Virus record (IMG/VR): IMGVR_UViG_3300037634_002953
Location: 38,638-102,637 of that record
DNA from: a virus
Lineage: Duplodnaviria > Caudoviricetes
Direction: 5' to 3' (one strand)
DNA: 64,000 bases
Shown here: in pieces, positions 1-64,000 of the stretch
Numbering within the stretch: position 1 is the stretch's first letter
How the letters are laid out: every line of letters begins with the position of its first letter
The notes under the pieces: generated by a model
The model's input: the letters and a program-made list of their open reading frames with translations, nothing else
Database searches by the model: none
What the model was told of the DNA's origin: nothing
Translations under genes and position numbers: made by a program

Positions 1-2
1 TT

Positions 3-221
3 TTCAAACAACGTGCAATTGCACTGCAACCAGATGCTGTTGTTAGCTACGAATGGTGCGAAAAGTTTTTGTTTAGTCATAGCAAAATGACAAAGCTAAA
101 TCTACAGCCTGTTGAGGACTTCATAGCTGACTACGATCAAGCAGTTGAACTAGTGAAGAACAGCAGCAATCACCAATTGGAACTGTTTAATGAAAAACTT
201 GTATTGGATATTATAAAATGA
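3..221 (+). CDS. 3' end of a hypothetical protein, truncated by the window edge
   Basis: Frame 3 is open from position 3 (FKQRAIALQPD...VLDIIK) to TGA 219-221, which overlaps the next ATG (ATGA). Confidence 0.6.
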   Translation, partial: FKQRAIALQPDAVVSYEWCEKFLFSHSKMTKLNLQPVEDFIADYDQAVELVKNSSNHQLELFNEKLVLDIIK

Positions 222-1009
222 TTCACATTCCAATGGATACCAATGAGTTTTGGCCTGCTTTAAGACCAACTGAGTTAGCGGATGTTGAATACTTAGTAAG
301 CAAAAATCATAGAAACGAATCTATGGACTTTTCTCACCAACGTGATATCGGATTTGGAGTTTTTTGTAAAAATAACAGATGGGGATTCAGGGACGATAAC
401 CTTAGACTGCATAGACACAAAGAGTTTGACAAATGCTATAAAGTAGCAATCTACGGATGTAGCTTTGCGTTTGGAGCAAACATACCCGACACAGAAACTT
501 TAGCCGGTCACCTTGAAAAACAAATAGATGACTGTGTGGTTTACAATTTTGCTGAGCCTGGTGCATCCAACGATGAAATTGTAAATAGACTATACTGTTA
601 CAATGAAATAGTAAAGCCTGATCTTACTGTTATACTTTGGACACAACCCAGTAGAATATTGCAGTCTACAGTACTAGGCGGCAAACGTGGTTTTATCACA
701 AGAGACACAGCAGCACTAACTACAATGGAGGCTTTGGAAATATGCGACGATGAAGAACTGCATAAATATAACTATCAAAAGAATCTTTTGATGGCAAGGT
801 TGCTAACAAATGATAGAACTGTGGTTTGTTCATCTTGGACACAATTCATCGAAGATTTGAAATCACAAGACTTGTATCATTTTGAATATCCAATATCATT
901 ATTACACAAACGAATAGACAACAGAACAATACAAAGCTCAGATAAAGCACACCCTGATGGTGTTGTTAATGCCGAAGTTGTTCGACGAGTATTAAAATGC
1001 ATAAAGTAA
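218..1009 (+). CDS. SGNH/GDSL-like hydrolase or acyltransferase-fold protein
   Basis: Block I-like YGCSFAFG, block II-like NFAEPGASN, C-terminal DKAHP (DxxH). Confidence 0.65.
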   Translation: MIHIPMDTNEFWPALRPTELADVEYLVSKNHRNESMDFSHQRDIGFGVFCKNNRWGFRDDNLRLHRHKEFDKCYKVAIYGCSFAFGANIPDTETLAGHLEKQIDDCVVYNFAEPGASNDEIVNRLYCYNEIVKPDLTVILWTQPSRILQSTVLGGKRGFITRDTAALTTMEALEICDDEELHKYNYQKNLLMARLLTNDRTVVCSSWTQFIEDLKSQDLYHFEYPISLLHKRIDNRTIQSSDKAHPDGVVNAEVVRRVLKCIK

Positions 1010-1371
1010 AATTTTTAGAAGCTGACTTGTTTGAAGATCACAGAGGAACTATTCGTAGTTTTTATCCTGATGAAAATATTGTAGAATACAATCTTATGAT
1101 CACAAAACAAGGAGACGCCAGAGGATATCATTACCATCCGCACTTTGTAGAGTATATGCTCATTGTTGACGGAGAGTGCTTGTTCAAAGAGTACGGCGAT
1201 ACAGTGTATGAAAAAACACTCACAGTGGGTGATAGTATACGAATACCAATTGGCGTAGCACATACATTTATTGCACTAACAGATTTTAAGTTTGTTAGTA
1301 TGTTAACACAACGTTGGAACGATAGCAATCCTCCTATTGTTAAAATAGACGAAAACAGTAACCCATTATGA
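997..1371 (+). CDS. Cupin-fold NDP-sugar epimerase/ketoisomerase (RmlC/FdtA-like)
   Basis: FEDHRG, RGYHYH..E and IPIGVAHTF cupin motifs; sits in a sugar operon. Confidence 0.7.
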   Translation: MHKVKFLEADLFEDHRGTIRSFYPDENIVEYNLMITKQGDARGYHYHPHFVEYMLIVDGECLFKEYGDTVYEKTLTVGDSIRIPIGVAHTFIALTDFKFVSMLTQRWNDSNPPIVKIDENSNPL

Positions 1372-1427
1372 AAAAGAATATCTTCTTGCAAGCCGAACTA
1401 TATCTAAAGGAGCTAGGACTATTGTGA
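1368..1427 (+). CDS. 19-aa bridging peptide MKKNIFLQAELYLKELGLL
   Basis: ATGA overlap with the upstream stop and GTGA overlap with the downstream start; fills the gap exactly. Confidence 0.4.
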   Translation: MKKNIFLQAELYLKELGLL

Positions 1428-2035
1428 GTATGAATCCATTTCACTTAGTAAGTGAATTTGAAAAACAAATGGCAGAGTATTGCGGAAGCAAGTATGCTAT
1501 TGCCACCGACTGTTGTACACACGCACTGTTCTTGAGTTTGTATTACGACAAACAACAAAAAGGTTTCACCAGTGTTAGTATGCCCAAGAACACATATGTT
1601 AGTGCGCCTATGCAATGCATACACTTAGGACTTGATGTTAATTTTGTTGACAAAGAGTGGACTGGATGTTATACTATAGGTAACACCAATGTTGTAGATT
1701 GTGCTCCGCGATTGCGTCGAGGAATGTACGAAAGTGGCACTAGTACTTGTATTAGTTTTCAGTTTAAGAAAATTCTCAGCACTGTTAAAGGCGGAATGAT
1801 TCTCTCAGACGATCGAGAATTTTACAATTGGGCGCAACGTGCAGTACACGATGGCAGAGATATGAGCGTACCATACGAAGAAGATACTATTACATTCTTG
1901 GGTTGGCACTACTTTATGACACCAGAGATTGCACAAATTGGTTTGAGTAAATTACAAATACTGCCAGACTACAACGAAGATAAAGCTGGATCACATACAT
2001 ATCCAGATGTAAGTTACATAAAGGATTTTAAATGA
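1424..2035 (+). CDS. DegT/DnrJ/EryC1/StrS-family PLP-dependent sugar aminotransferase (short form)
   Basis: FEKQMAEYCG..YAIA..CCTHALFL, SFQFKK (PLP lysine), GGMI, GWHYFM. Confidence 0.8.
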   Translation: MSMNPFHLVSEFEKQMAEYCGSKYAIATDCCTHALFLSLYYDKQQKGFTSVSMPKNTYVSAPMQCIHLGLDVNFVDKEWTGCYTIGNTNVVDCAPRLRRGMYESGTSTCISFQFKKILSTVKGGMILSDDREFYNWAQRAVHDGRDMSVPYEEDTITFLGWHYFMTPEIAQIGLSKLQILPDYNEDKAGSHTYPDVSYIKDFK

Positions 2036-3228
2036 GACAAGTAACAAAAGTACAATCGTGTCGTGCTTGCGGCAACACAGACCTAAAAACTGTGTTCGAT
2101 ATGGGCGAGCTGAAAATTAACGCATTTATGGACAAGCCCAACACAGACGTAGGTAGTGCTCCACTAACACTGGTACACTGCAACGAGTGTGATTTAATTC
2201 AACTAGACCACAGTGTAAGAGAAGAAGACTTATACAAAAACTATTGGTACTTGTCAGGATTGAATAAAAAAATTGTTGACAATCTTCAAAGTATTACACA
2301 AGCACTAATGGACATTGTTCCAATGTCTGAAGGTGATATTGCAGTTGACATTGGCGCAAACGATGGCACATTGCTCAGCTTCTATCCAGACAGCGTGTAT
2401 ACTGTAGGTGTTGATCCTGCACAAAACATTCACAGCGAACTAGAAAAGAACTGCAACAAAATGATTGGTGACTTTTTTACCAAAGACAACTTTGATGCTG
2501 CTATGGGCAAAGGTACACTAGCAAAGATTATTACCACTGTTGCTATGTTCTACGACTTAGATGATCCAAATAGTTTTGTCAGAGGTATCAAGGATACACT
2601 ACACCCAGAAGGTGTTTGGTTATGTCAACTTATGACTGCTCGTCCAATGCTAGACACCAATGACATTGGCAATGTTATCCACGAACACATTGAATACTAC
2701 ACTTATAAGAGTTTGGTTTACCTAATGGAAAAGCACGACTTGGAAATATTCGAAGTACGTGAAAACGACATCAATGGTGGTAGCTATCAGTTGTTTATTC
2801 GTCACCGAATCAGTGACAGTGTTGAATACCCTGAAAGCATTGACGCAACAACTATTGCACAATGGCAAACTGATATGGAAAAGAATCGCACTGAAACTGT
2901 AGACTTTCTAAAACAAGAAGTAGCCAATGGCAAGACAGTGTACATTATGGGTGCTAGCACAAAGGGCAATACTATTATGCAATACTATGGACTAGACAGT
3001 GATCTTATCAGTGGTGCGGCAGAAATACACCCAGACAAAATTGGCAAGTACCTAGTAGGAAGTAGTATTCCTATTGTACACGAAGATGAAGCCAAGAGCA
3101 AAGCAGATTACTTTTTAGTGTTACCGTTTCACTTTCGTGAACTGTTTGTTAATAAAATCTTAAAGGATTGGATTGACGAAGGCGGTAAGCTAATTTTCTG
3201 TACACCAAAGTTTGAAGTAGTTGGTTAG
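2032..3228 (+). CDS. NDP-hexose C-methyltransferase (TylCIII/NovU-type, Zn- and SAM-dependent)
   Basis: N-terminal CRAC...CNEC zinc site, DIGANDG SAM motif, HEHIEYY, GASTKGN, C-terminal G..IPI domain. Confidence 0.85.
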   Translation: MRQVTKVQSCRACGNTDLKTVFDMGELKINAFMDKPNTDVGSAPLTLVHCNECDLIQLDHSVREEDLYKNYWYLSGLNKKIVDNLQSITQALMDIVPMSEGDIAVDIGANDGTLLSFYPDSVYTVGVDPAQNIHSELEKNCNKMIGDFFTKDNFDAAMGKGTLAKIITTVAMFYDLDDPNSFVRGIKDTLHPEGVWLCQLMTARPMLDTNDIGNVIHEHIEYYTYKSLVYLMEKHDLEIFEVRENDINGGSYQLFIRHRISDSVEYPESIDATTIAQWQTDMEKNRTETVDFLKQEVANGKTVYIMGASTKGNTIMQYYGLDSDLISGAAEIHPDKIGKYLVGSSIPIVHEDEAKSKADYFLVLPFHFRELFVNKILKDWIDEGGKLIFCTPKFEVVG

Positions 3229-3253
3229 CAGTTAACCTACACCTTACAAAAAC

Positions 3254-3280
3254 AAAAAGCACCTTAACGGTGCTTTTTTT
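3254..3280. terminator. Bidirectional intrinsic terminator between convergent operons
   Basis: AAAAAGCACC-TTAAC-GGTGCTTTTTTT hairpin with A and T tracts on both sides. Confidence 0.85.
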
Positions 3281-4670
3281 ATATGCTGTGCAAGTATTCG
3301 TATAATGCTTGTTCTTCTTTTTCTGCTACTTCAAACAGTGTTTGGAAATTGTGTCTAACAATATCCTGTTGATTCATTCGCTGTTCCTTCCATTGTTGAG
3401 TTGTAAGTTTGCCTATGTTATATACACATTGTATAACTGCTTCCCAACGTTCTACATCATCTTCGATGTCGTCGTAGCTTTCGTCCCAGAAGTCTCCAAA
3501 TGTACGAAACCCTTTTGATTTTAAGAACTCAAGTGTGCCGCTATTGCCTAAAACAATAAATGGTGTGCAAGTTATGATGGCCATAATTAATGCATCACTG
3601 ATAAACATTTTACTGCCTTCGGCCCACGTTTCTGTTGTAATACTAAACGCACTAGCATTGTATTCATTTTTAATACCAGTCATAGCATCAATTTCAGCAC
3701 AGTTGTTTGTGCTAAAGTCTACTGGATCAATTGAAAATGGAAGATAGTAATATAGATGAAGTGTCCAATTACGATAGGCTTCCCAGTTGATTAAATCCTT
3801 TGTGTTGAAATACTCTGTGCTGCCTTTAAGGTGTAAATCACAATAGGAAGTAGTAACATTTTGTCCAAACAAGTCTTTTGGAAAACTCCAGTTAATGCCA
3901 CTTATGTGACGACCGAGAACTTCGTTGTGATAACCATTAATAGCATTATAGTTGCTGTAAGAAATAACTTCATGTTTTAGTTGCCAAAGGCGAGTCAAAA
4001 TATAAGCCCTGTGTACTTTAGGGAAACGATTAGGACTAATAGCAAAATGAACAATGTCATCGGGGTGACAGGGTTCGTAATAAAAGTCATCTGGTGTTAG
4101 ATTGTTCGAATGCAGGATGTTTACAATACTGTAAAGAAATTGACAGATACTTTTAACATTTACACGGCTTTTGCCTTTGCAGTATTCTTCAGCGTTCATA
4201 TCGCCTGTTATCCAAGTAACTGATTCTGGGCGTAATCCCAAGTGCTCACATCTGGCTTCCAAGTGTAAGTGTACGTTATCACTTTCGCTGTCGTTGTGCT
4301 TGTTTTCGTAGATTGGTCCCCAACTTTCTTGTGCAGTGTGTACAATAATATGTATGCGTCCGGCATTAACTTCTTTGTACCATTCCTGTGGAATCAAGTC
4401 TAATACTGTGCCATTGTATAAAAAGCTGTTTGGTTCTTCTTGATAATTGCCGTTGTGATAGAACCAAACAATCTGTGTTTTGCCGTTTAGTTCATCAATT
4501 GGCAATGGCTTTTCAATTTCTATACCCGGTACTGACGTGGTGTCCATTACCATTGGCCAAAGAGGGTTTGGCCAATTATAATCGCCGGGGGTTTTCAGAA
4601 ACAATATTGGATTGTTTTCATTGCTCCTAAACCCTGTTTCAATAGTATAGTTAGGTGGTTGTGTTGTCAT
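3279..4670 (-). CDS. Hypothetical protein with a glycosyltransferase-like C-terminal domain
   Basis: C-terminal ITTET...PFIVLG...LKSKGFRTFGDFWDESYD segment resembles GT-B-like phage proteins. Confidence 0.45.
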   Translation of the reverse strand: MTTQPPNYTIETGFRSNENNPILFLKTPGDYNWPNPLWPMVMDTTSVPGIEIEKPLPIDELNGKTQIVWFYHNGNYQEEPNSFLYNGTVLDLIPQEWYKEVNAGRIHIIVHTAQESWGPIYENKHNDSESDNVHLHLEARCEHLGLRPESVTWITGDMNAEEYCKGKSRVNVKSICQFLYSIVNILHSNNLTPDDFYYEPCHPDDIVHFAISPNRFPKVHRAYILTRLWQLKHEVISYSNYNAINGYHNEVLGRHISGINWSFPKDLFGQNVTTSYCDLHLKGSTEYFNTKDLINWEAYRNWTLHLYYYLPFSIDPVDFSTNNCAEIDAMTGIKNEYNASAFSITTETWAEGSKMFISDALIMAIITCTPFIVLGNSGTLEFLKSKGFRTFGDFWDESYDDIEDDVERWEAVIQCVYNIGKLTTQQWKEQRMNQQDIVRHNFQTLFEVAEKEEQALYEYLHSI

Positions 4671-6270
4671 CTTTTTTTATTTCTGTGCGTAGCTTTTGGT
4701 ATTCTAACTTACAAACATTGTAGAAGCTTGTCATCTCAGGTAAGCTCTTTGTAAAGTCTGTGCCTCGACGTTTGTCGTATTCTATTATAAATTCATAGAA
4801 CCTAGCTCGTTGTTTGGCAATGTCTTGACGTGTTGTTGTTTCGTCGTGGTTACGAGCATCTTTAACCGCAATTAGTGCGTCAACAAAAATACGCTTTAGC
4901 TTTAGAGCTTCCAAGCTTTCAAATCCCAGCAGTCCGTGCCATTCATTGTTTGCTAAGTTTTTGTACATAAAATCAACTGCTGGCAGTAGATATTCTTGTA
5001 GCATTTCCATAGATGCAATATTAGCATCTAAAAACTCTGGCGCCCTCACATATGGAATATCAACTCCTACGCGATTTCCAATTTCACTTTTGCTATCACG
5101 GTCTATTAAGTTAGGCATATACGGTATTCTATATGTGCTTAGTCCATATTGCAAGCTGGTGTTTGTATCCATACCGCTTTCGTTGAGCCATTTGTACATG
5201 CCGTTCTTATTGTAACGGCGCTTGAGAAACAATACATATTCTAAGAAGTCTTTGAATGTCGTAATACTCAAAATGTTAAATGCTGCCATAAATGTAAGCC
5301 GTGTATTATATGTATTTTCCATAAAGTAGTCAATGTTACTTTTAAACAATTCCCAGTCCATGCCAGTACGTGTATATTCAGCAGCTATATTTGAATTTTC
5401 AGCACTTGTAAATAGTGTAAATTTTTTAATGCTTTTGCTACTAATTAGTTGGTTAACTAAGTCTGTAAACTTCAACCATAGCTTTGCAGGAGGACAACCA
5501 TTTGAGTTAATAGCTAGTTCCAGTTCTGGCTCTGGGTGTTCTAGCAAGTGTTCCATAACTTTAAATGTGTGCTTGCTCATAAGTGGCTCACCACCTGTGA
5601 TACGCAATGTATGCATATGCTTTTTAGCTTCTGGAAACCATTTCCAAAATGCTTCTGTGTATGGATTTTCATCACTGGCTTTTAAAGGAACGTCTGTCAC
5701 ATGGTTAAAATCGGTGCCGTGACTTAATTTGTATGGACCTTGTTGTTTAATTTCTTCAGCCCATTTACTACTAAATGCAGGGCCACAATACGCACATTTA
5801 AAGTTACAGGCATGTGAAAAACTTACCTCTACGTAACGTGGGAAAATATTTTCATCGCCATTTAACTGTATTATGTCGTCGTGGTCGTGAATACTATATT
5901 GATCTAAGCTTTTCAATGCACGGTCACTTATTTCTCCAGTATTGTCTTCTATTCTCCAACAAAAGTCACACTCACTAGGGCGCTCGCCATTAAGCATTTG
6001 CTTACGGGCTTTTTTCTTTACTTCGGTGTTATGCAATGCACCTGGGTTATCTTTTAGTTCTTCTAAATCAATTTTGTGTGCAACAGGGTGGTGACAACTG
6101 TGTGTTAGTCCTACTCCCAAATGCATAGTAACTTGTGTCCACTTTGCCAAGCACATGCCGGGACCAGTTTCATTAAGTAAATCACGCATAACAATACGGT
6201 TATGTTCATTGCCTGGAATAAATCCATTTTTATTCTTTTCCCAAGGCATATCGTTAATTTGTTTTTTCAT
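4651..6270 (-). CDS. Radical SAM protein with N-terminal twitch/SPASM-like Cys cluster
   Basis: CNFKCAYC (CxxxCxxC), TGGEP, and N-terminal C..SCHH..ECDFC. Confidence 0.85.
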   Translation of the reverse strand: MKKQINDMPWEKNKNGFIPGNEHNRIVMRDLLNETGPGMCLAKWTQVTMHLGVGLTHSCHHPVAHKIDLEELKDNPGALHNTEVKKKARKQMLNGERPSECDFCWRIEDNTGEISDRALKSLDQYSIHDHDDIIQLNGDENIFPRYVEVSFSHACNFKCAYCGPAFSSKWAEEIKQQGPYKLSHGTDFNHVTDVPLKASDENPYTEAFWKWFPEAKKHMHTLRITGGEPLMSKHTFKVMEHLLEHPEPELELAINSNGCPPAKLWLKFTDLVNQLISSKSIKKFTLFTSAENSNIAAEYTRTGMDWELFKSNIDYFMENTYNTRLTFMAAFNILSITTFKDFLEYVLFLKRRYNKNGMYKWLNESGMDTNTSLQYGLSTYRIPYMPNLIDRDSKSEIGNRVGVDIPYVRAPEFLDANIASMEMLQEYLLPAVDFMYKNLANNEWHGLLGFESLEALKLKRIFVDALIAVKDARNHDETTTRQDIAKQRARFYEFIIEYDKRRGTDFTKSLPEMTSFYNVCKLEYQKLRTEIKKDDNTTT

Positions 6271-7094
6271 ATCGCCATTCTCATTGGTATTGTTGGATGA
6301 TGTACATAATCATCTAATATATATTCATCTACTGATGACATTAATACTGCATCAATTGATGCAAACTTAGGCATTTGTAATTTAGGTAATGCCATTGGGT
6401 TTCGTTGTATTTGTTCTTTAAGTGCTGGAACATGGTCAATATAGATATGCATATCACCTACACTGTGGACAAAATCGCCTACCTCTAAATCACAGATTGA
6501 TGCAATCACGTGTGTTAACAAAGCATATGATGCAATATTAAATGGTGCGCCCAATCCTACGTCCATTGATCTTTGATATAGCTGACAACTTAATTTGCCG
6601 TTACTAACATAGAACTGAAACATAGTGTGACACGGTGGAAGAGCCATATCAGGAAGCTCTGATGGATTCCATGCTGACACAATAATGCGTCTACTATCTG
6701 GATTTGTTTTAATTTCGTTAATAGCCCAATTGATTTGGTCTACACCACCAAAATTGCGCCATTGCTTGCCATATACTGGGCCTAACTCACCTGGATTATA
6801 CCCTAATGCTTTACCTTGGCTGTCTGCATTATCTGTCCAAATTGTACGCTTGGTCTTATCACCATGTGTTATCTCAGCCAAACGGTAGTTGTCTGTGCTG
6901 CCTTCTAAGAACCATAATAGTTCTCCTACACATGCCTTCCATGCTAACTTTTTTGTTGTTACTGCTGGAAATCCTTCTTTAAGATCAAAACGCATCTGAT
7001 AACCAAAAACACCAATGGTGCCGACTCCAGTTCTGTCAGTTCGTTCTTCACCATTGTCTAGCACATGTTGTAGTGCTTCTACATATTGTTTCAT
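6267..7094 (-). CDS. thyA: Thymidylate synthase
   Basis: DRTGVGT, ELLWFLEG, GPVYGKQWR, MALPPCH, YQRS.D..LG.PFNIASY; start taken at ATG 7094 (ATGA overlap with folA). Confidence 0.97.
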   Translation of the reverse strand: MKQYVEALQHVLDNGEERTDRTGVGTIGVFGYQMRFDLKEGFPAVTTKKLAWKACVGELLWFLEGSTDNYRLAEITHGDKTKRTIWTDNADSQGKALGYNPGELGPVYGKQWRNFGGVDQINWAINEIKTNPDSRRIIVSAWNPSELPDMALPPCHTMFQFYVSNGKLSCQLYQRSMDVGLGAPFNIASYALLTHVIASICDLEVGDFVHSVGDMHIYIDHVPALKEQIQRNPMALPKLQMPKFASIDAVLMSSVDEYILDDYVHHPTIPMRMAI

Positions 7095-7579
7095 TTTCTT
7101 TTCCAACTTTCTATTTCAATATGCTTGTGTTCAACTTTTGTTTTTTTAAAATTCTTTTTTATGTATTCGTAAGGCAAAATAGTATCACATTCCCAGTCGC
7201 CTGAGATTTTTGTTATTAAAATATGGTCAACATTATCGCGAACCAAATTAAATAGTTGGGCGCCGCCAATAATTATTGCTGTTTCTTTAAAATCTTTATT
7301 ACTTAATTCATGCAATAACTTACTAGTAGACCAATATTCGTCTGCGCCAGCTGCTGGTCTTCTTGTGACTACTATGTTTTTACGATTAGACAATGGCTTT
7401 TTTGGTAAACTATCCCATGTTATGCGGCCCATTACAATTGTAGATTCTTCTGTGACAGATTGGAACCATTTCATATCATGCTTTTGTGTAGGCCATGGCA
7501 TATCACCATCTTTGCCAATGCCCCATTTTTCATCACATGCAAAAATTGCTGTTAATCCAGTTTGTTTTATTTTTTTCAT
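7091..7579 (-). CDS. folA: Dihydrofolate reductase
   Basis: GIGKDGDMPW, DMKWF, IVMGRITWDSLP.KPL.NR.NIV, IIGGAQ, CDT. Confidence 0.93.
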   Translation of the reverse strand: MKKIKQTGLTAIFACDEKWGIGKDGDMPWPTQKHDMKWFQSVTEESTIVMGRITWDSLPKKPLSNRKNIVVTRRPAAGADEYWSTSKLLHELSNKDFKETAIIIGGAQLFNLVRDNVDHILITKISGDWECDTILPYEYIKKNFKKTKVEHKHIEIESWKRK

Positions 7580-8556
7580 TCTATACTGTCAACTACCTGA
7601 TCTTCTCTTATCTGCGGTGCCATTCTGCTTGGATTAATATATACACTCTTAAAAAACTTACTTCCTTGTGGACCTAAGTCTGCAAGATCTAACTGCAAAT
7701 CTGTCATTAAATTATGACCAAGCTCAAGTGTTTTTTCTTTTAATACTTCTTTATTCCAGCGTAGGCCAGTTCGAATATCAATTTCATTACCGCCTTCAAA
7801 CTGCGGAACAATCGCTGATTCAAAAAAGGTTGTAAGCCATTTAAAGTCACGAACATTTTTCCAATCCCATTTGTCTCGTTCAACGTTTGTCATATAACAA
7901 CCAAGCCTAGCGCCATATATGGCCCAAAGTCCGTTATCAACATCTTCACCTACTGACATCCAAGTAAGTAAACGCTGGAAATTCTTTTTATGTACTAATT
8001 TTCGTAGATTTTGCGGATTAACTACATCACCATCAACTAATCCCATCTTGACCCCTTCACGGAATCCTGCTCGCCAAGCTTGTAATGCGCTACCATTGTT
8101 CATTACATCACAATAAATATTATTCATTTGCACATAATTAATGTTCCAACAAAAATCTACTTGGGCTCGCTTATCTGCTGCTGGTGCATTTTCATGAGTT
8201 TGCATGTTCATTACAACATCTTTTGGCCAACATTTGATGCCGCCGTTGCCGTACACAAGGCCGTTAATTTCATTTTTACCAGCCCAGCTAATAACGTCGT
8301 TTGGTTTAATACGTTCCATGTCTACCTCGATATTAAAAAATGCCGGGTCAACAATATTGTCTGCATCAATAGTAATAAAACGGTCTGTTTCACTAAGTGC
8401 GGCTGCTGCTTTATGTGCGGCATCACTACCATATACACCATGGCTACGTTGTGCCCACGGGCATTTAGAAGACAAATCTGCAAAATTCTCGTCAGCATTT
8501 GGTTCATCATAGCTTATAAAAATAATATCAAATTCGTTGATACTTGTTAATGACAT
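7576..8556 (-). CDS. GT-A fold glycosyltransferase-like protein
   Basis: N-terminal DIIFISYDE strand, ITIDADN (DxD), YGNGG, AWRAGFREGVK. Confidence 0.6.
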   Translation of the reverse strand: MSLTSINEFDIIFISYDEPNADENFADLSSKCPWAQRSHGVYGSDAAHKAAAALSETDRFITIDADNIVDPAFFNIEVDMERIKPNDVISWAGKNEINGLVYGNGGIKCWPKDVVMNMQTHENAPAADKRAQVDFCWNINYVQMNNIYCDVMNNGSALQAWRAGFREGVKMGLVDGDVVNPQNLRKLVHKKNFQRLLTWMSVGEDVDNGLWAIYGARLGCYMTNVERDKWDWKNVRDFKWLTTFFESAIVPQFEGGNEIDIRTGLRWNKEVLKEKTLELGHNLMTDLQLDLADLGPQGSKFFKSVYINPSRMAPQIREDQVVDSIE

Positions 8557-8557
8557 A

Positions 8558-9556
8558 TTACTCTCCTATATAATTAATTTGTAATTCTTTGCATTGATAC
8601 AAAAATATGGGTTTTCTAGGCAATTTAAATCCTGTACTAATTGTTTGTTTATTTTGTTGTATTAGATCTTGACATTTTAATGATATCCCGCCCACCAAAT
8701 TATCTGGAGTAGTATCACAAACTATAATATCTAATTCTTTTTGACTTTGTAATATATATTTATTATCTGTAGACAGTAGGCCGCTATTAACATAGAACTC
8801 TTTATCATTTAATATATTGCGCTGAAATGTTAAATGTTTTTGTTCGTTACTGGTAATTGATTGTTGTATGGATTGGTTGGTTTGGTTAAATGTATTGTTT
8901 GCATTAACATCTGTTTGACTAATAATGAAACTATATGATTTAAATATAGGATTTGTAAATATACTTATATTTTCCAGGCTGGCTATTGATTCCAGTTTTA
9001 CCTGTACCTTTTTCTGTTTAAATAATAGCAATGGATCAATTTCTATTTCCTGTAGTAAATAATCTGGTTGGTTTTTTTCTGTAATATATAAATTAAATTG
9101 TGTACCTTCAGCCAATTGCACTTCGTGTATTTCGTTTATTTTCATATGCTGCTTGATATTTGATACATTTAATGTCATTTCAATAATGCTAGTATCTTTA
9201 AATAATTCAAGGCACACATCAGCTGATTGCGGATTTTTTCCTTTAATTTGTTTAAATTTGACTACATCACTGCTTTGCAGTACTAGACTGTTTGATTTTG
9301 TAACAATGTCCGGTTGACCAGTAGTAAAATCTTCAACTATTTTGCATTTCTTTAATGATATTTTGCCAGCTAAAATATCAGCAATGATAGTCAGGTGACC
9401 AAATTGATGCACGGTACTAATATTATCGTCATTTTTCTCGATAAATTTAGGACTTAGCCGATAAATTTTCCCAGTTATATTATCAAACTTAATCCACCAC
9501 TGTCGGTGCGGTGTTTCTGTTTTAGATTTCTTTGTTGTATGTTGCATATATCTCAT
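8558..9556 (-). CDS. Hypothetical protein in the glycosyltransferase module
   Basis: 332-aa ORF tightly packed in the operon; no motif recognised. Confidence 0.55.
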   Translation of the reverse strand: MRYMQHTTKKSKTETPHRQWWIKFDNITGKIYRLSPKFIEKNDDNISTVHQFGHLTIIADILAGKISLKKCKIVEDFTTGQPDIVTKSNSLVLQSSDVVKFKQIKGKNPQSADVCLELFKDTSIIEMTLNVSNIKQHMKINEIHEVQLAEGTQFNLYITEKNQPDYLLQEIEIDPLLLFKQKKVQVKLESIASLENISIFTNPIFKSYSFIISQTDVNANNTFNQTNQSIQQSITSNEQKHLTFQRNILNDKEFYVNSGLLSTDNKYILQSQKELDIIVCDTTPDNLVGGISLKCQDLIQQNKQTISTGFKLPRKPIFLYQCKELQINYIGE

Positions 9557-10355
9557 CTGTTAAAAAATTAATATTATCATAATAAAATATTGAATTAATA
9601 TTAAAATTTTGTATTTTTACTTTATAATTTGGGTAAATCCAACAATTTAGATAATTTACCCAATCATTACTGCCTGAGTTAGCAATAGATCGTTGGCTAT
9701 ACGTTTCATATGTCATGTCAATGACTGTAACTGGCTGATGATTTGTTATCAAATAATCATCTGGTTGTTGAAAACAATTAATTACAATACTATGCATCTG
9801 ACTTGGATCATAATACTTTTTTATATGCTTTTTATTAGTTAAAATTTCTGTCTGTGCTTGTTGCCAGTTCTGCATTATTGGTTCAGCTAGTTTAAAATAT
9901 TCTAAACTAGCGTCAGATTTATTAAAATAAAACATAATAGTAGACGGTTTAAGTAAATTATTATCTTCATAATAACCATCTAACTTAGTTATTGTATCAT
10001 AATTAAATCTAGATTCACTAGTTAAAAAGCATACATTATAACTATGTTCAAAAAAATCAAAAGCTGAGTCTAAATTTTGGCATACAATTGTACTATGATG
10101 AATAAATATTGAGTTATCATAAGGCGATGTATAATACAATTGCCAATCATTTGCACGTAATTCTTTTGCACTTTTGTTTGGTAACTCGATAATATAATCA
10201 AATGCCGCTTCAAATTTGGAGTTTATATTTACTAATTTGTCAATTACCAATGTTACACTTGCATTTGGATTATGAATCTTAATACTATTTGCCAGTGTAG
10301 CGGCTGACTTTTGTTCAGTTTTTGTGTTTGCTGATGTTATAAACCCTCTATTCAT
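9522..10355 (-). CDS. GT8-like glycosyltransferase paralogue with degenerate DxD
   Basis: LANSIKIHNP and YYTSPYDNSIFIHHS align with the neighbour's SPFDQTLLLDID. Confidence 0.55.
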   Translation of the reverse strand: MNRGFITSANTKTEQKSAATLANSIKIHNPNASVTLVIDKLVNINSKFEAAFDYIIELPNKSAKELRANDWQLYYTSPYDNSIFIHHSTIVCQNLDSAFDFFEHSYNVCFLTSESRFNYDTITKLDGYYEDNNLLKPSTIMFYFNKSDASLEYFKLAEPIMQNWQQAQTEILTNKKHIKKYYDPSQMHSIVINCFQQPDDYLITNHQPVTVIDMTYETYSQRSIANSGSNDWVNYLNCWIYPNYKVKIQNFNINSIFYYDNINFLTDEIYATYNKEI

Positions 10356-11220
10356 TATGATCCTCTATTAGTCGACCCAATGCACGTTTGTTCATACAAT
10401 GTATGTCATATTTTTCATGTCTAACTAACAAATTTTTCCAATTTTCAACTGGATCATGAGCTAAACATATCCATGTTTCGTCATCTACACTTTTGATTAT
10501 GTCGTCTTTCTGACTTAAATTTTGCATGGTGCTATTAAAGTTATTGATGGTGTCACCAGGCAGCATGCCATCTAAAATATGTGCTGCAATACTAACACAA
10601 TAGTCAGTACGATACATATGCCCTGGAAAGTTATATAATAGTTTATAGAACTGATAATTATCTTTAACATGTGCCCACATATCAAAAAATAATTTACTTG
10701 TCTCTGATCGATCAAAATAAACTACTGTACTCCACCACATTTTAATACCATTATAGCTTAACCGTTTTTCATTTGGATGTACTGATGCATTCCTTAAAGT
10801 AGTTGCTTTATCAAACATTGCAACTCCAGTATAAGAATCAAATACATGTTCTAAATAATCAGTCTTTAGAATATAATCAATATCTAACAATAATGTCTGA
10901 TCAAACGGGCTATATTCCCATATCTTATGCTTATTACTGTTAGAAAATTGTGCTTTAAATTCAGTCCATGGACTGTCATGATGAACACGTATATTTTTTT
11001 CCAGACTATCATCAGTCAATACAATATGATCAAATGACTGCATTATAACTTCTTGAGTAAATGATTCTTGAAGCCAAGAGTATGATCCACTATTAGTAAT
11101 TAAACAAGTTGGTCTATCTAAATATTTTTTAGCTTTCTTAGCTGCAAACATACTAAGTCTGACATAGTCTATATGTTCGTTATTATACGCATAAAAACAA
11201 ATGCCTTGTGTTGGTTCCAT
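10348..11220 (-). CDS. GT8-like nucleotide-diphospho-sugar transferase
   Basis: K.KIWEYSPFDQTLLLDIDY (DxD), WWSTVVYF, YRTDY, HCMNK. Confidence 0.65.
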   Translation of the reverse strand: MEPTQGICFYAYNNEHIDYVRLSMFAAKKAKKYLDRPTCLITNSGSYSWLQESFTQEVIMQSFDHIVLTDDSLEKNIRVHHDSPWTEFKAQFSNSNKHKIWEYSPFDQTLLLDIDYILKTDYLEHVFDSYTGVAMFDKATTLRNASVHPNEKRLSYNGIKMWWSTVVYFDRSETSKLFFDMWAHVKDNYQFYKLLYNFPGHMYRTDYCVSIAAHILDGMLPGDTINNFNSTMQNLSQKDDIIKSVDDETWICLAHDPVENWKNLLVRHEKYDIHCMNKRALGRLIEDHNE

Positions 11221-11223
11221 TTA

Positions 11224-11568
11224 CTATTCCATTAATTTTTCAAGTTTGCGAATTTTTTTAAGTTTGCTATATTCTGTATTGTACTCTGTCATTGCAGCAC
11301 TATACGCACTAACAAGTGCATCTAAAAATTCACAAGTGTTTTTAATTTCAATCGGGTTTTGTTTTGAATCTTCTATAATAGAAGTATTTAGTTTCAAATC
11401 AACCAGGGCTTTTACAAATGCAATAGTTTGTTGATTAGCTATAAACATGCCATTATTACAATGTACTGTACACAGTTGTTGTACTCTATTTTTAATATTT
11501 TGTTTTTGATTTGCTATTGTTTGGCTATAATTTCCAAATTCCAGAGCTTTTTGCAATCGTTCATCCAT
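11224..11568 (-). CDS. Small helical hypothetical protein heading the GT-folA-thyA operon
   Basis: ORF with AGGAG RBS and an upstream sigma70 promoter. Confidence 0.7.
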   Translation of the reverse strand: MDERLQKALEFGNYSQTIANQKQNIKNRVQQLCTVHCNNGMFIANQQTIAFVKALVDLKLNTSIIEDSKQNPIEIKNTCEFLDALVSAYSAAMTEYNTEYSKLKKIRKLEKLME

Positions 11569-11597
11569 TCAGATAAATCTCCTATAAGTTAATTAGT

Positions 11598-11626
11598 ATT
11601 ATATAATAATTCGGCTTTTTAGTCAA
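11598..11626 (-). promoter_or_regulatory. Sigma70-type promoter for the GT/folA/thyA/radical SAM operon
   Basis: Minus strand TTGACT-N17-TATAAT. Confidence 0.75.
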
Positions 11627-11632
11627 TGATTA

Positions 11633-12742
11633 TTAATGATTGACTAAGGTCCAAACTGTGTTTATACCCAGGACAGGAGCTACCCTGTCTTGAAATTGAT
11701 ATGTTGTAGTATCCGCCGAAAATTTTGATTCAAACGTCGGGCTTGCTGCTAAATCGATATCTGTTGGTGTTTCCATTGGTAGGCGATAGCCAGTAACTAA
11801 ATCCAATGCAATATCAACTGTATTAGTACCTATATCTTCCTCGTCTAATATAACGGTAAATAACATTTCAAAAACACCACCTGGGGCTATTTCAGAACTT
11901 AGTAAATTAATTTTAAGTGTACATGCATCATATTCACCGCCACTATAGTCAGGCTGGCCGTATTCGCTGTAACCATACTCACCACCATACTCACCACCGC
12001 CACCGGTATAATTTGTTTGTGATATTTTTACACTATATAATTCTGTATCAACTCCTGAAAATGCATCAAAGATTCCTTTATTAACTGACGGGATTGATTC
12101 TCCTGTATTAGTTGTGCTTATTGCGCCAACCCAAACCTCACCAATATAATTTAATGATTGGCTCCAGCCTCCGCCACGTGGGTTACCGCCAATGCCAGAT
12201 ATATCAAAAATTATCGAGCCGCCACTATTAAAAAAGTATCTTGCTTCTGCATAATTAGTAAATGTCGCTTTAACTTTTGCATATGCATAATCGTCCCAAT
12301 TTTCCAATGGATTATCATGTTCCACTTGCACTGCACCATCTAAGATATCAACAACAATGTCAGCAGTTGTAGTATTGAATCGTGTATTTTCAATACTACT
12401 AATAAAAGAGTCAACAGTGACATAAGCGGCTGCTGGTATTTTATTACCAGCAAGTTTAAATGAACTACATAATGTATTAGATTCATCTATATGGTAAAGC
12501 CCAGCGTTTAACTGTGCTATAAGTTTATTAAGATGCAATGCTTCAATAGTTGTTGTTGGCGTAACAGGGACTTCAACTGATGCTTGACCCCATCCCTTGC
12601 TATGACTATTTTTAGTGAGTACAGCTAAATCATTGAATGCATAACTTGTATCATCAGCCCAATAGGTATGGTACTCAGCAATTAATTCATTAAATTGCTC
12701 AGCTGTTATTAACTGCTTTTGTCCTATTGGTGGGTTAGCCAT
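11633..12742 (-). CDS. Virion structural (tail/fibre-associated) protein
   Basis: End of the tail operon; GWGQ, ARYFFNSGG.I motifs; internal GGEY repeats. Confidence 0.55.
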   Translation of the reverse strand: MANPPIGQKQLITAEQFNELIAEYHTYWADDTSYAFNDLAVLTKNSHSKGWGQASVEVPVTPTTTIEALHLNKLIAQLNAGLYHIDESNTLCSSFKLAGNKIPAAAYVTVDSFISSIENTRFNTTTADIVVDILDGAVQVEHDNPLENWDDYAYAKVKATFTNYAEARYFFNSGGSIIFDISGIGGNPRGGGWSQSLNYIGEVWVGAISTTNTGESIPSVNKGIFDAFSGVDTELYSVKISQTNYTGGGGEYGGEYGYSEYGQPDYSGGEYDACTLKINLLSSEIAPGGVFEMLFTVILDEEDIGTNTVDIALDLVTGYRLPMETPTDIDLAASPTFESKFSADTTTYQFQDRVAPVLGINTVWTLVNH

Positions 12743-12745
12743 ACT

Positions 12746-13675
12746 TTATTTGGTCCCAACTACTACTTCTACTAGTCCAATACCTTCTGATGTTTTGTCC
12801 TCAAGAGCACGACCAACTATTCGATACCAATCCATATATTCTTGCATTTCATAATCTGTAGGTGCTCTTGCAACACCAGGCTCTTCGCTTGACAACAATC
12901 GTTGACCTTTTTTAACTTGTCCAATAACTTTTACTGGTACTCGGCCTTCTAATGCTACTGCCACAGAAGTACCAGTAGCTTCACTGTTCATTAAATAAGC
13001 AGGATCTGTTGACACAATACCAAATACTTCAGGATCAAATGCTGATGTTGTTTGTGTTACTTCTGCCTCGCCACCAATCTTAACTACTGTGCCTGGTGCA
13101 TATGCTGCATCACTTGCGTACATTTCTGCAAGGTCAGCATATTCAGCTGTTGTTGCTGTACCGTGAAATTTAAAACCAGTTGCAGTAGTCATTGTAATTC
13201 CAGACTTGATTGATGCAAAATTTGTAACTATTTCAGCAGGATTAATACCAGCAGTGGTATTAACTGTAAAATCAGCATCTGTCGAAATAATAAACGCAAT
13301 TTCAGTTAAATCAGTGCCCGACTTGTATGCCACTGTTACTACGTGTTCAACACTTACATCGTCAACTATAGTCATAGTATCAAGAGCTGAACCAGGTACT
13401 CGTTGCCATTCTTTTGTTGAACCATTTATAACACAAGAGAAATATGATTTTTCACCCTTGTTATAATAAAGTTGGCCTTCGACAGCTTTGGCAATATCTG
13501 GTACTGTATTACTTGCACAATTTTCTAACAATTTTAGTTGGTTTTCCGCAATTGATTCTCCATAGCCAAACCAATTTTTACCTACAAATGTAAGATGTGT
13601 ATCAGTATTCAAAGTTCTATCTTGAACATCAATTGGTGTTGTAGTTTGATCAAAAAAGTTTATTTTATATGCCAT
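12746..13675 (-). CDS. Tail fibre-like protein with C-terminal ADLAE / peptidase-G2-like chaperone domain
   Basis: GKNW.GYGE.IAEN.LKLLEN N-terminus; YADLAEMY...VSTDPAYLMN...VALEGRVPVKV C-terminus. Confidence 0.65.
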   Translation of the reverse strand: MAYKINFFDQTTTPIDVQDRTLNTDTHLTFVGKNWFGYGESIAENQLKLLENCASNTVPDIAKAVEGQLYYNKGEKSYFSCVINGSTKEWQRVPGSALDTMTIVDDVSVEHVVTVAYKSGTDLTEIAFIISTDADFTVNTTAGINPAEIVTNFASIKSGITMTTATGFKFHGTATTAEYADLAEMYASDAAYAPGTVVKIGGEAEVTQTTSAFDPEVFGIVSTDPAYLMNSEATGTSVAVALEGRVPVKVIGQVKKGQRLLSSEEPGVARAPTDYEMQEYMDWYRIVGRALEDKTSEGIGLVEVVVGTK

Positions 13676-13678
13676 AAT

Positions 13679-14272
13679 TTAATTTCCCGCCCTAATACGT
13701 AATGTGTAAATCACTTGAATTTTTCTATTTGCTGCTTTTTCAATTGGATGGAAAATTAAATGAGTAATGAATTTACCTGTTTTTAGTTTCAGTCCTATTT
13801 CATCAAATACATAATCATCTTCCATATCAGTACCAGTATCATCGCTATTTTGGCCGCTTGGTTCAGTATAATCAAGCGTACTTGTGATTTTTATATCAGT
13901 ATAATGTTGGCCGTTTTCATGCTCAACTGAAATATTATTTTCATTATCAAATGGCGAAACATTGACAGCTTTTATATATGTTTCATTGTATAATTCACCA
14001 TCTGCACTAGTTGTATTTGGTGTATTATAAGTAATTGCACCCGTTCCAGACACCGCAGTGCCACCGTTACCATATGCCAATTTTTCAATATGGAATGGTT
14101 CGCCAGATGCTGTATCAACTGCATTAACTAAGCCGCCTGCCATAGCTTCACTCATATTTTCAAAGTTGATATGATTGTGTTTATCTAATAAAACTTCACC
14201 ACTATCAGCATCTTTAATTAATACATGACCGTCCATTTCTACTGTGGATTTGTCATTGAATGTGTTGTTCAT
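13679..14272 (-). CDS. Baseplate/fibre-attachment protein (tail-collar, DUF3751-like)
   Basis: GNGGT, FDEIGLK and HPIEK..NR.IQVIYTLRI motifs; follows the wedge genes. Confidence 0.55.
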   Translation of the reverse strand: MNNTFNDKSTVEMDGHVLIKDADSGEVLLDKHNHINFENMSEAMAGGLVNAVDTASGEPFHIEKLAYGNGGTAVSGTGAITYNTPNTTSADGELYNETYIKAVNVSPFDNENNISVEHENGQHYTDIKITSTLDYTEPSGQNSDDTGTDMEDDYVFDEIGLKLKTGKFITHLIFHPIEKAANRKIQVIYTLRIRAGN

Positions 14273-14294
14273 TTTTCATGTTCTCCGTTATATA

Positions 14295-14302
14295 TATTTA
14301 TG
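14295..14302 (-). promoter_or_regulatory. gp55-type late promoter (CATAAATA)
   Basis: T4-late-like NATAAATA about 22 nt upstream of ATG 14272, with GGAG RBS. Confidence 0.55.
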
Positions 14303-14303
14303 C

Positions 14304-17300
14304 TTAAATAGCAATGCCTTTTCCTTGATTTTTCATTACTAATGCTTCGTTACTAGTTGCCGACGGATCAACTAAACTATCGCCTGTGCCAACATCAAAC
14401 ATACGTGATGTTGCCATAGTTACATAGTCATTAAAATCTAACCACGGTAATTCGTTATGCATTGCAAATTCGCTTGAGCTATCAAATGGTTGTAGCACAG
14501 AAGTATCTGAAATATCTATAATTTGTGTTCCGCTAGCATGGCTACCATTAATAGTTTCTCCATTGCTATGCATAACACCTTCAATTTGGTTTCCAGTTAC
14601 ACCAAGATATGATATAACCTCACCGTTAATAAATGCCATACCGCCATGTGCTCTAAACACACTTGGGTCAGTAACTTCAATAGTAGTAGCAGTTCTTAAA
14701 GTATCTGCTGAAACTGTTGTGGCTTTTGCATCTTCTAATCCAAATGCTGCTAGTCTATGATCCTGTCCTATTACATATACATATGTACGTGAATCATTAT
14801 CTACTGTAGCACCTGAACTATTTGTTATTACTTTAAAACTTGCTGATTCATCAATGATACCATTGTATGTAGATCGTCTCGCTACACCACTAGTGATATT
14901 ATAATTAGCTGGGATATCAAATCCGCCGCCGTTGATGCTATCAACTGGAGTTGACGTAAAGTCACCACCGTCTAAAACTGGTATAGCATATGCCGCGAAG
15001 GTTGTACTGTATGTTTCTACATCAGGACCAAATTCATCATTTATTTCATCTTCATACTTGATTTCTATAAATTTATTTACTGACTCTTCAGTAACATTTA
15101 TTTCTGCAATATCTAACACTCGATATTTGTCAAATACTGTTTTAATTTTTGTATGGAATGGCTTAACTTCGTTAATAAATCCTTCAAAAATATCTACATT
15201 ATTTTTATACAAGCGTTTTGGTAAACGATGTGATTGATTAGAAGTATTAATAGTAGTATCAATATTCAATTTAATAAATGTTGTTTTATAGAACCAATCA
15301 ACTTGTGTATGCAAGTTAGCAATATATCTAACTATACCAAAGAAGAAATTATTAAAGTTTTCTAAATAACTATCAATGAATAAATCATTTCTACATGCTT
15401 CTATAATATAATGTACATATCCACTTGGATCATGATCCCAAATACCATCCCAGCTTTGCATATCCCATGCAAATAAATTATTTCGATTCCATATTAAATC
15501 ATTGAATTGAATGGTTGCATTTTTCTTTTTAACTAAATTCCAGCCAGTTCCTGACCATTGATACGTTGCTTCTTTTTGTAAGTTAGTACTAGTACAAACG
15601 GTTGATGGACCAACAATTACAACACTGTGCTTTGACGTATCAATATTAAGTAAATCATTATAAGTTGCTACACTGGCAGTGGCTGAAACTTCATTTGCCG
15701 CAAACGCTTGAGTAATATAATCAGCATAATGCCAAACTAAATTCATATCCCATCCAGAATCTTGAACCCATTCTGAACCAGTACATCTATATAATGTTTC
15801 AGTTTCAGTATTATAAAAACTCTCGCCTTGAAGATTATTATTAATTGGGTCCCAGTTAGTTGTCTTATAAAGTTCGAACTCTGCAGATGTTCCTGTTTCA
15901 GCATCTGCTGGAATGTCATAATAAATTTTTGTTAATGTTCGATCCCATTTACCATCAAGGTTGTCTACTATATTTTGATGAATCAATAATCTATTAATAA
16001 TATCAACCGCTTCTCGTCTAGCATCTAAAGTATCTTTAAACCATGCTTGACTGTGTTTAACACCTGGATATTTATATTGTATACTGCGGTTATCACCATA
16101 TCGGTTAAACTCATGCAATGTTTTATCTGGTAATGGATTATTAGTAATTCGCTGTGTACCAACTAGATTATCCTGTAAACCTATATAGTAATAATCTGGA
16201 ATTAAATCACTAACTTCACTAATAGCAGTCCAACTACTATGTGATGCTAAATCTGGCTTGACGTTAACTTGTATAACACTGTTTACATCATTTACATAAT
16301 ATGCTATATTATTCATTATAAATTTATATTGCGATATTGCTGCTGCCCATGGAATACCACTTGATGTTGGATCATTGATAATAGCAGCTATATTAATAGT
16401 TGCTAATGTTTTGTCAGTACTTGTAATTGTGTTTTTATTTGCTACCCAGAAATAATATACTGTGTCGTAACGACTAAAGTGATCGTTCCATACTGTATCT
16501 TCGGTATAATAATCTATGTATTCACTTGTAGCTTCATCATAAATTCTATATGCTTCACCAGATGCAATTGTACCATAATGATCGTTGCCAGCAGCTACTT
16601 CATTTTCCCACTTGTCTGGTGTTACTGTTGATTTTGTCCATTCATATATATCAACGCTACTTGTATCTGCTTGCTTGCCCCAATTGTTTGCTGCATAATT
16701 CGCATCACCCTGTTTGTAATCAATATAAAATACTGTGCTTGTATCCCACCAAATTTTACCAACTTGATCATTGGTCCATGCATTGCGTTGATTAGTATTA
16801 TAATTAGTGTCATTAGACATATTGTAAACTGCTATATCCACTGGATATTTAAAGTCAATTTCACGATCAGCTACACCTGGAATAATTCCTTGTAGTGGAT
16901 CAAATAATTCTAATTCAATAACTGTTTTCTGTTTGGCTGCATCATATAATCTAATATTTTCCAATACACTATTATCAACATATGTAGTGGTTGAACGATT
17001 TAATGTCACAGTGCCGTCACCATTGTACAGGTAACTGTATGTGCCAGGTGTTGGTGTTGGATCTGCACTTTCTGTTACCCATATTCTATCACCAGTAGCA
17101 AAGTTATAATCACTATTAGCAATAGCCATTGCTGAAATCATATCAGCATATGTGTTAAATCTTGCATTTCTGAATACAAATACTGCTTCAGCTCGCCCGT
17201 CTGTTTCAATAAATCTGTCAATGTAAAAACTATTAATATCTGTGGGTTCTAATGCAGTAACTTTATGTATACCAGATATTGTTGGCGTCGAAGTAGTATT

Positions 17301-20300
17301 TAATAACATCACATAATCGCCAACATTAACTGCTGATCTTGAATATGCATCATTACTACTATTAAATAATGATATCTTAGCATCATTACCATCAGAACTT
17401 ATATCGCCAGCGTCAATAGCTGCCCAGGCTGGAATACGTTGTGATTGTAATACATTCCAACTACTAAAGCTTGCTGTTATATTATTAATTGCTTTTCTTT
17501 CCATTTTGCTATCGTTTAAAATCCATGCATTAAACAATGCAGTATCTTCTGAAGATATATTAGTCCATTTCATTGGATCAAAACTATTACTAGTATTATC
17601 CGAGACACCCAGTATTCCAATTGGCAAGCCAGCTAATGAATTAAAGGATGTATCGCCTATATCCATTTGAACATCGACACCACTGTCTTTTTGTATTACA
17701 ATACGATTAGTTACTACTTGGGCTGTTACACCAGGAATCATAGCTAAATTAATGTCTGCTACTACTTCAGCAGCCGTCGAGTCAGTTGGTTGTTCCCAAC
17801 TTGATCCAATTGCGTATGCGCTTAGTAAACCAAGTAATACCTGTGCTGTGCCACCAAAAGTTAGTTCACTACTTGCACCAAGTCCACTTGATGCTAATTT
17901 TGTAATTTGTATACTGTTGGCACTAGTGCCAACACTGTATGTGGCAGATGGTAGGGCAGCAGCAATTTGACCTTCAATATATGGCAGGTCTTGTAATGCA
18001 TCTTGTACTACCCAATGGGTAGTTACATTATATGTACCAGCTACTAATGCCATAGCACTGTTACCAGATGCTGTATCAATAGTCAATGGATCATATGACC
18101 CTGGATCAGTTGGATCAACACCAGTTGTTCTAGTAATAGCAATTCTAGCAGGATTTGACTCATGATCAACAGCAGCAATAGATAATGCAGTAAGACTACC
18201 GTTACCATTTATTGCAGCTTTTAATTGTGTACGACTAATATAGTATGGCTTAATATAATCAACTGTTACTGTATCACCAACAATTAATGCAGGTGTTGTA
18301 GTAATTGTTTCATTCACATCATCAAATTCAGCAGTATACGGGCCACCAGTATTACTGCCTGGATATGTTGCAGTAATTTCATGCATGGTATCCATTGGTT
18401 CATTTGGGCCAACTAAGTTATAAGTGGCAGCACCAGTGCCAGTAACTACTTCATTTTCATCAGGACTTGGTTTTGCTCCGGCTGCTTGTAAGTCAACAGA
18501 TACAGAATTAATTGATAAAACTAATCCAGTAACATCAACAGCACTGTCATGATCTGCAATTTGCGTAGTTACAGGGACGCCGCCATAAGCTGCACCAGTG
18601 TCAACTTCTTCAACGGTTTCTTCTTTCGTTAAATCTATAACAATTGAACCATCAACTATTAACTGCTTATCGCCAGTCCATGATGGATTTAATTCTGTGC
18701 CTGTTGCTACAATATCTGGATATGTAGTTACGGTTTTATCAAACCAAATATCTATACCATCAATAGTTGCGCTTGCTGGACTAGGTGATGCTGCATATGG
18801 AAAACTAACACTACTTATATCTAATACACCTTGTGCTATAATATAATCTGCTAATTCATTATATCCAATATAGTCAACAGCACACTTATATAATATACCA
18901 TCTTTTCTTATTAAGTCATTAAATTTCCAACTGCGTGAGCCACTCCACGTCGGGATAGTAGCATAATCAGCAGTCGAATTATATATTTCAGCAAATGAAT
19001 CCATTGTACTAGCGATATAATCATATTCATCAATTTTTAAATCGCCAGCTTTGCGTTGTGTAATACCAAGTTGATCGAATGGAACCATATTAAATTCTGT
19101 ATCTATTTCTTTGTTAACATAGTCAAGACTCAAGTCTGCCAAATCAATTATACTAGGATTATCAGTAACTTGAGTACTTTTAATTTTTATCTCTGTTGAT
19201 TTGTTACGTACTGTATCACCAAAATTACTGCTATTAAACATCCAATATTCAGTAACATCAACGTCACTTTGTCCTTGGTTAATAACTGAACTTCGGTTAA
19301 ACTTATCTACAACACTGTTTGTTCCTTTATTCTTTAAAACACCCTGCATAAATTTATTAACAACATTTTCTGGTAAATCAATATTTTTAATCCAGTTAGT
19401 TGCAGTTATGCCCAGTGTCATTCGTTCTAATCTAGCTACATCGTCATTAAATTTTGTAGTATTAAAGTCATATAAATCATTCATGTCAGCAGCAAGAGTA
19501 TCGAAGTTTTGTACAATACTAGTATCGTTAATTAAGTAACCAGGTGCATCTTTTCTGCCCTGCCAATCACGTGTACGTTGTCCAAATAGTTGTAATCGTT
19601 TTTGTTGACTGCCAAGTACTGTATCAAAAATAACTTCATTAAATGTTGTTTTGTTATTAAACAGTATGCCATGATAATATCTAGTTAATCCCACTGTAAC
19701 ACTGCGAATAACATCAACTGTATTTGTTTCAACGTCTGCATTCCATTCACTATTGCTTAATTGTGTTTGCGGCAACTCTGCTGGTCTGTATATAGTGTTA
19801 CCATAATCATCAGTAGTTAAAATGCCACTTGTACTTGCTAAGTTAGATGCACTTGTCACATTTACAATAGTTTCATTTGATTCAGTTGATTTTGGATTAA
19901 TTGATGACGGATGAATTGTTACTGTGTCATTTAATCGTGTGATACATAAATTATCAATAGTAACATCTACTTCATTGCCATTCTTATCTACACCTATTAT
20001 GCTATTAATATTGCCTGGCAAACTACCAAATGGTAATATTGAATATTCAGTGCTGGAGAATGAAACAACTTGGCCAATTTCACTAATATATGTTGTGTCT
20101 ACACCTGCTTGGTTTGCCCATGTCACAGCTTCGTTTGCAATGCCTTCACCAGACACTTGTAAACTAAAGCCCATTGATTCTAGATAATGCGCATATCCAC
20201 GTATAAAGTTATAAACATCTTGAATGCGTGTTAATTTTGTATCAAACTTCAATATACTAGGCGTTTTTGCAAAATGCTTAAATTTCTGAACTGTTAATCC

Positions 20301-23300
20301 ATTTGATAATTCAACAAGATCAAATTCAACACCATATGGTTCATAAAACACAAACTCTTGACGATGTCTACTATATCCATCAATAACAAATCCATTGGAT
20401 ACTTTTTTAAACTTAACACTACTTGCTGTTATTAATTGTTCTGTCAAACCGCCATGCATGTTTATCGTGTAATCATTACTGCCCAATGTATAAGCACCAG
20501 TGGCACTACTTTCACTTTTAACAGTAATTAATGATTTGTCTGTAAATCCAGCCAATGGCTGCATTAAATGTGTTTCTAAACTTGCTAATCTTTGGCTGCG
20601 GTCAAAATCTGCACGGCTGCGCAATTTATTATTATGCATTATCTGATCAATGCCTTTGAAGAATTCATAATCATCTTCAAATTCTATATCAAATTGTGCT
20701 TGTGGCCATTCTTGACCAGCTGGTGGTGCGTAACCAGTTGGGAATACTAATATAATATTTGGTAAACTAGTATAACCAGAACCGCGTCGAGTTAATTCAA
20801 CGCTCGTTAGTACACCACTGTGAATGTTTAGTTCAGCTTTGGCAGTATCTTCATGAGCTGTACCGCCAACAAATACAACTGTGGTTGCAGCTGGTACAAC
20901 CGTATCATTAGTACTAAGTATCTCCACGTTTTTAATCTGCTTGCCAACAGATTTGCCATGGAATGCCATATTTGTATTTGAAAATTGTGTTTCTGTATTT
21001 TTATTAACTACACTGCCGTCTGTAGAACTAAAATAATCACTTTCGCCTGGCTGGAAAACTTGCAACCATGTATTACATGGGTTTAGTTTCATAACTGCAT
21101 CAAGTATTGCTGCTGCTCCTAACGGAGTTTGTCGCCATTCATATTCAGTTGGGCCGACATCACCAAACACAAACAATTGTGCTGCATCTACTGCTGGCGG
21201 TGTTCCTAATACAATATCTGGCGACACAATTTCACCTAAAATATTCACAGGGGCCTTTGTTGCCCAATCCCAATCTATTCTTGCATATTTTGGGTTTTGT
21301 ATAATTGGTTCTCCAGGTTCGCTTATAATACCATAAGTTAATGCGTTAATTAAATTAGCACGTTTGGTTGTATTTGTCCAGTGATAATGTGTAGACCACC
21401 AAATTGGTTCTTCACCAAATCCAAGCATTTCCCATGGAGCAATTTCTGGTCGATCAGTAGCAAATAATAATGCATAAGCACCGCGCCAGTGTCCAGGATA
21501 ATTGTCATTTAGTTTTCCAGGTGCAACCAGAGTGCTATAATTCCAAGTAAATGGATCAAGTGCATCATAATAATTTTCAATATTTAATTCTGTATTACCT
21601 GTATTCTTTTGCCATTCTTTAAAAAATCTTTCAATATAATCATCAATAGTATGCCTTGTAAACCATGTGCCTTGAGAAATTGTTGGCATAAAATGCGAGT
21701 GCGATACTGTTGATGTTCTTGATATATTATTCCATATTCTTAATTCAAGTTCATATAATACTGCTGACGCAGCATCAAATTTTGGATTTGACGGATCGGA
21801 AATATTAACATTCTCTATTCCTGTGTCATGATAGTATCCATCATGACATATAATATGTGTTGTCCCATTATTAAATATGTTAGGCTCAATAACTGTGTCT
21901 AATCCGAGTTTTGCTAAACTAGCTGGGATATAACAATCATCTAGCGCATTGTGTTTGTAAATATGCAATGTTACATCTTCACCATTGGTGAAGTCTGTTT
22001 TACTAGTAGTAACTTTAATTAACCCTGATGCAATTGTATAATCACTATTTTCTTTTAATAGTCGAAATACTCGTGTATTATTACTATAATGATTATCTTC
22101 TATATAAACATTAATATGGTCTTTAACATATACATCAGCATTAATATTAACATCTATTCCATATTCACCACCAATTGCATCATATATTATTACTTGGTCA
22201 CATGCCAATTTTCCAAATGCCATGTTTGATTTACGATGTAATTCTTTGCCTTTATTATTTTCAGTTAGTTGACTAATAATTAAATTTGTTAACGATTTAA
22301 TATCTAATGTTGAATTGCTACTATACATTCGTTTTGCTTGCGCTACTAAACGATTTCTAAATGCATACCACTCTTTGGCTTGGTTTTTTATACCTTCAGT
22401 CAAATCTAAATTTTTATTTGCATATGTATAATCATGAATAATAGGACTACTATCTGTAATATATATTGTTCCGCCTAATGTATTTGTCTTTGGTATATAA
22501 TCATAATTATTATTACCATATGCTGCACCATCAAAACCTGGCTGGTGTTGTATTAAGCTAATCCAATGATTAAATGTTTCACCAATGGTGAAATCAGTTA
22601 ATTTTTCATTTGTTGGATTATTAACTATTGATTCTGGAACGATAGTCTCGCTGTTAGGGGTATTACGATAATATTCAATGTCAATAATATGATTCTCGCT
22701 TGCATCTAATGCGCTGCCTGAAATAGTAATTTCAGTACTTGTAGCTGAGTAATCTGAATAATTAATCTGTTGTCCATTTATGGTAATATGAAGATGTTGT
22801 TGTGCATACTTTTCGTGTGATGCTGTAATTATTCTTACTTTTCTATTTGTTCCATTTGCATACCATAATACATATTTGTCCTCGTCTGGCAATGTTACAC
22901 TATGTTTATTGCCAGTGACTACAATAGTTACTTTACCATCAAGACTAGTACCAGTAATAACTGATTCGCCCGACGGGTCAGTTGGATCAACCTGTAAAAA
23001 CTGTAGTGACTGGTCTGCTGATACATCGTAAAAATCAATAGTTGTATTTTGTTCTACTGTTAAAGGTGTACGAATACTTTCATTGTATATTTTATTATTG
23101 GTAACTTCAAGCAATGCGGGTTCACCATTTCTTTCAAAATATTCATAATGTAGTACTGGACGCCATTCACTTAGCGGCAAATCAATAGTAATATCTGTCT
23201 TTGTAGTATCAGTTTCACCAATTTGTTTAAGTGCCCATTCTAAATTTGTATTTTCATTTAATGCTGCTGTGCCTCCAGATACAAATGCACCTGTAACACC

Positions 23301-25151
23301 ACTGTTAATCGTAAAAGTGGTTTCTGTTGCAGCAACTATAGTTGCATTCATTAAATTATATTGGTTTGGTGCCATGCCTGTAATATTAATAGTCCATCCA
23401 ACTTTAAAATTATTATCAGCTAGAAATACAATAGTTTGACCATTGCCAGTGGCGCCTGTAATAGGTGCTGAAGGAATATCTGGTCCACTGATTATTTGTA
23501 ATTTTGTTTTAGCACCAACTGGAACTGTTGATGGTATATAGTTATTAAAACTTTTGCCGCCTGTGAAGTCATAAAAATAATTACCTAATATCTCTACTTC
23601 AACATTATTTTGATATTCTTGTGTATAATATCTTTCACTGTCAATATAGTTTGTAAATTCAACTTCACTTGTTGTACCAATATCCTTGTATGATGGAGCA
23701 AAGCCCAATTCAGTGTCAACCGCGCCGGTTCCAGTTTTATAACCAAATATATAGTTGCCATTAAATGTACTCTCACTATATGAATCTAGCCAGTTTGCTT
23801 GATAATCTTTTAATCTAAATAACGGTCTGGTGCTTGGCGTTACCATTGTTTGTATTAATGTGATGACATCATCTTTCCACTGGAAATCGTAACGACTATA
23901 ATCAGCCTGGTCACCGCTATAGTAATCATGCCCAATGGTCCAATAATCGCCGTCGGCCAGTGTAGTAGATGGTGTTAAACTAATACCATCTACATCTATC
24001 GTGTATATTGTATTATATGACTCTTGTATTGCATTTGTTGTTTTAATAATAACCTTTTCGCCTGCTACCCATGAACCAACATTTAATATCGGACCTAATG
24101 GCGAAATATCAGATAAATGTTCTAATCCAACTTGCCAATGTACTACATTATGGTGTGTACCAGAAGCAATATCCCATAATAATAAATTTCTATCAAATTC
24201 AATAATATTACGCTTTGCGTTTTTTGTATTATTACTCCATTCAAGTAAAGGAATTGATGGGTCAGCCTTGGCTAATAAACGCAATGCATCTATATGCATC
24301 CAGCGGTTTGCACGACTAAATCCAGATACAAAATCGTCATTGATATTACAAACCGTATAGCTTTTATCTTCCCAAGGTACCTGTACTCCGCTATAAAATT
24401 TAGTAAACGGTGTTAAACGCGATATGTTACTTTCTGAACGGAATTTAATTTTTTTGCCTACGCCACAAATAACATACGTATGATTTGTGATAGCTGGATC
24501 AAACCCTGCGCCAATAAATTGAACTACCATACCGTTATATAATTCAATAGTACCGCTTTCCGTTACTGTTGGCCCATCAACTATTTCATATGGAAGTTGA
24601 CCATTTATTACGTTATCAAAAACGTCAATAGGATTATAGTTAGTGTATGTAGTATTTGTCAGTGTAATTATTGCAGGTGCATCTAAAATTTCTGGACACC
24701 AGTAATACTGGCTAAAGTTAATAAATTTATCCACATTAATTGGAGGATTAAACATATATGAGCGTGTATTATATGCTGCATTATAATCATAATCATTGAA
24801 TTCAAGTTCGATACGATCTTTAATTTGATCCCAGCTAATGCTTTCTGTCATTTCACCACTATCGTCTTTTGCAACAATAGTAGGTTGCATATGCGTTAAT
24901 TGATTTGTATTTAAATATAAATCATTAACATCATTTAATTCTTGTCCCGTTGCAGCGCCCACATATGCATTAATGTCATCCAGGTCACCCTTGCTTATCA
25001 TTAAGTCAAGACTAGCATTTAACCATTTTTCATTTAAACTACTTTGAAAAACTCCTGGTAAAAACGTACTTGATTTAATTTTATCTAAAGCACGTGTACC
25101 AGCTCTGGTTTTGTTTAAAGCAGTTACTATTTTCTTTGGTTTAAATGTCAT
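14304..25151 (-). CDS. Giant baseplate wedge / structural protein (3615 aa)
   Basis: Follows gp6; PINVDKFINFSQYYW, PWEMLGF, YYFWV and C-terminal INEVKPFHTKI motifs of jumbo-myophage wedge proteins. Confidence 0.75.
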   Translation of the reverse strand: MTFKPKKIVTALNKTRAGTRALDKIKSSTFLPGVFQSSLNEKWLNASLDLMISKGDLDDINAYVGAATGQELNDVNDLYLNTNQLTHMQPTIVAKDDSGEMTESISWDQIKDRIELEFNDYDYNAAYNTRSYMFNPPINVDKFINFSQYYWCPEILDAPAIITLTNTTYTNYNPIDVFDNVINGQLPYEIVDGPTVTESGTIELYNGMVVQFIGAGFDPAITNHTYVICGVGKKIKFRSESNISRLTPFTKFYSGVQVPWEDKSYTVCNINDDFVSGFSRANRWMHIDALRLLAKADPSIPLLEWSNNTKNAKRNIIEFDRNLLLWDIASGTHHNVVHWQVGLEHLSDISPLGPILNVGSWVAGEKVIIKTTNAIQESYNTIYTIDVDGISLTPSTTLADGDYWTIGHDYYSGDQADYSRYDFQWKDDVITLIQTMVTPSTRPLFRLKDYQANWLDSYSESTFNGNYIFGYKTGTGAVDTELGFAPSYKDIGTTSEVEFTNYIDSERYYTQEYQNNVEVEILGNYFYDFTGGKSFNNYIPSTVPVGAKTKLQIISGPDIPSAPITGATGNGQTIVFLADNNFKVGWTINITGMAPNQYNLMNATIVAATETTFTINSGVTGAFVSGGTAALNENTNLEWALKQIGETDTTKTDITIDLPLSEWRPVLHYEYFERNGEPALLEVTNNKIYNESIRTPLTVEQNTTIDFYDVSADQSLQFLQVDPTDPSGESVITGTSLDGKVTIVVTGNKHSVTLPDEDKYVLWYANGTNRKVRIITASHEKYAQQHLHITINGQQINYSDYSATSTEITISGSALDASENHIIDIEYYRNTPNSETIVPESIVNNPTNEKLTDFTIGETFNHWISLIQHQPGFDGAAYGNNNYDYIPKTNTLGGTIYITDSSPIIHDYTYANKNLDLTEGIKNQAKEWYAFRNRLVAQAKRMYSSNSTLDIKSLTNLIISQLTENNKGKELHRKSNMAFGKLACDQVIIYDAIGGEYGIDVNINADVYVKDHINVYIEDNHYSNNTRVFRLLKENSDYTIASGLIKVTTSKTDFTNGEDVTLHIYKHNALDDCYIPASLAKLGLDTVIEPNIFNNGTTHIICHDGYYHDTGIENVNISDPSNPKFDAASAVLYELELRIWNNISRTSTVSHSHFMPTISQGTWFTRHTIDDYIERFFKEWQKNTGNTELNIENYYDALDPFTWNYSTLVAPGKLNDNYPGHWRGAYALLFATDRPEIAPWEMLGFGEEPIWWSTHYHWTNTTKRANLINALTYGIISEPGEPIIQNPKYARIDWDWATKAPVNILGEIVSPDIVLGTPPAVDAAQLFVFGDVGPTEYEWRQTPLGAAAILDAVMKLNPCNTWLQVFQPGESDYFSSTDGSVVNKNTETQFSNTNMAFHGKSVGKQIKNVEILSTNDTVVPAATTVVFVGGTAHEDTAKAELNIHSGVLTSVELTRRGSGYTSLPNIILVFPTGYAPPAGQEWPQAQFDIEFEDDYEFFKGIDQIMHNNKLRSRADFDRSQRLASLETHLMQPLAGFTDKSLITVKSESSATGAYTLGSNDYTINMHGGLTEQLITASSVKFKKVSNGFVIDGYSRHRQEFVFYEPYGVEFDLVELSNGLTVQKFKHFAKTPSILKFDTKLTRIQDVYNFIRGYAHYLESMGFSLQVSGEGIANEAVTWANQAGVDTTYISEIGQVVSFSSTEYSILPFGSLPGNINSIIGVDKNGNEVDVTIDNLCITRLNDTVTIHPSSINPKSTESNETIVNVTSASNLASTSGILTTDDYGNTIYRPAELPQTQLSNSEWNADVETNTVDVIRSVTVGLTRYYHGILFNNKTTFNEVIFDTVLGSQQKRLQLFGQRTRDWQGRKDAPGYLINDTSIVQNFDTLAADMNDLYDFNTTKFNDDVARLERMTLGITATNWIKNIDLPENVVNKFMQGVLKNKGTNSVVDKFNRSSVINQGQSDVDVTEYWMFNSSNFGDTVRNKSTEIKIKSTQVTDNPSIIDLADLSLDYVNKEIDTEFNMVPFDQLGITQRKAGDLKIDEYDYIASTMDSFAEIYNSTADYATIPTWSGSRSWKFNDLIRKDGILYKCAVDYIGYNELADYIIAQGVLDISSVSFPYAASPSPASATIDGIDIWFDKTVTTYPDIVATGTELNPSWTGDKQLIVDGSIVIDLTKEETVEEVDTGAAYGGVPVTTQIADHDSAVDVTGLVLSINSVSVDLQAAGAKPSPDENEVVTGTGAATYNLVGPNEPMDTMHEITATYPGSNTGGPYTAEFDDVNETITTTPALIVGDTVTVDYIKPYYISRTQLKAAINGNGSLTALSIAAVDHESNPARIAITRTTGVDPTDPGSYDPLTIDTASGNSAMALVAGTYNVTTHWVVQDALQDLPYIEGQIAAALPSATYSVGTSANSIQITKLASSGLGASSELTFGGTAQVLLGLLSAYAIGSSWEQPTDSTAAEVVADINLAMIPGVTAQVVTNRIVIQKDSGVDVQMDIGDTSFNSLAGLPIGILGVSDNTSNSFDPMKWTNISSEDTALFNAWILNDSKMERKAINNITASFSSWNVLQSQRIPAWAAIDAGDISSDGNDAKISLFNSSNDAYSRSAVNVGDYVMLLNTTSTPTISGIHKVTALEPTDINSFYIDRFIETDGRAEAVFVFRNARFNTYADMISAMAIANSDYNFATGDRIWVTESADPTPTPGTYSYLYNGDGTVTLNRSTTTYVDNSVLENIRLYDAAKQKTVIELELFDPLQGIIPGVADREIDFKYPVDIAVYNMSNDTNYNTNQRNAWTNDQVGKIWWDTSTVFYIDYKQGDANYAANNWGKQADTSSVDIYEWTKSTVTPDKWENEVAAGNDHYGTIASGEAYRIYDEATSEYIDYYTEDTVWNDHFSRYDTVYYFWVANKNTITSTDKTLATINIAAIINDPTSSGIPWAAAISQYKFIMNNIAYYVNDVNSVIQVNVKPDLASHSSWTAISEVSDLIPDYYYIGLQDNLVGTQRITNNPLPDKTLHEFNRYGDNRSIQYKYPGVKHSQAWFKDTLDARREAVDIINRLLIHQNIVDNLDGKWDRTLTKIYYDIPADAETGTSAEFELYKTTNWDPINNNLQGESFYNTETETLYRCTGSEWVQDSGWDMNLVWHYADYITQAFAANEVSATASVATYNDLLNIDTSKHSVVIVGPSTVCTSTNLQKEATYQWSGTGWNLVKKKNATIQFNDLIWNRNNLFAWDMQSWDGIWDHDPSGYVHYIIEACRNDLFIDSYLENFNNFFFGIVRYIANLHTQVDWFYKTTFIKLNIDTTINTSNQSHRLPKRLYKNNVDIFEGFINEVKPFHTKIKTVFDKYRVLDIAEINVTEESVNKFIEIKYEDEINDEFGPDVETYSTTFAAYAIPVLDGGDFTSTPVDSINGGGFDIPANYNITSGVARRSTYNGIIDESASFKVITNSSGATVDNDSRTYVYVIGQDHRLAAFGLEDAKATTVSADTLRTATTIEVTDPSVFRAHGGMAFINGEVISYLGVTGNQIEGVMHSNGETINGSHASGTQIIDISDTSVLQPFDSSSEFAMHNELPWLDFNDYVTMATSRMFDVGTGDSLVDPSATSNEALVMKNQGKGIAI

Positions 25152-25153
25152 AA

Positions 25154-28100
25154 TTAATTTCCTGTAGCCTTAATATTTTCGCTTGTAATTTCACTAACAA
25201 TTTCAATGTCGGTTAATGAAACATCTGGAATAAACAATTCATCACTCATTGGTGTTATTTGGAATAGTTTACCAAACACACTGTTTGCACTTTCTGGTAC
25301 AATAACAAAGCTGCTTATCTCGCCAGCTAATTCTTTATGTACATATGCTGCTAATTCTGTAAAGTAGAATGTTTCACCAAAGTCCCAATTATCAAGTGTA
25401 AAGAAACTGTAAATTGATTCTACAATACGGCTTTTAATTTCATTATCTGTAATAGATGATGTTGGCGACGTAATTACACTAAATGATGCACGAGCATCTT
25501 CAGTTGCTTTTATGCCAAATAATATTTTATATTTTACTGGATTATATATTACTGTGTCACTTAGTGATTTTTTGTCAGTAATTGTATTAAATTGTGCTGT
25601 TAACTCATTTGTTGTTGGAGCTAGTGGTGCATCTAATAGATTATTATCAGTTTTAATTAACCAATTTCTAAATTCAGTGTCATAGCTTCTTGTCAATACA
25701 AATGCATCAATAATATTACTAAAGCCTGGATCAATTATTTCATTATTGTCAGGTACATGTGTCCATTCAAATCGTAAATTTGTCATTGACGGTAACTCAT
25801 TAGCTATGTTATAATATACTTCTGGGTTGTCAGGTCTGCCATCATTGTCACCATCTTCAAGAACTAAATTTACACTGTTACTATAAAAAATGCCATTGTT
25901 GTCATAATTGTAACCATAAATGTAAAAATTACTGTACTCAACATTATTAATCACTACTGAAACATTATCACGCTTTTTCTTCTTAGTGTGATAATCTAAG
26001 TTATATTCATTTGTAATATTTGTAAATTCAATTTGATCACTTGTAATTCCGTATTTAACAACACGTGTAGATATATCAAATGCAGGGTCGTTTGAAGTAC
26101 AATAAATTAACCAACTGTCGATTCCTTCATTTGTAAACGATAATGGAAAAGCATCAGTTTTAATTTGAGATGTTACTGGTAATGTAGCAAACGCTTGTAG
26201 AACATGATCATAATAAATTATAAAGTCAGTTTTAGCTTCAAATTTAGCAATAATATCATCTCGCTCAGCAGTTGTAAATTTTCTTGGGAATGGCATATAA
26301 GCCATTGTCAATGTATGTACTGTTTTAATTTCAGTATCAAAAGTAATTGCGCCTGCGCCACGATGATTTAAACCGCTTGAGGTACCATTGGCATTATCTA
26401 CACCAAGACCATCGTTGCTAATATTTGATACTTTTGCCCATGTTACTGTACCAGTAACATCTTCAGTTAGTTTAACTAACGAGCCAACTTGTATATTTTT
26501 CATAAAGCCAGTAGCATTACTTACAATTACTGGGGCATCGTTCACAAAATATCCACTGGTATTGTCAATTGGTTGCCATTTATATATAGTTGCATCACTA
26601 GCTTTATCAGTTTCAAATGTTGTTTTCCATTTATGATAATATAAATTTACCAATTCTTGATTATTCAATAATGGACTAATAAAACGATCAAACATATCTC
26701 GGGCTGTCAAATTATTAGTATTGTCTTCAATTATTGTTTCACTGACAGTGATTGTACCATCTGTTGCAAAAAGACGCAAATTGGTATATTTACCAGTCGG
26801 ATCTGTTGGATTAATGTAACGACTGTGTCCGCTGTGTGTGCGGTTTACACTTTTTACTTTAGCAATTTGTTCACTTTGTGTAATTAAATAATTATTATAG
26901 TCTTGTGCTGTAATCATGCGATTTTGCGCACTGTATGCACGTGGCGCATTCTGTTTAATACTGTCTAAACTTTCACTGCTACTAGCATTAGTTACATTTG
27001 ATTGCAATAGTAAGCCAACAGTAACAGTATATGTGTTACCATCAATACCTTGGTATTTGATGTTTATTGATTTATTACCAATGTCATCTGGGCGCAATGC
27101 ATATGTTTGATTGAATCCTGTACGATACCAAACACGAATAATACCTTGTGGCAAGTTACCAAAACTTTCATCTGGAAACATTACACTAACTTGGTTATCT
27201 GCTCTAGTTTTAACAGCAAAAATATTTCGTTCAGTATGAATAGTATCATTATAGATTTCATTGAATCCGTATACACTTTCAACACTAGTCCATTTTGTAA
27301 TAACATTGCCTTGATCGTCAATAGTTTCAACCCATACATCACCATTGTTAATATCGTTAACATTGACGTCTAGTGTTAAGCTACTAATTGGGCTATTGAT
27401 ATTAAAGTCTTTAAAGCTAAGTGAGCCTTGTTTAAATCCTGCAAAGAAGCCTGTATTGGAACTACCCAATCCACGGCCATCATTTTTATAAACTAAACTA
27501 AAAGCATTAGCTGGATCAGGTGTATTTTCAAATAATACACCGCGTTCAGTATTATAATCCAAACCTATAATGTTAAATGGTTTACTTGTTCCTTGTGCTA
27601 CACCAGTAAATTCAAAAACAATTTGATTGTTTAAATTGTTTAAATTGTAAAAATGATGTTCAACACCAGAAATAGATGCAGTTTTTCTCGGATTACCAAA
27701 TTGGTTATTAATATTAAACACTGCGTTCATTACAGTAATAAAGTCATCAATTGTATCATTTGAACTTATGCTTTCATAGCGTAATGTTTTACCTGCTAAT
27801 GTATTACCATCGCTGCCTAATACACCTTCATTAGTTTTAACACTAATAATTTTAAGTTGACCAGCTGCTGGAATATTACGGCGAGGAATATATCCCAAAA
27901 ATTCAGCTAGTTTAAATACACTATCTTGTCGTTGTGCTGTACTTAAAAAGTTATTACGACTGTTTAAGTCATTTCTAAATGCAAAGTTATGTCCAAACTG
28001 TGCAATTACATCAAGTAATGCTACAAAGTCACTACTTTCAATCCAATCATTGAAATTCTCTGGGTATTGAGCTTGAATATATGTGACCATGCTTTCGCGA

Positions 28101-28207
28101 ATCGTATCAAAATCAAATGCTTTAAAGTTAGCATTAATATACGAATCATAAACAGCCATATAATCTTCAGCTGCAAACATCCTCACCTGCCTATTTTGCT
28201 GCGCCAT
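25154..28207 (-). CDS. gp6: Baseplate wedge subunit gp6-like
   Basis: FDFDTIR..M..YI...YPE.FND.IESS, FL.TA..QDSV..LA..LGY.P.R, ESLDSIK.NAP..Y.AQNRMITAQDY. Confidence 0.85.
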   Translation of the reverse strand: MAQQNRQVRMFAAEDYMAVYDSYINANFKAFDFDTIRESMVTYIQAQYPENFNDWIESSDFVALLDVIAQFGHNFAFRNDLNSRNNFLSTAQRQDSVFKLAEFLGYIPRRNIPAAGQLKIISVKTNEGVLGSDGNTLAGKTLRYESISSNDTIDDFITVMNAVFNINNQFGNPRKTASISGVEHHFYNLNNLNNQIVFEFTGVAQGTSKPFNIIGLDYNTERGVLFENTPDPANAFSLVYKNDGRGLGSSNTGFFAGFKQGSLSFKDFNINSPISSLTLDVNVNDINNGDVWVETIDDQGNVITKWTSVESVYGFNEIYNDTIHTERNIFAVKTRADNQVSVMFPDESFGNLPQGIIRVWYRTGFNQTYALRPDDIGNKSINIKYQGIDGNTYTVTVGLLLQSNVTNASSSESLDSIKQNAPRAYSAQNRMITAQDYNNYLITQSEQIAKVKSVNRTHSGHSRYINPTDPTGKYTNLRLFATDGTITVSETIIEDNTNNLTARDMFDRFISPLLNNQELVNLYYHKWKTTFETDKASDATIYKWQPIDNTSGYFVNDAPVIVSNATGFMKNIQVGSLVKLTEDVTGTVTWAKVSNISNDGLGVDNANGTSSGLNHRGAGAITFDTEIKTVHTLTMAYMPFPRKFTTAERDDIIAKFEAKTDFIIYYDHVLQAFATLPVTSQIKTDAFPLSFTNEGIDSWLIYCTSNDPAFDISTRVVKYGITSDQIEFTNITNEYNLDYHTKKKKRDNVSVVINNVEYSNFYIYGYNYDNNGIFYSNSVNLVLEDGDNDGRPDNPEVYYNIANELPSMTNLRFEWTHVPDNNEIIDPGFSNIIDAFVLTRSYDTEFRNWLIKTDNNLLDAPLAPTTNELTAQFNTITDKKSLSDTVIYNPVKYKILFGIKATEDARASFSVITSPTSSITDNEIKSRIVESIYSFFTLDNWDFGETFYFTELAAYVHKELAGEISSFVIVPESANSVFGKLFQITPMSDELFIPDVSLTDIEIVSEITSENIKATGN

Positions 28208-28208
28208 A

Positions 28209-28595
28209 TTATAAGTTATCCGTTTCTGTTTGTTCCCTCTGGAACTCTATGTAAATTGTTTCGACTTGATTTAACGGAATGTATTTTACATTCACTGAAA
28301 CATTGACCGAATATGTATCTTCAGTAACTTCAATATTATCATCTATTAATTCAAATCGTGGATCATAATCAATTACCTCAATGACTTCATCTCTAATTGA
28401 TTGAGCTACAAACTCATCAATTGGTTGAAATAAGTAATAAGGAATATTTGTCCCAAACTCTGGGTTGCTCCATTTCTCGCCTTTTTTAATGCTGAAATGG
28501 TTTTCGAGATCCTTCTTAGCGAGTTCTAATCCGGTTAGAGTTACGCTATTACATGATCGTAAGGTATTTGATGATCCAATTATTATATCTGCCAT
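28209..28595 (-). CDS. gp25: Baseplate wedge subunit gp25-like
   Basis: DLENHF.IKKGEK..NPEFGT.I..YLFQP, YDPR; start set at ATG 28595 behind a late promoter. Confidence 0.85.
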   Translation of the reverse strand: MADIIIGSSNTLRSCNSVTLTGLELAKKDLENHFSIKKGEKWSNPEFGTNIPYYLFQPIDEFVAQSIRDEVIEVIDYDPRFELIDDNIEVTEDTYSVNVSVNVKYIPLNQVETIYIEFQREQTETDNL

Positions 28596-28600
28596 AGTTG

Positions 28601-28608
28601 TATTTATG
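28601..28608 (-). promoter_or_regulatory. gp55-type late promoter (CATAAATA)
   Basis: NATAAATA immediately upstream of the gp25 ATG. Confidence 0.5.
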
Positions 28609-28658
28609 ACAAAAATTAAATACATAGTTAATGAATTGCTCATTAACCATGTACTTAA

Positions 28659-29204
28659 TTAGTTTGGTGTTATTACTAGACGTTCTTCTGGCCATTTAAG
28701 ATAAAGTTGCCAATTCTCGTCTGGAATATAAAGATCAAACGTTTTAGCTTGACAATTTATATCGTGATATTTTGGTTCGACTGGTTTATTGATTGGTTTT
28801 ATTAGTTTTTTACCTTTATATGAATTACAAGATTTGCAAGAAGCTACACAATTCTCCCAAGTAGTGCCGCCACCCATTACTCGCGGTATGACATGGTCAA
28901 TTGTCAAATCTTCAAATTTAAATCGTGTATTACAATATTGACATATAAGCCCATCGCGAATAAAAACATTTCGGCGTGAAAATTTTACTCCAGATGGAAG
29001 TTTATGATATTTGCTTAAAATCATTACGCTTGGCTTTGGCATACTAAATTTAGCACTATGTAAAATATCATTTTCATAACTATGTAATATGCGTGATTTA
29101 TCTTGGAAAAACAGCTTAACAGCGAGTTGCCAATTCACTGTACTTAATGGTATTAAACTTAATGGGTAACCGTCAGCATTTAATATTAATACTCTGTCTG
29201 CCAT
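28659..29204 (-). CDS. Free-standing HNH endonuclease (McrA-like Zn-ribbon type)
   Basis: RD...CQYC, TIDHVIPR..GG...WEN.V.SC..CN..KG. Confidence 0.9.
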   Translation of the reverse strand: MADRVLILNADGYPLSLIPLSTVNWQLAVKLFFQDKSRILHSYENDILHSAKFSMPKPSVMILSKYHKLPSGVKFSRRNVFIRDGLICQYCNTRFKFEDLTIDHVIPRVMGGGTTWENCVASCKSCNSYKGKKLIKPINKPVEPKYHDINCQAKTFDLYIPDENWQLYLKWPEERLVITPN

Positions 29205-29231
29205 AACTTATTTCCCTTGACTTAAAATTCC

Positions 29232-29984
29232 TTATACTATTATATTATTTTTAACTATATTATTACTATTTACATAATCTACCAATTGGCGTTTTCTTGG
29301 CTGTGTTAATCCAGGTAAAAATCTCGATGTCTCAACAAAATAAACAAATTCACATTGTTGCTTGGCTAAATTGTCTGTTAACCGTAAATATTCTGCTTTA
29401 ATATGACGCAATCCTTTTAATTTTAACATTTCTCGCGGGGTATGTCTACCATAATTCCCCATCATCATAATTTTAGCTTCTGCTTGAGATCTACTGCGTC
29501 CATTAGTATTATGAATCATTGCAGTTGCTACACGATCCCAATCCTCATTTTCAATATAGCTTTTAATATTAAAACTAGCTACACTTGATCCAACTTTATC
29601 CCATCTGCCACTAAAGTGGTATAAACTTACTAATGCATCATATTTGTTTTGTGATAATGCAGTTAACGGGAAGAATTTTTTAAATTCTCGTTCACTAGTC
29701 TTAAACTTATCAATCCAATGACTATACGCTTCTGATTCTAACATATTATACGCAGAATTAATACCATTCTCGGTACCATATCCAATATTATGTTTTCCAT
29801 TGCTTGTATGTTTAAATGGAATATACGGTGTTTGTCGCAATGCAAAATTTAATAATTCATTACTAGTTTCTAATTCATTTAATGGGATTAATGATTCTGA
29901 GAAATTTGGATCTTGTGGATACCTAGTAAAATCAATTACCATTGCATCAGTTATTTGTGTAGGTACTACAACATACTTAGGCAT
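29232..29984 (-). CDS. GH24 lysozyme-fold baseplate protein, possibly inactive
   Basis: IGYG, LSQN.YDALVSL and R...EA motifs; adjacent to gp5. Confidence 0.6.
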   Translation of the reverse strand: MPKYVVVPTQITDAMVIDFTRYPQDPNFSESLIPLNELETSNELLNFALRQTPYIPFKHTSNGKHNIGYGTENGINSAYNMLESEAYSHWIDKFKTSEREFKKFFPLTALSQNKYDALVSLYHFSGRWDKVGSSVASFNIKSYIENEDWDRVATAMIHNTNGRSRSQAEAKIMMMGNYGRHTPREMLKLKGLRHIKAEYLRLTDNLAKQQCEFVYFVETSRFLPGLTQPRKRQLVDYVNSNNIVKNNIIV

Positions 29985-31111
29985 TAGCTTGGTTTCCCCT
30001 CTCCAGTTGTAAATTCTTCTTGTACACCAGGCACTCCAAGATACGGATGCTTTTCAGGTACTCGACCAGCAACACTTTGAGATACACCTTTATTTTCTGG
30101 TAAACCACCAGTTACTGGAGGTTCAGCTGATGTTGATGAGTTCATATAAATCTTCGAAGCTGTTTCTTTATGATTGGTTGCATTTATATTAGTATCGCCT
30201 TCAGCTTTTACTTTTATATCTGTGCCGGCTGCTATATTAATACCTTGGTCGGCTTGCATATTAATATTGCCTTCTGCATGCATATTAATATCTTCAGTAG
30301 TAGCAATGCTAAAGCTATCAGTACTAAAAATATCAATATTTCCATTTGCATTCATTTCAATATGTGCGGTTCCTTCTTGGTTTGTAATAAACACAATGCC
30401 TGTTGAATCATCCAATAATACTTGAGCACCACCAGGCGTTCTCAATCGAATGTTAGTACTTCCGCTTCCATCTGCTGCTCCATCATCCATTGTTAACACT
30501 GCGCCGCCTGGCGTTGTGAATCCAGTAACTCTACTTGGTGATTCTCGCCTGGCACTACTCATACTATGGCCACGCACAAAATCGTTATCAAGACCCTGCG
30601 TAGCTAATTGATCTGTTCGTGTTTGATTAAGTGGTTTACTTATTGAATCAGTATCGTGTGGATTTTGTTCTGCTACAGGTCCAATGGAACCATCTTTATT
30701 TTCACCACTAGCATTACCGCCCATATTGTGATTACTTACTGACGTCATAAGGCCGCCAAGTAATACTGGTTGTGATATACCTGCGCTAAATTGTACCATA
30801 ACTGGTGTACCAATTGCTGGAGGAGGTGTCCACATTCCAAAACTACTTGGTGATTGATCTTCTACGCCAACATTTTCACCACTTAGGTTTGTGTTGGTTA
30901 TGCCGCCCATTGGTGTCATCATTAATGCACTATATGTTGCATCACTTTCAAATTCACCTATAGTTACACTAACTTTACCAGTACTAGTAGCATCTACATT
31001 GTCAATGACTCTGGCAATATACATGCCGTCAGGCAACGGTTGTCCAGAGTTATTTGTTCTAACACTTTCCGGCGGTAGTTGTGTTCCTGATATTCTTCTT
31101 TTGCCTGCCAT
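29984..31111 (-). CDS. gp5: Baseplate central spike gp5-like (OB-fold plus beta-helix)
   Basis: YIARV.DN.D....GKV.V, SFGMW.PPP.IG..V.V.F, IRLRT.GG.Q.LLDD, (I/N)xxxAxG repeats. Confidence 0.75.
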   Translation of the reverse strand: MAGKRRISGTQLPPESVRTNNSGQPLPDGMYIARVIDNVDATSTGKVSVTIGEFESDATYSALMMTPMGGITNTNLSGENVGVEDQSPSSFGMWTPPPAIGTPVMVQFSAGISQPVLLGGLMTSVSNHNMGGNASGENKDGSIGPVAEQNPHDTDSISKPLNQTRTDQLATQGLDNDFVRGHSMSSARRESPSRVTGFTTPGGAVLTMDDGAADGSGSTNIRLRTPGGAQVLLDDSTGIVFITNQEGTAHIEMNANGNIDIFSTDSFSIATTEDINMHAEGNINMQADQGINIAAGTDIKVKAEGDTNINATNHKETASKIYMNSSTSAEPPVTGGLPENKGVSQSVAGRVPEKHPYLGVPGVQEEFTTGEGKPS

Positions 31112-31120
31112 AATACTTCC

Positions 31121-32935
31121 TTATAATTGTTGTAACATATTTTTAACTAAATCTGATGTCAACTTATTTACTTTTATTGTTTCTAGATTCTGCGTAAACT
31201 TGCCACCTTGGAATCTATTACTGATGTTATTAACTCGGTAAACTCCACTAGTAACATGATCAAATCTACCACGTTGTTGATTTGTGGTAGATGCTATATT
31301 TTGACTAGGCAAAAAGTTAATAAATGCCATCATTAAATCACCCTTTGCTGGTTTGTCAGTACTTGTGTCAAAAATAACTTGGCCTGTGTTGTTGCTATCA
31401 ATGCCTTTCGTCATCTGTGCTGGTTGTGTTTTGTCAATTGTTGTTGGAAATGCAGCACTTGCTCCAAGCCAAAACGGATCACCAACAATTTCAATATTTA
31501 AATTCTGAAACCCTGCTTCTGTTGCAACTTGCTCTAATTGCTCTGCCGTACTACCATCCCCAGCGCCTTGCGTAGTTGATTGATCAACTACCATTGTTGA
31601 GCTAAATTCAGCAGCATGATGATGTATAGGCACTGTGTTTTGTTGTGATGGTGGTGTAGACAATGCATGGGCTGGATTTACCGCAGTTGTTTGTGATGTA
31701 AGTGGCATAAATTGACCACCATCAATAGTTTTTGTATTAAATGATGGAGGCAATGTTGTAAAATATTGAGCATTTAATGTTAAATCAGCTTCTAGTACAT
31801 CTGTATTTTCGCCAGTGTATAAAAAATCATAACGCTTGTAAATAAATGGCGACATATTTTTTAATAGACTATTTTGCACTCTAACATTTGAACGATTTGC
31901 CGGTTCACGTGTCATATGCTGTGGATTATCTGTAAATGTTGTTCCTAAACTAATATTAATATTAACTATTTGTACTATTTGATTTGTTAAGGTGTCAGTG
32001 TCTTGTGTATCAATTTCAACAGATCCAGATATAATAATTTTAGGAATACCATCTTCCCATGCTGCGGCATTTCGTTCGTCTGCCAAGTGCGGGATTTCAC
32101 CATTTAATTTTTTGTATAGGTAGGTAATAATATTAGTATTACCTTGAATTGTATCTGATATTGCCGTAGAGTCAACTTGGCCAGCGGCCATTGTAGAACT
32201 ATCCTCTACACCTGTCATTACTTTCGATAATAAATCTTTCATACTATGATCATAATTAATCTTCCAGTGTTTATGAATAATTTCAACATTATCGCCAGTG
32301 GTGGCTGTTCGTAATGCTACTTCATTTTCATTTAATGAACTTTCAAGATTAACTAACAAGTCGTTAACAGTTTTAATTCCGTCTATTTTTACTGAAGTAG
32401 GTGATCGAGCTATATCCAAGGCTTGGCGATCACGTGGATATAAATTAAGATTATATACCGTGCCCTCGACACCAACTCGTGCTGTTATAGTTTCTAATGC
32501 CAGTTGGTAATATATTGTATTAGGGTATGTCACTGGTTTCCCAGTGTACGGATTACGACCTTTAAATTCTAATTTTAAAACAAATCTTGAATTTTGAAAA
32601 CTCTTGTATCCGTAATTTACAATATTTGTATACATGGCTTCGTATAATTCAAAACCCAAAACTTCATGTATATCTAATTGCACTGCTGACGCTTGTGTCC
32701 AGGCAGTGTCGCCTCTGCCGCCAAATGCCTGTGTTGTTATTGCAACATTATCAATACCAAATCCAGCAGTATGGCCGCTTTGTGCAATCAACCATGCACG
32801 ATCAGATTTTAGTATTGCGTCATCATTTTTAAGTAATTCTGGATTATTAAAAACAGCGTCAGTTACCAAATAAAACGAAAAATTATAGGTAGGTAAATCC
32901 ACCTTGTTTAACCAGTTATCAGTTACACCATTCAT
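31121..32935 (-). CDS. Baseplate hub protein (gp27-like)
   Basis: KRYDFLYTGENTDVL, IEIVGDPFWL, SGVY.V..I...FQGGKFTQ.L; lies between gp53 and gp5. Confidence 0.6.
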   Translation of the reverse strand: MNGVTDNWLNKVDLPTYNFSFYLVTDAVFNNPELLKNDDAILKSDRAWLIAQSGHTAGFGIDNVAITTQAFGGRGDTAWTQASAVQLDIHEVLGFELYEAMYTNIVNYGYKSFQNSRFVLKLEFKGRNPYTGKPVTYPNTIYYQLALETITARVGVEGTVYNLNLYPRDRQALDIARSPTSVKIDGIKTVNDLLVNLESSLNENEVALRTATTGDNVEIIHKHWKINYDHSMKDLLSKVMTGVEDSSTMAAGQVDSTAISDTIQGNTNIITYLYKKLNGEIPHLADERNAAAWEDGIPKIIISGSVEIDTQDTDTLTNQIVQIVNINISLGTTFTDNPQHMTREPANRSNVRVQNSLLKNMSPFIYKRYDFLYTGENTDVLEADLTLNAQYFTTLPPSFNTKTIDGGQFMPLTSQTTAVNPAHALSTPPSQQNTVPIHHHAAEFSSTMVVDQSTTQGAGDGSTAEQLEQVATEAGFQNLNIEIVGDPFWLGASAAFPTTIDKTQPAQMTKGIDSNNTGQVIFDTSTDKPAKGDLMMAFINFLPSQNIASTTNQQRGRFDHVTSGVYRVNNISNRFQGGKFTQNLETIKVNKLTSDLVKNMLQQL

Positions 32936-33225
32936 TAAATAAACCTGTCAGGTACTTGTATTGTTAATCCTGCCTTAAAATCAATTATAGGGTCTTGCAA
33001 AAGGTCTTGATTAAATTCTGCAAATACCCACCATAACTTGGCATCTCCATATCTATCGTATGCCATTAAATCTGGGCGCATATTATATTTGTTCTCAATC
33101 TCAATTTCAAGTAATGTATGTGAATCATCATGGCTAATATTACTTTCGTAAATATCAAGATATTTGTCATCAATTATTAAAGTGTTTCTATATAAACTAC
33201 TTGGGTGATATTTTATATCTGCCAT
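32935..33225 (-). CDS. gp53: Baseplate wedge gp53-like LysM protein
   Basis: RPDLMAYD.YGD.KLWWVFA..N...DPI.DF.AG..I.VP. Confidence 0.8.
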   Translation of the reverse strand: MADIKYHPSSLYRNTLIIDDKYLDIYESNISHDDSHTLLEIEIENKYNMRPDLMAYDRYGDAKLWWVFAEFNQDLLQDPIIDFKAGLTIQVPDRFI

Positions 33226-33824
33226 TACATAAATCCTCGTTTCAACAATGAACCGTCACGATATTGTCCAGCGTTAAACGTATTTCTAACATTTACTGGT
33301 CGTTGCTGTACTTGTAATTCTATACTTGCAAGAAATAATGCAGGTACACTTACATCAATTCCATTCTGCGTCAATGATACATAATCTATATCTTCTGGCA
33401 ACGTATAACTAAAGCCAGTAAGTATTACTGGAACATTTTTCATATTTAATTCACCAAATGCACTAAATTTTAGTACTGGTGGTGGTACGCCTGGATTACC
33501 GCTACTTCTTCCAAATTCGCCTTTTGTCATTGATTTAAAAAAATGTAGTGCGGCTGCATTATATTCTGCATCATCATGTGTTTGTGATGCAAATTGTGCT
33601 GTTAAACTAATACTTGGGTTACGGGTATTGACCCAATAGTTTGCCTGGTAAACGCTATGTGCAACATCATATGTTCCATAATTAGCTTGGTGACTAACTT
33701 GAATCGTTGGAGAATAAGGGAATACTACACCACCAGTCTTAGCCAATGGTGCTAGTGCGCCCTCTAATGACACTCCATTGACAGTTAATTTAACTTTATG
33801 ACTGCTTGGTACACCGCCGCTCAT
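33225..33824 (-). CDS. Tail tube initiator / baseplate gp48-gp54-like protein
   Basis: FPYSPTI, PPPVLKFSAFG...NVPVI...FSY.LP.DIDY. Confidence 0.6.
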   Translation of the reverse strand: MSGGVPSSHKVKLTVNGVSLEGALAPLAKTGGVVFPYSPTIQVSHQANYGTYDVAHSVYQANYWVNTRNPSISLTAQFASQTHDDAEYNAAALHFFKSMTKGEFGRSSGNPGVPPPVLKFSAFGELNMKNVPVILTGFSYTLPEDIDYVSLTQNGIDVSVPALFLASIELQVQQRPVNVRNTFNAGQYRDGSLLKRGFM

Positions 33825-34453
33825 GATGAAACTCGCTCCACTATAATATCAAATACTTCTTGATCAAATTTACCAAAGAAATTAACAAATGTTTTTTGTT
33901 TTTCTTCAATAGCTAATTCTGGATTTGCCATATCGTTACGGAAATCTGTTGCACTCATGCCACCTTTTTCAATTGGCATTTCAAGTAAGTATGCACGGTT
34001 TATGTCACCATTTTCTGTGTATGATTCCATTGCACTTAAATCTTTTGGCAATGGATGTATTGTTGGTGAACTTTTCAATCTACCTGCATCCTTGGCACTA
34101 AATACCAGTACAACCGCACTGTCATCTGAATTCCTGCCCATCTTACTAAGATCAGGTCGATAAGGACTTGTTTGTACTACGTTTGTGATTCCAAACATTT
34201 TTTTTATAATTCCTGCCTTTTCATCAAAGGTGAAGGGGTTTTTGCTAAAGTTGCCAGCTCGATGTTCTTTTTCTGCCTCTTTGCTAAATGTAGTAGCTAT
34301 AAAGACATTTTCTTGACCAAACTGCTTAACTAGTTTAGAATATAACAAATAATGTCCTTGATGCATAGGTTGGAATCGACCACCGTATACCACGGTAACA
34401 TTTTTTGCTTGGGCTTCCGTTAGAGCCTCTAGTATGATATCATTAATGCGCAT
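33821..34453 (-). CDS. Cytidyltransferase-like (HxGH) nucleotidyltransferase
   Basis: YGGRFQPMHQGH, NPFTF.EK, MSATDFR. Confidence 0.8.
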   Translation of the reverse strand: MRINDIILEALTEAQAKNVTVVYGGRFQPMHQGHYLLYSKLVKQFGQENVFIATTFSKEAEKEHRAGNFSKNPFTFDEKAGIIKKMFGITNVVQTSPYRPDLSKMGRNSDDSAVVLVFSAKDAGRLKSSPTIHPLPKDLSAMESYTENGDINRAYLLEMPIEKGGMSATDFRNDMANPELAIEEKQKTFVNFFGKFDQEVFDIIVERVSS

Positions 34454-34472
34454 AGTTATCTCCCGTATAATG

Positions 34473-34480
34473 TATTTATG
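34473..34480 (-). promoter_or_regulatory. gp55-type late promoter heading the tail/baseplate operon
   Basis: CATAAATA about 20 nt upstream of ATG 34453, with GGAG RBS. Confidence 0.6.
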
Positions 34481-34503
34481 CTATGAAAACCCATTGATTT
34501 CAT

Positions 34504-34531
34504 TTGACTTTAAAAATAACGATGTTATAAT
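34504..34531 (+). promoter_or_regulatory. Sigma70-type promoter for gp55-gp47-gp46
   Basis: TTGACT-N16-TATAAT with extended -10 TG; AGGAG RBS downstream. Confidence 0.7.
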
Positions 34532-34554
34532 AAGTATATAGGAGAATTATATAT

Positions 34555-35412
34555 ATGGCTAAAGCACCAAAACAATATTATCTAACTAACAAAGATTTAT
34601 TACGAGAAATACATAACAGCAAAATGACATACTGCTGGCTAATAGACGAAAAATATTTTTATTTCGATTTGATTATTGAAGATTTTGACAGTATTAACGA
34701 TGAAACCATAGCTGAAGCTAAAAAGAATCATGCAACACGGCTAACCAAAGCTGCGCATGAAGCAGATGTTAAACGATGGGAAGCAGGACTAATTAAACGC
34801 AAAACTAAACCAAGAACCGCAGACTATGCTGTTGATCCAGATAGCATACCTACTGATGATATTGTGTTTAGATTTATGACGTTTGATCATATCCCATTGG
34901 AAAAACGTAAGAAAAATCCTAAAACTGTAGCTGATCACCATTCTCGTTGCAATTTTCCTCCATTCAAACATATTGCTTATATTAATGACGAATGGTCAGA
35001 AGTTGCTCGAAGTCACTGGGACGGTGAATTAGACGATGGCGCATTTAGTATTACATGCGGAGAAACTAATCATAAACTTGCATTGATGTATATGAAATTA
35101 TGTGAACGTTATAGCCGTCGTGGCAACTGGCGTGGTTATACATATAATGACGAAATGCGTGGTCAAGCACTATTACAACTTGCGCAAATCGGTCTTCAAT
35201 TCAATGAATTGAAAAGCCAAAATCCATTCGCATACTATACAGCAGCAATAAACAATAGTTTTACCAGAGTATTAAACTTAGAAAAGCGTAGTCAAAATAT
35301 ACGCGATGATTTATTAGAACAAAACGGACTTGAACCAAGTTGGACTAGAACATTTAGTGCAGAGTGGGATGCTATTCAAGAACGTGGCAAATTAAGCGAT
35401 CCTGACGCATAA
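34555..35412 (+). CDS. gp55: Late-transcription sigma factor, gp55-like
   Basis: YLTNKDLL N-terminus, NWRGYTYNDEM, FNE.KS.NPFAYYT; precedes gp47/gp46 as in T4. Confidence 0.85.
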   Translation: MAKAPKQYYLTNKDLLREIHNSKMTYCWLIDEKYFYFDLIIEDFDSINDETIAEAKKNHATRLTKAAHEADVKRWEAGLIKRKTKPRTADYAVDPDSIPTDDIVFRFMTFDHIPLEKRKKNPKTVADHHSRCNFPPFKHIAYINDEWSEVARSHWDGELDDGAFSITCGETNHKLALMYMKLCERYSRRGNWRGYTYNDEMRGQALLQLAQIGLQFNELKSQNPFAYYTAAINNSFTRVLNLEKRSQNIRDDLLEQNGLEPSWTRTFSAEWDAIQERGKLSDPDA

Positions 35413-35437
35413 TATATAATATAAGGTAGATAAGTTT

Positions 35438-36463
35438 ATGATGTTTGATGAGGCAGTAATCTTTACTGATATTCATTTTGGAATGAAGAATAATAGTCGA
35501 CAACACAATATCGACTGTGAAGAATTTATTAAATGGATGATTGAGCAAGCACACGCCAGAGGTGTTAAAAAATGCTTTTTCTTAGGTGATTGGCATCACA
35601 ATCGTGCCAGTATTAATGTTAGTACATTAAATTATACAACTAGTAATCTAAAACGACTTAGTGAAAACTTTGATGAAGTTATCATGATTACTGGTAATCA
35701 TGATTTATATTATCGTGAGAAACGTGAGATCCATAGTCTAGCAATGGTAGATCGTTACTCCAATATACGCATGATTAATGATGATATATATCAAGAAGAT
35801 GGTGTGGCATTTATTCCGTGGCTCGTTGAAGATGAATGGAAACGACTTAAAGAATTAAAATGCAAATTTATGTTTGGTCATTTTGAACTCCCTAGTTTTT
35901 ATATGAATGCGCTGGTGCAAATGCCAGATCATGGTCATGGCATAAAACCAGAACATTTTAAAAATGCTAACAAAGTGTTTAGCGGGCATTTTCATAAACG
36001 CCAGGAGCAAGGTAATATCATTTATCCCGGTAACTGTTTTCCACATAATTTTAGTGATGCATGGGATGATGATCGTGGCATTACGTTCCTTAAATGGAAT
36101 GGTGATCATGACTACATGACTTGGCCGGACGCGCCAAAGTATCGTACCATTCCGCTAAGTAAATTGATTGACAGACCTGAAGAAATATTGTCTAATAACA
36201 CATATTGTCGAATAAGTCTTGACGTTCCTATCACATATGAAGAAGCAAACTTTATTAAAGAAACATTTGCTAAACAGTATGACTTACGTGAAATTGCACT
36301 CATGCCTAGCGGAAAAGAAGAACTAAGTCAAGATTGGGATAATAACGGCAATGTTGAAGTTGAAAATGTTGATAGTATTGTATTAACACAACTTAGTGCT
36401 ATCGAATCACCAACTATAAAAAATAACATACTAATTGATATCTATAATAGGTTGAACCAATAA
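35438..36463 (+). CDS. gp47: Recombination nuclease, gp47/Mre11/SbcD-like
   Basis: FTDIHFG, LGDWHH, GNHD, GHFE, SGHFH metallophosphoesterase motifs. Confidence 0.92.
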   Translation: MMFDEAVIFTDIHFGMKNNSRQHNIDCEEFIKWMIEQAHARGVKKCFFLGDWHHNRASINVSTLNYTTSNLKRLSENFDEVIMITGNHDLYYREKREIHSLAMVDRYSNIRMINDDIYQEDGVAFIPWLVEDEWKRLKELKCKFMFGHFELPSFYMNALVQMPDHGHGIKPEHFKNANKVFSGHFHKRQEQGNIIYPGNCFPHNFSDAWDDDRGITFLKWNGDHDYMTWPDAPKYRTIPLSKLIDRPEEILSNNTYCRISLDVPITYEEANFIKETFAKQYDLREIALMPSGKEELSQDWDNNGNVEVENVDSIVLTQLSAIESPTIKNNILIDIYNRLNQ

Positions 36464-38236
36464 ATGCTAAAAATTAAAAATATAACTGTTAAGAATTTTA
36501 TGAGTGTAGGTAATGTAACACAAGCTGTACACTTTGATAATGCAGGATTAACTCTTGTATTAGGTAACAACTTAGATTTAGGTGGCGACGGTTCGCGTAA
36601 TGGCACTGGTAAAACTACAATTGTTAACGCATTAAGCTATGCATTGTATGGTAACGCATTATACAATATTAAGAAAGACAACTTAGTTAATAAAACAAAT
36701 AACAAAGGAATGTTGGTTACTGTAGAATTTGCAAAGGATGGCGTTAATTATCGCATTGAACGTGGACGCAAACCAAATATTTTCAAGTTTATTGTTAATG
36801 ATATTGACAATGACGATTCAACAGACGAGATGCAAGGTGAAGGTCGCCTGACCCAACATAACATTGAAAAAGTATTAGGTATGAGTCATACAATGTTCAA
36901 GCATATTGTTGCATTGAACACTTATACAGAACCATTCCTAAGTATGCGAGCTAATGACCAACGTGAGCTTATCGAGCAATTGTTGGGTATTACTCAGCTT
37001 AGTGAAAAGGCTGAAATTTTAAAAGAGCTTGTCAGAGAGAATAAAGAAAATATACAAGAAGAAACATATCGTATTAAGGCAGTTGAAGATGCCAATGAGC
37101 AAATACAAAAAAGTATCACTGATTTAGAACGCAGGGAGCGGCTGTGGGGTAAAAATACACAAACCCAAATTGACGATCTAAGCAAAGAACTCAATGCTAT
37201 GCAACTTGTAGATATTGATATAGAACTACAATCACATGCTGATTTTGCTGAATTTAAAAATCAAAAACTTCAATTTGATACATTAACTACTGAAGTTGCA
37301 AAGTTGACAACTTCAATTGAACGCGAACAAAAACGTCTTATAAAAGCACAAAAAGACTTGGATGCAACACTTGAACACAAATGCTATGCATGTGGCCAAG
37401 AATTGCATGACGATACACATGAAAAAATTGTTGCAACAAAAACAGAAACTGTGCGTGAAGGTCAGGAGCATATCGACGAACATATTACTCAAGTAACTGA
37501 ATACACTAATGCATTAAACACCATTGGTGAAATTGGCGTTGCTCCTAAATTACATTACAAAAGTATTCAAGAAGCATATGAACATCAAAACAAACTTAGT
37601 AATATTGAAAGTGAAATCAATCGTTTAAGTAATAGTAGTAACCCATATGTAGAACAAATTGAAAGTTTAACAGAAACTGGCTTACAGGTTTTAGATTGGG
37701 CTGAGGTCAATCGTTTAACTGAGTTAAAAGACCATCAAGATTTCCTACTTAAACTATTGACCAACAAGGATAGTTTTATTCGTAAAAAGATTATTGAACA
37801 AAACTTACAGTTCTTAAATAATCGCTTAGAATATTATATCACTAAGCTAGGATTGCCACATGAAGTACAATTCCAGAGCGATTTAAATGTAAGTATTGTA
37901 CAACTTGGCCAGGACTTAGACTTTGATAACTTATCACGTGGTGAGCGTAATAGATTGATACTTGGTCTCAGTTGGGCATTTCGTGATGTTTTCGAAAGTA
38001 TGAACCATCCTGTTAATTTAGTATGTATTGATGAACTAGTAGATAGTGGCATGGATACTATTGGTGTTGAAAGTGCGCTAGGAGTTCTTAAGAAAATGGA
38101 ACGTGATCGTTCCAAGAACATCTTGCTTATTTCGCATAGAGACGAGCTAGTAGGCCGTGTACAAAGTGTATTGCAGGTCACTAAAGAAAATGGATTTACT
38201 ACTTTCAATACTGAAATAGAAGTGATTGATGCATGA
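36464..38236 (+). CDS. gp46: Recombination ATPase, gp46/Rad50/SbcC-like
   Basis: Walker A NGTGKTT, coiled coil with CYACG hook, LSRGE signature, IDELVD, ISH. Confidence 0.93.
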   Translation: MLKIKNITVKNFMSVGNVTQAVHFDNAGLTLVLGNNLDLGGDGSRNGTGKTTIVNALSYALYGNALYNIKKDNLVNKTNNKGMLVTVEFAKDGVNYRIERGRKPNIFKFIVNDIDNDDSTDEMQGEGRLTQHNIEKVLGMSHTMFKHIVALNTYTEPFLSMRANDQRELIEQLLGITQLSEKAEILKELVRENKENIQEETYRIKAVEDANEQIQKSITDLERRERLWGKNTQTQIDDLSKELNAMQLVDIDIELQSHADFAEFKNQKLQFDTLTTEVAKLTTSIEREQKRLIKAQKDLDATLEHKCYACGQELHDDTHEKIVATKTETVREGQEHIDEHITQVTEYTNALNTIGEIGVAPKLHYKSIQEAYEHQNKLSNIESEINRLSNSSNPYVEQIESLTETGLQVLDWAEVNRLTELKDHQDFLLKLLTNKDSFIRKKIIEQNLQFLNNRLEYYITKLGLPHEVQFQSDLNVSIVQLGQDLDFDNLSRGERNRLILGLSWAFRDVFESMNHPVNLVCIDELVDSGMDTIGVESALGVLKKMERDRSKNILLISHRDELVGRVQSVLQVTKENGFTTFNTEIEVIDA

Positions 38237-38259
38237 TGATTTATTATATAAAAAATCAC

Positions 38260-38288
38260 TTGACATTAAACTTAGATTCAAGTATAGT
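38260..38288 (+). promoter_or_regulatory. Sigma70-type promoter upstream of the resolvase region
   Basis: TTGACA-N17-TATAGT. Confidence 0.65.
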
Positions 38289-38327
38289 TATAAGCATGAA
38301 TCTACAACCTGAAGATAAATTAAGACA

Positions 38328-38678
38328 GTGCCAATGGAAAATTTAATAAATATGATGCAGCCAAATGCACCATGGATATTTGAAAGTCCAGATGGCGGGA
38401 AGACTGTTTATCAGAGACAGGCTGGTGATTCAAAAAGAATTAAAATTAAGGATACTATGACAAAAAAGGGATCAGGACCTGATTCAGACGATTCAGACGA
38501 TACAACTAGTGATAATATTTTTGATATTATCAATAATGCTGATAACAATACAAAATCGAACAATATTTGGATTTATAAAACTGATTTAAATCATGCTAAA
38601 GTACGGCATGCTCTTGGTCCAGATGTGATTCAAGAGTTAGAAAAATTACTAGAGCAAGAGCATGGCGAGCAAGAGTAA
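38328..38678 (+). CDS. Hypothetical protein (IFESPDGGKTVY motif plus D/N-rich linker)
   Basis: ORF downstream of the promoter and overlapping the next gene; start uncertain. Confidence 0.55.
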   Translation: MPMENLINMMQPNAPWIFESPDGGKTVYQRQAGDSKRIKIKDTMTKKGSGPDSDDSDDTTSDNIFDIINNADNNTKSNNIWIYKTDLNHAKVRHALGPDVIQELEKLLEQEHGEQE

Positions 38679-39192
38679 AAATAAAGGAAAAGGATTCGAA
38701 CGTGAAGTTTGTAAATTACTTGGCGAACTTTATGACGATAATTTTGAACGTGTACCACATAGTGGCGCGTTTGTTGGTGGCATTAATGCCGCACGTAAGA
38801 GTACACTTACGGAAAATCAAATCAAGGCTTTCAAGGGCGATATAATTCCACCCGATCAGTGGCGTTATTTTAACTGCGAGTGTAAAAACTATGCAGATTT
38901 TCCCTTCCATCATTTATTACAATCAAAAACAATCCCATTACTAGAACAGTGGATTGACCAAACAATGGATGCTCACGATAAAGGTGACATAGACTTATTG
39001 TTTATGAAGTTTAATCGTAAAGGCATTTACTTGGCATTCCCTGCTAGTATCAAAAATCAATTCTCATTAACCAATCATATAACTTATAATTCCCAACATG
39101 GTCCATGGATTATGACTTTTTGGGAAGACTTCCAAAACTTAAAAACAAACACAAAATCAATAGAAACTCTGGCTATTAACGGCATATCTTAG
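38662..39192 (+). CDS. PD-(D/E)XK Holliday-junction resolvase-like nuclease
   Basis: SKNKGKGFERE, RVPHSGA, GDII.P, ECK.Y. Confidence 0.8.
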   Translation: MASKSKNKGKGFEREVCKLLGELYDDNFERVPHSGAFVGGINAARKSTLTENQIKAFKGDIIPPDQWRYFNCECKNYADFPFHHLLQSKTIPLLEQWIDQTMDAHDKGDIDLLFMKFNRKGIYLAFPASIKNQFSLTNHITYNSQHGPWIMTFWEDFQNLKTNTKSIETLAINGIS

Positions 39193-39249
39193 GCTAATAC
39201 AACCAATCCTACACAATACTAATACAGGCTTATACAAACTAGTCATAAG

Positions 39250-39655
39250 GTTGGCGCGCCGGATATTTCATTGCGCTATCAAAACCGTTCTGATGTGAGA
39301 CGGTAGATAATAGTTTTTCTAGTTAACTGCTTCAATACTCTACCCACTGGATTTCTAGTGGATGCCTTAAAAGATACTCAGATGAGTAATGCTTTAGTGT
39401 TGTCGTAATGGTTGTAGCATAGTAATATGTGAATAAACGATCAAGCTCTACTGACAATTGTATCTTGAGGGTAGCCGTTAGCTGATATCATGGCAACTGG
39501 TGGTCCTGCGTTGACTAGACGCATTGTAATAGGAGGTATCGCTCAACCGCCTCCCCCTGTTTAAAGGTTATGTTATGATATTGTGGATGATTGCGACAGG
39601 AAAAGTCAAAAATTATTTTTTTCACACTGTGGCCTGACTCAGGCTAAGTGTGATT
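39250..39655 (+). ncRNA. Candidate large multi-helix structured RNA, family unassigned
   Basis: ORF-free; nested long-range helices 39401-39409/39590-39598 and 39484-39495/39571-39582, many local hairpins, a GUAA tetraloop, and G-U pairs favouring the + strand. Confidence 0.55.
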
Positions 39656-39706
39656 GAATGCTTCGAGGAAAATAGTATAATATAGTTATTATCAACTAAT
39701 ATATAG

Positions 39707-39866
39707 TTTCGGTGTTTCACATTCAATTAATTATTATCGATTCGAAGAATATATAACGAAGGAATCTAAGATTCCTGAAGTTATCAATGCGTAGCATTGT
39801 ATATGTTATGAATATTGTTTTCAACTTATGCGATTTAAGCATATTTATGAATTGAAACACCTGAAA
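39707..39866. other. Inverted-repeat-closed hairpin cluster (possible origin or ssDNA element)
   Basis: TTTC-GGTGTTTCA-C-ATTCA pairs with TGAAT-TGAAACACC-T-GAAA, enclosing GGAATC-TAA-GATTCC and CAATGC-GTA-GCATTG. Confidence 0.45.
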
Positions 39867-39909
39867 AGTCAATTTTAAAATCCAGGCTATTATGAGATAG
39901 TCTAAGCCA

Positions 39910-40152
39910 TCATCGTGACTTAGACATTTTTTTCATTTGATTGTTTTGTTCTTCTCGTTGTTTATTGAGTTTGTTAATAAACATCTGAATCGCAGGCACA
40001 GGCATAGTCATTAACGATTGATAATTGAATGCGCCTCCACTATTTAAAATGACATCCATATAATTTTCTTCAATACCTTCAAGTTCACGTTGGTATCGAT
40101 CTACTATTTGTTCAATTTCTGCGGGCTGGGCAGAGGCAATCAGCCCACGAAA
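39910..40152 (-). CDS. Unannotated -1-frame extension (gp51-like, 80 aa) of the gp26-like gene
   Basis: Open frame FRGLIASAQPAEIEQ...MTMPVPAIQMFINKLNKQREEQ...SKSR* begins at the slippery site; its first ATG is 31 codons in. Confidence 0.65.
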   Translation of the reverse strand, partial: FRGLIASAQPAEIEQIVDRYQRELEGIEENYMDVILNSGGAFNYQSLMTMPVPAIQMFINKLNKQREEQNNQMKKMSKSR

Positions 40153-40158
40153 AAATTT
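40118..40158 (-). promoter_or_regulatory. Programmed -1 frameshift signal (slippery site plus H-type pseudoknot)
   Basis: A_AAU_UUU_UUC, then stem1 GGGCUG/CAGCCC and stem2 UCUGC/GCAGA. Confidence 0.65.
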
Positions 40159-40973
40159 GCAACATCTAGGTCAACCTTTGTTTTCCATTCATGATTGCAT
40201 TCTTGGCATTGTGCTGACAAGTTATCAGTATCTAATGTGTCTTTACTAAGCGACTCAACTTTGTCTTTAAGGCTATCATAATCATCTTTAGTAATAGTTT
40301 GTAGCCATTCTTTAATCATTGCATCGTCTGTAATTTCTTCGCCTTCTGGCGGTCTAACAGCACGAATTGAATTACTGATTAAATCAACAGTTAGTTCAGC
40401 TAGTTCAACAAATGTTTGTCCAAATAACTTTGTGCGATCTTCTTCATTAATATTTTCATCAGTTAATGCTTGAAGCATTTTGCGTTGCTTCACTTGCTGA
40501 ATTTGTAGCAATGTACGATCTCGTAAGTTATAAGGTTTTAAATTAATAATAAAACCATTATCCCATTCGATTCGATCAGCCTCATCAATTGGTGTCGCGG
40601 TCGCTAGTAATGCAGTAGCATCAATTTTCATCATGTTTAATGCTTCACATTCTGGGCATTTGATGTCAATATTTAACTCTTTGCCATATGTTGCTTGACG
40701 TATTGCTAGTAATATTACAACTAAGTCATTAACTGGCATTGTGTCAGGATCTTTAATATCTGGTGCGCAACTAGCAATAACAGCATGTGTGGCTTCACCA
40801 TTAAATAATGCATCAGGAGTTTTGTATATAAGCTCATCTCTGGCTGTCATTGGATATATTGCCAATTCTCCATCAACACTCAATTTAGGCATTGTATCAT
40901 AGTATTTTCCGCTGCTAGGCAGAGTTACAAATAGTGCTGGCTTTCTATAAGCCGCTATTAAAGGGTTTGTCAT
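40140..40973 (-). CDS. gp26: gp26-like baseplate hub / tail assembly chaperone
   Basis: V.LPS.GKYY, PMTARDE...KTPDAL.NG, D...IL.AIR.ATYG, CPEC, CQEC, ending NFF. Confidence 0.75.
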   Translation of the reverse strand: MTNPLIAAYRKPALFVTLPSSGKYYDTMPKLSVDGELAIYPMTARDELIYKTPDALFNGEATHAVIASCAPDIKDPDTMPVNDLVVILLAIRQATYGKELNIDIKCPECEALNMMKIDATALLATATPIDEADRIEWDNGFIINLKPYNLRDRTLLQIQQVKQRKMLQALTDENINEEDRTKLFGQTFVELAELTVDLISNSIRAVRPPEGEEITDDAMIKEWLQTITKDDYDSLKDKVESLSKDTLDTDNLSAQCQECNHEWKTKVDLDVANFFVG

Positions 40974-40986
40974 AAGTTAATCTCCA

Positions 40987-41028
40987 AATAAATACATTAT
41001 ATAAAAGCTGTATTCAGTTCTATTTATC
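40987..41028. promoter_or_regulatory. Pair of overlapping, oppositely oriented late promoters
   Basis: AATAAATA on + (40987-40994) toward the tape-measure genes; GATAAATA on - (41021-41028) toward gp26. Confidence 0.45.
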
Positions 41029-41040
41029 CAATTAAAAGGG

Positions 41041-43536
41041 GTGTTAATTTTGAATTTAGACAAAGAGTTTCAAAAAATAAATGCACAGTATCCCTGGGCA
41101 TCTAATCAAACCTTGTCTAGTATTCTGGATGACATGGTCGTCGACATTAAATCAAAAGCAAAAGCCCTTAAAATATTAGAAAAAAATGATACTGGTGTTA
41201 CTGAAACCCTAAATGAATTTCATAAGTTATCAAACAAGTATGGTAGGTTAATTGATTTATCTGCGCGTAAAATGCGCAATATAGGCGAAGGTGTAATGAA
41301 AACAGCCCGTAGTACTGATCCAATAGAAGGTGTGGCTAATTTAACAAAACTAGGCGGCGGTGCTCTTGAATCAGCTGGCGCTGGCCTTGGTAATTTTGGC
41401 GGTACTTTAGGTAAAAATTTTAAAGCTGCTGGTACTGGATTATCAGGTGTTGGTACAGCAAGTGTTACATTTGCAAGCATTATTAGTATATACGGTGCGC
41501 TTATAAATGAACAAGAAAAAAGTATGCGCTCAATGATTGATTATGGTCTTGTAGCTAGTGATGTTGGATTATATACTGATATGCGTGATGCGTTTGCTCA
41601 TATGGGCATGAGTTTAAATGAAGGTGTTGTATTTTTTAAAGACTTATATCCAGTTTTTGCTCAACTTGGTGATGATAACTTGCACACACTTGACGGATTT
41701 ACTGAAACGGTTTCATCTGGTATTACTGATAAAACTATTTCACGTTATGGTAGAACACAATCAGATGCAATGCGAAGTATTGCTGAAGAAGTACGTATCA
41801 TGTACAACTATAATCAAATTAGTGAATTAAATAATATATCAATGACCAAAGTATTAGACCGATATAATAACAGTAGCAAAATAACTACTGCATTGAGTTC
41901 AATTATGGGTGTTAAACGTGATGTATTAGAACAATCACGAATTGCAGCATTGAGTGATTTAGATTTTCAAACAGCATATATTCAAAATGAAGCAGCAATT
42001 ATCGACGCAATAGGCACAGATGGAGCAGCATATTTATTAGCTGCTCGCCAAAGTATTAGTAGCGGATTTAGTGCAATGTTAGGTGATGATTTTACTAGTT
42101 TAACTGATGATGCATTAACTCGTGCAATTTATGATTATGAAAATAACAATGATTTTTATGACAACATGGGTGAAGAATTAAATACAATCTTAAATTTGCT
42201 AGGTGCAGATTCTAGAAAAATTTATATGGATATGATGCAAGGTGTATTAGATGGTGGTCTTGATGCAACTGGTATAGAAACAGTTAAACGTGATTTTATA
42301 AAGAGTCTGCGCAACCCATCTGCAGATGTTCCAGCATTAGAAAGTGCATTTAATATTCCAACAAGTGAATTACTTATAGCAAGGGAATTAGTTGACCGCG
42401 CTATATTAGTGTCTGATGATTATGTAAACATGAGTGATAGTGATTTAGCACAAATAACTAACAGTGTTGACGAGTTTACTGATCGCAGTGATGATGCAAT
42501 TGAAGTAGTGGATAATATGAGAGCAGCAATGCGCAATATCTATGATCTAATAGCACCTGGATTTAAAAGCACAACAATTGCAATTGATTTATTTAGTGGC
42601 ATGTTGACCACATTGCAAAGTTCCATTAGTGTTGCTGTTAGTGCATTAAGTAAAGATAGAGAACTGGGCCAAGCCCAAAAGTCTTTTAAAGAAAACGTAG
42701 CAGCACAGAGAGCAGCATTGGAAACTGGCTTGCCACAACAGGCATTTAGAGAAACAGTTGTAGCACAGAGAGCAGCATTTAGTGATACTAATTTGCGTAG
42801 CCAAGCTATAACTGTTTTTAAAGAAAACGTAGCAGCACAGAGAGCAGCATTGGAAACTGGCTTGCCACAACAATCATTCAGAGAAAAAGTAGCAGCGCAA
42901 AAAGCAGCGCATGCAGCCCGTAGAGCAGAACGTATAGCTGCTGAAAATGCAGTTACTGGTGACTTAACAACAAGCGCAGTTGCAAATTTAGCAGAATTAG
43001 AACCACAGCCAATGTCGTTAGCACCACCCACGCAGGCGCCATTGGAACAACAAGCAAGCCCTGCGCCCAAATATCCTACATCATGGCCTATGGATAAGAC
43101 GGGAGTAAAATTAAGAAGTGAGCAGCGCGATTGGTTACTTAAATATGGAGATGAATATAACAAAGATGGAACAAAAAAAAGTTATATTCATCCTACTGTA
43201 TATTTTGGCAATGATAAACCAAACTTTGATGGTATAAGAGGTGATAAATGGTGGAATGGAGGAGATGTTCATGTATTTGATGGTACTTCATGGGTGCCCT
43301 ACGAAGCCCAAGCACCTTGGGCGACCAACGAAGCCCAAACACCTTCAAACCCAGCACCAACATTACTTACAAGTGTTGATGAACCAACAAACGAAGAACA
43401 ATCAATTAAATTAATAGATGACTCTTTAGCTGCAATTACTGAATTAAGAAACAATGCTGCTACAGATGCAAAAACATGGAACACTATTTCACAATGTGAT
43501 AATCTTGATAAAAGTAAAACGGCGGCAATTAAATAA
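41041..43536 (+). CDS. Tape-measure-like protein 1
   Basis: Helical A/G/L-rich; N-terminal YPWAS..TL shared with both neighbours; internal repeats; start may be TTG 41050. Confidence 0.55.
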   Translation: MLILNLDKEFQKINAQYPWASNQTLSSILDDMVVDIKSKAKALKILEKNDTGVTETLNEFHKLSNKYGRLIDLSARKMRNIGEGVMKTARSTDPIEGVANLTKLGGGALESAGAGLGNFGGTLGKNFKAAGTGLSGVGTASVTFASIISIYGALINEQEKSMRSMIDYGLVASDVGLYTDMRDAFAHMGMSLNEGVVFFKDLYPVFAQLGDDNLHTLDGFTETVSSGITDKTISRYGRTQSDAMRSIAEEVRIMYNYNQISELNNISMTKVLDRYNNSSKITTALSSIMGVKRDVLEQSRIAALSDLDFQTAYIQNEAAIIDAIGTDGAAYLLAARQSISSGFSAMLGDDFTSLTDDALTRAIYDYENNNDFYDNMGEELNTILNLLGADSRKIYMDMMQGVLDGGLDATGIETVKRDFIKSLRNPSADVPALESAFNIPTSELLIARELVDRAILVSDDYVNMSDSDLAQITNSVDEFTDRSDDAIEVVDNMRAAMRNIYDLIAPGFKSTTIAIDLFSGMLTTLQSSISVAVSALSKDRELGQAQKSFKENVAAQRAALETGLPQQAFRETVVAQRAAFSDTNLRSQAITVFKENVAAQRAALETGLPQQSFREKVAAQKAAHAARRAERIAAENAVTGDLTTSAVANLAELEPQPMSLAPPTQAPLEQQASPAPKYPTSWPMDKTGVKLRSEQRDWLLKYGDEYNKDGTKKSYIHPTVYFGNDKPNFDGIRGDKWWNGGDVHVFDGTSWVPYEAQAPWATNEAQTPSNPAPTLLTSVDEPTNEEQSIKLIDDSLAAITELRNNAATDAKTWNTISQCDNLDKSKTAAIK
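42684..42872 (+). repeat. 57-bp exact direct repeat (two copies, 132-bp period) plus degenerate copies
   Basis: 42684-42740 is identical to 42816-42872 and encodes FKENVAAQRAALETGLPQQ. Confidence 0.9.
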
Positions 43537-46430
43537 TGGCAGATGAATTAGAAAATTGGATTAATGTAGTTGCAAAGATAGCTCCGTGGATAACAGATTC
43601 TACTCTTGAGCAAGCATTCGGAACACAAGCTAATTCAAACTTGTTAACTAAAAAAGCATTGGCTATACTTCGCTCTAATCCTGTTGATTTTACTGATATT
43701 GTACAGGCTATTGAAGATGGTGTTGATCGAAATAGTGCGTTTAATGTGTTTACTCAGAATTTAAGTGATGCCACATCGTCAATCATAAGAACTTTTGATA
43801 GGGAACCATCAATAAATGCAATGGGTGAATTGGCATATGATCTTAGCAAAGGAGTATACGGTGCAGCATCAGCTCTTGAACAAGGCGGCGATGCAGCTGA
43901 TTTATTGCGAGGTAGATTTAAACGTTTTGGTAATATCTTAGATGGCGTAACTGATGCTATGGCGGCCGGCGCTAAACTATTAGTATATAGTACAGCTGGC
44001 TCAGCATTAGCTATGAAGTTATTACAAGATCAAGAAAAAACTGTACGTGTTATGCTAGATTACGGCCTAGTTGCAGGTGATGTAAAAATGTATAGTTTGC
44101 TTCGCGAGAATCTAGCACACGCAGGTATGAGTGTCGAAGTATTCTTAAAAAATATGTCTGATTATGGTCCATTATTTGCAAATATAAGTTCTAGTACAGT
44201 ACAAGGCGCCTTGGACTTTAGTTTATTAGCTAAGACACTTGGTAATACTAAATCGTTTAGTAAAATGGGATATTTAAATCATGAATTTGCAAAACGGTTA
44301 GCAGAAGAAGCAGAAATATTATATCATTTACAAGAGCTTGATGTCATTGACAATAAAGCAAAAGAAAGGATAGCAGAAAGCTTTAAATTATCAACTGAGT
44401 TTGCACTTGGGTTAGCTAATCAGACTGGTATTGATAGAGATCAACTTTTAAGTGCTAGACGAGAAGCTATTGACGTTACTACCATTGGTATTGATAAAAA
44501 TTATCAATATATCATTGATAATTTTGGCAGTACTGGACCAGAAAATATTAGTGCTGGTATAGGCCACCTTTCAATGTTAATGGGATCATTAACACCAGAC
44601 TTTGCTGATGGTACTATACAATCATTAACAAGTGCAGTGTATGATTTAAACTTTGATCACAGTATATTAAATAATTTAACATCAAATGTAGCTAATACTC
44701 TTAATGCGTTGGGTACTGATGCACGAACACAATTTATTGAAATAGCACAAACAATAATTACTGGCGGTTATGATGCTAAGAATCCAGAAAAATTAACAAA
44801 AGATTATTTGGAATTCTTAACAACAGTTAGAGATACACCAGTGGTTTTTGCATCTTATATTGGAGTGTCGCCTAGCGTAGGTGCTGCAAAGCAATTACAA
44901 GATGTTGTAACAACATTACCTGACTCTTTTTATGATTATAGTCTTTTGTCGCAAGGATTTGTAACTAACGGTGCAAAAACTGAAGCAGACATTGCATCAG
45001 CAGTTGTTGATGCAGTAAATGATTTAGGTAAATTTAACGCATTAATGAAGCAACAAATACTTCCAGAGTACGAAACAACGACTAATGCAATCAACGCATT
45101 TAGTGGTGGGCTTGAATTAGTAGATGTAGCTTTAGACGCATTGGGTATTAAAAGAGAAGAAAAAGAAATAGACTCCATTGATCGAAATATACATGCAAAT
45201 ATACGTGCAGCATCTGCTCGAAGAACTGGACTTGCACAAGAGCTTTCATCAGCTGAATCATTAGTAACATTTAATACAATATTAGATCAATATTTGGTAG
45301 ATAACAATTTTACTAGAATGCGTAATGATGGCGAGTTTAATAAACCTTTAAGAGACTCTGAATCAGATCAAATTATACTTAGTGATTCAGAAGCAGAATC
45401 ATCATTATTAGATTTTATTGGATCTGGGGAAGGCGGATATAATAGTTCAAACCGCGGAACATCAGGTGATAGAATTGTTGGTTCCACAAATAATACAATT
45501 CGAAATAGAACTAAGTTAACTGATTTAACATTTGAACAAATCTTTAGTTATCAATCAATTAATAATCCTAATTCAAATCAGCGATTGTTTGCGGTAGGAA
45601 AATATCAAATTATACCTAGTACATTAGAGGAAATATGGCCGCATAGTGGGTTAGCGTTAGGTGATAAATTTAGTCCTGAGAATCAAGACAAGTTAGGTGC
45701 ATTATTATTGCGTGGCACTAATGATTATGCGAAACGCCCAACGCTAGCTAAATTTTTACGTGGTGATACAAGTATATCTGTAGATCAAGCAATGTTAGCC
45801 TTTTCAAAAGAATGGGCAAGTGTTCCAGATCCAAGAACTGGCAGAAGTTATTATGGTAGCGGAAATAAATCATCACATAGTGTTGCTGAAGTTCGCCGTG
45901 TACTCTTACAAGCACGTAAATCATATATTGAAGAAGGTATATTAAAAACCCAACATATTATTAATCCAGAGCGGCAACTGACAGTAGAAAGCATTGGCTT
46001 TACATTGGATGATTTACTTAAAGCAGATTTAAATTTACATAATGAATTTACACAATATAGAAACACTATGTTAGCAGATGAAATTGTAAAATGGGATAAA
46101 GAAAATCCATTGGCAGGTGCTGGTTTTAGACAAGACGAGTATAGTGCTATTGCAGCAGATGCAACAGAACGATCATTAGCTCATTATGAAAATGAACTCA
46201 ATGCTGCATTAGGATCAGGTACAGTTAATCAAGTGGGAGCAATAGCGTATGCTTTAGATATGCCAGAAATTATTACGGTAAGTGAACTTCAGCCATCGAT
46301 AAATACTTATAATGAAAGTTCTGATCCTGCAGGAGATAATGCTTCTGCAGATATAAATGTAAAGAACAGCGCAGCCCTATTAGGATCAGCGGTGCAGAAA
46401 AGTAATATGACTACAGAGACAACAAGATAA
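43536..46430 (+). CDS. Tape-measure-like protein 2 with lysozyme-like (muramidase) domain
   Basis: APWITDSTL N-terminus; GSGEGGYNS...AVGKYQIIPSTL...FSPENQDKL...EWASVP. Confidence 0.7.
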   Translation: MADELENWINVVAKIAPWITDSTLEQAFGTQANSNLLTKKALAILRSNPVDFTDIVQAIEDGVDRNSAFNVFTQNLSDATSSIIRTFDREPSINAMGELAYDLSKGVYGAASALEQGGDAADLLRGRFKRFGNILDGVTDAMAAGAKLLVYSTAGSALAMKLLQDQEKTVRVMLDYGLVAGDVKMYSLLRENLAHAGMSVEVFLKNMSDYGPLFANISSSTVQGALDFSLLAKTLGNTKSFSKMGYLNHEFAKRLAEEAEILYHLQELDVIDNKAKERIAESFKLSTEFALGLANQTGIDRDQLLSARREAIDVTTIGIDKNYQYIIDNFGSTGPENISAGIGHLSMLMGSLTPDFADGTIQSLTSAVYDLNFDHSILNNLTSNVANTLNALGTDARTQFIEIAQTIITGGYDAKNPEKLTKDYLEFLTTVRDTPVVFASYIGVSPSVGAAKQLQDVVTTLPDSFYDYSLLSQGFVTNGAKTEADIASAVVDAVNDLGKFNALMKQQILPEYETTTNAINAFSGGLELVDVALDALGIKREEKEIDSIDRNIHANIRAASARRTGLAQELSSAESLVTFNTILDQYLVDNNFTRMRNDGEFNKPLRDSESDQIILSDSEAESSLLDFIGSGEGGYNSSNRGTSGDRIVGSTNNTIRNRTKLTDLTFEQIFSYQSINNPNSNQRLFAVGKYQIIPSTLEEIWPHSGLALGDKFSPENQDKLGALLLRGTNDYAKRPTLAKFLRGDTSISVDQAMLAFSKEWASVPDPRTGRSYYGSGNKSSHSVAEVRRVLLQARKSYIEEGILKTQHIINPERQLTVESIGFTLDDLLKADLNLHNEFTQYRNTMLADEIVKWDKENPLAGAGFRQDEYSAIAADATERSLAHYENELNAALGSGTVNQVGAIAYALDMPEIITVSELQPSINTYNESSDPAGDNASADINVKNSAALLGSAVQKSNMTTETTR

Positions 46431-48994
46431 TGGCAGAAAACACATATAATATTACATTACCAGATGGTACCACAGTACCGATTCCTGCATGGGCAAGGGA
46501 AAGTACACTTCGTGTTTTAGTAGATCAACTAAAAATAGGTCTAGATTTAAATAATAATCTAATCAAAGAAGTAATGAATTTAAATGTTGATACTAACGAC
46601 ATTGAAGATGCTATTAAAAAAATGTTTGACGGATTGGAAAAAGTTAAACGTGAAGAAACAGCAGCAGAAGAAGCCAGCAGAGCAGAATTTGCAAAGACAA
46701 TTGCAAAAAGAACCAATGACATTGTTGACTCATTTAGTAATACAGAAGCACCATTAACATCAATGACAAAGAATTTAGAAACGTTCTCTGGATTTTTAGG
46801 AAAATCAGCAGGCTCTTTATTTGGTGATTCTAAAATGTTAAGTAAGATATCCCCGCAAATGCAAGCCAAGCTTGGCACATTCGCTAATGCATTAGGTGAT
46901 GGTTTATTTGGTTATATGGGTTTTATGGCAGGCCAAGTTGAACAGTTTGCAAAAGCCCAAGCTAATATGATTAATGCAGGTGCTATATTTTATGAAAGCG
47001 GAGATACGTTTGATAGTTTACGAGCATCAGCTAATAAGGCAGGAATAACATATAATGAATTAAGTAAAATTGCTGTCGAATATGGAACAACATTACAAGT
47101 ATTAGGAAACGGCGTTAGTGGCGGTGTACACGGCTTTTTAACACAACTACATAAATTAGATGAAATATCTGATTCATATGGCGACTTTGGATTAAGTGCT
47201 GAACAATTAGCACACAGTTTTGCAGAGTATATTGATGTCGCACGTTTAACTGGCAAAGCTAATAGAGAAACAATAAACAAAAGTGACAAATTGCAGACTG
47301 GATATGCAGAATTAATGATGGAAACAACCGCATTAGCTGCATTAACAGGTAAAAGCCGTGATCAATTATTAGCCGAACAAAATGCAGCATTGCGTACACC
47401 AGAAACCGCAGCAGCATTAACCCGTTTAAGAGCAGCAGGGTTTGAAGATGAAGCATCTAAAATTGAAGATATTATACGCCAAGTTGACACCGTTAAAAGT
47501 TATCTGCCAGATGGTGTATCAAATATATTACAAACTGCCATTTCAACAGCATATACTGATGCATTGGCTCGTGACGGCCATATAGAAAATGTAGACATTA
47601 ATGCAGCGTTGACCGCAGCAACACAAAATACACCAGAAATTAGACAATTATTAACTGGTAGTGGTATTACTATTGTATCTGATATTCAAAAGTCTATTGG
47701 TGATCCAGAAGTAACTAATGCAGACATACGAGATTTTATGATAAATCAAGTGTCAGAGTTTGCAGATAAAATGCCCAATTTACAAGTTAACACTGGTGAT
47801 ATGAGTGCATGGGCAGCAATGTTAAAAGATTTTAAAGACCGTAGTGTAATTTTGCAACGAGATTTTAATACACTACAGTCAATGTCAGAAACAGAAAGAG
47901 AACAGTATGTAACAGAAATGCAAAAACGCCTTGACGGTGCTGGCACAGCAACAGTAGCAATTAACGAGTTAACTGTATTATTTTTGCAAGCACAAGATGC
48001 ACTAACACTACCGCTTAATGAATCAGCAGAGTTACTTAGAGGAGTAGCTGGTGGATTAAAATCACTAGCTGGTATATTTGATGATAAAAGTGGTTTTGAT
48101 ACTCCCTCGCCAGTGGCTTTGACTGAACAAAATATTCAAGATGCTGAATCAAGATTTCAAGAAGAAGGTGGTAGCTTAGACAATTTAGATCCAAGCGACG
48201 CACCTAGTCAAGGAGTAAATGGCTTACGACCAACTCCTATAACTTATGATGAAGAACGACTAAAACGTTATCGTACACGATTTGGTGACAACAATGTTGT
48301 TAAACAATTTGATGTAGTATTAGATCAAAACGTTTATATAATTACTAATCCTGCTATGCCAACCCTGCCAATGATGATGCCAGAACCTAAGAAAGATGGA
48401 GGTCCAGTTTCATCAGCATCAAGAGCAGGTTATATTGTAGGCGAAGCTGGTCCAGAATATTTTGAGCCAGGCCAATCAGGTGCAGTTACAAGTTATCAGA
48501 AACTAAATGAACTTATGCAACAGCGATTAGTAACATTAGAAAAATCTGCTAACGAATACGAACACTTAATTGCAACAACAGCTAATATACCAAAGTTTGA
48601 TCAAGGACTGAGTAGTATTACTATAGAAGATATGCGCCAACTAATAGATGAATTTGTGGGTAATACATCTGGATCAAATTTTGAAGTTAATTTAAATAAA
48701 TTATCGGGTACAAATAATCAACAAGACAGAGATATCATGTCAGCAGATATGCTAAATATCAATAGAAGATCAACAGTGGTTGCAGACAATAAACGTGCAA
48801 CAGCATTAACATCACGTAATGAACCATTTGATGCGGGCAGCCAAAATCATACTCAGGAAGTCAGAGATAAATTAGCAGTAGGTATGTCTGAAATAGCAAA
48901 TATTAAGAATGAATACGCTGGGATTATGAGACAATTAACACAGGAATTTATTAAATACAGAAAACTTAATGAAACTAATCGAACAATCGGTTGA
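46430..48994 (+). CDS. Tape-measure-like protein 3
   Basis: IPAWARESTL N-terminus; LAALTGKSRDQL; C-terminal DGGPV...YIVGEAGPE motif typical of tape-measure proteins. Confidence 0.7.
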   Translation: MAENTYNITLPDGTTVPIPAWARESTLRVLVDQLKIGLDLNNNLIKEVMNLNVDTNDIEDAIKKMFDGLEKVKREETAAEEASRAEFAKTIAKRTNDIVDSFSNTEAPLTSMTKNLETFSGFLGKSAGSLFGDSKMLSKISPQMQAKLGTFANALGDGLFGYMGFMAGQVEQFAKAQANMINAGAIFYESGDTFDSLRASANKAGITYNELSKIAVEYGTTLQVLGNGVSGGVHGFLTQLHKLDEISDSYGDFGLSAEQLAHSFAEYIDVARLTGKANRETINKSDKLQTGYAELMMETTALAALTGKSRDQLLAEQNAALRTPETAAALTRLRAAGFEDEASKIEDIIRQVDTVKSYLPDGVSNILQTAISTAYTDALARDGHIENVDINAALTAATQNTPEIRQLLTGSGITIVSDIQKSIGDPEVTNADIRDFMINQVSEFADKMPNLQVNTGDMSAWAAMLKDFKDRSVILQRDFNTLQSMSETEREQYVTEMQKRLDGAGTATVAINELTVLFLQAQDALTLPLNESAELLRGVAGGLKSLAGIFDDKSGFDTPSPVALTEQNIQDAESRFQEEGGSLDNLDPSDAPSQGVNGLRPTPITYDEERLKRYRTRFGDNNVVKQFDVVLDQNVYIITNPAMPTLPMMMPEPKKDGGPVSSASRAGYIVGEAGPEYFEPGQSGAVTSYQKLNELMQQRLVTLEKSANEYEHLIATTANIPKFDQGLSSITIEDMRQLIDEFVGNTSGSNFEVNLNKLSGTNNQQDRDIMSADMLNINRRSTVVADNKRATALTSRNEPFDAGSQNHTQEVRDKLAVGMSEIANIKNEYAGIMRQLTQEFIKYRKLNETNRTIG

Positions 48995-49019
48995 TATTTA
49001 TTGCTAAATACTGTATAAT
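48991..49019 (+). promoter_or_regulatory. Promoter upstream of portal (sigma70-like with nested late-like CTAAATA)
   Basis: TTGATA-N17-TATAAT; CTAAATA lies in the spacer. Confidence 0.45.
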
Positions 49020-49045
49020 ACTGTAAACAGAAGGTACAAATTATT

Positions 49046-50692
49046 ATGTCGTGGAAAAAACATTTTACAAAGCATGAACCCCATAATGGAGTTCGTGCTA
49101 AAGCCAATAGGTGGCAAAGCTGGCTACCTGAAGTATATTCAGGCCAGCCAAATCGTGTTGAACGCTATTCACAATATGATCAGATGGATATGGATAGTGA
49201 AATCAATGCATGCTTAGACACTATTAGTGAGTTTGCAACTCAACTTGATTCTACAACAAACCTTCCATTTGGCATTAATTTTAAAGACGAAATGACTGAA
49301 AGTGAAATTAATAGTATAACTACTGCATTAAAACAGTGGTGTAATATTAATGATATGGAACGTAGAGTTTTTGGTTTGTTTCGATCAACAATAAAATATG
49401 GCGATCAGTTCTTTATTCGTGATCCTGAAACTTACAAGCTTATTTGGGTTGAACCAAGTGATGTAATTAAAGCAGTTGTTAACGAAAGTACTGGTAAAGA
49501 AATTGACCAATACATTATTAAGAATATTAACTTAAATCTTCAAGACTTAGTTGCTACTGACACTCGTAAAATGAATAACACTGCGACAACAGGCGCAGTA
49601 GTAAAAGCGCCACAGGAAAATGGTGCTGGTGTATACCAAGGTGGCGCTGCAAATATGACAGAATATGCTGTTGATGCAAAGCATGTTATTCACTTAGGTA
49701 TGACAGACGGAATGAATGCAGGTTGGCCATTTGGTAACAGTATACTTGAAAGTGTATTTAAAGTATACAAGCAAAAGGAATTATTAGAAGATAGTATCAT
49801 TATCTATCGTGTACAACGAGCTCCAGAACGCAGAGTATTTTACGTTGATGTTGGTAACATGCCAGCACATAAGGCAATGAGTTTTGTTGAGCGTGTTAAA
49901 AACGAAGTACACCAAACACGTATTCCAAATAAAACAGGCGGCGGCACAAATGTTATTGATGCAAGTTACAATCCACTATCTATTATGGAAGATTATTTCT
50001 TTGCACAGACTGCTGAAGGACGCGGATCAAAAGTTGAAGTATTACCAGGTGGTGATAATTTAGGTGATATTGATGATTTAAAATACTTTAATAATAAATT
50101 AATGCGTGGACTACGAGTACCAAGTAGTTATCTACCATCAGGACCAGATGATGGTACTGCAACTTATAATGATGGCAGAGTAGGCACAGCATTAATTCAA
50201 GAATTCCGCTTTAGTAAATATTGCGAAAGGTTACAACAAGTATTATTACCAGGCCTTGATAACGAATTTAAAATGTTTTTAAGTCATAAAGGTGTTAATA
50301 TTCCAGCTAATTTATTTGATCTTATATTTGCCGAACCACAAAGCTTTAGTCAATATCGTGAGATTGAAATAGATTCATCAAGAGCATCATTATTTGCTAA
50401 TCTAGATGGCGTTGATTATTTAAGTAAGCAATTTATTTTGCAAAAGTATTTAGGCTTAACTGAGCAAGAGATGAAACAAAATGAAATGCTTTGGAAAAAA
50501 GAAAATTCTGACACTGCAATGCCAAACGATAATATACGAAGTGATTTAGGTTCAGTTGGCTTACGTGGCGGCGACATTGAAGGTTTTGACCCAACTGATG
50601 TTGATGAGTTTGAAGATGAAGGCGGTGATGATCTTTCAGTAGATACCGCAGGTGAAAGTCCGCTTGGCGGAGAAACAGGAGAAACTGAATAA
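49046..50692 (+). CDS. gp20: Portal vertex protein, gp20-like
   Basis: LLEDSIIIYRVQRAPERRVFYVDVGNMP..KA, EDYFF....GRGS.V..LPGG.NLG.IDD. Confidence 0.95.
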   Translation: MSWKKHFTKHEPHNGVRAKANRWQSWLPEVYSGQPNRVERYSQYDQMDMDSEINACLDTISEFATQLDSTTNLPFGINFKDEMTESEINSITTALKQWCNINDMERRVFGLFRSTIKYGDQFFIRDPETYKLIWVEPSDVIKAVVNESTGKEIDQYIIKNINLNLQDLVATDTRKMNNTATTGAVVKAPQENGAGVYQGGAANMTEYAVDAKHVIHLGMTDGMNAGWPFGNSILESVFKVYKQKELLEDSIIIYRVQRAPERRVFYVDVGNMPAHKAMSFVERVKNEVHQTRIPNKTGGGTNVIDASYNPLSIMEDYFFAQTAEGRGSKVEVLPGGDNLGDIDDLKYFNNKLMRGLRVPSSYLPSGPDDGTATYNDGRVGTALIQEFRFSKYCERLQQVLLPGLDNEFKMFLSHKGVNIPANLFDLIFAEPQSFSQYREIEIDSSRASLFANLDGVDYLSKQFILQKYLGLTEQEMKQNEMLWKKENSDTAMPNDNIRSDLGSVGLRGGDIEGFDPTDVDEFEDEGGDDLSVDTAGESPLGGETGETE

Positions 50693-50886
50693 TGCGATTT
50701 AATGAATTAGCGCAAGATGGTCAAGATGATGAATATGGAAAATGGGATATAGATGATACCCGTAGACCTAGATTAACATTAAAGCATATTAATAAAATGC
50801 GAAATATTCGTGAATTACGAAAGCAGGAACATGCTAACGAAGTTGATGAATTTACGGTAATGTACGGATCACGAGATTCAGAGTAA
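50692..50886 (+). CDS. Small head-module protein
   Basis: TAATG-coupled to portal; DTRRPRLTL.HIN.MR motif. Confidence 0.6.
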   Translation: MRFNELAQDGQDDEYGKWDIDDTRRPRLTLKHINKMRNIRELRKQEHANEVDEFTVMYGSRDSE

Positions 50887-51023
50887 AGTAAGTATTTTAC
50901 CACCAAAAAATTATGATATGTATCAAAATTGCGGTTTTAACCGTATTTCGTTATGGTTAACACCAAGACATCTTAAATATAATTGTTATAACCTATTAAC
51001 CTACTTTATAAAGGAGATTTATC

Positions 51024-51788
51024 ATGAGTGCTCAAGATCGTTATACAAAGATCCTCGAGAGTTTAGTTAACGGAGATCAAGCAAATGCTTCAGATCTTTT
51101 ACACGAAGCTTTCGTTGAAAAAGCTCGCGAGATCTGGTCAGATCTTGTAGAGCAAGATGAAATCGAAGAAGATGAGGTTTCAGAAGAAGAATTAGAAGAA
51201 GCTATTAGCGGTGAAGAAGCTGATGACTTTTTAGATGACATCGAAACAGATGCAGACGAAATCGAAGCTGAAGAAGCTTTTGGTGAAGCTGAAGAAGATG
51301 ACGCAGAAATGGATATGGAAATGGATGCAGAAATGGAATTAGCTGGCGACGAAGATTTTGAATCTGATGAAGAACATGGCGACGTTGAAGACGCTATGAT
51401 TAATGTTGAAGATGCATTAAATGATTTAAAAGCAGAGTTTGCAAAGCTTATGGGCGATGAAGCAGACGAAGAAGCTGAAGAAGAATCAGAAGAATCAGAA
51501 GAAGAATTTGATGATGTTGTTGATGAATCAGAGTTTGAAGAACTTGACGAATCAGCAGAACTTACCAAAGTTGGCGTAGATATGCCAGCAGGAGATGACG
51601 GAAAAGCCTCACCAGTTAAAGATGCTGGTAACGATATGGCAAAACCTCACCCAACAGATACCACAAAAGAAGCAGGTAGTAAAACACCAGCCTCTGCTGA
51701 TATGAACGTAACACATCCAGGCGACGGCGCACAGCTATCACCTGAATCACGCGGTCATGGTGCTGAGAAAAAAGGTAAGGCAGAATAA
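51024..51788 (+). CDS. Highly acidic prohead core/scaffold-like protein
   Basis: E/D-rich, located between portal and protease; AAGGAG RBS. Confidence 0.65.
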   Translation: MSAQDRYTKILESLVNGDQANASDLLHEAFVEKAREIWSDLVEQDEIEEDEVSEEELEEAISGEEADDFLDDIETDADEIEAEEAFGEAEEDDAEMDMEMDAEMELAGDEDFESDEEHGDVEDAMINVEDALNDLKAEFAKLMGDEADEEAEEESEESEEEFDDVVDESEFEELDESAELTKVGVDMPAGDDGKASPVKDAGNDMAKPHPTDTTKEAGSKTPASADMNVTHPGDGAQLSPESRGHGAEKKGKAE

Positions 51789-51790
51789 AG

Positions 51791-52429
51791 ATGCGCAACC
51801 TACGAGAACAACTTTCATATGATCAAGCAAGTATTGTTACTGAGGCTATCGACGATGGCACTGGTGGCAAGAGCCTTTATATGGAAGGAATATTTGTTCA
51901 AGGTGACAAGCGAAATCAAAATCAACGTGTATATCCAGTATCAGAAATAGCTAGAGCTGTTAAGTCAGTTCAAGCTAAAATAGATGATGGATTCACGGTG
52001 TTAGGCGAAGCAGACCATCCGGAAGATCTACAAGTAAACATCGATCGTGTATCACACAAGATTGAACGCATGTGGATGAACGGAGCAGATGGTTACGGTC
52101 GTCTTAAAATTTTACCTACACCATTAGGGAATATTTGTAAAACTTTATTGGAAAATGGTGTAAAATTAGGTGTATCATCACGTGGTAGTGGTAATGTAAA
52201 TGAAAGTGGTAATGTTTCAGAATTTGAAATTCAAACAGTTGATATTGTTGCGAATCCAAGTGCTCCTGAAGCATATCCAGACCCAATATATGAAGCTATT
52301 ATGAATAGTAAACGCGGAAATATCTTAATGGATGTTGCATTGGCTACTAATCATGATGATGTTGCACAAAGGTACTTGCAAGAAGAAGTACTTAGATTTA
52401 TTAATAACTTAGATATTAGGAGAAGATAA
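51791..52429 (+). CDS. gp21: Prohead core protease, gp21-like
   Basis: LYMEGIF.QG...NQNQRVYP, LGEADHP, RVSH, LGVSSRG.G, DIVA.PSAP.AY. Confidence 0.95.
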   Translation: MRNLREQLSYDQASIVTEAIDDGTGGKSLYMEGIFVQGDKRNQNQRVYPVSEIARAVKSVQAKIDDGFTVLGEADHPEDLQVNIDRVSHKIERMWMNGADGYGRLKILPTPLGNICKTLLENGVKLGVSSRGSGNVNESGNVSEFEIQTVDIVANPSAPEAYPDPIYEAIMNSKRGNILMDVALATNHDDVAQRYLQEEVLRFINNLDIRRR

Positions 52430-52432
52430 AGA

Positions 52433-53527
52433 ATGGCACATGCAATCGAACAACTCCTAAGTTCAGAAGTTTTAAGTGAAGAAGTACGTACTACACTTTC
52501 AGAAGCTTGGGAAACCAAACTTAGTGAAGCACGTGAAGAAATCACTGCAGAACTACGCGAAGAGTTTGCAAATCGTTATGACACAGACAAGCAGCAAATG
52601 GTGGAAGCACTAGATGCAATGCTGACTGATACGATTAAAACAGAACTTGTAGAATTTGCAGAAGATAAAAAGGCAGCAGTTGAATCAAAGGTTGAATATC
52701 AACGTAAGATTAAAGAACATGCTGCCCTTCTTGATCAATTCGTAATGGAAACTTTGCAACGTGAAATTGCAGAATTACGTGATGATCGTCAACTTCAAGA
52801 ATCAAACTTCGTGAAGTTAGAAGACTTTGTTATGGAGCAACTAACTTCAGAACTTAACGAATTCCATGACGACAAGCAAGAACTTATTGCTGAAAAAGTT
52901 CGTCTAGTGAAAGAAGGAAAGCAGATGATTGCCGAAACTAAGCGTGAATTTATTTCTAAAGCTAGTGCTAAGTTAGCTGGTATTGTTGAAACAACATTAA
53001 CCAGTGAACTTGGAACACTTAAAGAAGATATTCAAACTGCAAAAGAAAATATGTTTGGTCGTAAGATCTTTGAAACATTTGCAGCAGAATTCATGGGTTC
53101 ACACCTAGCAGAAGGCACAACCGTTTCTAAGCTATCAACGGAGATACTTGATATTAAAGCTCAGCTTGCTGAAGCACAACAGATAGTATCTGAAAAGGAA
53201 AATTTAATTGAATCAGCCAACAAAAAAGCATCACGTGTTGCGGAAGCAACATCACGTAAAGCTAAAATGGATGAACTTTTAAGCCCCTTAGCAAAAGATA
53301 AACGTGAGTTAATGGCGAATTTACTTGAGTCAGTTGCAACATCAAAATTGCAAACTGCATTTAATAAGTATATACCAACAGTGTTAAATGAATCAGTAAA
53401 AACACATAAACCTCACACATTAACAGAATCTCAGACGACTGAGGTTACAGGTAACAAGGCTAGCACACAGACATCTGAAAGCGATGCCGAAATTATTAAC
53501 CTAAAAAAATTAGCTGGTATCAATTAA
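52433..53527 (+). CDS. gp22: Prohead scaffolding protein, gp22-like
   Basis: Coiled-coil, E-rich, between protease and capsid; ends LKKLAGI. Confidence 0.85.
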   Translation: MAHAIEQLLSSEVLSEEVRTTLSEAWETKLSEAREEITAELREEFANRYDTDKQQMVEALDAMLTDTIKTELVEFAEDKKAAVESKVEYQRKIKEHAALLDQFVMETLQREIAELRDDRQLQESNFVKLEDFVMEQLTSELNEFHDDKQELIAEKVRLVKEGKQMIAETKREFISKASAKLAGIVETTLTSELGTLKEDIQTAKENMFGRKIFETFAAEFMGSHLAEGTTVSKLSTEILDIKAQLAEAQQIVSEKENLIESANKKASRVAEATSRKAKMDELLSPLAKDKRELMANLLESVATSKLQTAFNKYIPTVLNESVKTHKPHTLTESQTTEVTGNKASTQTSESDAEIINLKKLAGIN

Positions 53528-53546
53528 AATAAAGGAGAATACCAAA

Positions 53547-54710
53547 ATGTCACAAAACCTATTTGAAAACTGGGACGTAACAAAAGGCGCCCTTACAGAT
53601 GGTCTAGAAGGCAACAAAAAGGTGGTAATGGAATCAGTTCTTGAAAACACTAAGAGCTATCTTTCAGAAACCGCAGCCTCAGGCTCAACAATGGCAGGTA
53701 ACGTTGCTACACTAAACAAAGTTATCCTTCCAGTAATCCGTCGTGTAATGCCGACAGTAATTGCAAACGAATTAGTAGGCGTACAGCCTATGACTGGTCC
53801 AGTAGGACAAATTCACACTCTACGTGTACGTTACAGCGAAACAGCTGGTGGCGTAGCAGCAGGTGATGAAGCACTTAGCCCATTTGCTATCGCAAAAGGC
53901 TATTCAGGTGATGCTGCAACAGGTGGCGCAACTTCAACTTCAAGTCTTGAAGCAGAAGCTGGCCGTAAGCTTTCAATCCAAGTATTGAAGCAGACTGTTG
54001 AAGCTAAAACTCGTAAGCTATCAGCACGTTGGACTTTTGAAGCAGCACAAGATGCTAATTCAATGCATGGTCTGGACGTTGAAGCAGAAATTATGCAAGC
54101 ACTTGCACAAGAAATTACTGCTGAAATCGACCAAGAAGTTTTAACTTCTCTACGTAACCTAGCTGGCGTAGCTACTGACACATATGACCAAGGTAACTTA
54201 TCTGGTCAAGCTACATTCGTAGGTGATCAACACGCAGCTCTAGCGGTTCTAATCAACCGTGCAGCAAACCTAATCGCTACACGTACACGTCGTGGCGCAG
54301 GTAACTATGTTGTTGTATCTCCAACAATGCTAACAGTACTACAATCAGCGACTACATCAGCATTTGCTCGTACAACTGAAGGTCCTTTCGAAGCTCCTAC
54401 TAACACTAAGTTTGTTGGTACATTGAACAACACAATGAAAGTATTCGTTGACCAGTATGCAGCAGACGATGCTCCAATTCTTGTTGGTTATAAAGGCGAT
54501 GGCGAAATGGATGCAGCAGCATTCTACTGCCCATACGTTCCACTAATGAGTTCTGGTACTGTACTAGATCCAAATACATTCGAACCAGTTGTGTCATTCA
54601 TGACTCGTTACGGATATGTTGAACTTAACAACCAAGCTTCATCTCTAGGTAACGCAGCAGATTACTTAGCGAAGATTGGCGTTGATTCAGCGGCACTATC
54701 TTTCCAATAA
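53547..54710 (+). CDS. gp23: Major capsid protein, gp23-like
   Basis: IRRVMP..IA.ELVGVQPMTGP.GQI, V.AKTRKL.A.WT.E.AQD, EI..EID, FYCPY.PL, TRYG. Confidence 0.96.
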   Translation: MSQNLFENWDVTKGALTDGLEGNKKVVMESVLENTKSYLSETAASGSTMAGNVATLNKVILPVIRRVMPTVIANELVGVQPMTGPVGQIHTLRVRYSETAGGVAAGDEALSPFAIAKGYSGDAATGGATSTSSLEAEAGRKLSIQVLKQTVEAKTRKLSARWTFEAAQDANSMHGLDVEAEIMQALAQEITAEIDQEVLTSLRNLAGVATDTYDQGNLSGQATFVGDQHAALAVLINRAANLIATRTRRGAGNYVVVSPTMLTVLQSATTSAFARTTEGPFEAPTNTKFVGTLNNTMKVFVDQYAADDAPILVGYKGDGEMDAAAFYCPYVPLMSSGTVLDPNTFEPVVSFMTRYGYVELNNQASSLGNAADYLAKIGVDSAALSFQ

Positions 54711-54733
54711 GAACTTCTTATTAGATTAAAAAC

Positions 54734-54761
54734 AAAAACAGGGCTTTAGCCCTGTTTTTTT
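54734..54761 (+). terminator. Intrinsic terminator after the capsid gene
   Basis: AAAAACAGGGC-TTTA-GCCCTGTTTTTTT. Confidence 0.9.
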
Positions 54762-54772
54762 ATGAATAAACG

Positions 54773-54801
54773 TTGACAAAAGTAAGACACTTTGCTATAC
54801 T
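54773..54801 (+). promoter_or_regulatory. Strong sigma70-type (early) promoter
   Basis: TTGACA-N17-TATACT with extended -10 TG. Confidence 0.85.
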
Positions 54802-54836
54802 TAATAAGTAAGTTAATTAAAGCGCGAGAAGTTATT

Positions 54837-55046
54837 ATGATTAAGCCATCTGATTACAAAGCAATCTCATTTTGGGGGAACTGCCTAGGTTCTTTTAGTT
54901 CTTATATAAAACAGGAGCAATATAAAGCCGTCGTAGACAACGCGCCATTAAATGCAATCTATAAACGCAATAATGATTGGGTTACATTGAATGATGTAAC
55001 AAACGAATCTATTATTTCAGAAGCTAAAATACTTGGATTAATGTAA
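54837..55046 (+). CDS. Small hypothetical protein
   Basis: Start set at ATG 54837, downstream of the promoter. Confidence 0.55.
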   Translation: MIKPSDYKAISFWGNCLGSFSSYIKQEQYKAVVDNAPLNAIYKRNNDWVTLNDVTNESIISEAKILGLM

Positions 55047-55057
55047 GGGAGATTATC

Positions 55058-55441
55058 ATGGGAACTCGTAGTAATATTGTAAAAGTGTTAAATGATGGAT
55101 CAGTTAATGTAATTTATTGTCACTGGGATGGTTATGTCGCAGGTGTAGGCCAAGCCCTGCTTGATAATTATAATACTGACAGTAAAGTTAGTGATCTTAT
55201 TGCCCTTGGTGATATGAGTAGTATCTCTCCTGAGATTGCATATGATCGTGATCGTGGTGAAAGCAATTGTGCAGCTTCTAAATATGATAGCTTACATGAA
55301 TATCTAGACACTCTAGTTGATGATATTATGATTGAGTATGTTTATGTATTTGAGAATAATGAATGGTCAGTTTATAGTGATGATCTTGTTGTATCACCAG
55401 TCCGTTTAACTAGTACAGAAACCTATAGGACGACAGCATAA
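55058..55441 (+). CDS. Phage hypothetical protein (MGTRS...IYCHWDGY type)
   Basis: Recognisable recurrent phage motif; GGGAG RBS. Confidence 0.65.
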   Translation: MGTRSNIVKVLNDGSVNVIYCHWDGYVAGVGQALLDNYNTDSKVSDLIALGDMSSISPEIAYDRDRGESNCAASKYDSLHEYLDTLVDDIMIEYVYVFENNEWSVYSDDLVVSPVRLTSTETYRTTA

Positions 55442-55626
55442 TGAAACATATACTATTTCCAAAACGGTCTAAATTTAAAGCCTGGGTAACCCGTAAATGG
55501 GAAGAACATAACTACGAAGTTCGTTTGTTTGAACGCCGCCCAGTTAAACGATCTCAAGAACAATGGTTTAATGATAATAAATGGTTTCTTAAAACCGAAT
55601 ATAAAAAAGCAAGAAACCGCTATTAA
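55441..55626 (+). CDS. Small basic hypothetical protein
   Basis: TAATG coupling to the upstream gene. Confidence 0.55.
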   Translation: MKHILFPKRSKFKAWVTRKWEEHNYEVRLFERRPVKRSQEQWFNDNKWFLKTEYKKARNRY

Positions 55627-55637
55627 AAAAGGAATAA

Positions 55638-55835
55638 ATGATGGGTTGGTGGAATAAATTAATCCGTGACTACATTACTGACTATCCTAAAGTGACACGG
55701 GTAGAAGTGATTAGTAACGGACGTGACTACGCACGTGAATATGTGAAATATAATGTTCGAAATGTTCAAATTACTGAACAAGACGGCGGCAGGACTTTAA
55801 AAATATTTTTAGATCATGATACTAACAATGAATAA
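55638..55835 (+). CDS. Small hypothetical protein
   Basis: AAGGA RBS; KVTRVEVI...QDGGRTLKIF. Confidence 0.6.
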   Translation: MMGWWNKLIRDYITDYPKVTRVEVISNGRDYAREYVKYNVRNVQITEQDGGRTLKIFLDHDTNNE

Positions 55836-56964
55836 AATTGGACCGATATTTAAACGCGACACACTTGGTAATATTCGCTCATGGGCAGCAGAAACCAGCA
55901 ATGATGGTGCTTGGCGAGTAACAACTGGAATCATTGATGGCAAAAAAGTCATATCTGATTGGAAATATGTAACAGCAAAGAACATTGGCCGGAGTAATGA
56001 ACGTGATATTCATGCACAGGCGTTATTTGAAGCTAATGCTGAATATAATAAGAAATTAGAGAAGGGTTATTTTACAGACACCCTTAAGATTGATACATAC
56101 GATAAGTTCAAGCCAATGTTGGCTAATGATTATGCAAAGTTAAAGAAGCCACTTGAATATCCTGTGATTTCGCAACCTAAGCTTGATGGAATTCGCTGCA
56201 TAGCCCGCGCAGATGGTTTATGGACAAGAGCTGGCAAGCCACATGTAGCAGTTCCGCATATTTGGGAAGCATTAAAACCTTTCTTTGAACATTTCCCAGA
56301 TATAATTCTTGATGGTGAATTATACAATCATGATCTTAGGGATGATTTTAATACAATTACATCTACAGTACGCAAGACAAAACCAACTAAGGCGGATCTG
56401 ATAAAGTCAGAACAACTGGTTCAATATCACGTTTATGACTGTTTCGATCCATATGTACCAGAATGGGGTCTCAAAAATCGACGAGCATTTCTATATAGTA
56501 AAGCAGATTTGCGCGGATATTGTAATACAGCGTCGGAAGATTATGTTCAATTAGTCCCTAATGTAATAACTGAAAATGACCAAGAGCTTAATGATCACTA
56601 TTCTGCGTACATTGGGTTAGGGTATGAAGGTCAAATGATCCGAATTGAAGGTAGTGAATATCAGAAAAAGCGCAGTAAGTTTCTTCTGAAACGAAAAGAA
56701 TTTATTACAGAAGAATACAAAGTAATTGGAGTAGAGGAAGGATTAGGTAACTGGAGTGGCGCAGTCAAAAGATTTAAATTAATTGATTCTGGTGGTAACC
56801 ATTTTAGTGCAGGTGTCCGCGGTTCTTTTAACGAGTTAGCCCAATTGCTTGAATGTGACGTATATCCAGAATGGTGTACGTTACGATATTTTGAATTAAC
56901 TCCTGATGGTATACCTCGATTCCCAGTGGTGATAGATTGGGGCTGGGGTGAACGTACAGATTAA
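55816..56964 (+). CDS. lig: ATP-dependent DNA ligase
   Basis: QPKLDGIRC (motif I), LDGELY, YHVYD, EGQMIR, LLKRK, PRFP; true start may be ATG 55828. Confidence 0.92.
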   Translation: MILTMNKIGPIFKRDTLGNIRSWAAETSNDGAWRVTTGIIDGKKVISDWKYVTAKNIGRSNERDIHAQALFEANAEYNKKLEKGYFTDTLKIDTYDKFKPMLANDYAKLKKPLEYPVISQPKLDGIRCIARADGLWTRAGKPHVAVPHIWEALKPFFEHFPDIILDGELYNHDLRDDFNTITSTVRKTKPTKADLIKSEQLVQYHVYDCFDPYVPEWGLKNRRAFLYSKADLRGYCNTASEDYVQLVPNVITENDQELNDHYSAYIGLGYEGQMIRIEGSEYQKKRSKFLLKRKEFITEEYKVIGVEEGLGNWSGAVKRFKLIDSGGNHFSAGVRGSFNELAQLLECDVYPEWCTLRYFELTPDGIPRFPVVIDWGWGERTD

Positions 56965-56992
56965 ATTATATGGTACGTTTATGGTTTAATAT

Positions 56993-57000
56993 GATAAATA
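56993..57000 (+). promoter_or_regulatory. gp55-type late promoter (GATAAATA)
   Basis: Upstream of structural gene 57037, with GGAG RBS. Confidence 0.55.
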
Positions 57001-57036
57001 CATATGTAAATTTATTAAACGGAGATAAACACGAAC

Positions 57037-58191
57037 ATGGCTTCAGTAATTAGTCCAGACTCAACTCAATTGCATATATTAGGTGCAGTTGATATTTCAA
57101 ATGACTTAGATGTTAGCAACGACTTAGATGTTGGCAACGACTTGAACGTCGGCGGTGATATAGATGTTACTGGCCCTGCCACGTTTAGCGGAAAAATAAA
57201 TTCAACAAATTCAAGTAGTATTAATTTAGTAACACCAACATATGGTGACGGAGCTATAAACGTAACTGGCGGTGTATATATAGGCGGTGATATATATGTA
57301 GATGGTAGTATTGTCGCAAATGGTGATATTATTACCTTTGGCAACACAGGTGCAACTATTGTATTTGATTCGGAAATTTCAAGTGATCTTGTTCCATCGG
57401 CGGATATAACATATGATTTAGGTTCTCCTTCAAAACGCTGGAAAGACTTGTATCTGGATGGAGCGACTATCTATCTAGGTGATATGACACTTTCAAAAGA
57501 TTCCAATACTGGCAGATTGAAAATGAATGGCGAAGAAATAGCGCCACGGTCTGAAATAGAGCAAGTTAAACAAGAACATATAATAACAAAAGCGGAATTT
57601 GAATCATTTAGAGCAGCACCTGGCAATGGCGCAAACGCAGGTAAAATTAATGGATTAACGGATGTTAGTACAATAGGTGCAACAAACGGACAGGCATTAA
57701 TATTTAATAGTGCAACCGATACATGGGAACCAGCTGATGTTTTTGCAAATACTGGGTCAACATCATCTGGATCAACATCATCTGGATCAACATCATCTGG
57801 ATCAACAGGAAGTCTAGGTAGAACGACAATAACTCACACAACTGCGACATTGGCTGACGATACAACAACATATGATATGTTCACTGGTGCAATAACGTAT
57901 GCATTATTGTCTATAGGAGTATCACATGCTTCTTGGGTTAGAATATACAGTTCCGCCACGGCTATGACCGCAGATTCTTCTAGACCAGAAACATTAGATC
58001 CAGATCCAGGTGATGGAGTATTAGCAGAAGTTATCACATCAGGTGCAAGTATAGTTAAGTTTACTCCTGCTGCTATTTGTTGGAATGATGACACCCCCCC
58101 AACTGGCAATGTTTATATTGCAATAACAAATAAATCAGGAACATCAACGCAAATTCAGATAGACATGAATATTCTTGAAATGGAGATATAA
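57037..58191 (+). CDS. Fibre-like virion structural protein
   Basis: Beta-repeat N-terminus, P.AD.TYDLGS..KRWKDLYL, LTDV....ATNGQAL.FN....W.P repeat, Ser/Thr linker. Confidence 0.65.
   Translation: MASVISPDSTQLHILGAVDISNDLDVSNDLDVGNDLNVGGDIDVTGPATFSGKINSTNSSSINLVTPTYGDGAINVTGGVYIGGDIYVDGSIVANGDIITFGNTGATIVFDSEISSDLVPSADITYDLGSPSKRWKDLYLDGATIYLGDMTLSKDSNTGRLKMNGEEIAPRSEIEQVKQEHIITKAEFESFRAAPGNGANAGKINGLTDVSTIGATNGQALIFNSATDTWEPADVFANTGSTSSGSTSSGSTSSGSTGSLGRTTITHTTATLADDTTTYDMFTGAITYALLSIGVSHASWVRIYSSATAMTADSSRPETLDPDPGDGVLAEVITSGASIVKFTPAAICWNDDTPPTGNVYIAITNKSGTSTQIQIDMNILEMEI
57757..57807 (+). repeat. 15-bp tandem repeat (TCAACATCATCTGGA x3.4) encoding STSSG
   Basis: Exact units at 57757, 57772 and 57787, plus a partial copy. 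Confidence 0.9.
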
Positions 58192-60580
58192 CATGAATTT
58201 GAAAGAGTATGTTGTTCGACTTAAAAATACTGTAGATTTGAATGATTTTTACCACGACATGGAAAATGAAGGTGGTAATTTGACTATACCTGATCGCCAA
58301 GTCGATGTTAACAACAGACGCCCCAACAGTAAAGCAACTAATTATATGCTCACCGAAGAAGAAGCAGAAATAGTTAAACAAGATCCTCGGGTTCGATTTG
58401 TGGCCGAAGCAGAATATGATAGAATAGATGATCTAGATTGGGTCCACGAAGGTAGATTTTTGCGCAGATCCAGTGTGAGTATGGATTATACAGATTTCCA
58501 ATGGGGAATGTATCGACATATGGACGATGAACTAGAACCAGGCGAATATGATTATATGTCGAATACAGTAGGTAAAATTAACATTCCGTATACAGGTAAA
58601 AATGTAGATGTTATAATTGCTGATGATGTTGCACATGATCCAGACCATTATGAATTTTTAGATGATGATGGCAATTCAAGAGTAAAATATTATAATTGGT
58701 TTCAACATAGTCAAGATGTAGAGGGCATTTATCGTCCGCCATTTAGACATACTGGACAAGATTTATCAAGACATCATAATATCCATGTCGCTAGCACAGC
58801 AGTCGGAAGATCACAAGGCTGGGCAAAAGATGCAAATATATATTTTATCTCTGTTAATTTTGGCCAAGGTGGAAATTCTGATAGAATATCAGGCGATTAT
58901 GTGTTTGATTATATTCGTGAATTTCATGAAAATAAACCAATTAATCCGGAAACAGGTAGAAAAAATCCAACTATTGTTAATAATAGTTGGGGAGCATCAT
59001 ATGGATATTATCCGGAATTAGCATATATAAAAGAAGTATATGCGGATGGACAACATTATAGTAAACCATCTGGAGAATATAGCAAAGCAGGTCTTTTTGG
59101 AGTAGTAACCGATGAAAGGCCTATTCTCGATATCGTCGAGGGACCAACTGATCGCCAAAAATATGATTTTATAAGACAGACATACACAAATGGTTATTTC
59201 TCTGGACAATGGGCGCCAGAAGAACAGGCATACAGTGATATTCCAGATTATAGTAATTTGACCAAACTAGATCAAACAAGTTTAAAACTATCTACTGTGT
59301 CTATTCTTATTAATGATTCGTATCCAGATACTCTCAAAATGTATGGTATTTGGGACGATATCCCAACACCCTGGAATATAGATTTATGGTATGTAGATTC
59401 ATATGAAAAAAAGTGTTTAGTAGATACAGTAGGCAGATTGTCATTTCACACCATAAGGGATGCTGGATGGAGTATGTCTCTTACTGATCCTGGTATGACA
59501 GGAGTATTAACTGGAGCAGTTAGCTTAGAAAAACATGATGAAGAATCACAGTTTGTATATGCATATGAAACATGGTATGGAACTGACGGTGTGGCACCAA
59601 ATAGAGAATTTAGATTAGTCATTAAATCAACACACGATCCACTAGCAGTAGACATCAATAATCCGCCTGAACCAGACTCGTTAGTGGAAGTTCGTTTTTA
59701 CGAAAATGATGACACTAAAATTACTATGACGATAGAAAAGAATAGTTATACATGTTTTACTGGTAACGAGTTTACAGTAACTCAATTAAAAGAATGGGGA
59801 TATAAGCCGAGACATAATCATTCACCAAAACGTAACTCAGTAGAATCACAAGCAACGGTAGAAGATTGTATAGATGCGGGTATAATTGTAGTTGCTTCTG
59901 CCGGCAATGCGTATGGTCCTACACATCATGCACTTGATCCACGAAGTAACAATTGGGCATATATCGAAGATCCCGTTGAAGATTTTGTACATACATTTTA
60001 TTATAATCAGACAGGTCACCCAGCTTCCGCATATGGAGGAACAGATAAACAGGCTATAGTGGTTGGTGCATTAGATATAACAACTACGACAAATCGACAT
60101 CCAGAATATGCAATTGAACAACGAACAAATTTCAGTGACCATGGCACGTCGGTCGATTTGTTCGCGGCAGGCAAAGATGTAATGGGTGCAATGCCACGAA
60201 ATCATTATAGTAGCCAATATTTTTATAACAAAAATGGTAATACTTATTATGGCATGAGCGGAACATCGATGGCAACCCCACAGGTAACTGGTATATTGTC
60301 GTGTTTGTTACAAAAATATCCAGATATGGATCAACGACAAGCACGAGTATTATTGTCAAAGATCACAGGTGAACAAAATGCAGTTAGAGATTCGACAGCA
60401 GAAATAGATACATATATTGATCCATATACTGAATTGGTAGGAGCTACTGCCGATGTTCTGTATTATCCAGATATGAGAAAAGTTGATACGTCGATTTATC
60501 CAGAAGTTAACAATAAAGGTAGACCTAGCGACGGCGCGGTATATCCAAGATCACAAATAAAAAGAAGGAAAATAATTTAA
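58175..60580 (+). CDS. Subtilisin-like S8 serine protease with inserted domain
   Basis: VDVIIADD (Asp), HNIHVAST (His), ASAGN (oxyanion Asn), GMSGTSMATPQVTG (Ser); start may be ATG 58193. Confidence 0.88.
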   Translation: MKWRYNMNLKEYVVRLKNTVDLNDFYHDMENEGGNLTIPDRQVDVNNRRPNSKATNYMLTEEEAEIVKQDPRVRFVAEAEYDRIDDLDWVHEGRFLRRSSVSMDYTDFQWGMYRHMDDELEPGEYDYMSNTVGKINIPYTGKNVDVIIADDVAHDPDHYEFLDDDGNSRVKYYNWFQHSQDVEGIYRPPFRHTGQDLSRHHNIHVASTAVGRSQGWAKDANIYFISVNFGQGGNSDRISGDYVFDYIREFHENKPINPETGRKNPTIVNNSWGASYGYYPELAYIKEVYADGQHYSKPSGEYSKAGLFGVVTDERPILDIVEGPTDRQKYDFIRQTYTNGYFSGQWAPEEQAYSDIPDYSNLTKLDQTSLKLSTVSILINDSYPDTLKMYGIWDDIPTPWNIDLWYVDSYEKKCLVDTVGRLSFHTIRDAGWSMSLTDPGMTGVLTGAVSLEKHDEESQFVYAYETWYGTDGVAPNREFRLVIKSTHDPLAVDINNPPEPDSLVEVRFYENDDTKITMTIEKNSYTCFTGNEFTVTQLKEWGYKPRHNHSPKRNSVESQATVEDCIDAGIIVVASAGNAYGPTHHALDPRSNNWAYIEDPVEDFVHTFYYNQTGHPASAYGGTDKQAIVVGALDITTTTNRHPEYAIEQRTNFSDHGTSVDLFAAGKDVMGAMPRNHYSSQYFYNKNGNTYYGMSGTSMATPQVTGILSCLLQKYPDMDQRQARVLLSKITGEQNAVRDSTAEIDTYIDPYTELVGATADVLYYPDMRKVDTSIYPEVNNKGRPSDGAVYPRSQIKRRKII

Positions 60581-60601
60581 CAAAGTAGTTAATATTTTTA
60601 G

Positions 60602-60609
60602 TATAAATA
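60602..60609 (+). promoter_or_regulatory. Late promoter TATAAATA
   Basis: Exact T4 late consensus upstream of 60672. Confidence 0.65.
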
Positions 60610-60671
60610 TATAAAACAGCAAAAACTTAGAAAGTAAAGGATACCGACTAAGAAATTGCGAGGAAGTAAAA

Positions 60672-62483
60672 TTGGCAATAAACACTAATCACACTCTTAA
60701 TAAGATTGTGGCGACAGAAAACGACTTGGTGCTTGACGCGTATGATAATATTAATGTATCTACAAAACGCGTAGTTGATTTACAAGACCCAGTTGATTTG
60801 CAGGACGCAGTAACAAAAAAGTTTTTAACAGATAAGTTAGCCGAATTAGAGACAGGTTCTTCTACAAGTCTTGCTGATCTGGAAGCATTGATTGATACTA
60901 AACTCGCGAATATCGGAGACGTTCTTATTAAGTTAGCGCCACAAAAACCAGACTTTATAAGTTTAAAATCTTTAGAGGTGTTAAATGCACAGTCATATAG
61001 AATCACAGATTTCACACAAACAGATAATACCTCCAATGGACTAACTGCAAATGCTGGTGATATCGTAACTAATGTTTTACGCTCGGATGATTTTGCAACT
61101 AACTTATTAGAAGAAGTTGGACCAGGTGATTCCGGTATTGTTCAAATCAAGCGTAATGGATTAGTCACTTCAGAAGTGACACTTGATACAACAGAAAATA
61201 ATGGCACATTCACAGACACTGATTCATTAATAATCTCAAATAATGTTGATTATGGCACAATCACTGGCAATCCGTTAGGATTTGACTTTGTGTATAATGT
61301 ACAATCTACAGGAACAAATACAGTTCCGGAAGGTTGGAACAATGTGCAAATCAGACATGAATTAACAGAAGATTCAGAAGTGCTAACAAATGAAGTCACT
61401 TGGTATTCTGATCAAAGTAATCCAGGCGCTCCAACTATAACTAATAAAGTAATCACACCGAGTACAACAACTACTGGAGTGGTGCATAGTTCAACAGTGC
61501 CACACTACACCTCTGCGCAACAGTTTGATATTAGTTTTAGTGTCGGAGTATTGAGTGGTGATTTTTATCCATCAACTGATACATTTATAACTGCAACTGG
61601 ATCAAACCCCTCCGCTGTTAACAATATTAATAATCTTGCATATACCGATGTTGGAATAGCTACACCACTTCCTCGTAACTATCTCGCAACAGGTACACAC
61701 ACGGTTCTAACTAGTACAAATGTTAAATCCGGAACAGGTATTAGCGCAGCAAACGAAGGTCCTAGTATCATGATAACAAACAGTTATCAGAATACAACTA
61801 CTAAACTAGCCATAGCAGAGCAAGTTATCTATATGCTGGATGATGCTACATTCTTGAATGTTGATGAAACTAACATAGAAGTAGTTAATGTAGGATATGG
61901 TTCAGGTAATGCAACACGATATGAAACTGTTGGTACAGATACACCTAATCAAGCTACGGCTAACAGTTTTGATGGTCAAAATAGTGTGTTAAATAATTGG
62001 GACGCTACTGTAGTTGGCGGTGACGTTAAACATGATGAAACAGATTATTCAACTGGATATTTACCAGTTGGCCCGAACTTGAGCGAGAATCGTTCAAGTT
62101 CACAATATATTGTATTTGGATTCAACCGAACGGCTGTGTCTAAATTTGCTGTTGAATGGTCAGGAAAAATTAGTGGTTGTTGGGTAAGTATGCCTGGAAC
62201 AGCTATTGATGCAACCTCGACTTTAAACGGATGGCTCGATGCCACCGCCCCATATGAAGGCATTGGTATTCCTGGAGCAAACACAAGCACAAATGGCAAC
62301 GGTTCAAACGGTTGTGGTTTAGCTGGTGTTGCATCAACTGGAATCATTGTGAACAGTGAAACTTTTAATGTAACTTTCGGTACGGAGTCAAGCAGTAATG
62401 CAACAGACAACCTTATTGTAGTTCGGTTTAAACTGTTACAAGGAGATTATATCAATGCATTACAGTTTAAAACGGCAACGTAA
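60672..62483 (+). CDS. Virion structural protein
   Basis: L.DP...QDAVTK fibre motif, T/S/N-rich beta composition, late promoter. Confidence 0.6.
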   Translation: MAINTNHTLNKIVATENDLVLDAYDNINVSTKRVVDLQDPVDLQDAVTKKFLTDKLAELETGSSTSLADLEALIDTKLANIGDVLIKLAPQKPDFISLKSLEVLNAQSYRITDFTQTDNTSNGLTANAGDIVTNVLRSDDFATNLLEEVGPGDSGIVQIKRNGLVTSEVTLDTTENNGTFTDTDSLIISNNVDYGTITGNPLGFDFVYNVQSTGTNTVPEGWNNVQIRHELTEDSEVLTNEVTWYSDQSNPGAPTITNKVITPSTTTTGVVHSSTVPHYTSAQQFDISFSVGVLSGDFYPSTDTFITATGSNPSAVNNINNLAYTDVGIATPLPRNYLATGTHTVLTSTNVKSGTGISAANEGPSIMITNSYQNTTTKLAIAEQVIYMLDDATFLNVDETNIEVVNVGYGSGNATRYETVGTDTPNQATANSFDGQNSVLNNWDATVVGGDVKHDETDYSTGYLPVGPNLSENRSSSQYIVFGFNRTAVSKFAVEWSGKISGCWVSMPGTAIDATSTLNGWLDATAPYEGIGIPGANTSTNGNGSNGCGLAGVASTGIIVNSETFNVTFGTESSSNATDNLIVVRFKLLQGDYINALQFKTAT

Positions 62484-62492
62484 CGGAGGCAA

Positions 62493-63527
62493 TTGATGGC
62501 TATATCAAATGATAAAAAAATTGATTACCTTTGGAAAAAGCTCGGTTATAGTACTACTAAGACTGATGATGCTAATAAAAAATCTGCGTCAAACGAAAGT
62601 ATTCCGAGCCCGTTATTAATTCGTGGTGATGGTATTTGGGTCCAAAGTGATCAAATACCACCAATAATACCACAAACCAGTTCCACAATTGTAGAAGTAT
62701 TTAATGATTATCTAGCAAACACTGTCGAGTGTGTGATGGATAATACAAGTACCCCTCTACGAACATGGAAGACCAGTCTATTAGACTGGATACCTGTAGA
62801 ATTTGGACCAACATACCAAGTAAAAGTTTATGTCGACGATCCAGGTGCGAGTGATCCGCAAACTACTGGAACACGACTGTATCCTGATGGCTACGGTGAC
62901 GATGAATGGTTTTTTGATTATTCAAGCGGCACATTACATTTCATTGGTGACTCACTTCCCGCCAGTGTAATTAGTAGCAAATCAGTGTACATTGCTGGCG
63001 CTAGGTATTTTGGTTCTAAAGGCTTACAGGATTTTGATACTAGCGGCGCTGTCGCTGGTTCAATACCCGCATCGCAAACATTTACATCAGATGGTAGTGT
63101 GACATATCAATTGTCACACACACCTGCAAGCATTGAAGCAATTGATGTTTATGTATATGATGTTCTTCAAAGACCTGGAGAGGTGTACGGACTTATTGAC
63201 GATATGTTAATTTTTACCGTTACACCTTCTCCTGGCACTGATATATATGTGAAATATAGAACTGCATTCGCAACCGTTGTTGATAATCCAAATAGTAGTA
63301 TTGAAAATAAACATTTAAATTTAATATATACTAGCGATCAATACAATGGCGACGGTGCCCAAATAACATATGGTATTGATCCCGGTCATACAATACATGA
63401 TGTATTAGTGATTAAACAAGGATTAATATTACCCCCAACTGAATATTTTATTAATGGCACAGTGTTGACATTGATTAATCCTCCAGCATTGGGCGAAACA
63501 ATTGATATTCGATATCTACCAGTCTAA
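62493..63527 (+). CDS. Virion structural protein with two C-terminal beta repeats
   Basis: KIDYLWKK.GY, WFFDY.SG.L.F, repeated DG...Y....V.V..VLQ.P...Y.....L.F...P..G..I. Confidence 0.6.
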   Translation: MMAISNDKKIDYLWKKLGYSTTKTDDANKKSASNESIPSPLLIRGDGIWVQSDQIPPIIPQTSSTIVEVFNDYLANTVECVMDNTSTPLRTWKTSLLDWIPVEFGPTYQVKVYVDDPGASDPQTTGTRLYPDGYGDDEWFFDYSSGTLHFIGDSLPASVISSKSVYIAGARYFGSKGLQDFDTSGAVAGSIPASQTFTSDGSVTYQLSHTPASIEAIDVYVYDVLQRPGEVYGLIDDMLIFTVTPSPGTDIYVKYRTAFATVVDNPNSSIENKHLNLIYTSDQYNGDGAQITYGIDPGHTIHDVLVIKQGLILPPTEYFINGTVLTLINPPALGETIDIRYLPV

Positions 63528-63564
63528 TCTATATAATTAATTACAAGTGTAGTTAATATCCCAT

Positions 63565-63580
63565 GATAAATATATAAATA
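63565..63580 (+). promoter_or_regulatory. Tandem late promoter motifs GATAAATA-TATAAATA
   Basis: About 140 nt upstream of ATG 63718. Confidence 0.55.
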
Positions 63581-63717
63581 TTATTACTAGAGCCTATACG
63601 AGGCCCTAGTATTTTACTCTTGAATTTTCAGTTTTTTGTTCTTTAAATTACTGAAACTTTAGGAACATGTTCATACCGAGAGATGGACAATCAATATATT
63701 GATTGGAGAAAATAATA

Positions 63718-64000
63718 ATGGCTTTTAGACAAATTAAGTCGCCAGCACTGGCGAACCAAGCAGTTGTTAATACAAAACTAGATACATCAGCAATAACTGG
63801 CCAGTTGGCTGCTGCATCTGGTGATTTAACAGATGTGATTATGATGTATAGTGCTTCAGGTAATAGCCTTAAAAAGTTAACACTTGTAAATTTAATAAGT
63901 TCGTTTGATACTGCTAACCTTGCAGAAGGCAATAACCTATATTTCACTGACGCACGTGCCAAAGCTGCCGTAGCTAGTGATATTGCAGCAGCAGTTTTAG
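63718..64000 (+). CDS. 5' part of a fibre-like structural protein, truncated by the window edge
   Basis: GGAG RBS; MAFRQIKSPALA...TANLAEGNNLYFTDARA; open to the end. Confidence 0.7.
   Translation, partial: MAFRQIKSPALANQAVVNTKLDTSAITGQLAAASGDLTDVIMMYSASGNSLKKLTLVNLISSFDTANLAEGNNLYFTDARAKAAVASDIAAAVL

What the first reader, a model, noticed from the sequence alone, without database searches (positions are those of the whole stretch)
39250..39655. Candidate undescribed ~400-nt ornate ncRNA downstream of the resolvase
This is the only long ORF-free stretch in a densely coding window, visibly richer in G+C than other spacers and paired almost throughout. Long-range helices: UGUCGUAAU 39401-39409 / AUUGCGACA 39590-39598 (9 bp) encloses GAUAUCAUGGCA 39484-39495 / UGUUAUGAUAUU 39571-39582 (12 bp). 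Local stems: 39252-39278, 39284-39304, 39344-39361, 39375-39388, GCAUA-GUAA-UAUGU (GNRA loop, 39417-39430), 39441-39468, 39507-39523, GGAGG/CCUCC 39532-39554, and a 14-bp hairpin 39622-39653. CUACCC 39340-39345 / GGGUAG 39469-39474 could form a pseudoknot. G-U pairs and the GNRA loop point to the + strand, possibly transcribed from the promoter at 38260. I recognise no tRNA, tmRNA, RNase P or intron core. Function is inference only: replication primer/R-loop RNA next to gp46/47/resolvase, ribozyme, or structural RNA.
Basis: partly seen in the sequence, partly recalled or inferred. Interest (0 to 1): 0.85.

Follow-up and report, generated by a model that had tools for sequence, protein, structure and literature searches.

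The report
Large structured RNA of giant phages
A roughly 430-base, intricately folded non-coding RNA that follows a nuclease gene in uncultured giant aquatic phages is real, widespread and only partly catalogued, and what it does is still unknown.

Summary
Window 39193-40139 is by far the longest ORF-free stretch (947 nt; next 120 nt). The + strand of 39250-39655 folds better than shuffles (z -3.2), the - strand does not (z -0.9).

The stretch belongs to a large family. The carriers are uncultured T4-like jumbo phages; one complete genome is 346,856 bp.

A 163-position covariance model gave 95.1% paired cells against 72.2% in shuffles, and 26 of 30 pairs show compensatory changes. A separate subfamily that was not used to build the model confirmed the fold.

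It is a pseudoknot between the loop of hairpin P2 and a strand about 90 nt downstream.

"Undescribed" is only partly right. The window matches no Rfam family. In a sister subgroup, however, the 5' domain is Rfam RF01718 (Polynucleobacter-1, an orphan motif from 2010) in 19 of 19 loci. The universal core and the 3' hairpin are not in Rfam.

The RNA almost always follows a small nuclease gene (PD-(D/E)XK or GIY-YIG). Downstream genes vary or converge, so it is not a leader. My best reading is a trans-acting structured RNA or RNP component of unknown function.

The parts
38260..38288 (+). sigma-70-like promoter match (TTGACA-17-TATAGT) ahead of the two upstream genes. It is a possible start of a transcript that runs into the RNA.
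   Evidence: 11 of 12 consensus letters. This is a consensus match only.
38662..39192 (+). upstream gene: 176-aa PD-(D/E)XK nuclease (Pfam PDDEXK_15). Cultured relatives annotate it as a Holliday-junction resolvase.
   Evidence: PF24608, E 2.9e-25.: 40-42% identical proteins in SCTP-2 and in PA5oct and its close relatives, 37% in Phosso, several annotated as resolvase.
39192..39235 (+). G-poor, CA-rich leader with GGCTAA / CTAAYAC boxes right after the stop codon
   Evidence: boxes at 39192-97, 39194 and 39219. Relatives carry 2-3 such boxes about 10-12 nt apart. The role is unknown.
39236..39432 (+). 5' domain. H1 39237-42/39319-24, H2 39253-57/39273-77, H3 39285-89/39299-303, H6 39344-50/39355-61, plus optional hairpins 39376-87 and 39417-30. 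It is probably a divergent counterpart of Rfam Polynucleobacter-1.
   Evidence: for helices and coordinates.: nhmmer E 0.046 at 39236-39306 against the sister subgroup's 5' domain.: that subgroup matches RF01718 in 19 of 19 loci. Searches give no RF01718 match in the window.
39433..39592 (+). universal core. P1a 39441-45/39464-68, P1b 39449-51/39460-62, P2 39474-83/39492-501, pseudoknot helix 39485-91/39575-81, P3 39507-10/39520-23, P4 39532-37/39549-54 with an invariant 11-nt loop, P5 39556-57/39566-67.
   Evidence: model R1 scores 134 bits, E 3e-32, full length.: covariation.: P2.: coordinates.
39593..39622 (+). variable A/U-rich linker
   Evidence: length and sequence vary between close relatives.
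39623..39652 (+). terminal hairpin whose 3' strand GGCUAAGUGUGA is nearly invariant. No U tract follows it.
   Evidence: helix 16: 90.7% paired, 3 pairs change on both sides. one search lists no terminator here.
39654..39681 (+). promoter-like site (TTGAAT-16-TATAAT) directly after the RNA
   Evidence: 10 of 12. In relatives a + strand gene of about 146 aa follows. The window has no trace of that gene.
39761..39809 (+). two small hairpins. The second (39785-99) plus its T-rich tail scores as terminator-like.
   Evidence: 39785-39799. Equivalent hairpins with changed stems appear in relatives (by eye).
39910..40973 (-). convergent genes: a small ORF (49 aa as listed) and a gp26-like baseplate hub protein (277 aa)
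   Evidence: PF12322 T4_baseplate, E 4.6e-18.: the small ORF resembles the 71-95-aa ORFs at the same place in relatives.

Best explanation
Window 39236-39653 (+ strand) encodes a non-coding RNA of about 420-430 nt. It belongs to a large family carried by uncultured aquatic T4-like jumbo phages of about 350 kb.

The RNA has three parts. The first is a 5' domain that differs between subfamilies; in one subfamily it is the Rfam motif Polynucleobacter-1. The second is a universal core of about 160 nt, in which the loop of hairpin P2 pairs with a strand about 90 nt downstream. That pseudoknot closes a junction holding P3, P4 and P5, and the core carries several invariant single-stranded stretches: GCUCU, CUGCGUU and the 11-nt P4 loop (AYMGCNYAACC in the window's branch, ACCGGUCAACC in the second subfamily). 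The third part is a terminal hairpin with an invariant 3' strand.

Shown: the RNA-level fold, the reading strand, the family and its gene neighbourhood.

Inferred: it is made as the tail of the gp47-gp46-nuclease transcription unit, or from a start just upstream. It then works in trans as a folded RNA, most likely as the RNA part of an RNP or as a catalytic or binding RNA, and not as a regulator of a neighbouring gene. Its biochemical activity is unknown.
For: Fold and strand:
- z -3.20 on + against -0.89 on -.
- Model R1 alignment of 96 matches (80 distinct): 95.1% of cells paired against 72.2% in shuffles (0 of 500 reach it), 26 of 30 pairs change on both sides, and slid controls reach a covariation score of at most 0.12 against 0.632.
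- A second subfamily not used for the model: 79 of 80 loci match, 84.7% paired against 69.2%, and the pseudoknot helix covaries in 7 of 7 pairs.
- Full-length alignment of 23 sequences: 90 pairs in 17 helices, 52 with double changes.
- A U-G pair is kept in 79 of 80 sequences.

Not coding: no + strand ORF of 30 aa or more.

Not a leader. Among 95 distinct family members the first downstream ORF is co-directional in 44, convergent in 37, and absent at a contig end in 14. The co-directional genes belong to unrelated families. The window itself has no downstream + gene.

Independent gene. One 235-kb phage contig carries a second, divergent copy (57.8 bits) in a different place, after a PNP_UDP_1 phosphorylase gene. 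There is one copy in the complete 346,856-bp genome.

Phage-specific. Only 1 of 50 pattern hits in 185,579 prokaryote genomes is a true relative, and it lies on a 3-kb MAG contig.
Against: - No transcript ends, abundance or strand have been measured. One DNase-treated marine metatranscriptome holds a 152-nt contig on 39434-39585 at depth 3.3, no higher than the flanking genes (3.8-6.2). DNA carry-over cannot be excluded.
- The RNA lies directly after a same-strand small nuclease gene in about 90% of loci with upstream sequence (142 of 158 by a simple motif count). That also fits a cis-acting 3'-UTR role or a partnership with the nuclease.
- The 2010 table row for Polynucleobacter-1 reads y, y, ?. 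From memory these columns are RNA, cis-regulatory and riboswitch, so its discoverers probably marked it as cis-regulatory (header not seen, supplement closed).
- No own promoter or terminator is established.
Confidence: 0.5

Rival explanations
1. It is a cis-acting 3'-UTR element of the nuclease operon. The folded RNA stays attached to, or is processed from, the nuclease mRNA. It sets that mRNA's stability, processing or translation, possibly through feedback binding by the nuclease, and marks the end of the rightward unit before the convergent baseplate genes.
For: A same-strand gene precedes the RNA in 82 of 95 distinct members. That gene, or the one before it, is a PD-(D/E)XK or GIY-YIG nuclease in 142 of 158 loci that have upstream sequence (Pfam on representatives). 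No separate promoter is evident between the stop codon and the RNA.
Against: About 400 nt with 17 helices, a pseudoknot and invariant loops is far more than known mRNA-end stabilisers need. A second copy follows a phosphorylase gene, not a nuclease. Homologues of both nucleases occur without the RNA. Those checked are PA5oct, Phosso and SCTP-2, Melnitz-3, S-SSM7 and phiN3, and 15 of 47 metagenomic PD-(D/E)XK loci.
Confidence: 0.2
2. It is the RNA partner of the adjacent small nuclease, acting as a scaffold or guide. This would parallel HEARO RNA, which proved to be the omega-RNA of IscB. The single-domain nuclease supplies cleavage and the RNA supplies targeting or activation.
For: There is tight, co-oriented adjacency to single-domain nucleases of two unrelated folds across three RNA subfamilies. 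The GIY-YIG proteins are only 142-150 aa, and the Pfam catalytic domain covers nearly all of that length. The RNA is large and ornate.
Against: Both nuclease families are common in phages that lack the RNA. In about 18 loci another ORF sits between the nuclease and the RNA. The second copy in G001 has no nuclease beside it. No hypervariable guide-like segment was seen; the only variable stretch is low-complexity A/U (by eye).
Confidence: 0.08
3. It is a 5' leader or riboswitch that controls the gene downstream.
For: In 44 of 95 members a + strand gene follows within about 75-230 nt. The 2010 table row for RF01718 reads y, y, ?, which from memory marks it as probably cis-regulatory with riboswitch status open (header not seen).
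Against: 37 of 95 members have a convergent gene next, and the window has none on the + strand. The co-directional genes are unrelated: a 146-aa protein with no Pfam match, an NT5C-like protein, and others. A promoter-like site and two hairpins lie between the RNA and that gene.
Confidence: 0.07
4. It is a replication primer or origin R-loop RNA beside the recombination genes. This is the first reader's suggestion and resembles ColE1 RNA II or the T4 oriF/oriG transcripts.
For: It lies next to gp47/gp46 and a resolvase-type nuclease. In phage Phosso an RNase HI gene lies in the syntenic interval. These links are by position only.
Against: Known primer RNAs (recalled) do not need invariant loops or a long-range pseudoknot. 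The second copy lies in an unrelated metabolic-gene neighbourhood. Cultured relatives with the same recombination module lack the RNA. No origin feature was tested.
Confidence: 0.05
5. It is a DNA-level element, or a chance or compositional artefact.
For: None beyond its position at a switch in transcription direction.
Against: Compensatory changes preserve pairing in over 160 distinct sequences. G-U pairs are strand-specific. The shuffle and slide controls fail to reproduce the signal.
Confidence: 0.02

Closest known systems
Polynucleobacter-1 RNA motif (Rfam RF01718; Weinberg et al. 2010, PMC2864571; I saw only the table row)
   Same: In the sister subgroup, whose upstream gene is the GIY-YIG nuclease, the 141-nt Rfam model matches full length at 38-95 bits in 19 of 19 loci, directly 5' of the core found here. 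The window's 5' domain has the same order of hairpins, nearly the same H3 hairpin (CCGUUCUGAUGUGAGACGG in the window, with one loop base changed in the sister subgroup), and a marginal sequence match.
   Different: The window does not reach any reportable score with RF01718. The Rfam motif is 141 nt. It omits the 5' strand of helix H1, the pseudoknotted core of about 160 nt, the linker and the terminal hairpin, so it looks like a fragment of an RNA about three times longer. Two other subfamilies have different 5' domains with no RF01718 match. Rfam lists it as an sRNA from Burkholderiales and fresh water or estuary. Here it sits on jumbo-phage contigs.
HEARO RNA / IscB omega-RNA (recalled)
   Same: It is a large ornate RNA found next to a small nuclease gene, and it was noticed years before its function was known.
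   Different: No Rfam match to HEARO or to any other family. The neighbouring nucleases are PD-(D/E)XK or GIY-YIG, not HNH/RuvC. The RNA lies 3' of the gene. No guide segment was seen.
GOLLD and ROOL RNAs (phage-associated large orphan RNAs; abstract of 10.1101/2024.12.08.627333 seen in a search listing)
   Same: They are large, multi-helix, covariation-supported RNAs often carried by phages, with unknown function.
   Different: No sequence or structure match in Rfam. This RNA is smaller (about 350-450 nt). No tRNA gene lies in the window. Multimer formation was not tested.
T4 tRNA-region stable RNAs C and D with the SegB homing endonuclease (recalled)
   Same: In T4-like phages, stable non-coding RNA genes of unknown function sit beside a GIY-YIG Seg-type nuclease gene.
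   Different: Those RNAs are about 120-140 nt and lie in a tRNA cluster. No homology was tested or seen.
Group I introns of T4-like phages
   Same: Similar size, a pseudoknotted core, and frequent company of GIY-YIG nucleases.
   Different: No match to the Rfam intron models even at E 10. No interrupted gene: the upstream ORF ends at a stop codon and nothing continues downstream. The helix order is also different.

Membership tests
Rfam RF01718 Polynucleobacter-1 | Score at or above the curated gathering threshold (37 bits) with the Rfam covariance model | tested here: not met
   Window: no hit at gathering and none up to E 10 in 39100-40200 or 39180-39460. Sister-subgroup loci: 19 of 19 hit at 38.3-94.7 bits. 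Ten loci of other subfamilies, including L004 from the window's own subgroup: 0 of 10.
Rfam RF01718 Polynucleobacter-1 | Homology of the window's 5' domain to the motif (same hairpins in the same order, sequence similarity) | tested here: inconclusive
   An nhmmer profile of the sister subgroup's 5' domain hits window 39236-39306 at E 0.046, and L001 and L006 at E 0.035 at the equivalent place. The shared H1, H2, H3 and H6 hairpins were seen in alignment A5, but the window rows are partly misaligned there.
The new family defined here (core model R1/R2) | Full-length match to the 163-position, 30-pair core model | tested here: met
   Window 39433-39592: 134 bits, E 3e-32, model positions 1-163. 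The window was one of the 21 seed sequences. With R2 it scores 121.7 bits.
The new family defined here (core model R1/R2) | Pseudoknot between the P2 loop and the strand after P5 | tested here: met
   39485-91 pairs with 39575-81. The helix is 97.9% paired with 7 of 7 covarying pairs. It holds in the independent subfamily (82.9% paired, 7 of 7 covarying). The P2 hairpin forms in 66 of 66 distinct segments.
tRNA / tmRNA | Detection by ARAGORN | tested here: not met
   0 genes in the whole window.
Group I intron | Match to the Rfam intron model and an interrupted host gene | tested here: not met
   No Rfam hit at E 10 or better. The upstream ORF ends at 39192 and no + strand ORF continues.
Riboswitch / 5' leader | A consistent co-directional downstream gene or gene family | tested here: not met
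   Downstream ORF on the + strand in 44, on the - strand in 37, and none (contig end) in 14 of 95 members. The + strand genes are of unrelated kinds.
Intrinsic terminator | A G+C-rich hairpin followed by a U tract | tested here: not met
   The terminal hairpin 39623-39652 is followed by UUGAAUGC. The scan lists no terminator there; the nearest is at 39785-99.
HEARO / omega-RNA type guide RNA | Rfam match, an IscB or TnpB neighbour, and a variable guide segment | tested here: not met
   No Rfam match. The neighbours are PDDEXK_15 or SegE_GIY-YIG. A guide segment was looked for only by eye and not found.
GOLLD / ROOL / OLE / raiA and other large orphan RNAs in Rfam | Match to the Rfam model | tested here: not met
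   0 of 4227 families at gathering threshold on the window. Only RF01718 appeared on the 29 related loci searched.

The most novel reading that the evidence does not exclude
The RNA is the functional partner of the small nuclease encoded just upstream. This would be an RNA-scaffolded or RNA-guided PD-(D/E)XK or GIY-YIG nuclease in jumbo phages, analogous to HEARO/IscB but with different nuclease folds. A second bold reading that is also not excluded is that the invariant-loop, pseudoknotted core is a new large ribozyme.
Probability: 0.08. Interest if true: 0.9.

Novelty: new variant of a known kind. Interest (0 to 1): 0.66.

Why it matters
Large, intricately folded RNAs with no known job are rare. 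When solved they have tended to reveal new biochemistry: HEARO became the guide RNA of IscB, and GOLLD and ROOL form RNA-only cages.

This work turns a 141-nt orphan motif, listed in 2010 and not mentioned again in the papers I could search, into a piece of a much larger RNA of about 350-450 nt. That RNA has a universal pseudoknotted core, at least three 5'-domain variants and a clear home in uncultured aquatic jumbo phages of about 350 kb, next to their recombination nuclease.

It also supplies what an experiment needs: two covariance models, more than 160 distinct sequences, exact boundaries, and testable candidates for a protein partner.

Tried and rejected
- blastn (distant mode) of 39150-39950 against 50,697 phage records found no match.
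- nhmmer and models R1/R2 found nothing in the syntenic loci or whole genomes of PA5oct, Phosso and SCTP-2; the best was 13.8 bits at E 0.58.
- R2 found nothing in Melnitz-3 or phiN3, and only 17.3 bits at E 0.04 in S-SSM7, inside a CDS, which I take as noise.
- The PA5oct paper (PMC7318152, passages read) lists four ncRNAs, none at the syntenic gap.
- The pattern scan of prokaryote genomes gave 50 hits. 49 are chance matches by nhmmer and 1 is real, on a 3-kb MAG contig.
- I looked for RF01718 in 3 Burkholderiales genomes and in 59 genomes of one family. There were 0 hits, but the tool's 14 control genomes were also silent, so this says nothing. I could not find the Polynucleobacter instance.
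- The duplex test for the 9-bp helix 39401-09/39590-98 gave no signal.
- tblastn found no remnant of the 146-aa downstream gene in the window; the best E was 0.04 over 12 residues.
- RNA evidence. One metatranscriptome (X1) held 32% of the sampled words of 38000-41000, and five contigs were laid. Parts without cover (39111-39413 and 39616-39918, among others) prove nothing. Three further listed runs held next to none of the words.
- Literature searches for a description of the full RNA found none: 'PA5oct' + 'non-coding RNA'; 'structured RNA' / 'viral contigs' / 'covariation' / 'phage'; 'jumbo phage' / 'noncoding RNA' / 'pseudoknot' / 'conserved secondary structure'; 'Polynucleobacter-1' (one paper).
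- Fremin et al. 2023 (PMC10690425; outline and first part of Results read) screened IMG/VR intergenic regions and report motifs of 29-151 nt. Pieces of this RNA may be among them, but supplements are closed, so I could not check. The supplement of Weinberg 2010, which describes Polynucleobacter-1, could not be seen either.
- Hammerhead idea: the H3 loop reads CUGAUGUGA, which is not the CUGANGA...GAAA core, and there is no Rfam hit. Rejected.
- I did not run a metagenome-contig scan.

Full report
WHAT IS THERE. The window is part of a 102.6-kb virus record that CheckV rates 28% complete. The region reads as follows:
- gp47-like gene, 35438-36463.
- gp46-like gene, 36464-38236.
- A 116-aa ORF.
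- A PDDEXK_15 nuclease gene, 38662-39192.
- No ORF of 50 aa or more until a convergent gp26-like baseplate gene at 40140-40973.

The 947-nt ORF-free gap is the largest in the window by a factor of eight. Within it, 39222-39655 has 0.406 G+C and the core 0.438. The window as a whole has 0.356 and the rest of the gap 0.28. The + strand of 39250-39655 folds at -118.4 kcal/mol, z -3.20, with 0 of 100 shuffles as good. The - strand gives z -0.89.

THE FAMILY. A search of IMG/VR with the nuclease protein gave 47 loci. 28 of them carry a DNA relative of the gap by nhmmer, and 3 more by covariance model. One locus is cut off by its contig end. The remaining 15 have the nuclease but no RNA.

119 of the 120 are true relatives. 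Together these gave 95 distinct sequences.

79 of the 80 loci I could read match the model, giving 73 distinct rows. These counts are therefore lower bounds.

In 185,579 prokaryote genomes the pattern gave 50 hits. Only one is real, on a 3-kb contig binned into a Flavobacteriales MAG.

The carriers are big phages. One complete genome with terminal repeats is 346,856 bp. Others are 235 kb at 66% complete and 148 kb at 42%. By protein similarity the nearest cultured phages are the jumbo phages PA5oct, Phosso, Atu_ph07 and SCTP-2, at 40-50% identity. None of the three I checked has the RNA.

THE FOLD. I derived the core helices from a 21-sequence alignment and built model R1 with 163 positions and 30 pairs. 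It found 96 full-length matches in 99 sources. The three sources without a match are the PA5oct, Phosso and SCTP-2 loci.

On that alignment 95.1% of cells are paired against 72.2% in shuffles. 26 of 30 pairs show changes on both sides, in 592 cells against 192 expected. The covariation score is 0.632 against 0.207, and 0 of 500 shuffles reach any measure. Sliding the partners by 1-3 columns gives at most 0.12. That alignment was fitted to the model. As a check, the second subfamily, which played no part in building it, gives 84.7% against 69.2% with the same helices.

Its 5' strand lies in the loop of a hairpin (P2) that forms in all 66 distinct sequences when folded alone, with many different stem sequences. 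The long-range helix is therefore a pseudoknot. It closes a junction that holds P3, P4 and P5.

A full-length alignment of the window's 5'-domain type (23 sequences) supports 90 pairs in 17 helices, 89.8% paired against 79.1%, with 52 pairs showing double changes. The window's own rows are partly misaligned in the 5' domain there. For the window's own 5' stems I therefore rely on comparison with its three closest relatives (by eye).

Several single-stranded stretches are essentially invariant across all subfamilies: GCUCU in the P1 internal loop, CUGCGUU, the 11-nt P4 loop, and GGCUAAGUGUGA in the terminal hairpin.

THE LINK TO A KNOWN MOTIF. Rfam gave nothing on the window. When I scanned related loci, however, RF01718 (Polynucleobacter-1) matched the stretch directly 5' of the core in every member of one subgroup, 19 of 19 at 38-95 bits. 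In L090, for example, the motif is at 8648-8789 and the core at 8800-8955.

That subgroup shares with the window:
- helix H1 (CUACUG/CAGUAG there, AACUAG/CUAGUU here);
- hairpin H2;
- a nearly identical H3 hairpin;
- hairpin H6.
A profile of its 5' domain finds the window at the right place only at E 0.046.

The Rfam model starts after the 5' strand of H1 and stops before the core. It therefore appears to describe a fragment of a larger RNA. [quoted passage not shown] The column meanings (RNA, cis-regulatory, riboswitch) are from memory.

Two other subfamilies have different 5' domains with no RF01718 match. One is the shorter type in L013-like loci. The other is the variant found with the 17-mer.

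CONTEXT AND WHAT IT SAYS ABOUT FUNCTION. The usual gene order is: gp46, sometimes a small gene, a small nuclease, the RNA, sometimes a + strand gene, a small - strand ORF, a gp26-like gene on the - strand, then a long + strand gene.

The nuclease is PDDEXK_15 in some loci and a 142-150-aa SegE-type GIY-YIG protein in others. By a simple motif count a nuclease lies one or two ORFs upstream in 85 of 89 loci of the first family and 57 of 69 loci of the second.

Downstream there is no constancy: 44 co-directional, 37 convergent and 14 at a contig end. This argues against a leader or riboswitch.

Both nucleases are common without the RNA. The GIY-YIG gene has relatives in 500 cultured phage records, mostly cyanophages, where it is often labelled 'NAD synthetase'. 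One phage contig carries a second, divergent RNA copy after a nucleoside-phosphorylase-family gene.

I therefore favour an independent RNA gene that keeps a conserved place at the end of the recombination module. I hold the 3'-UTR and nuclease-partner readings as live rivals. Nothing supports or refutes the replication-primer idea beyond position.

EXPRESSION. A promoter-like site lies at 38260 (11 of 12 letters) and another directly after the RNA at 39654 (10 of 12). A terminator-like hairpin lies at 39785-99. One DNase-treated marine metatranscriptome holds a 152-nt contig on the core at a depth similar to the flanking genes. That run is an RNA library, but this does not show transcription.

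VERDICT. It is not wholly undescribed, because part of a sister form is Rfam's Polynucleobacter-1. The full RNA, its pseudoknotted core, its three subfamilies, its jumbo-phage carriers and its nuclease neighbourhood do not appear in Rfam or in the papers I could search. Its function remains unknown.

Noticed in passing
window 39192-39235; also L013, L017, L003, L004, L077 upstream of the RNA: G-poor, CA-rich repeats (GGCTAA / CTAAYAC boxes, 2-3 copies about 10-12 nt apart) sit directly after the nuclease stop codon. The same GGCUAA word recurs in the invariant strand of the terminal hairpin. They could be a protein-binding, processing or Rho-loading site.
   Followed up: partly
window 39654-39809: The window keeps a promoter-like site and two small hairpins that in relatives precede a + strand gene of about 146 aa with no Pfam match. 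The window lacks that gene and shows no remnant of it.
   Followed up: partly
G001:C1:92606-92763 (locus L222 3106-3264): A 235-kb phage contig has a second, divergent copy of the RNA core (57.8 bits with R2). It lies between a PNP_UDP_1 phosphorylase-family gene and a 469-aa unknown gene, far from the main copy at 217149-217304.
   Followed up: partly
L349 (S-SSM7 195003-195440), L350 (phiN3 gp310), other cyanophage records: Relatives of the 142-aa protein, which matches Pfam SegE_GIY-YIG (E 3e-33) in L090, are annotated 'NAD synthetase' (T4-like gene cluster 213) in many cultured-phage records. This looks like a propagated misannotation.
   Followed up: no
window 39910-40059 (-): The 49-aa ORF resembles the C-terminal part of the 71-95-aa ORFs that precede the gp26-like gene in relatives. 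It is probably a real small gene, and its true start in the window may lie upstream of the listed ATG.
   Followed up: no
L176 (JAPKCA010000155.1, 2998 nt): The only prokaryote-genome hit for the RNA is a 3-kb contig binned into a Flavobacteriales MAG. It is more likely a phage fragment than a bacterial gene, and at most a weak host hint.
   Followed up: no
window 38481 (inside ORF 38328-38678): The metatranscriptome contig lacks 9 nt in the Asp/Ser-rich repeat (GATTCAGACGATTCAGACGAT) of the 116-aa ORF. This is an in-frame strain difference.
   Followed up: no
window 41041-43536 (+): The 831-aa protein after the baseplate gene has no Pfam match. It contains internal repeats (KENVAAQRAALETGLPQQ.FRE, seen about three times in the translation) and may be a tape-measure-like or hub protein.
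   Followed up: no
L169 (PA5oct 75.7-77.2 kb) and L170 (Phosso 229.8-230.8 kb): The syntenic interval next to the resolvase gene in PA5oct holds only four tiny annotated ORFs (38-50 aa). In Phosso it is a 1-kb unannotated gap next to an RNase HI gene. Neither matches the RNA models, but another non-coding element could be there.
   Followed up: partly
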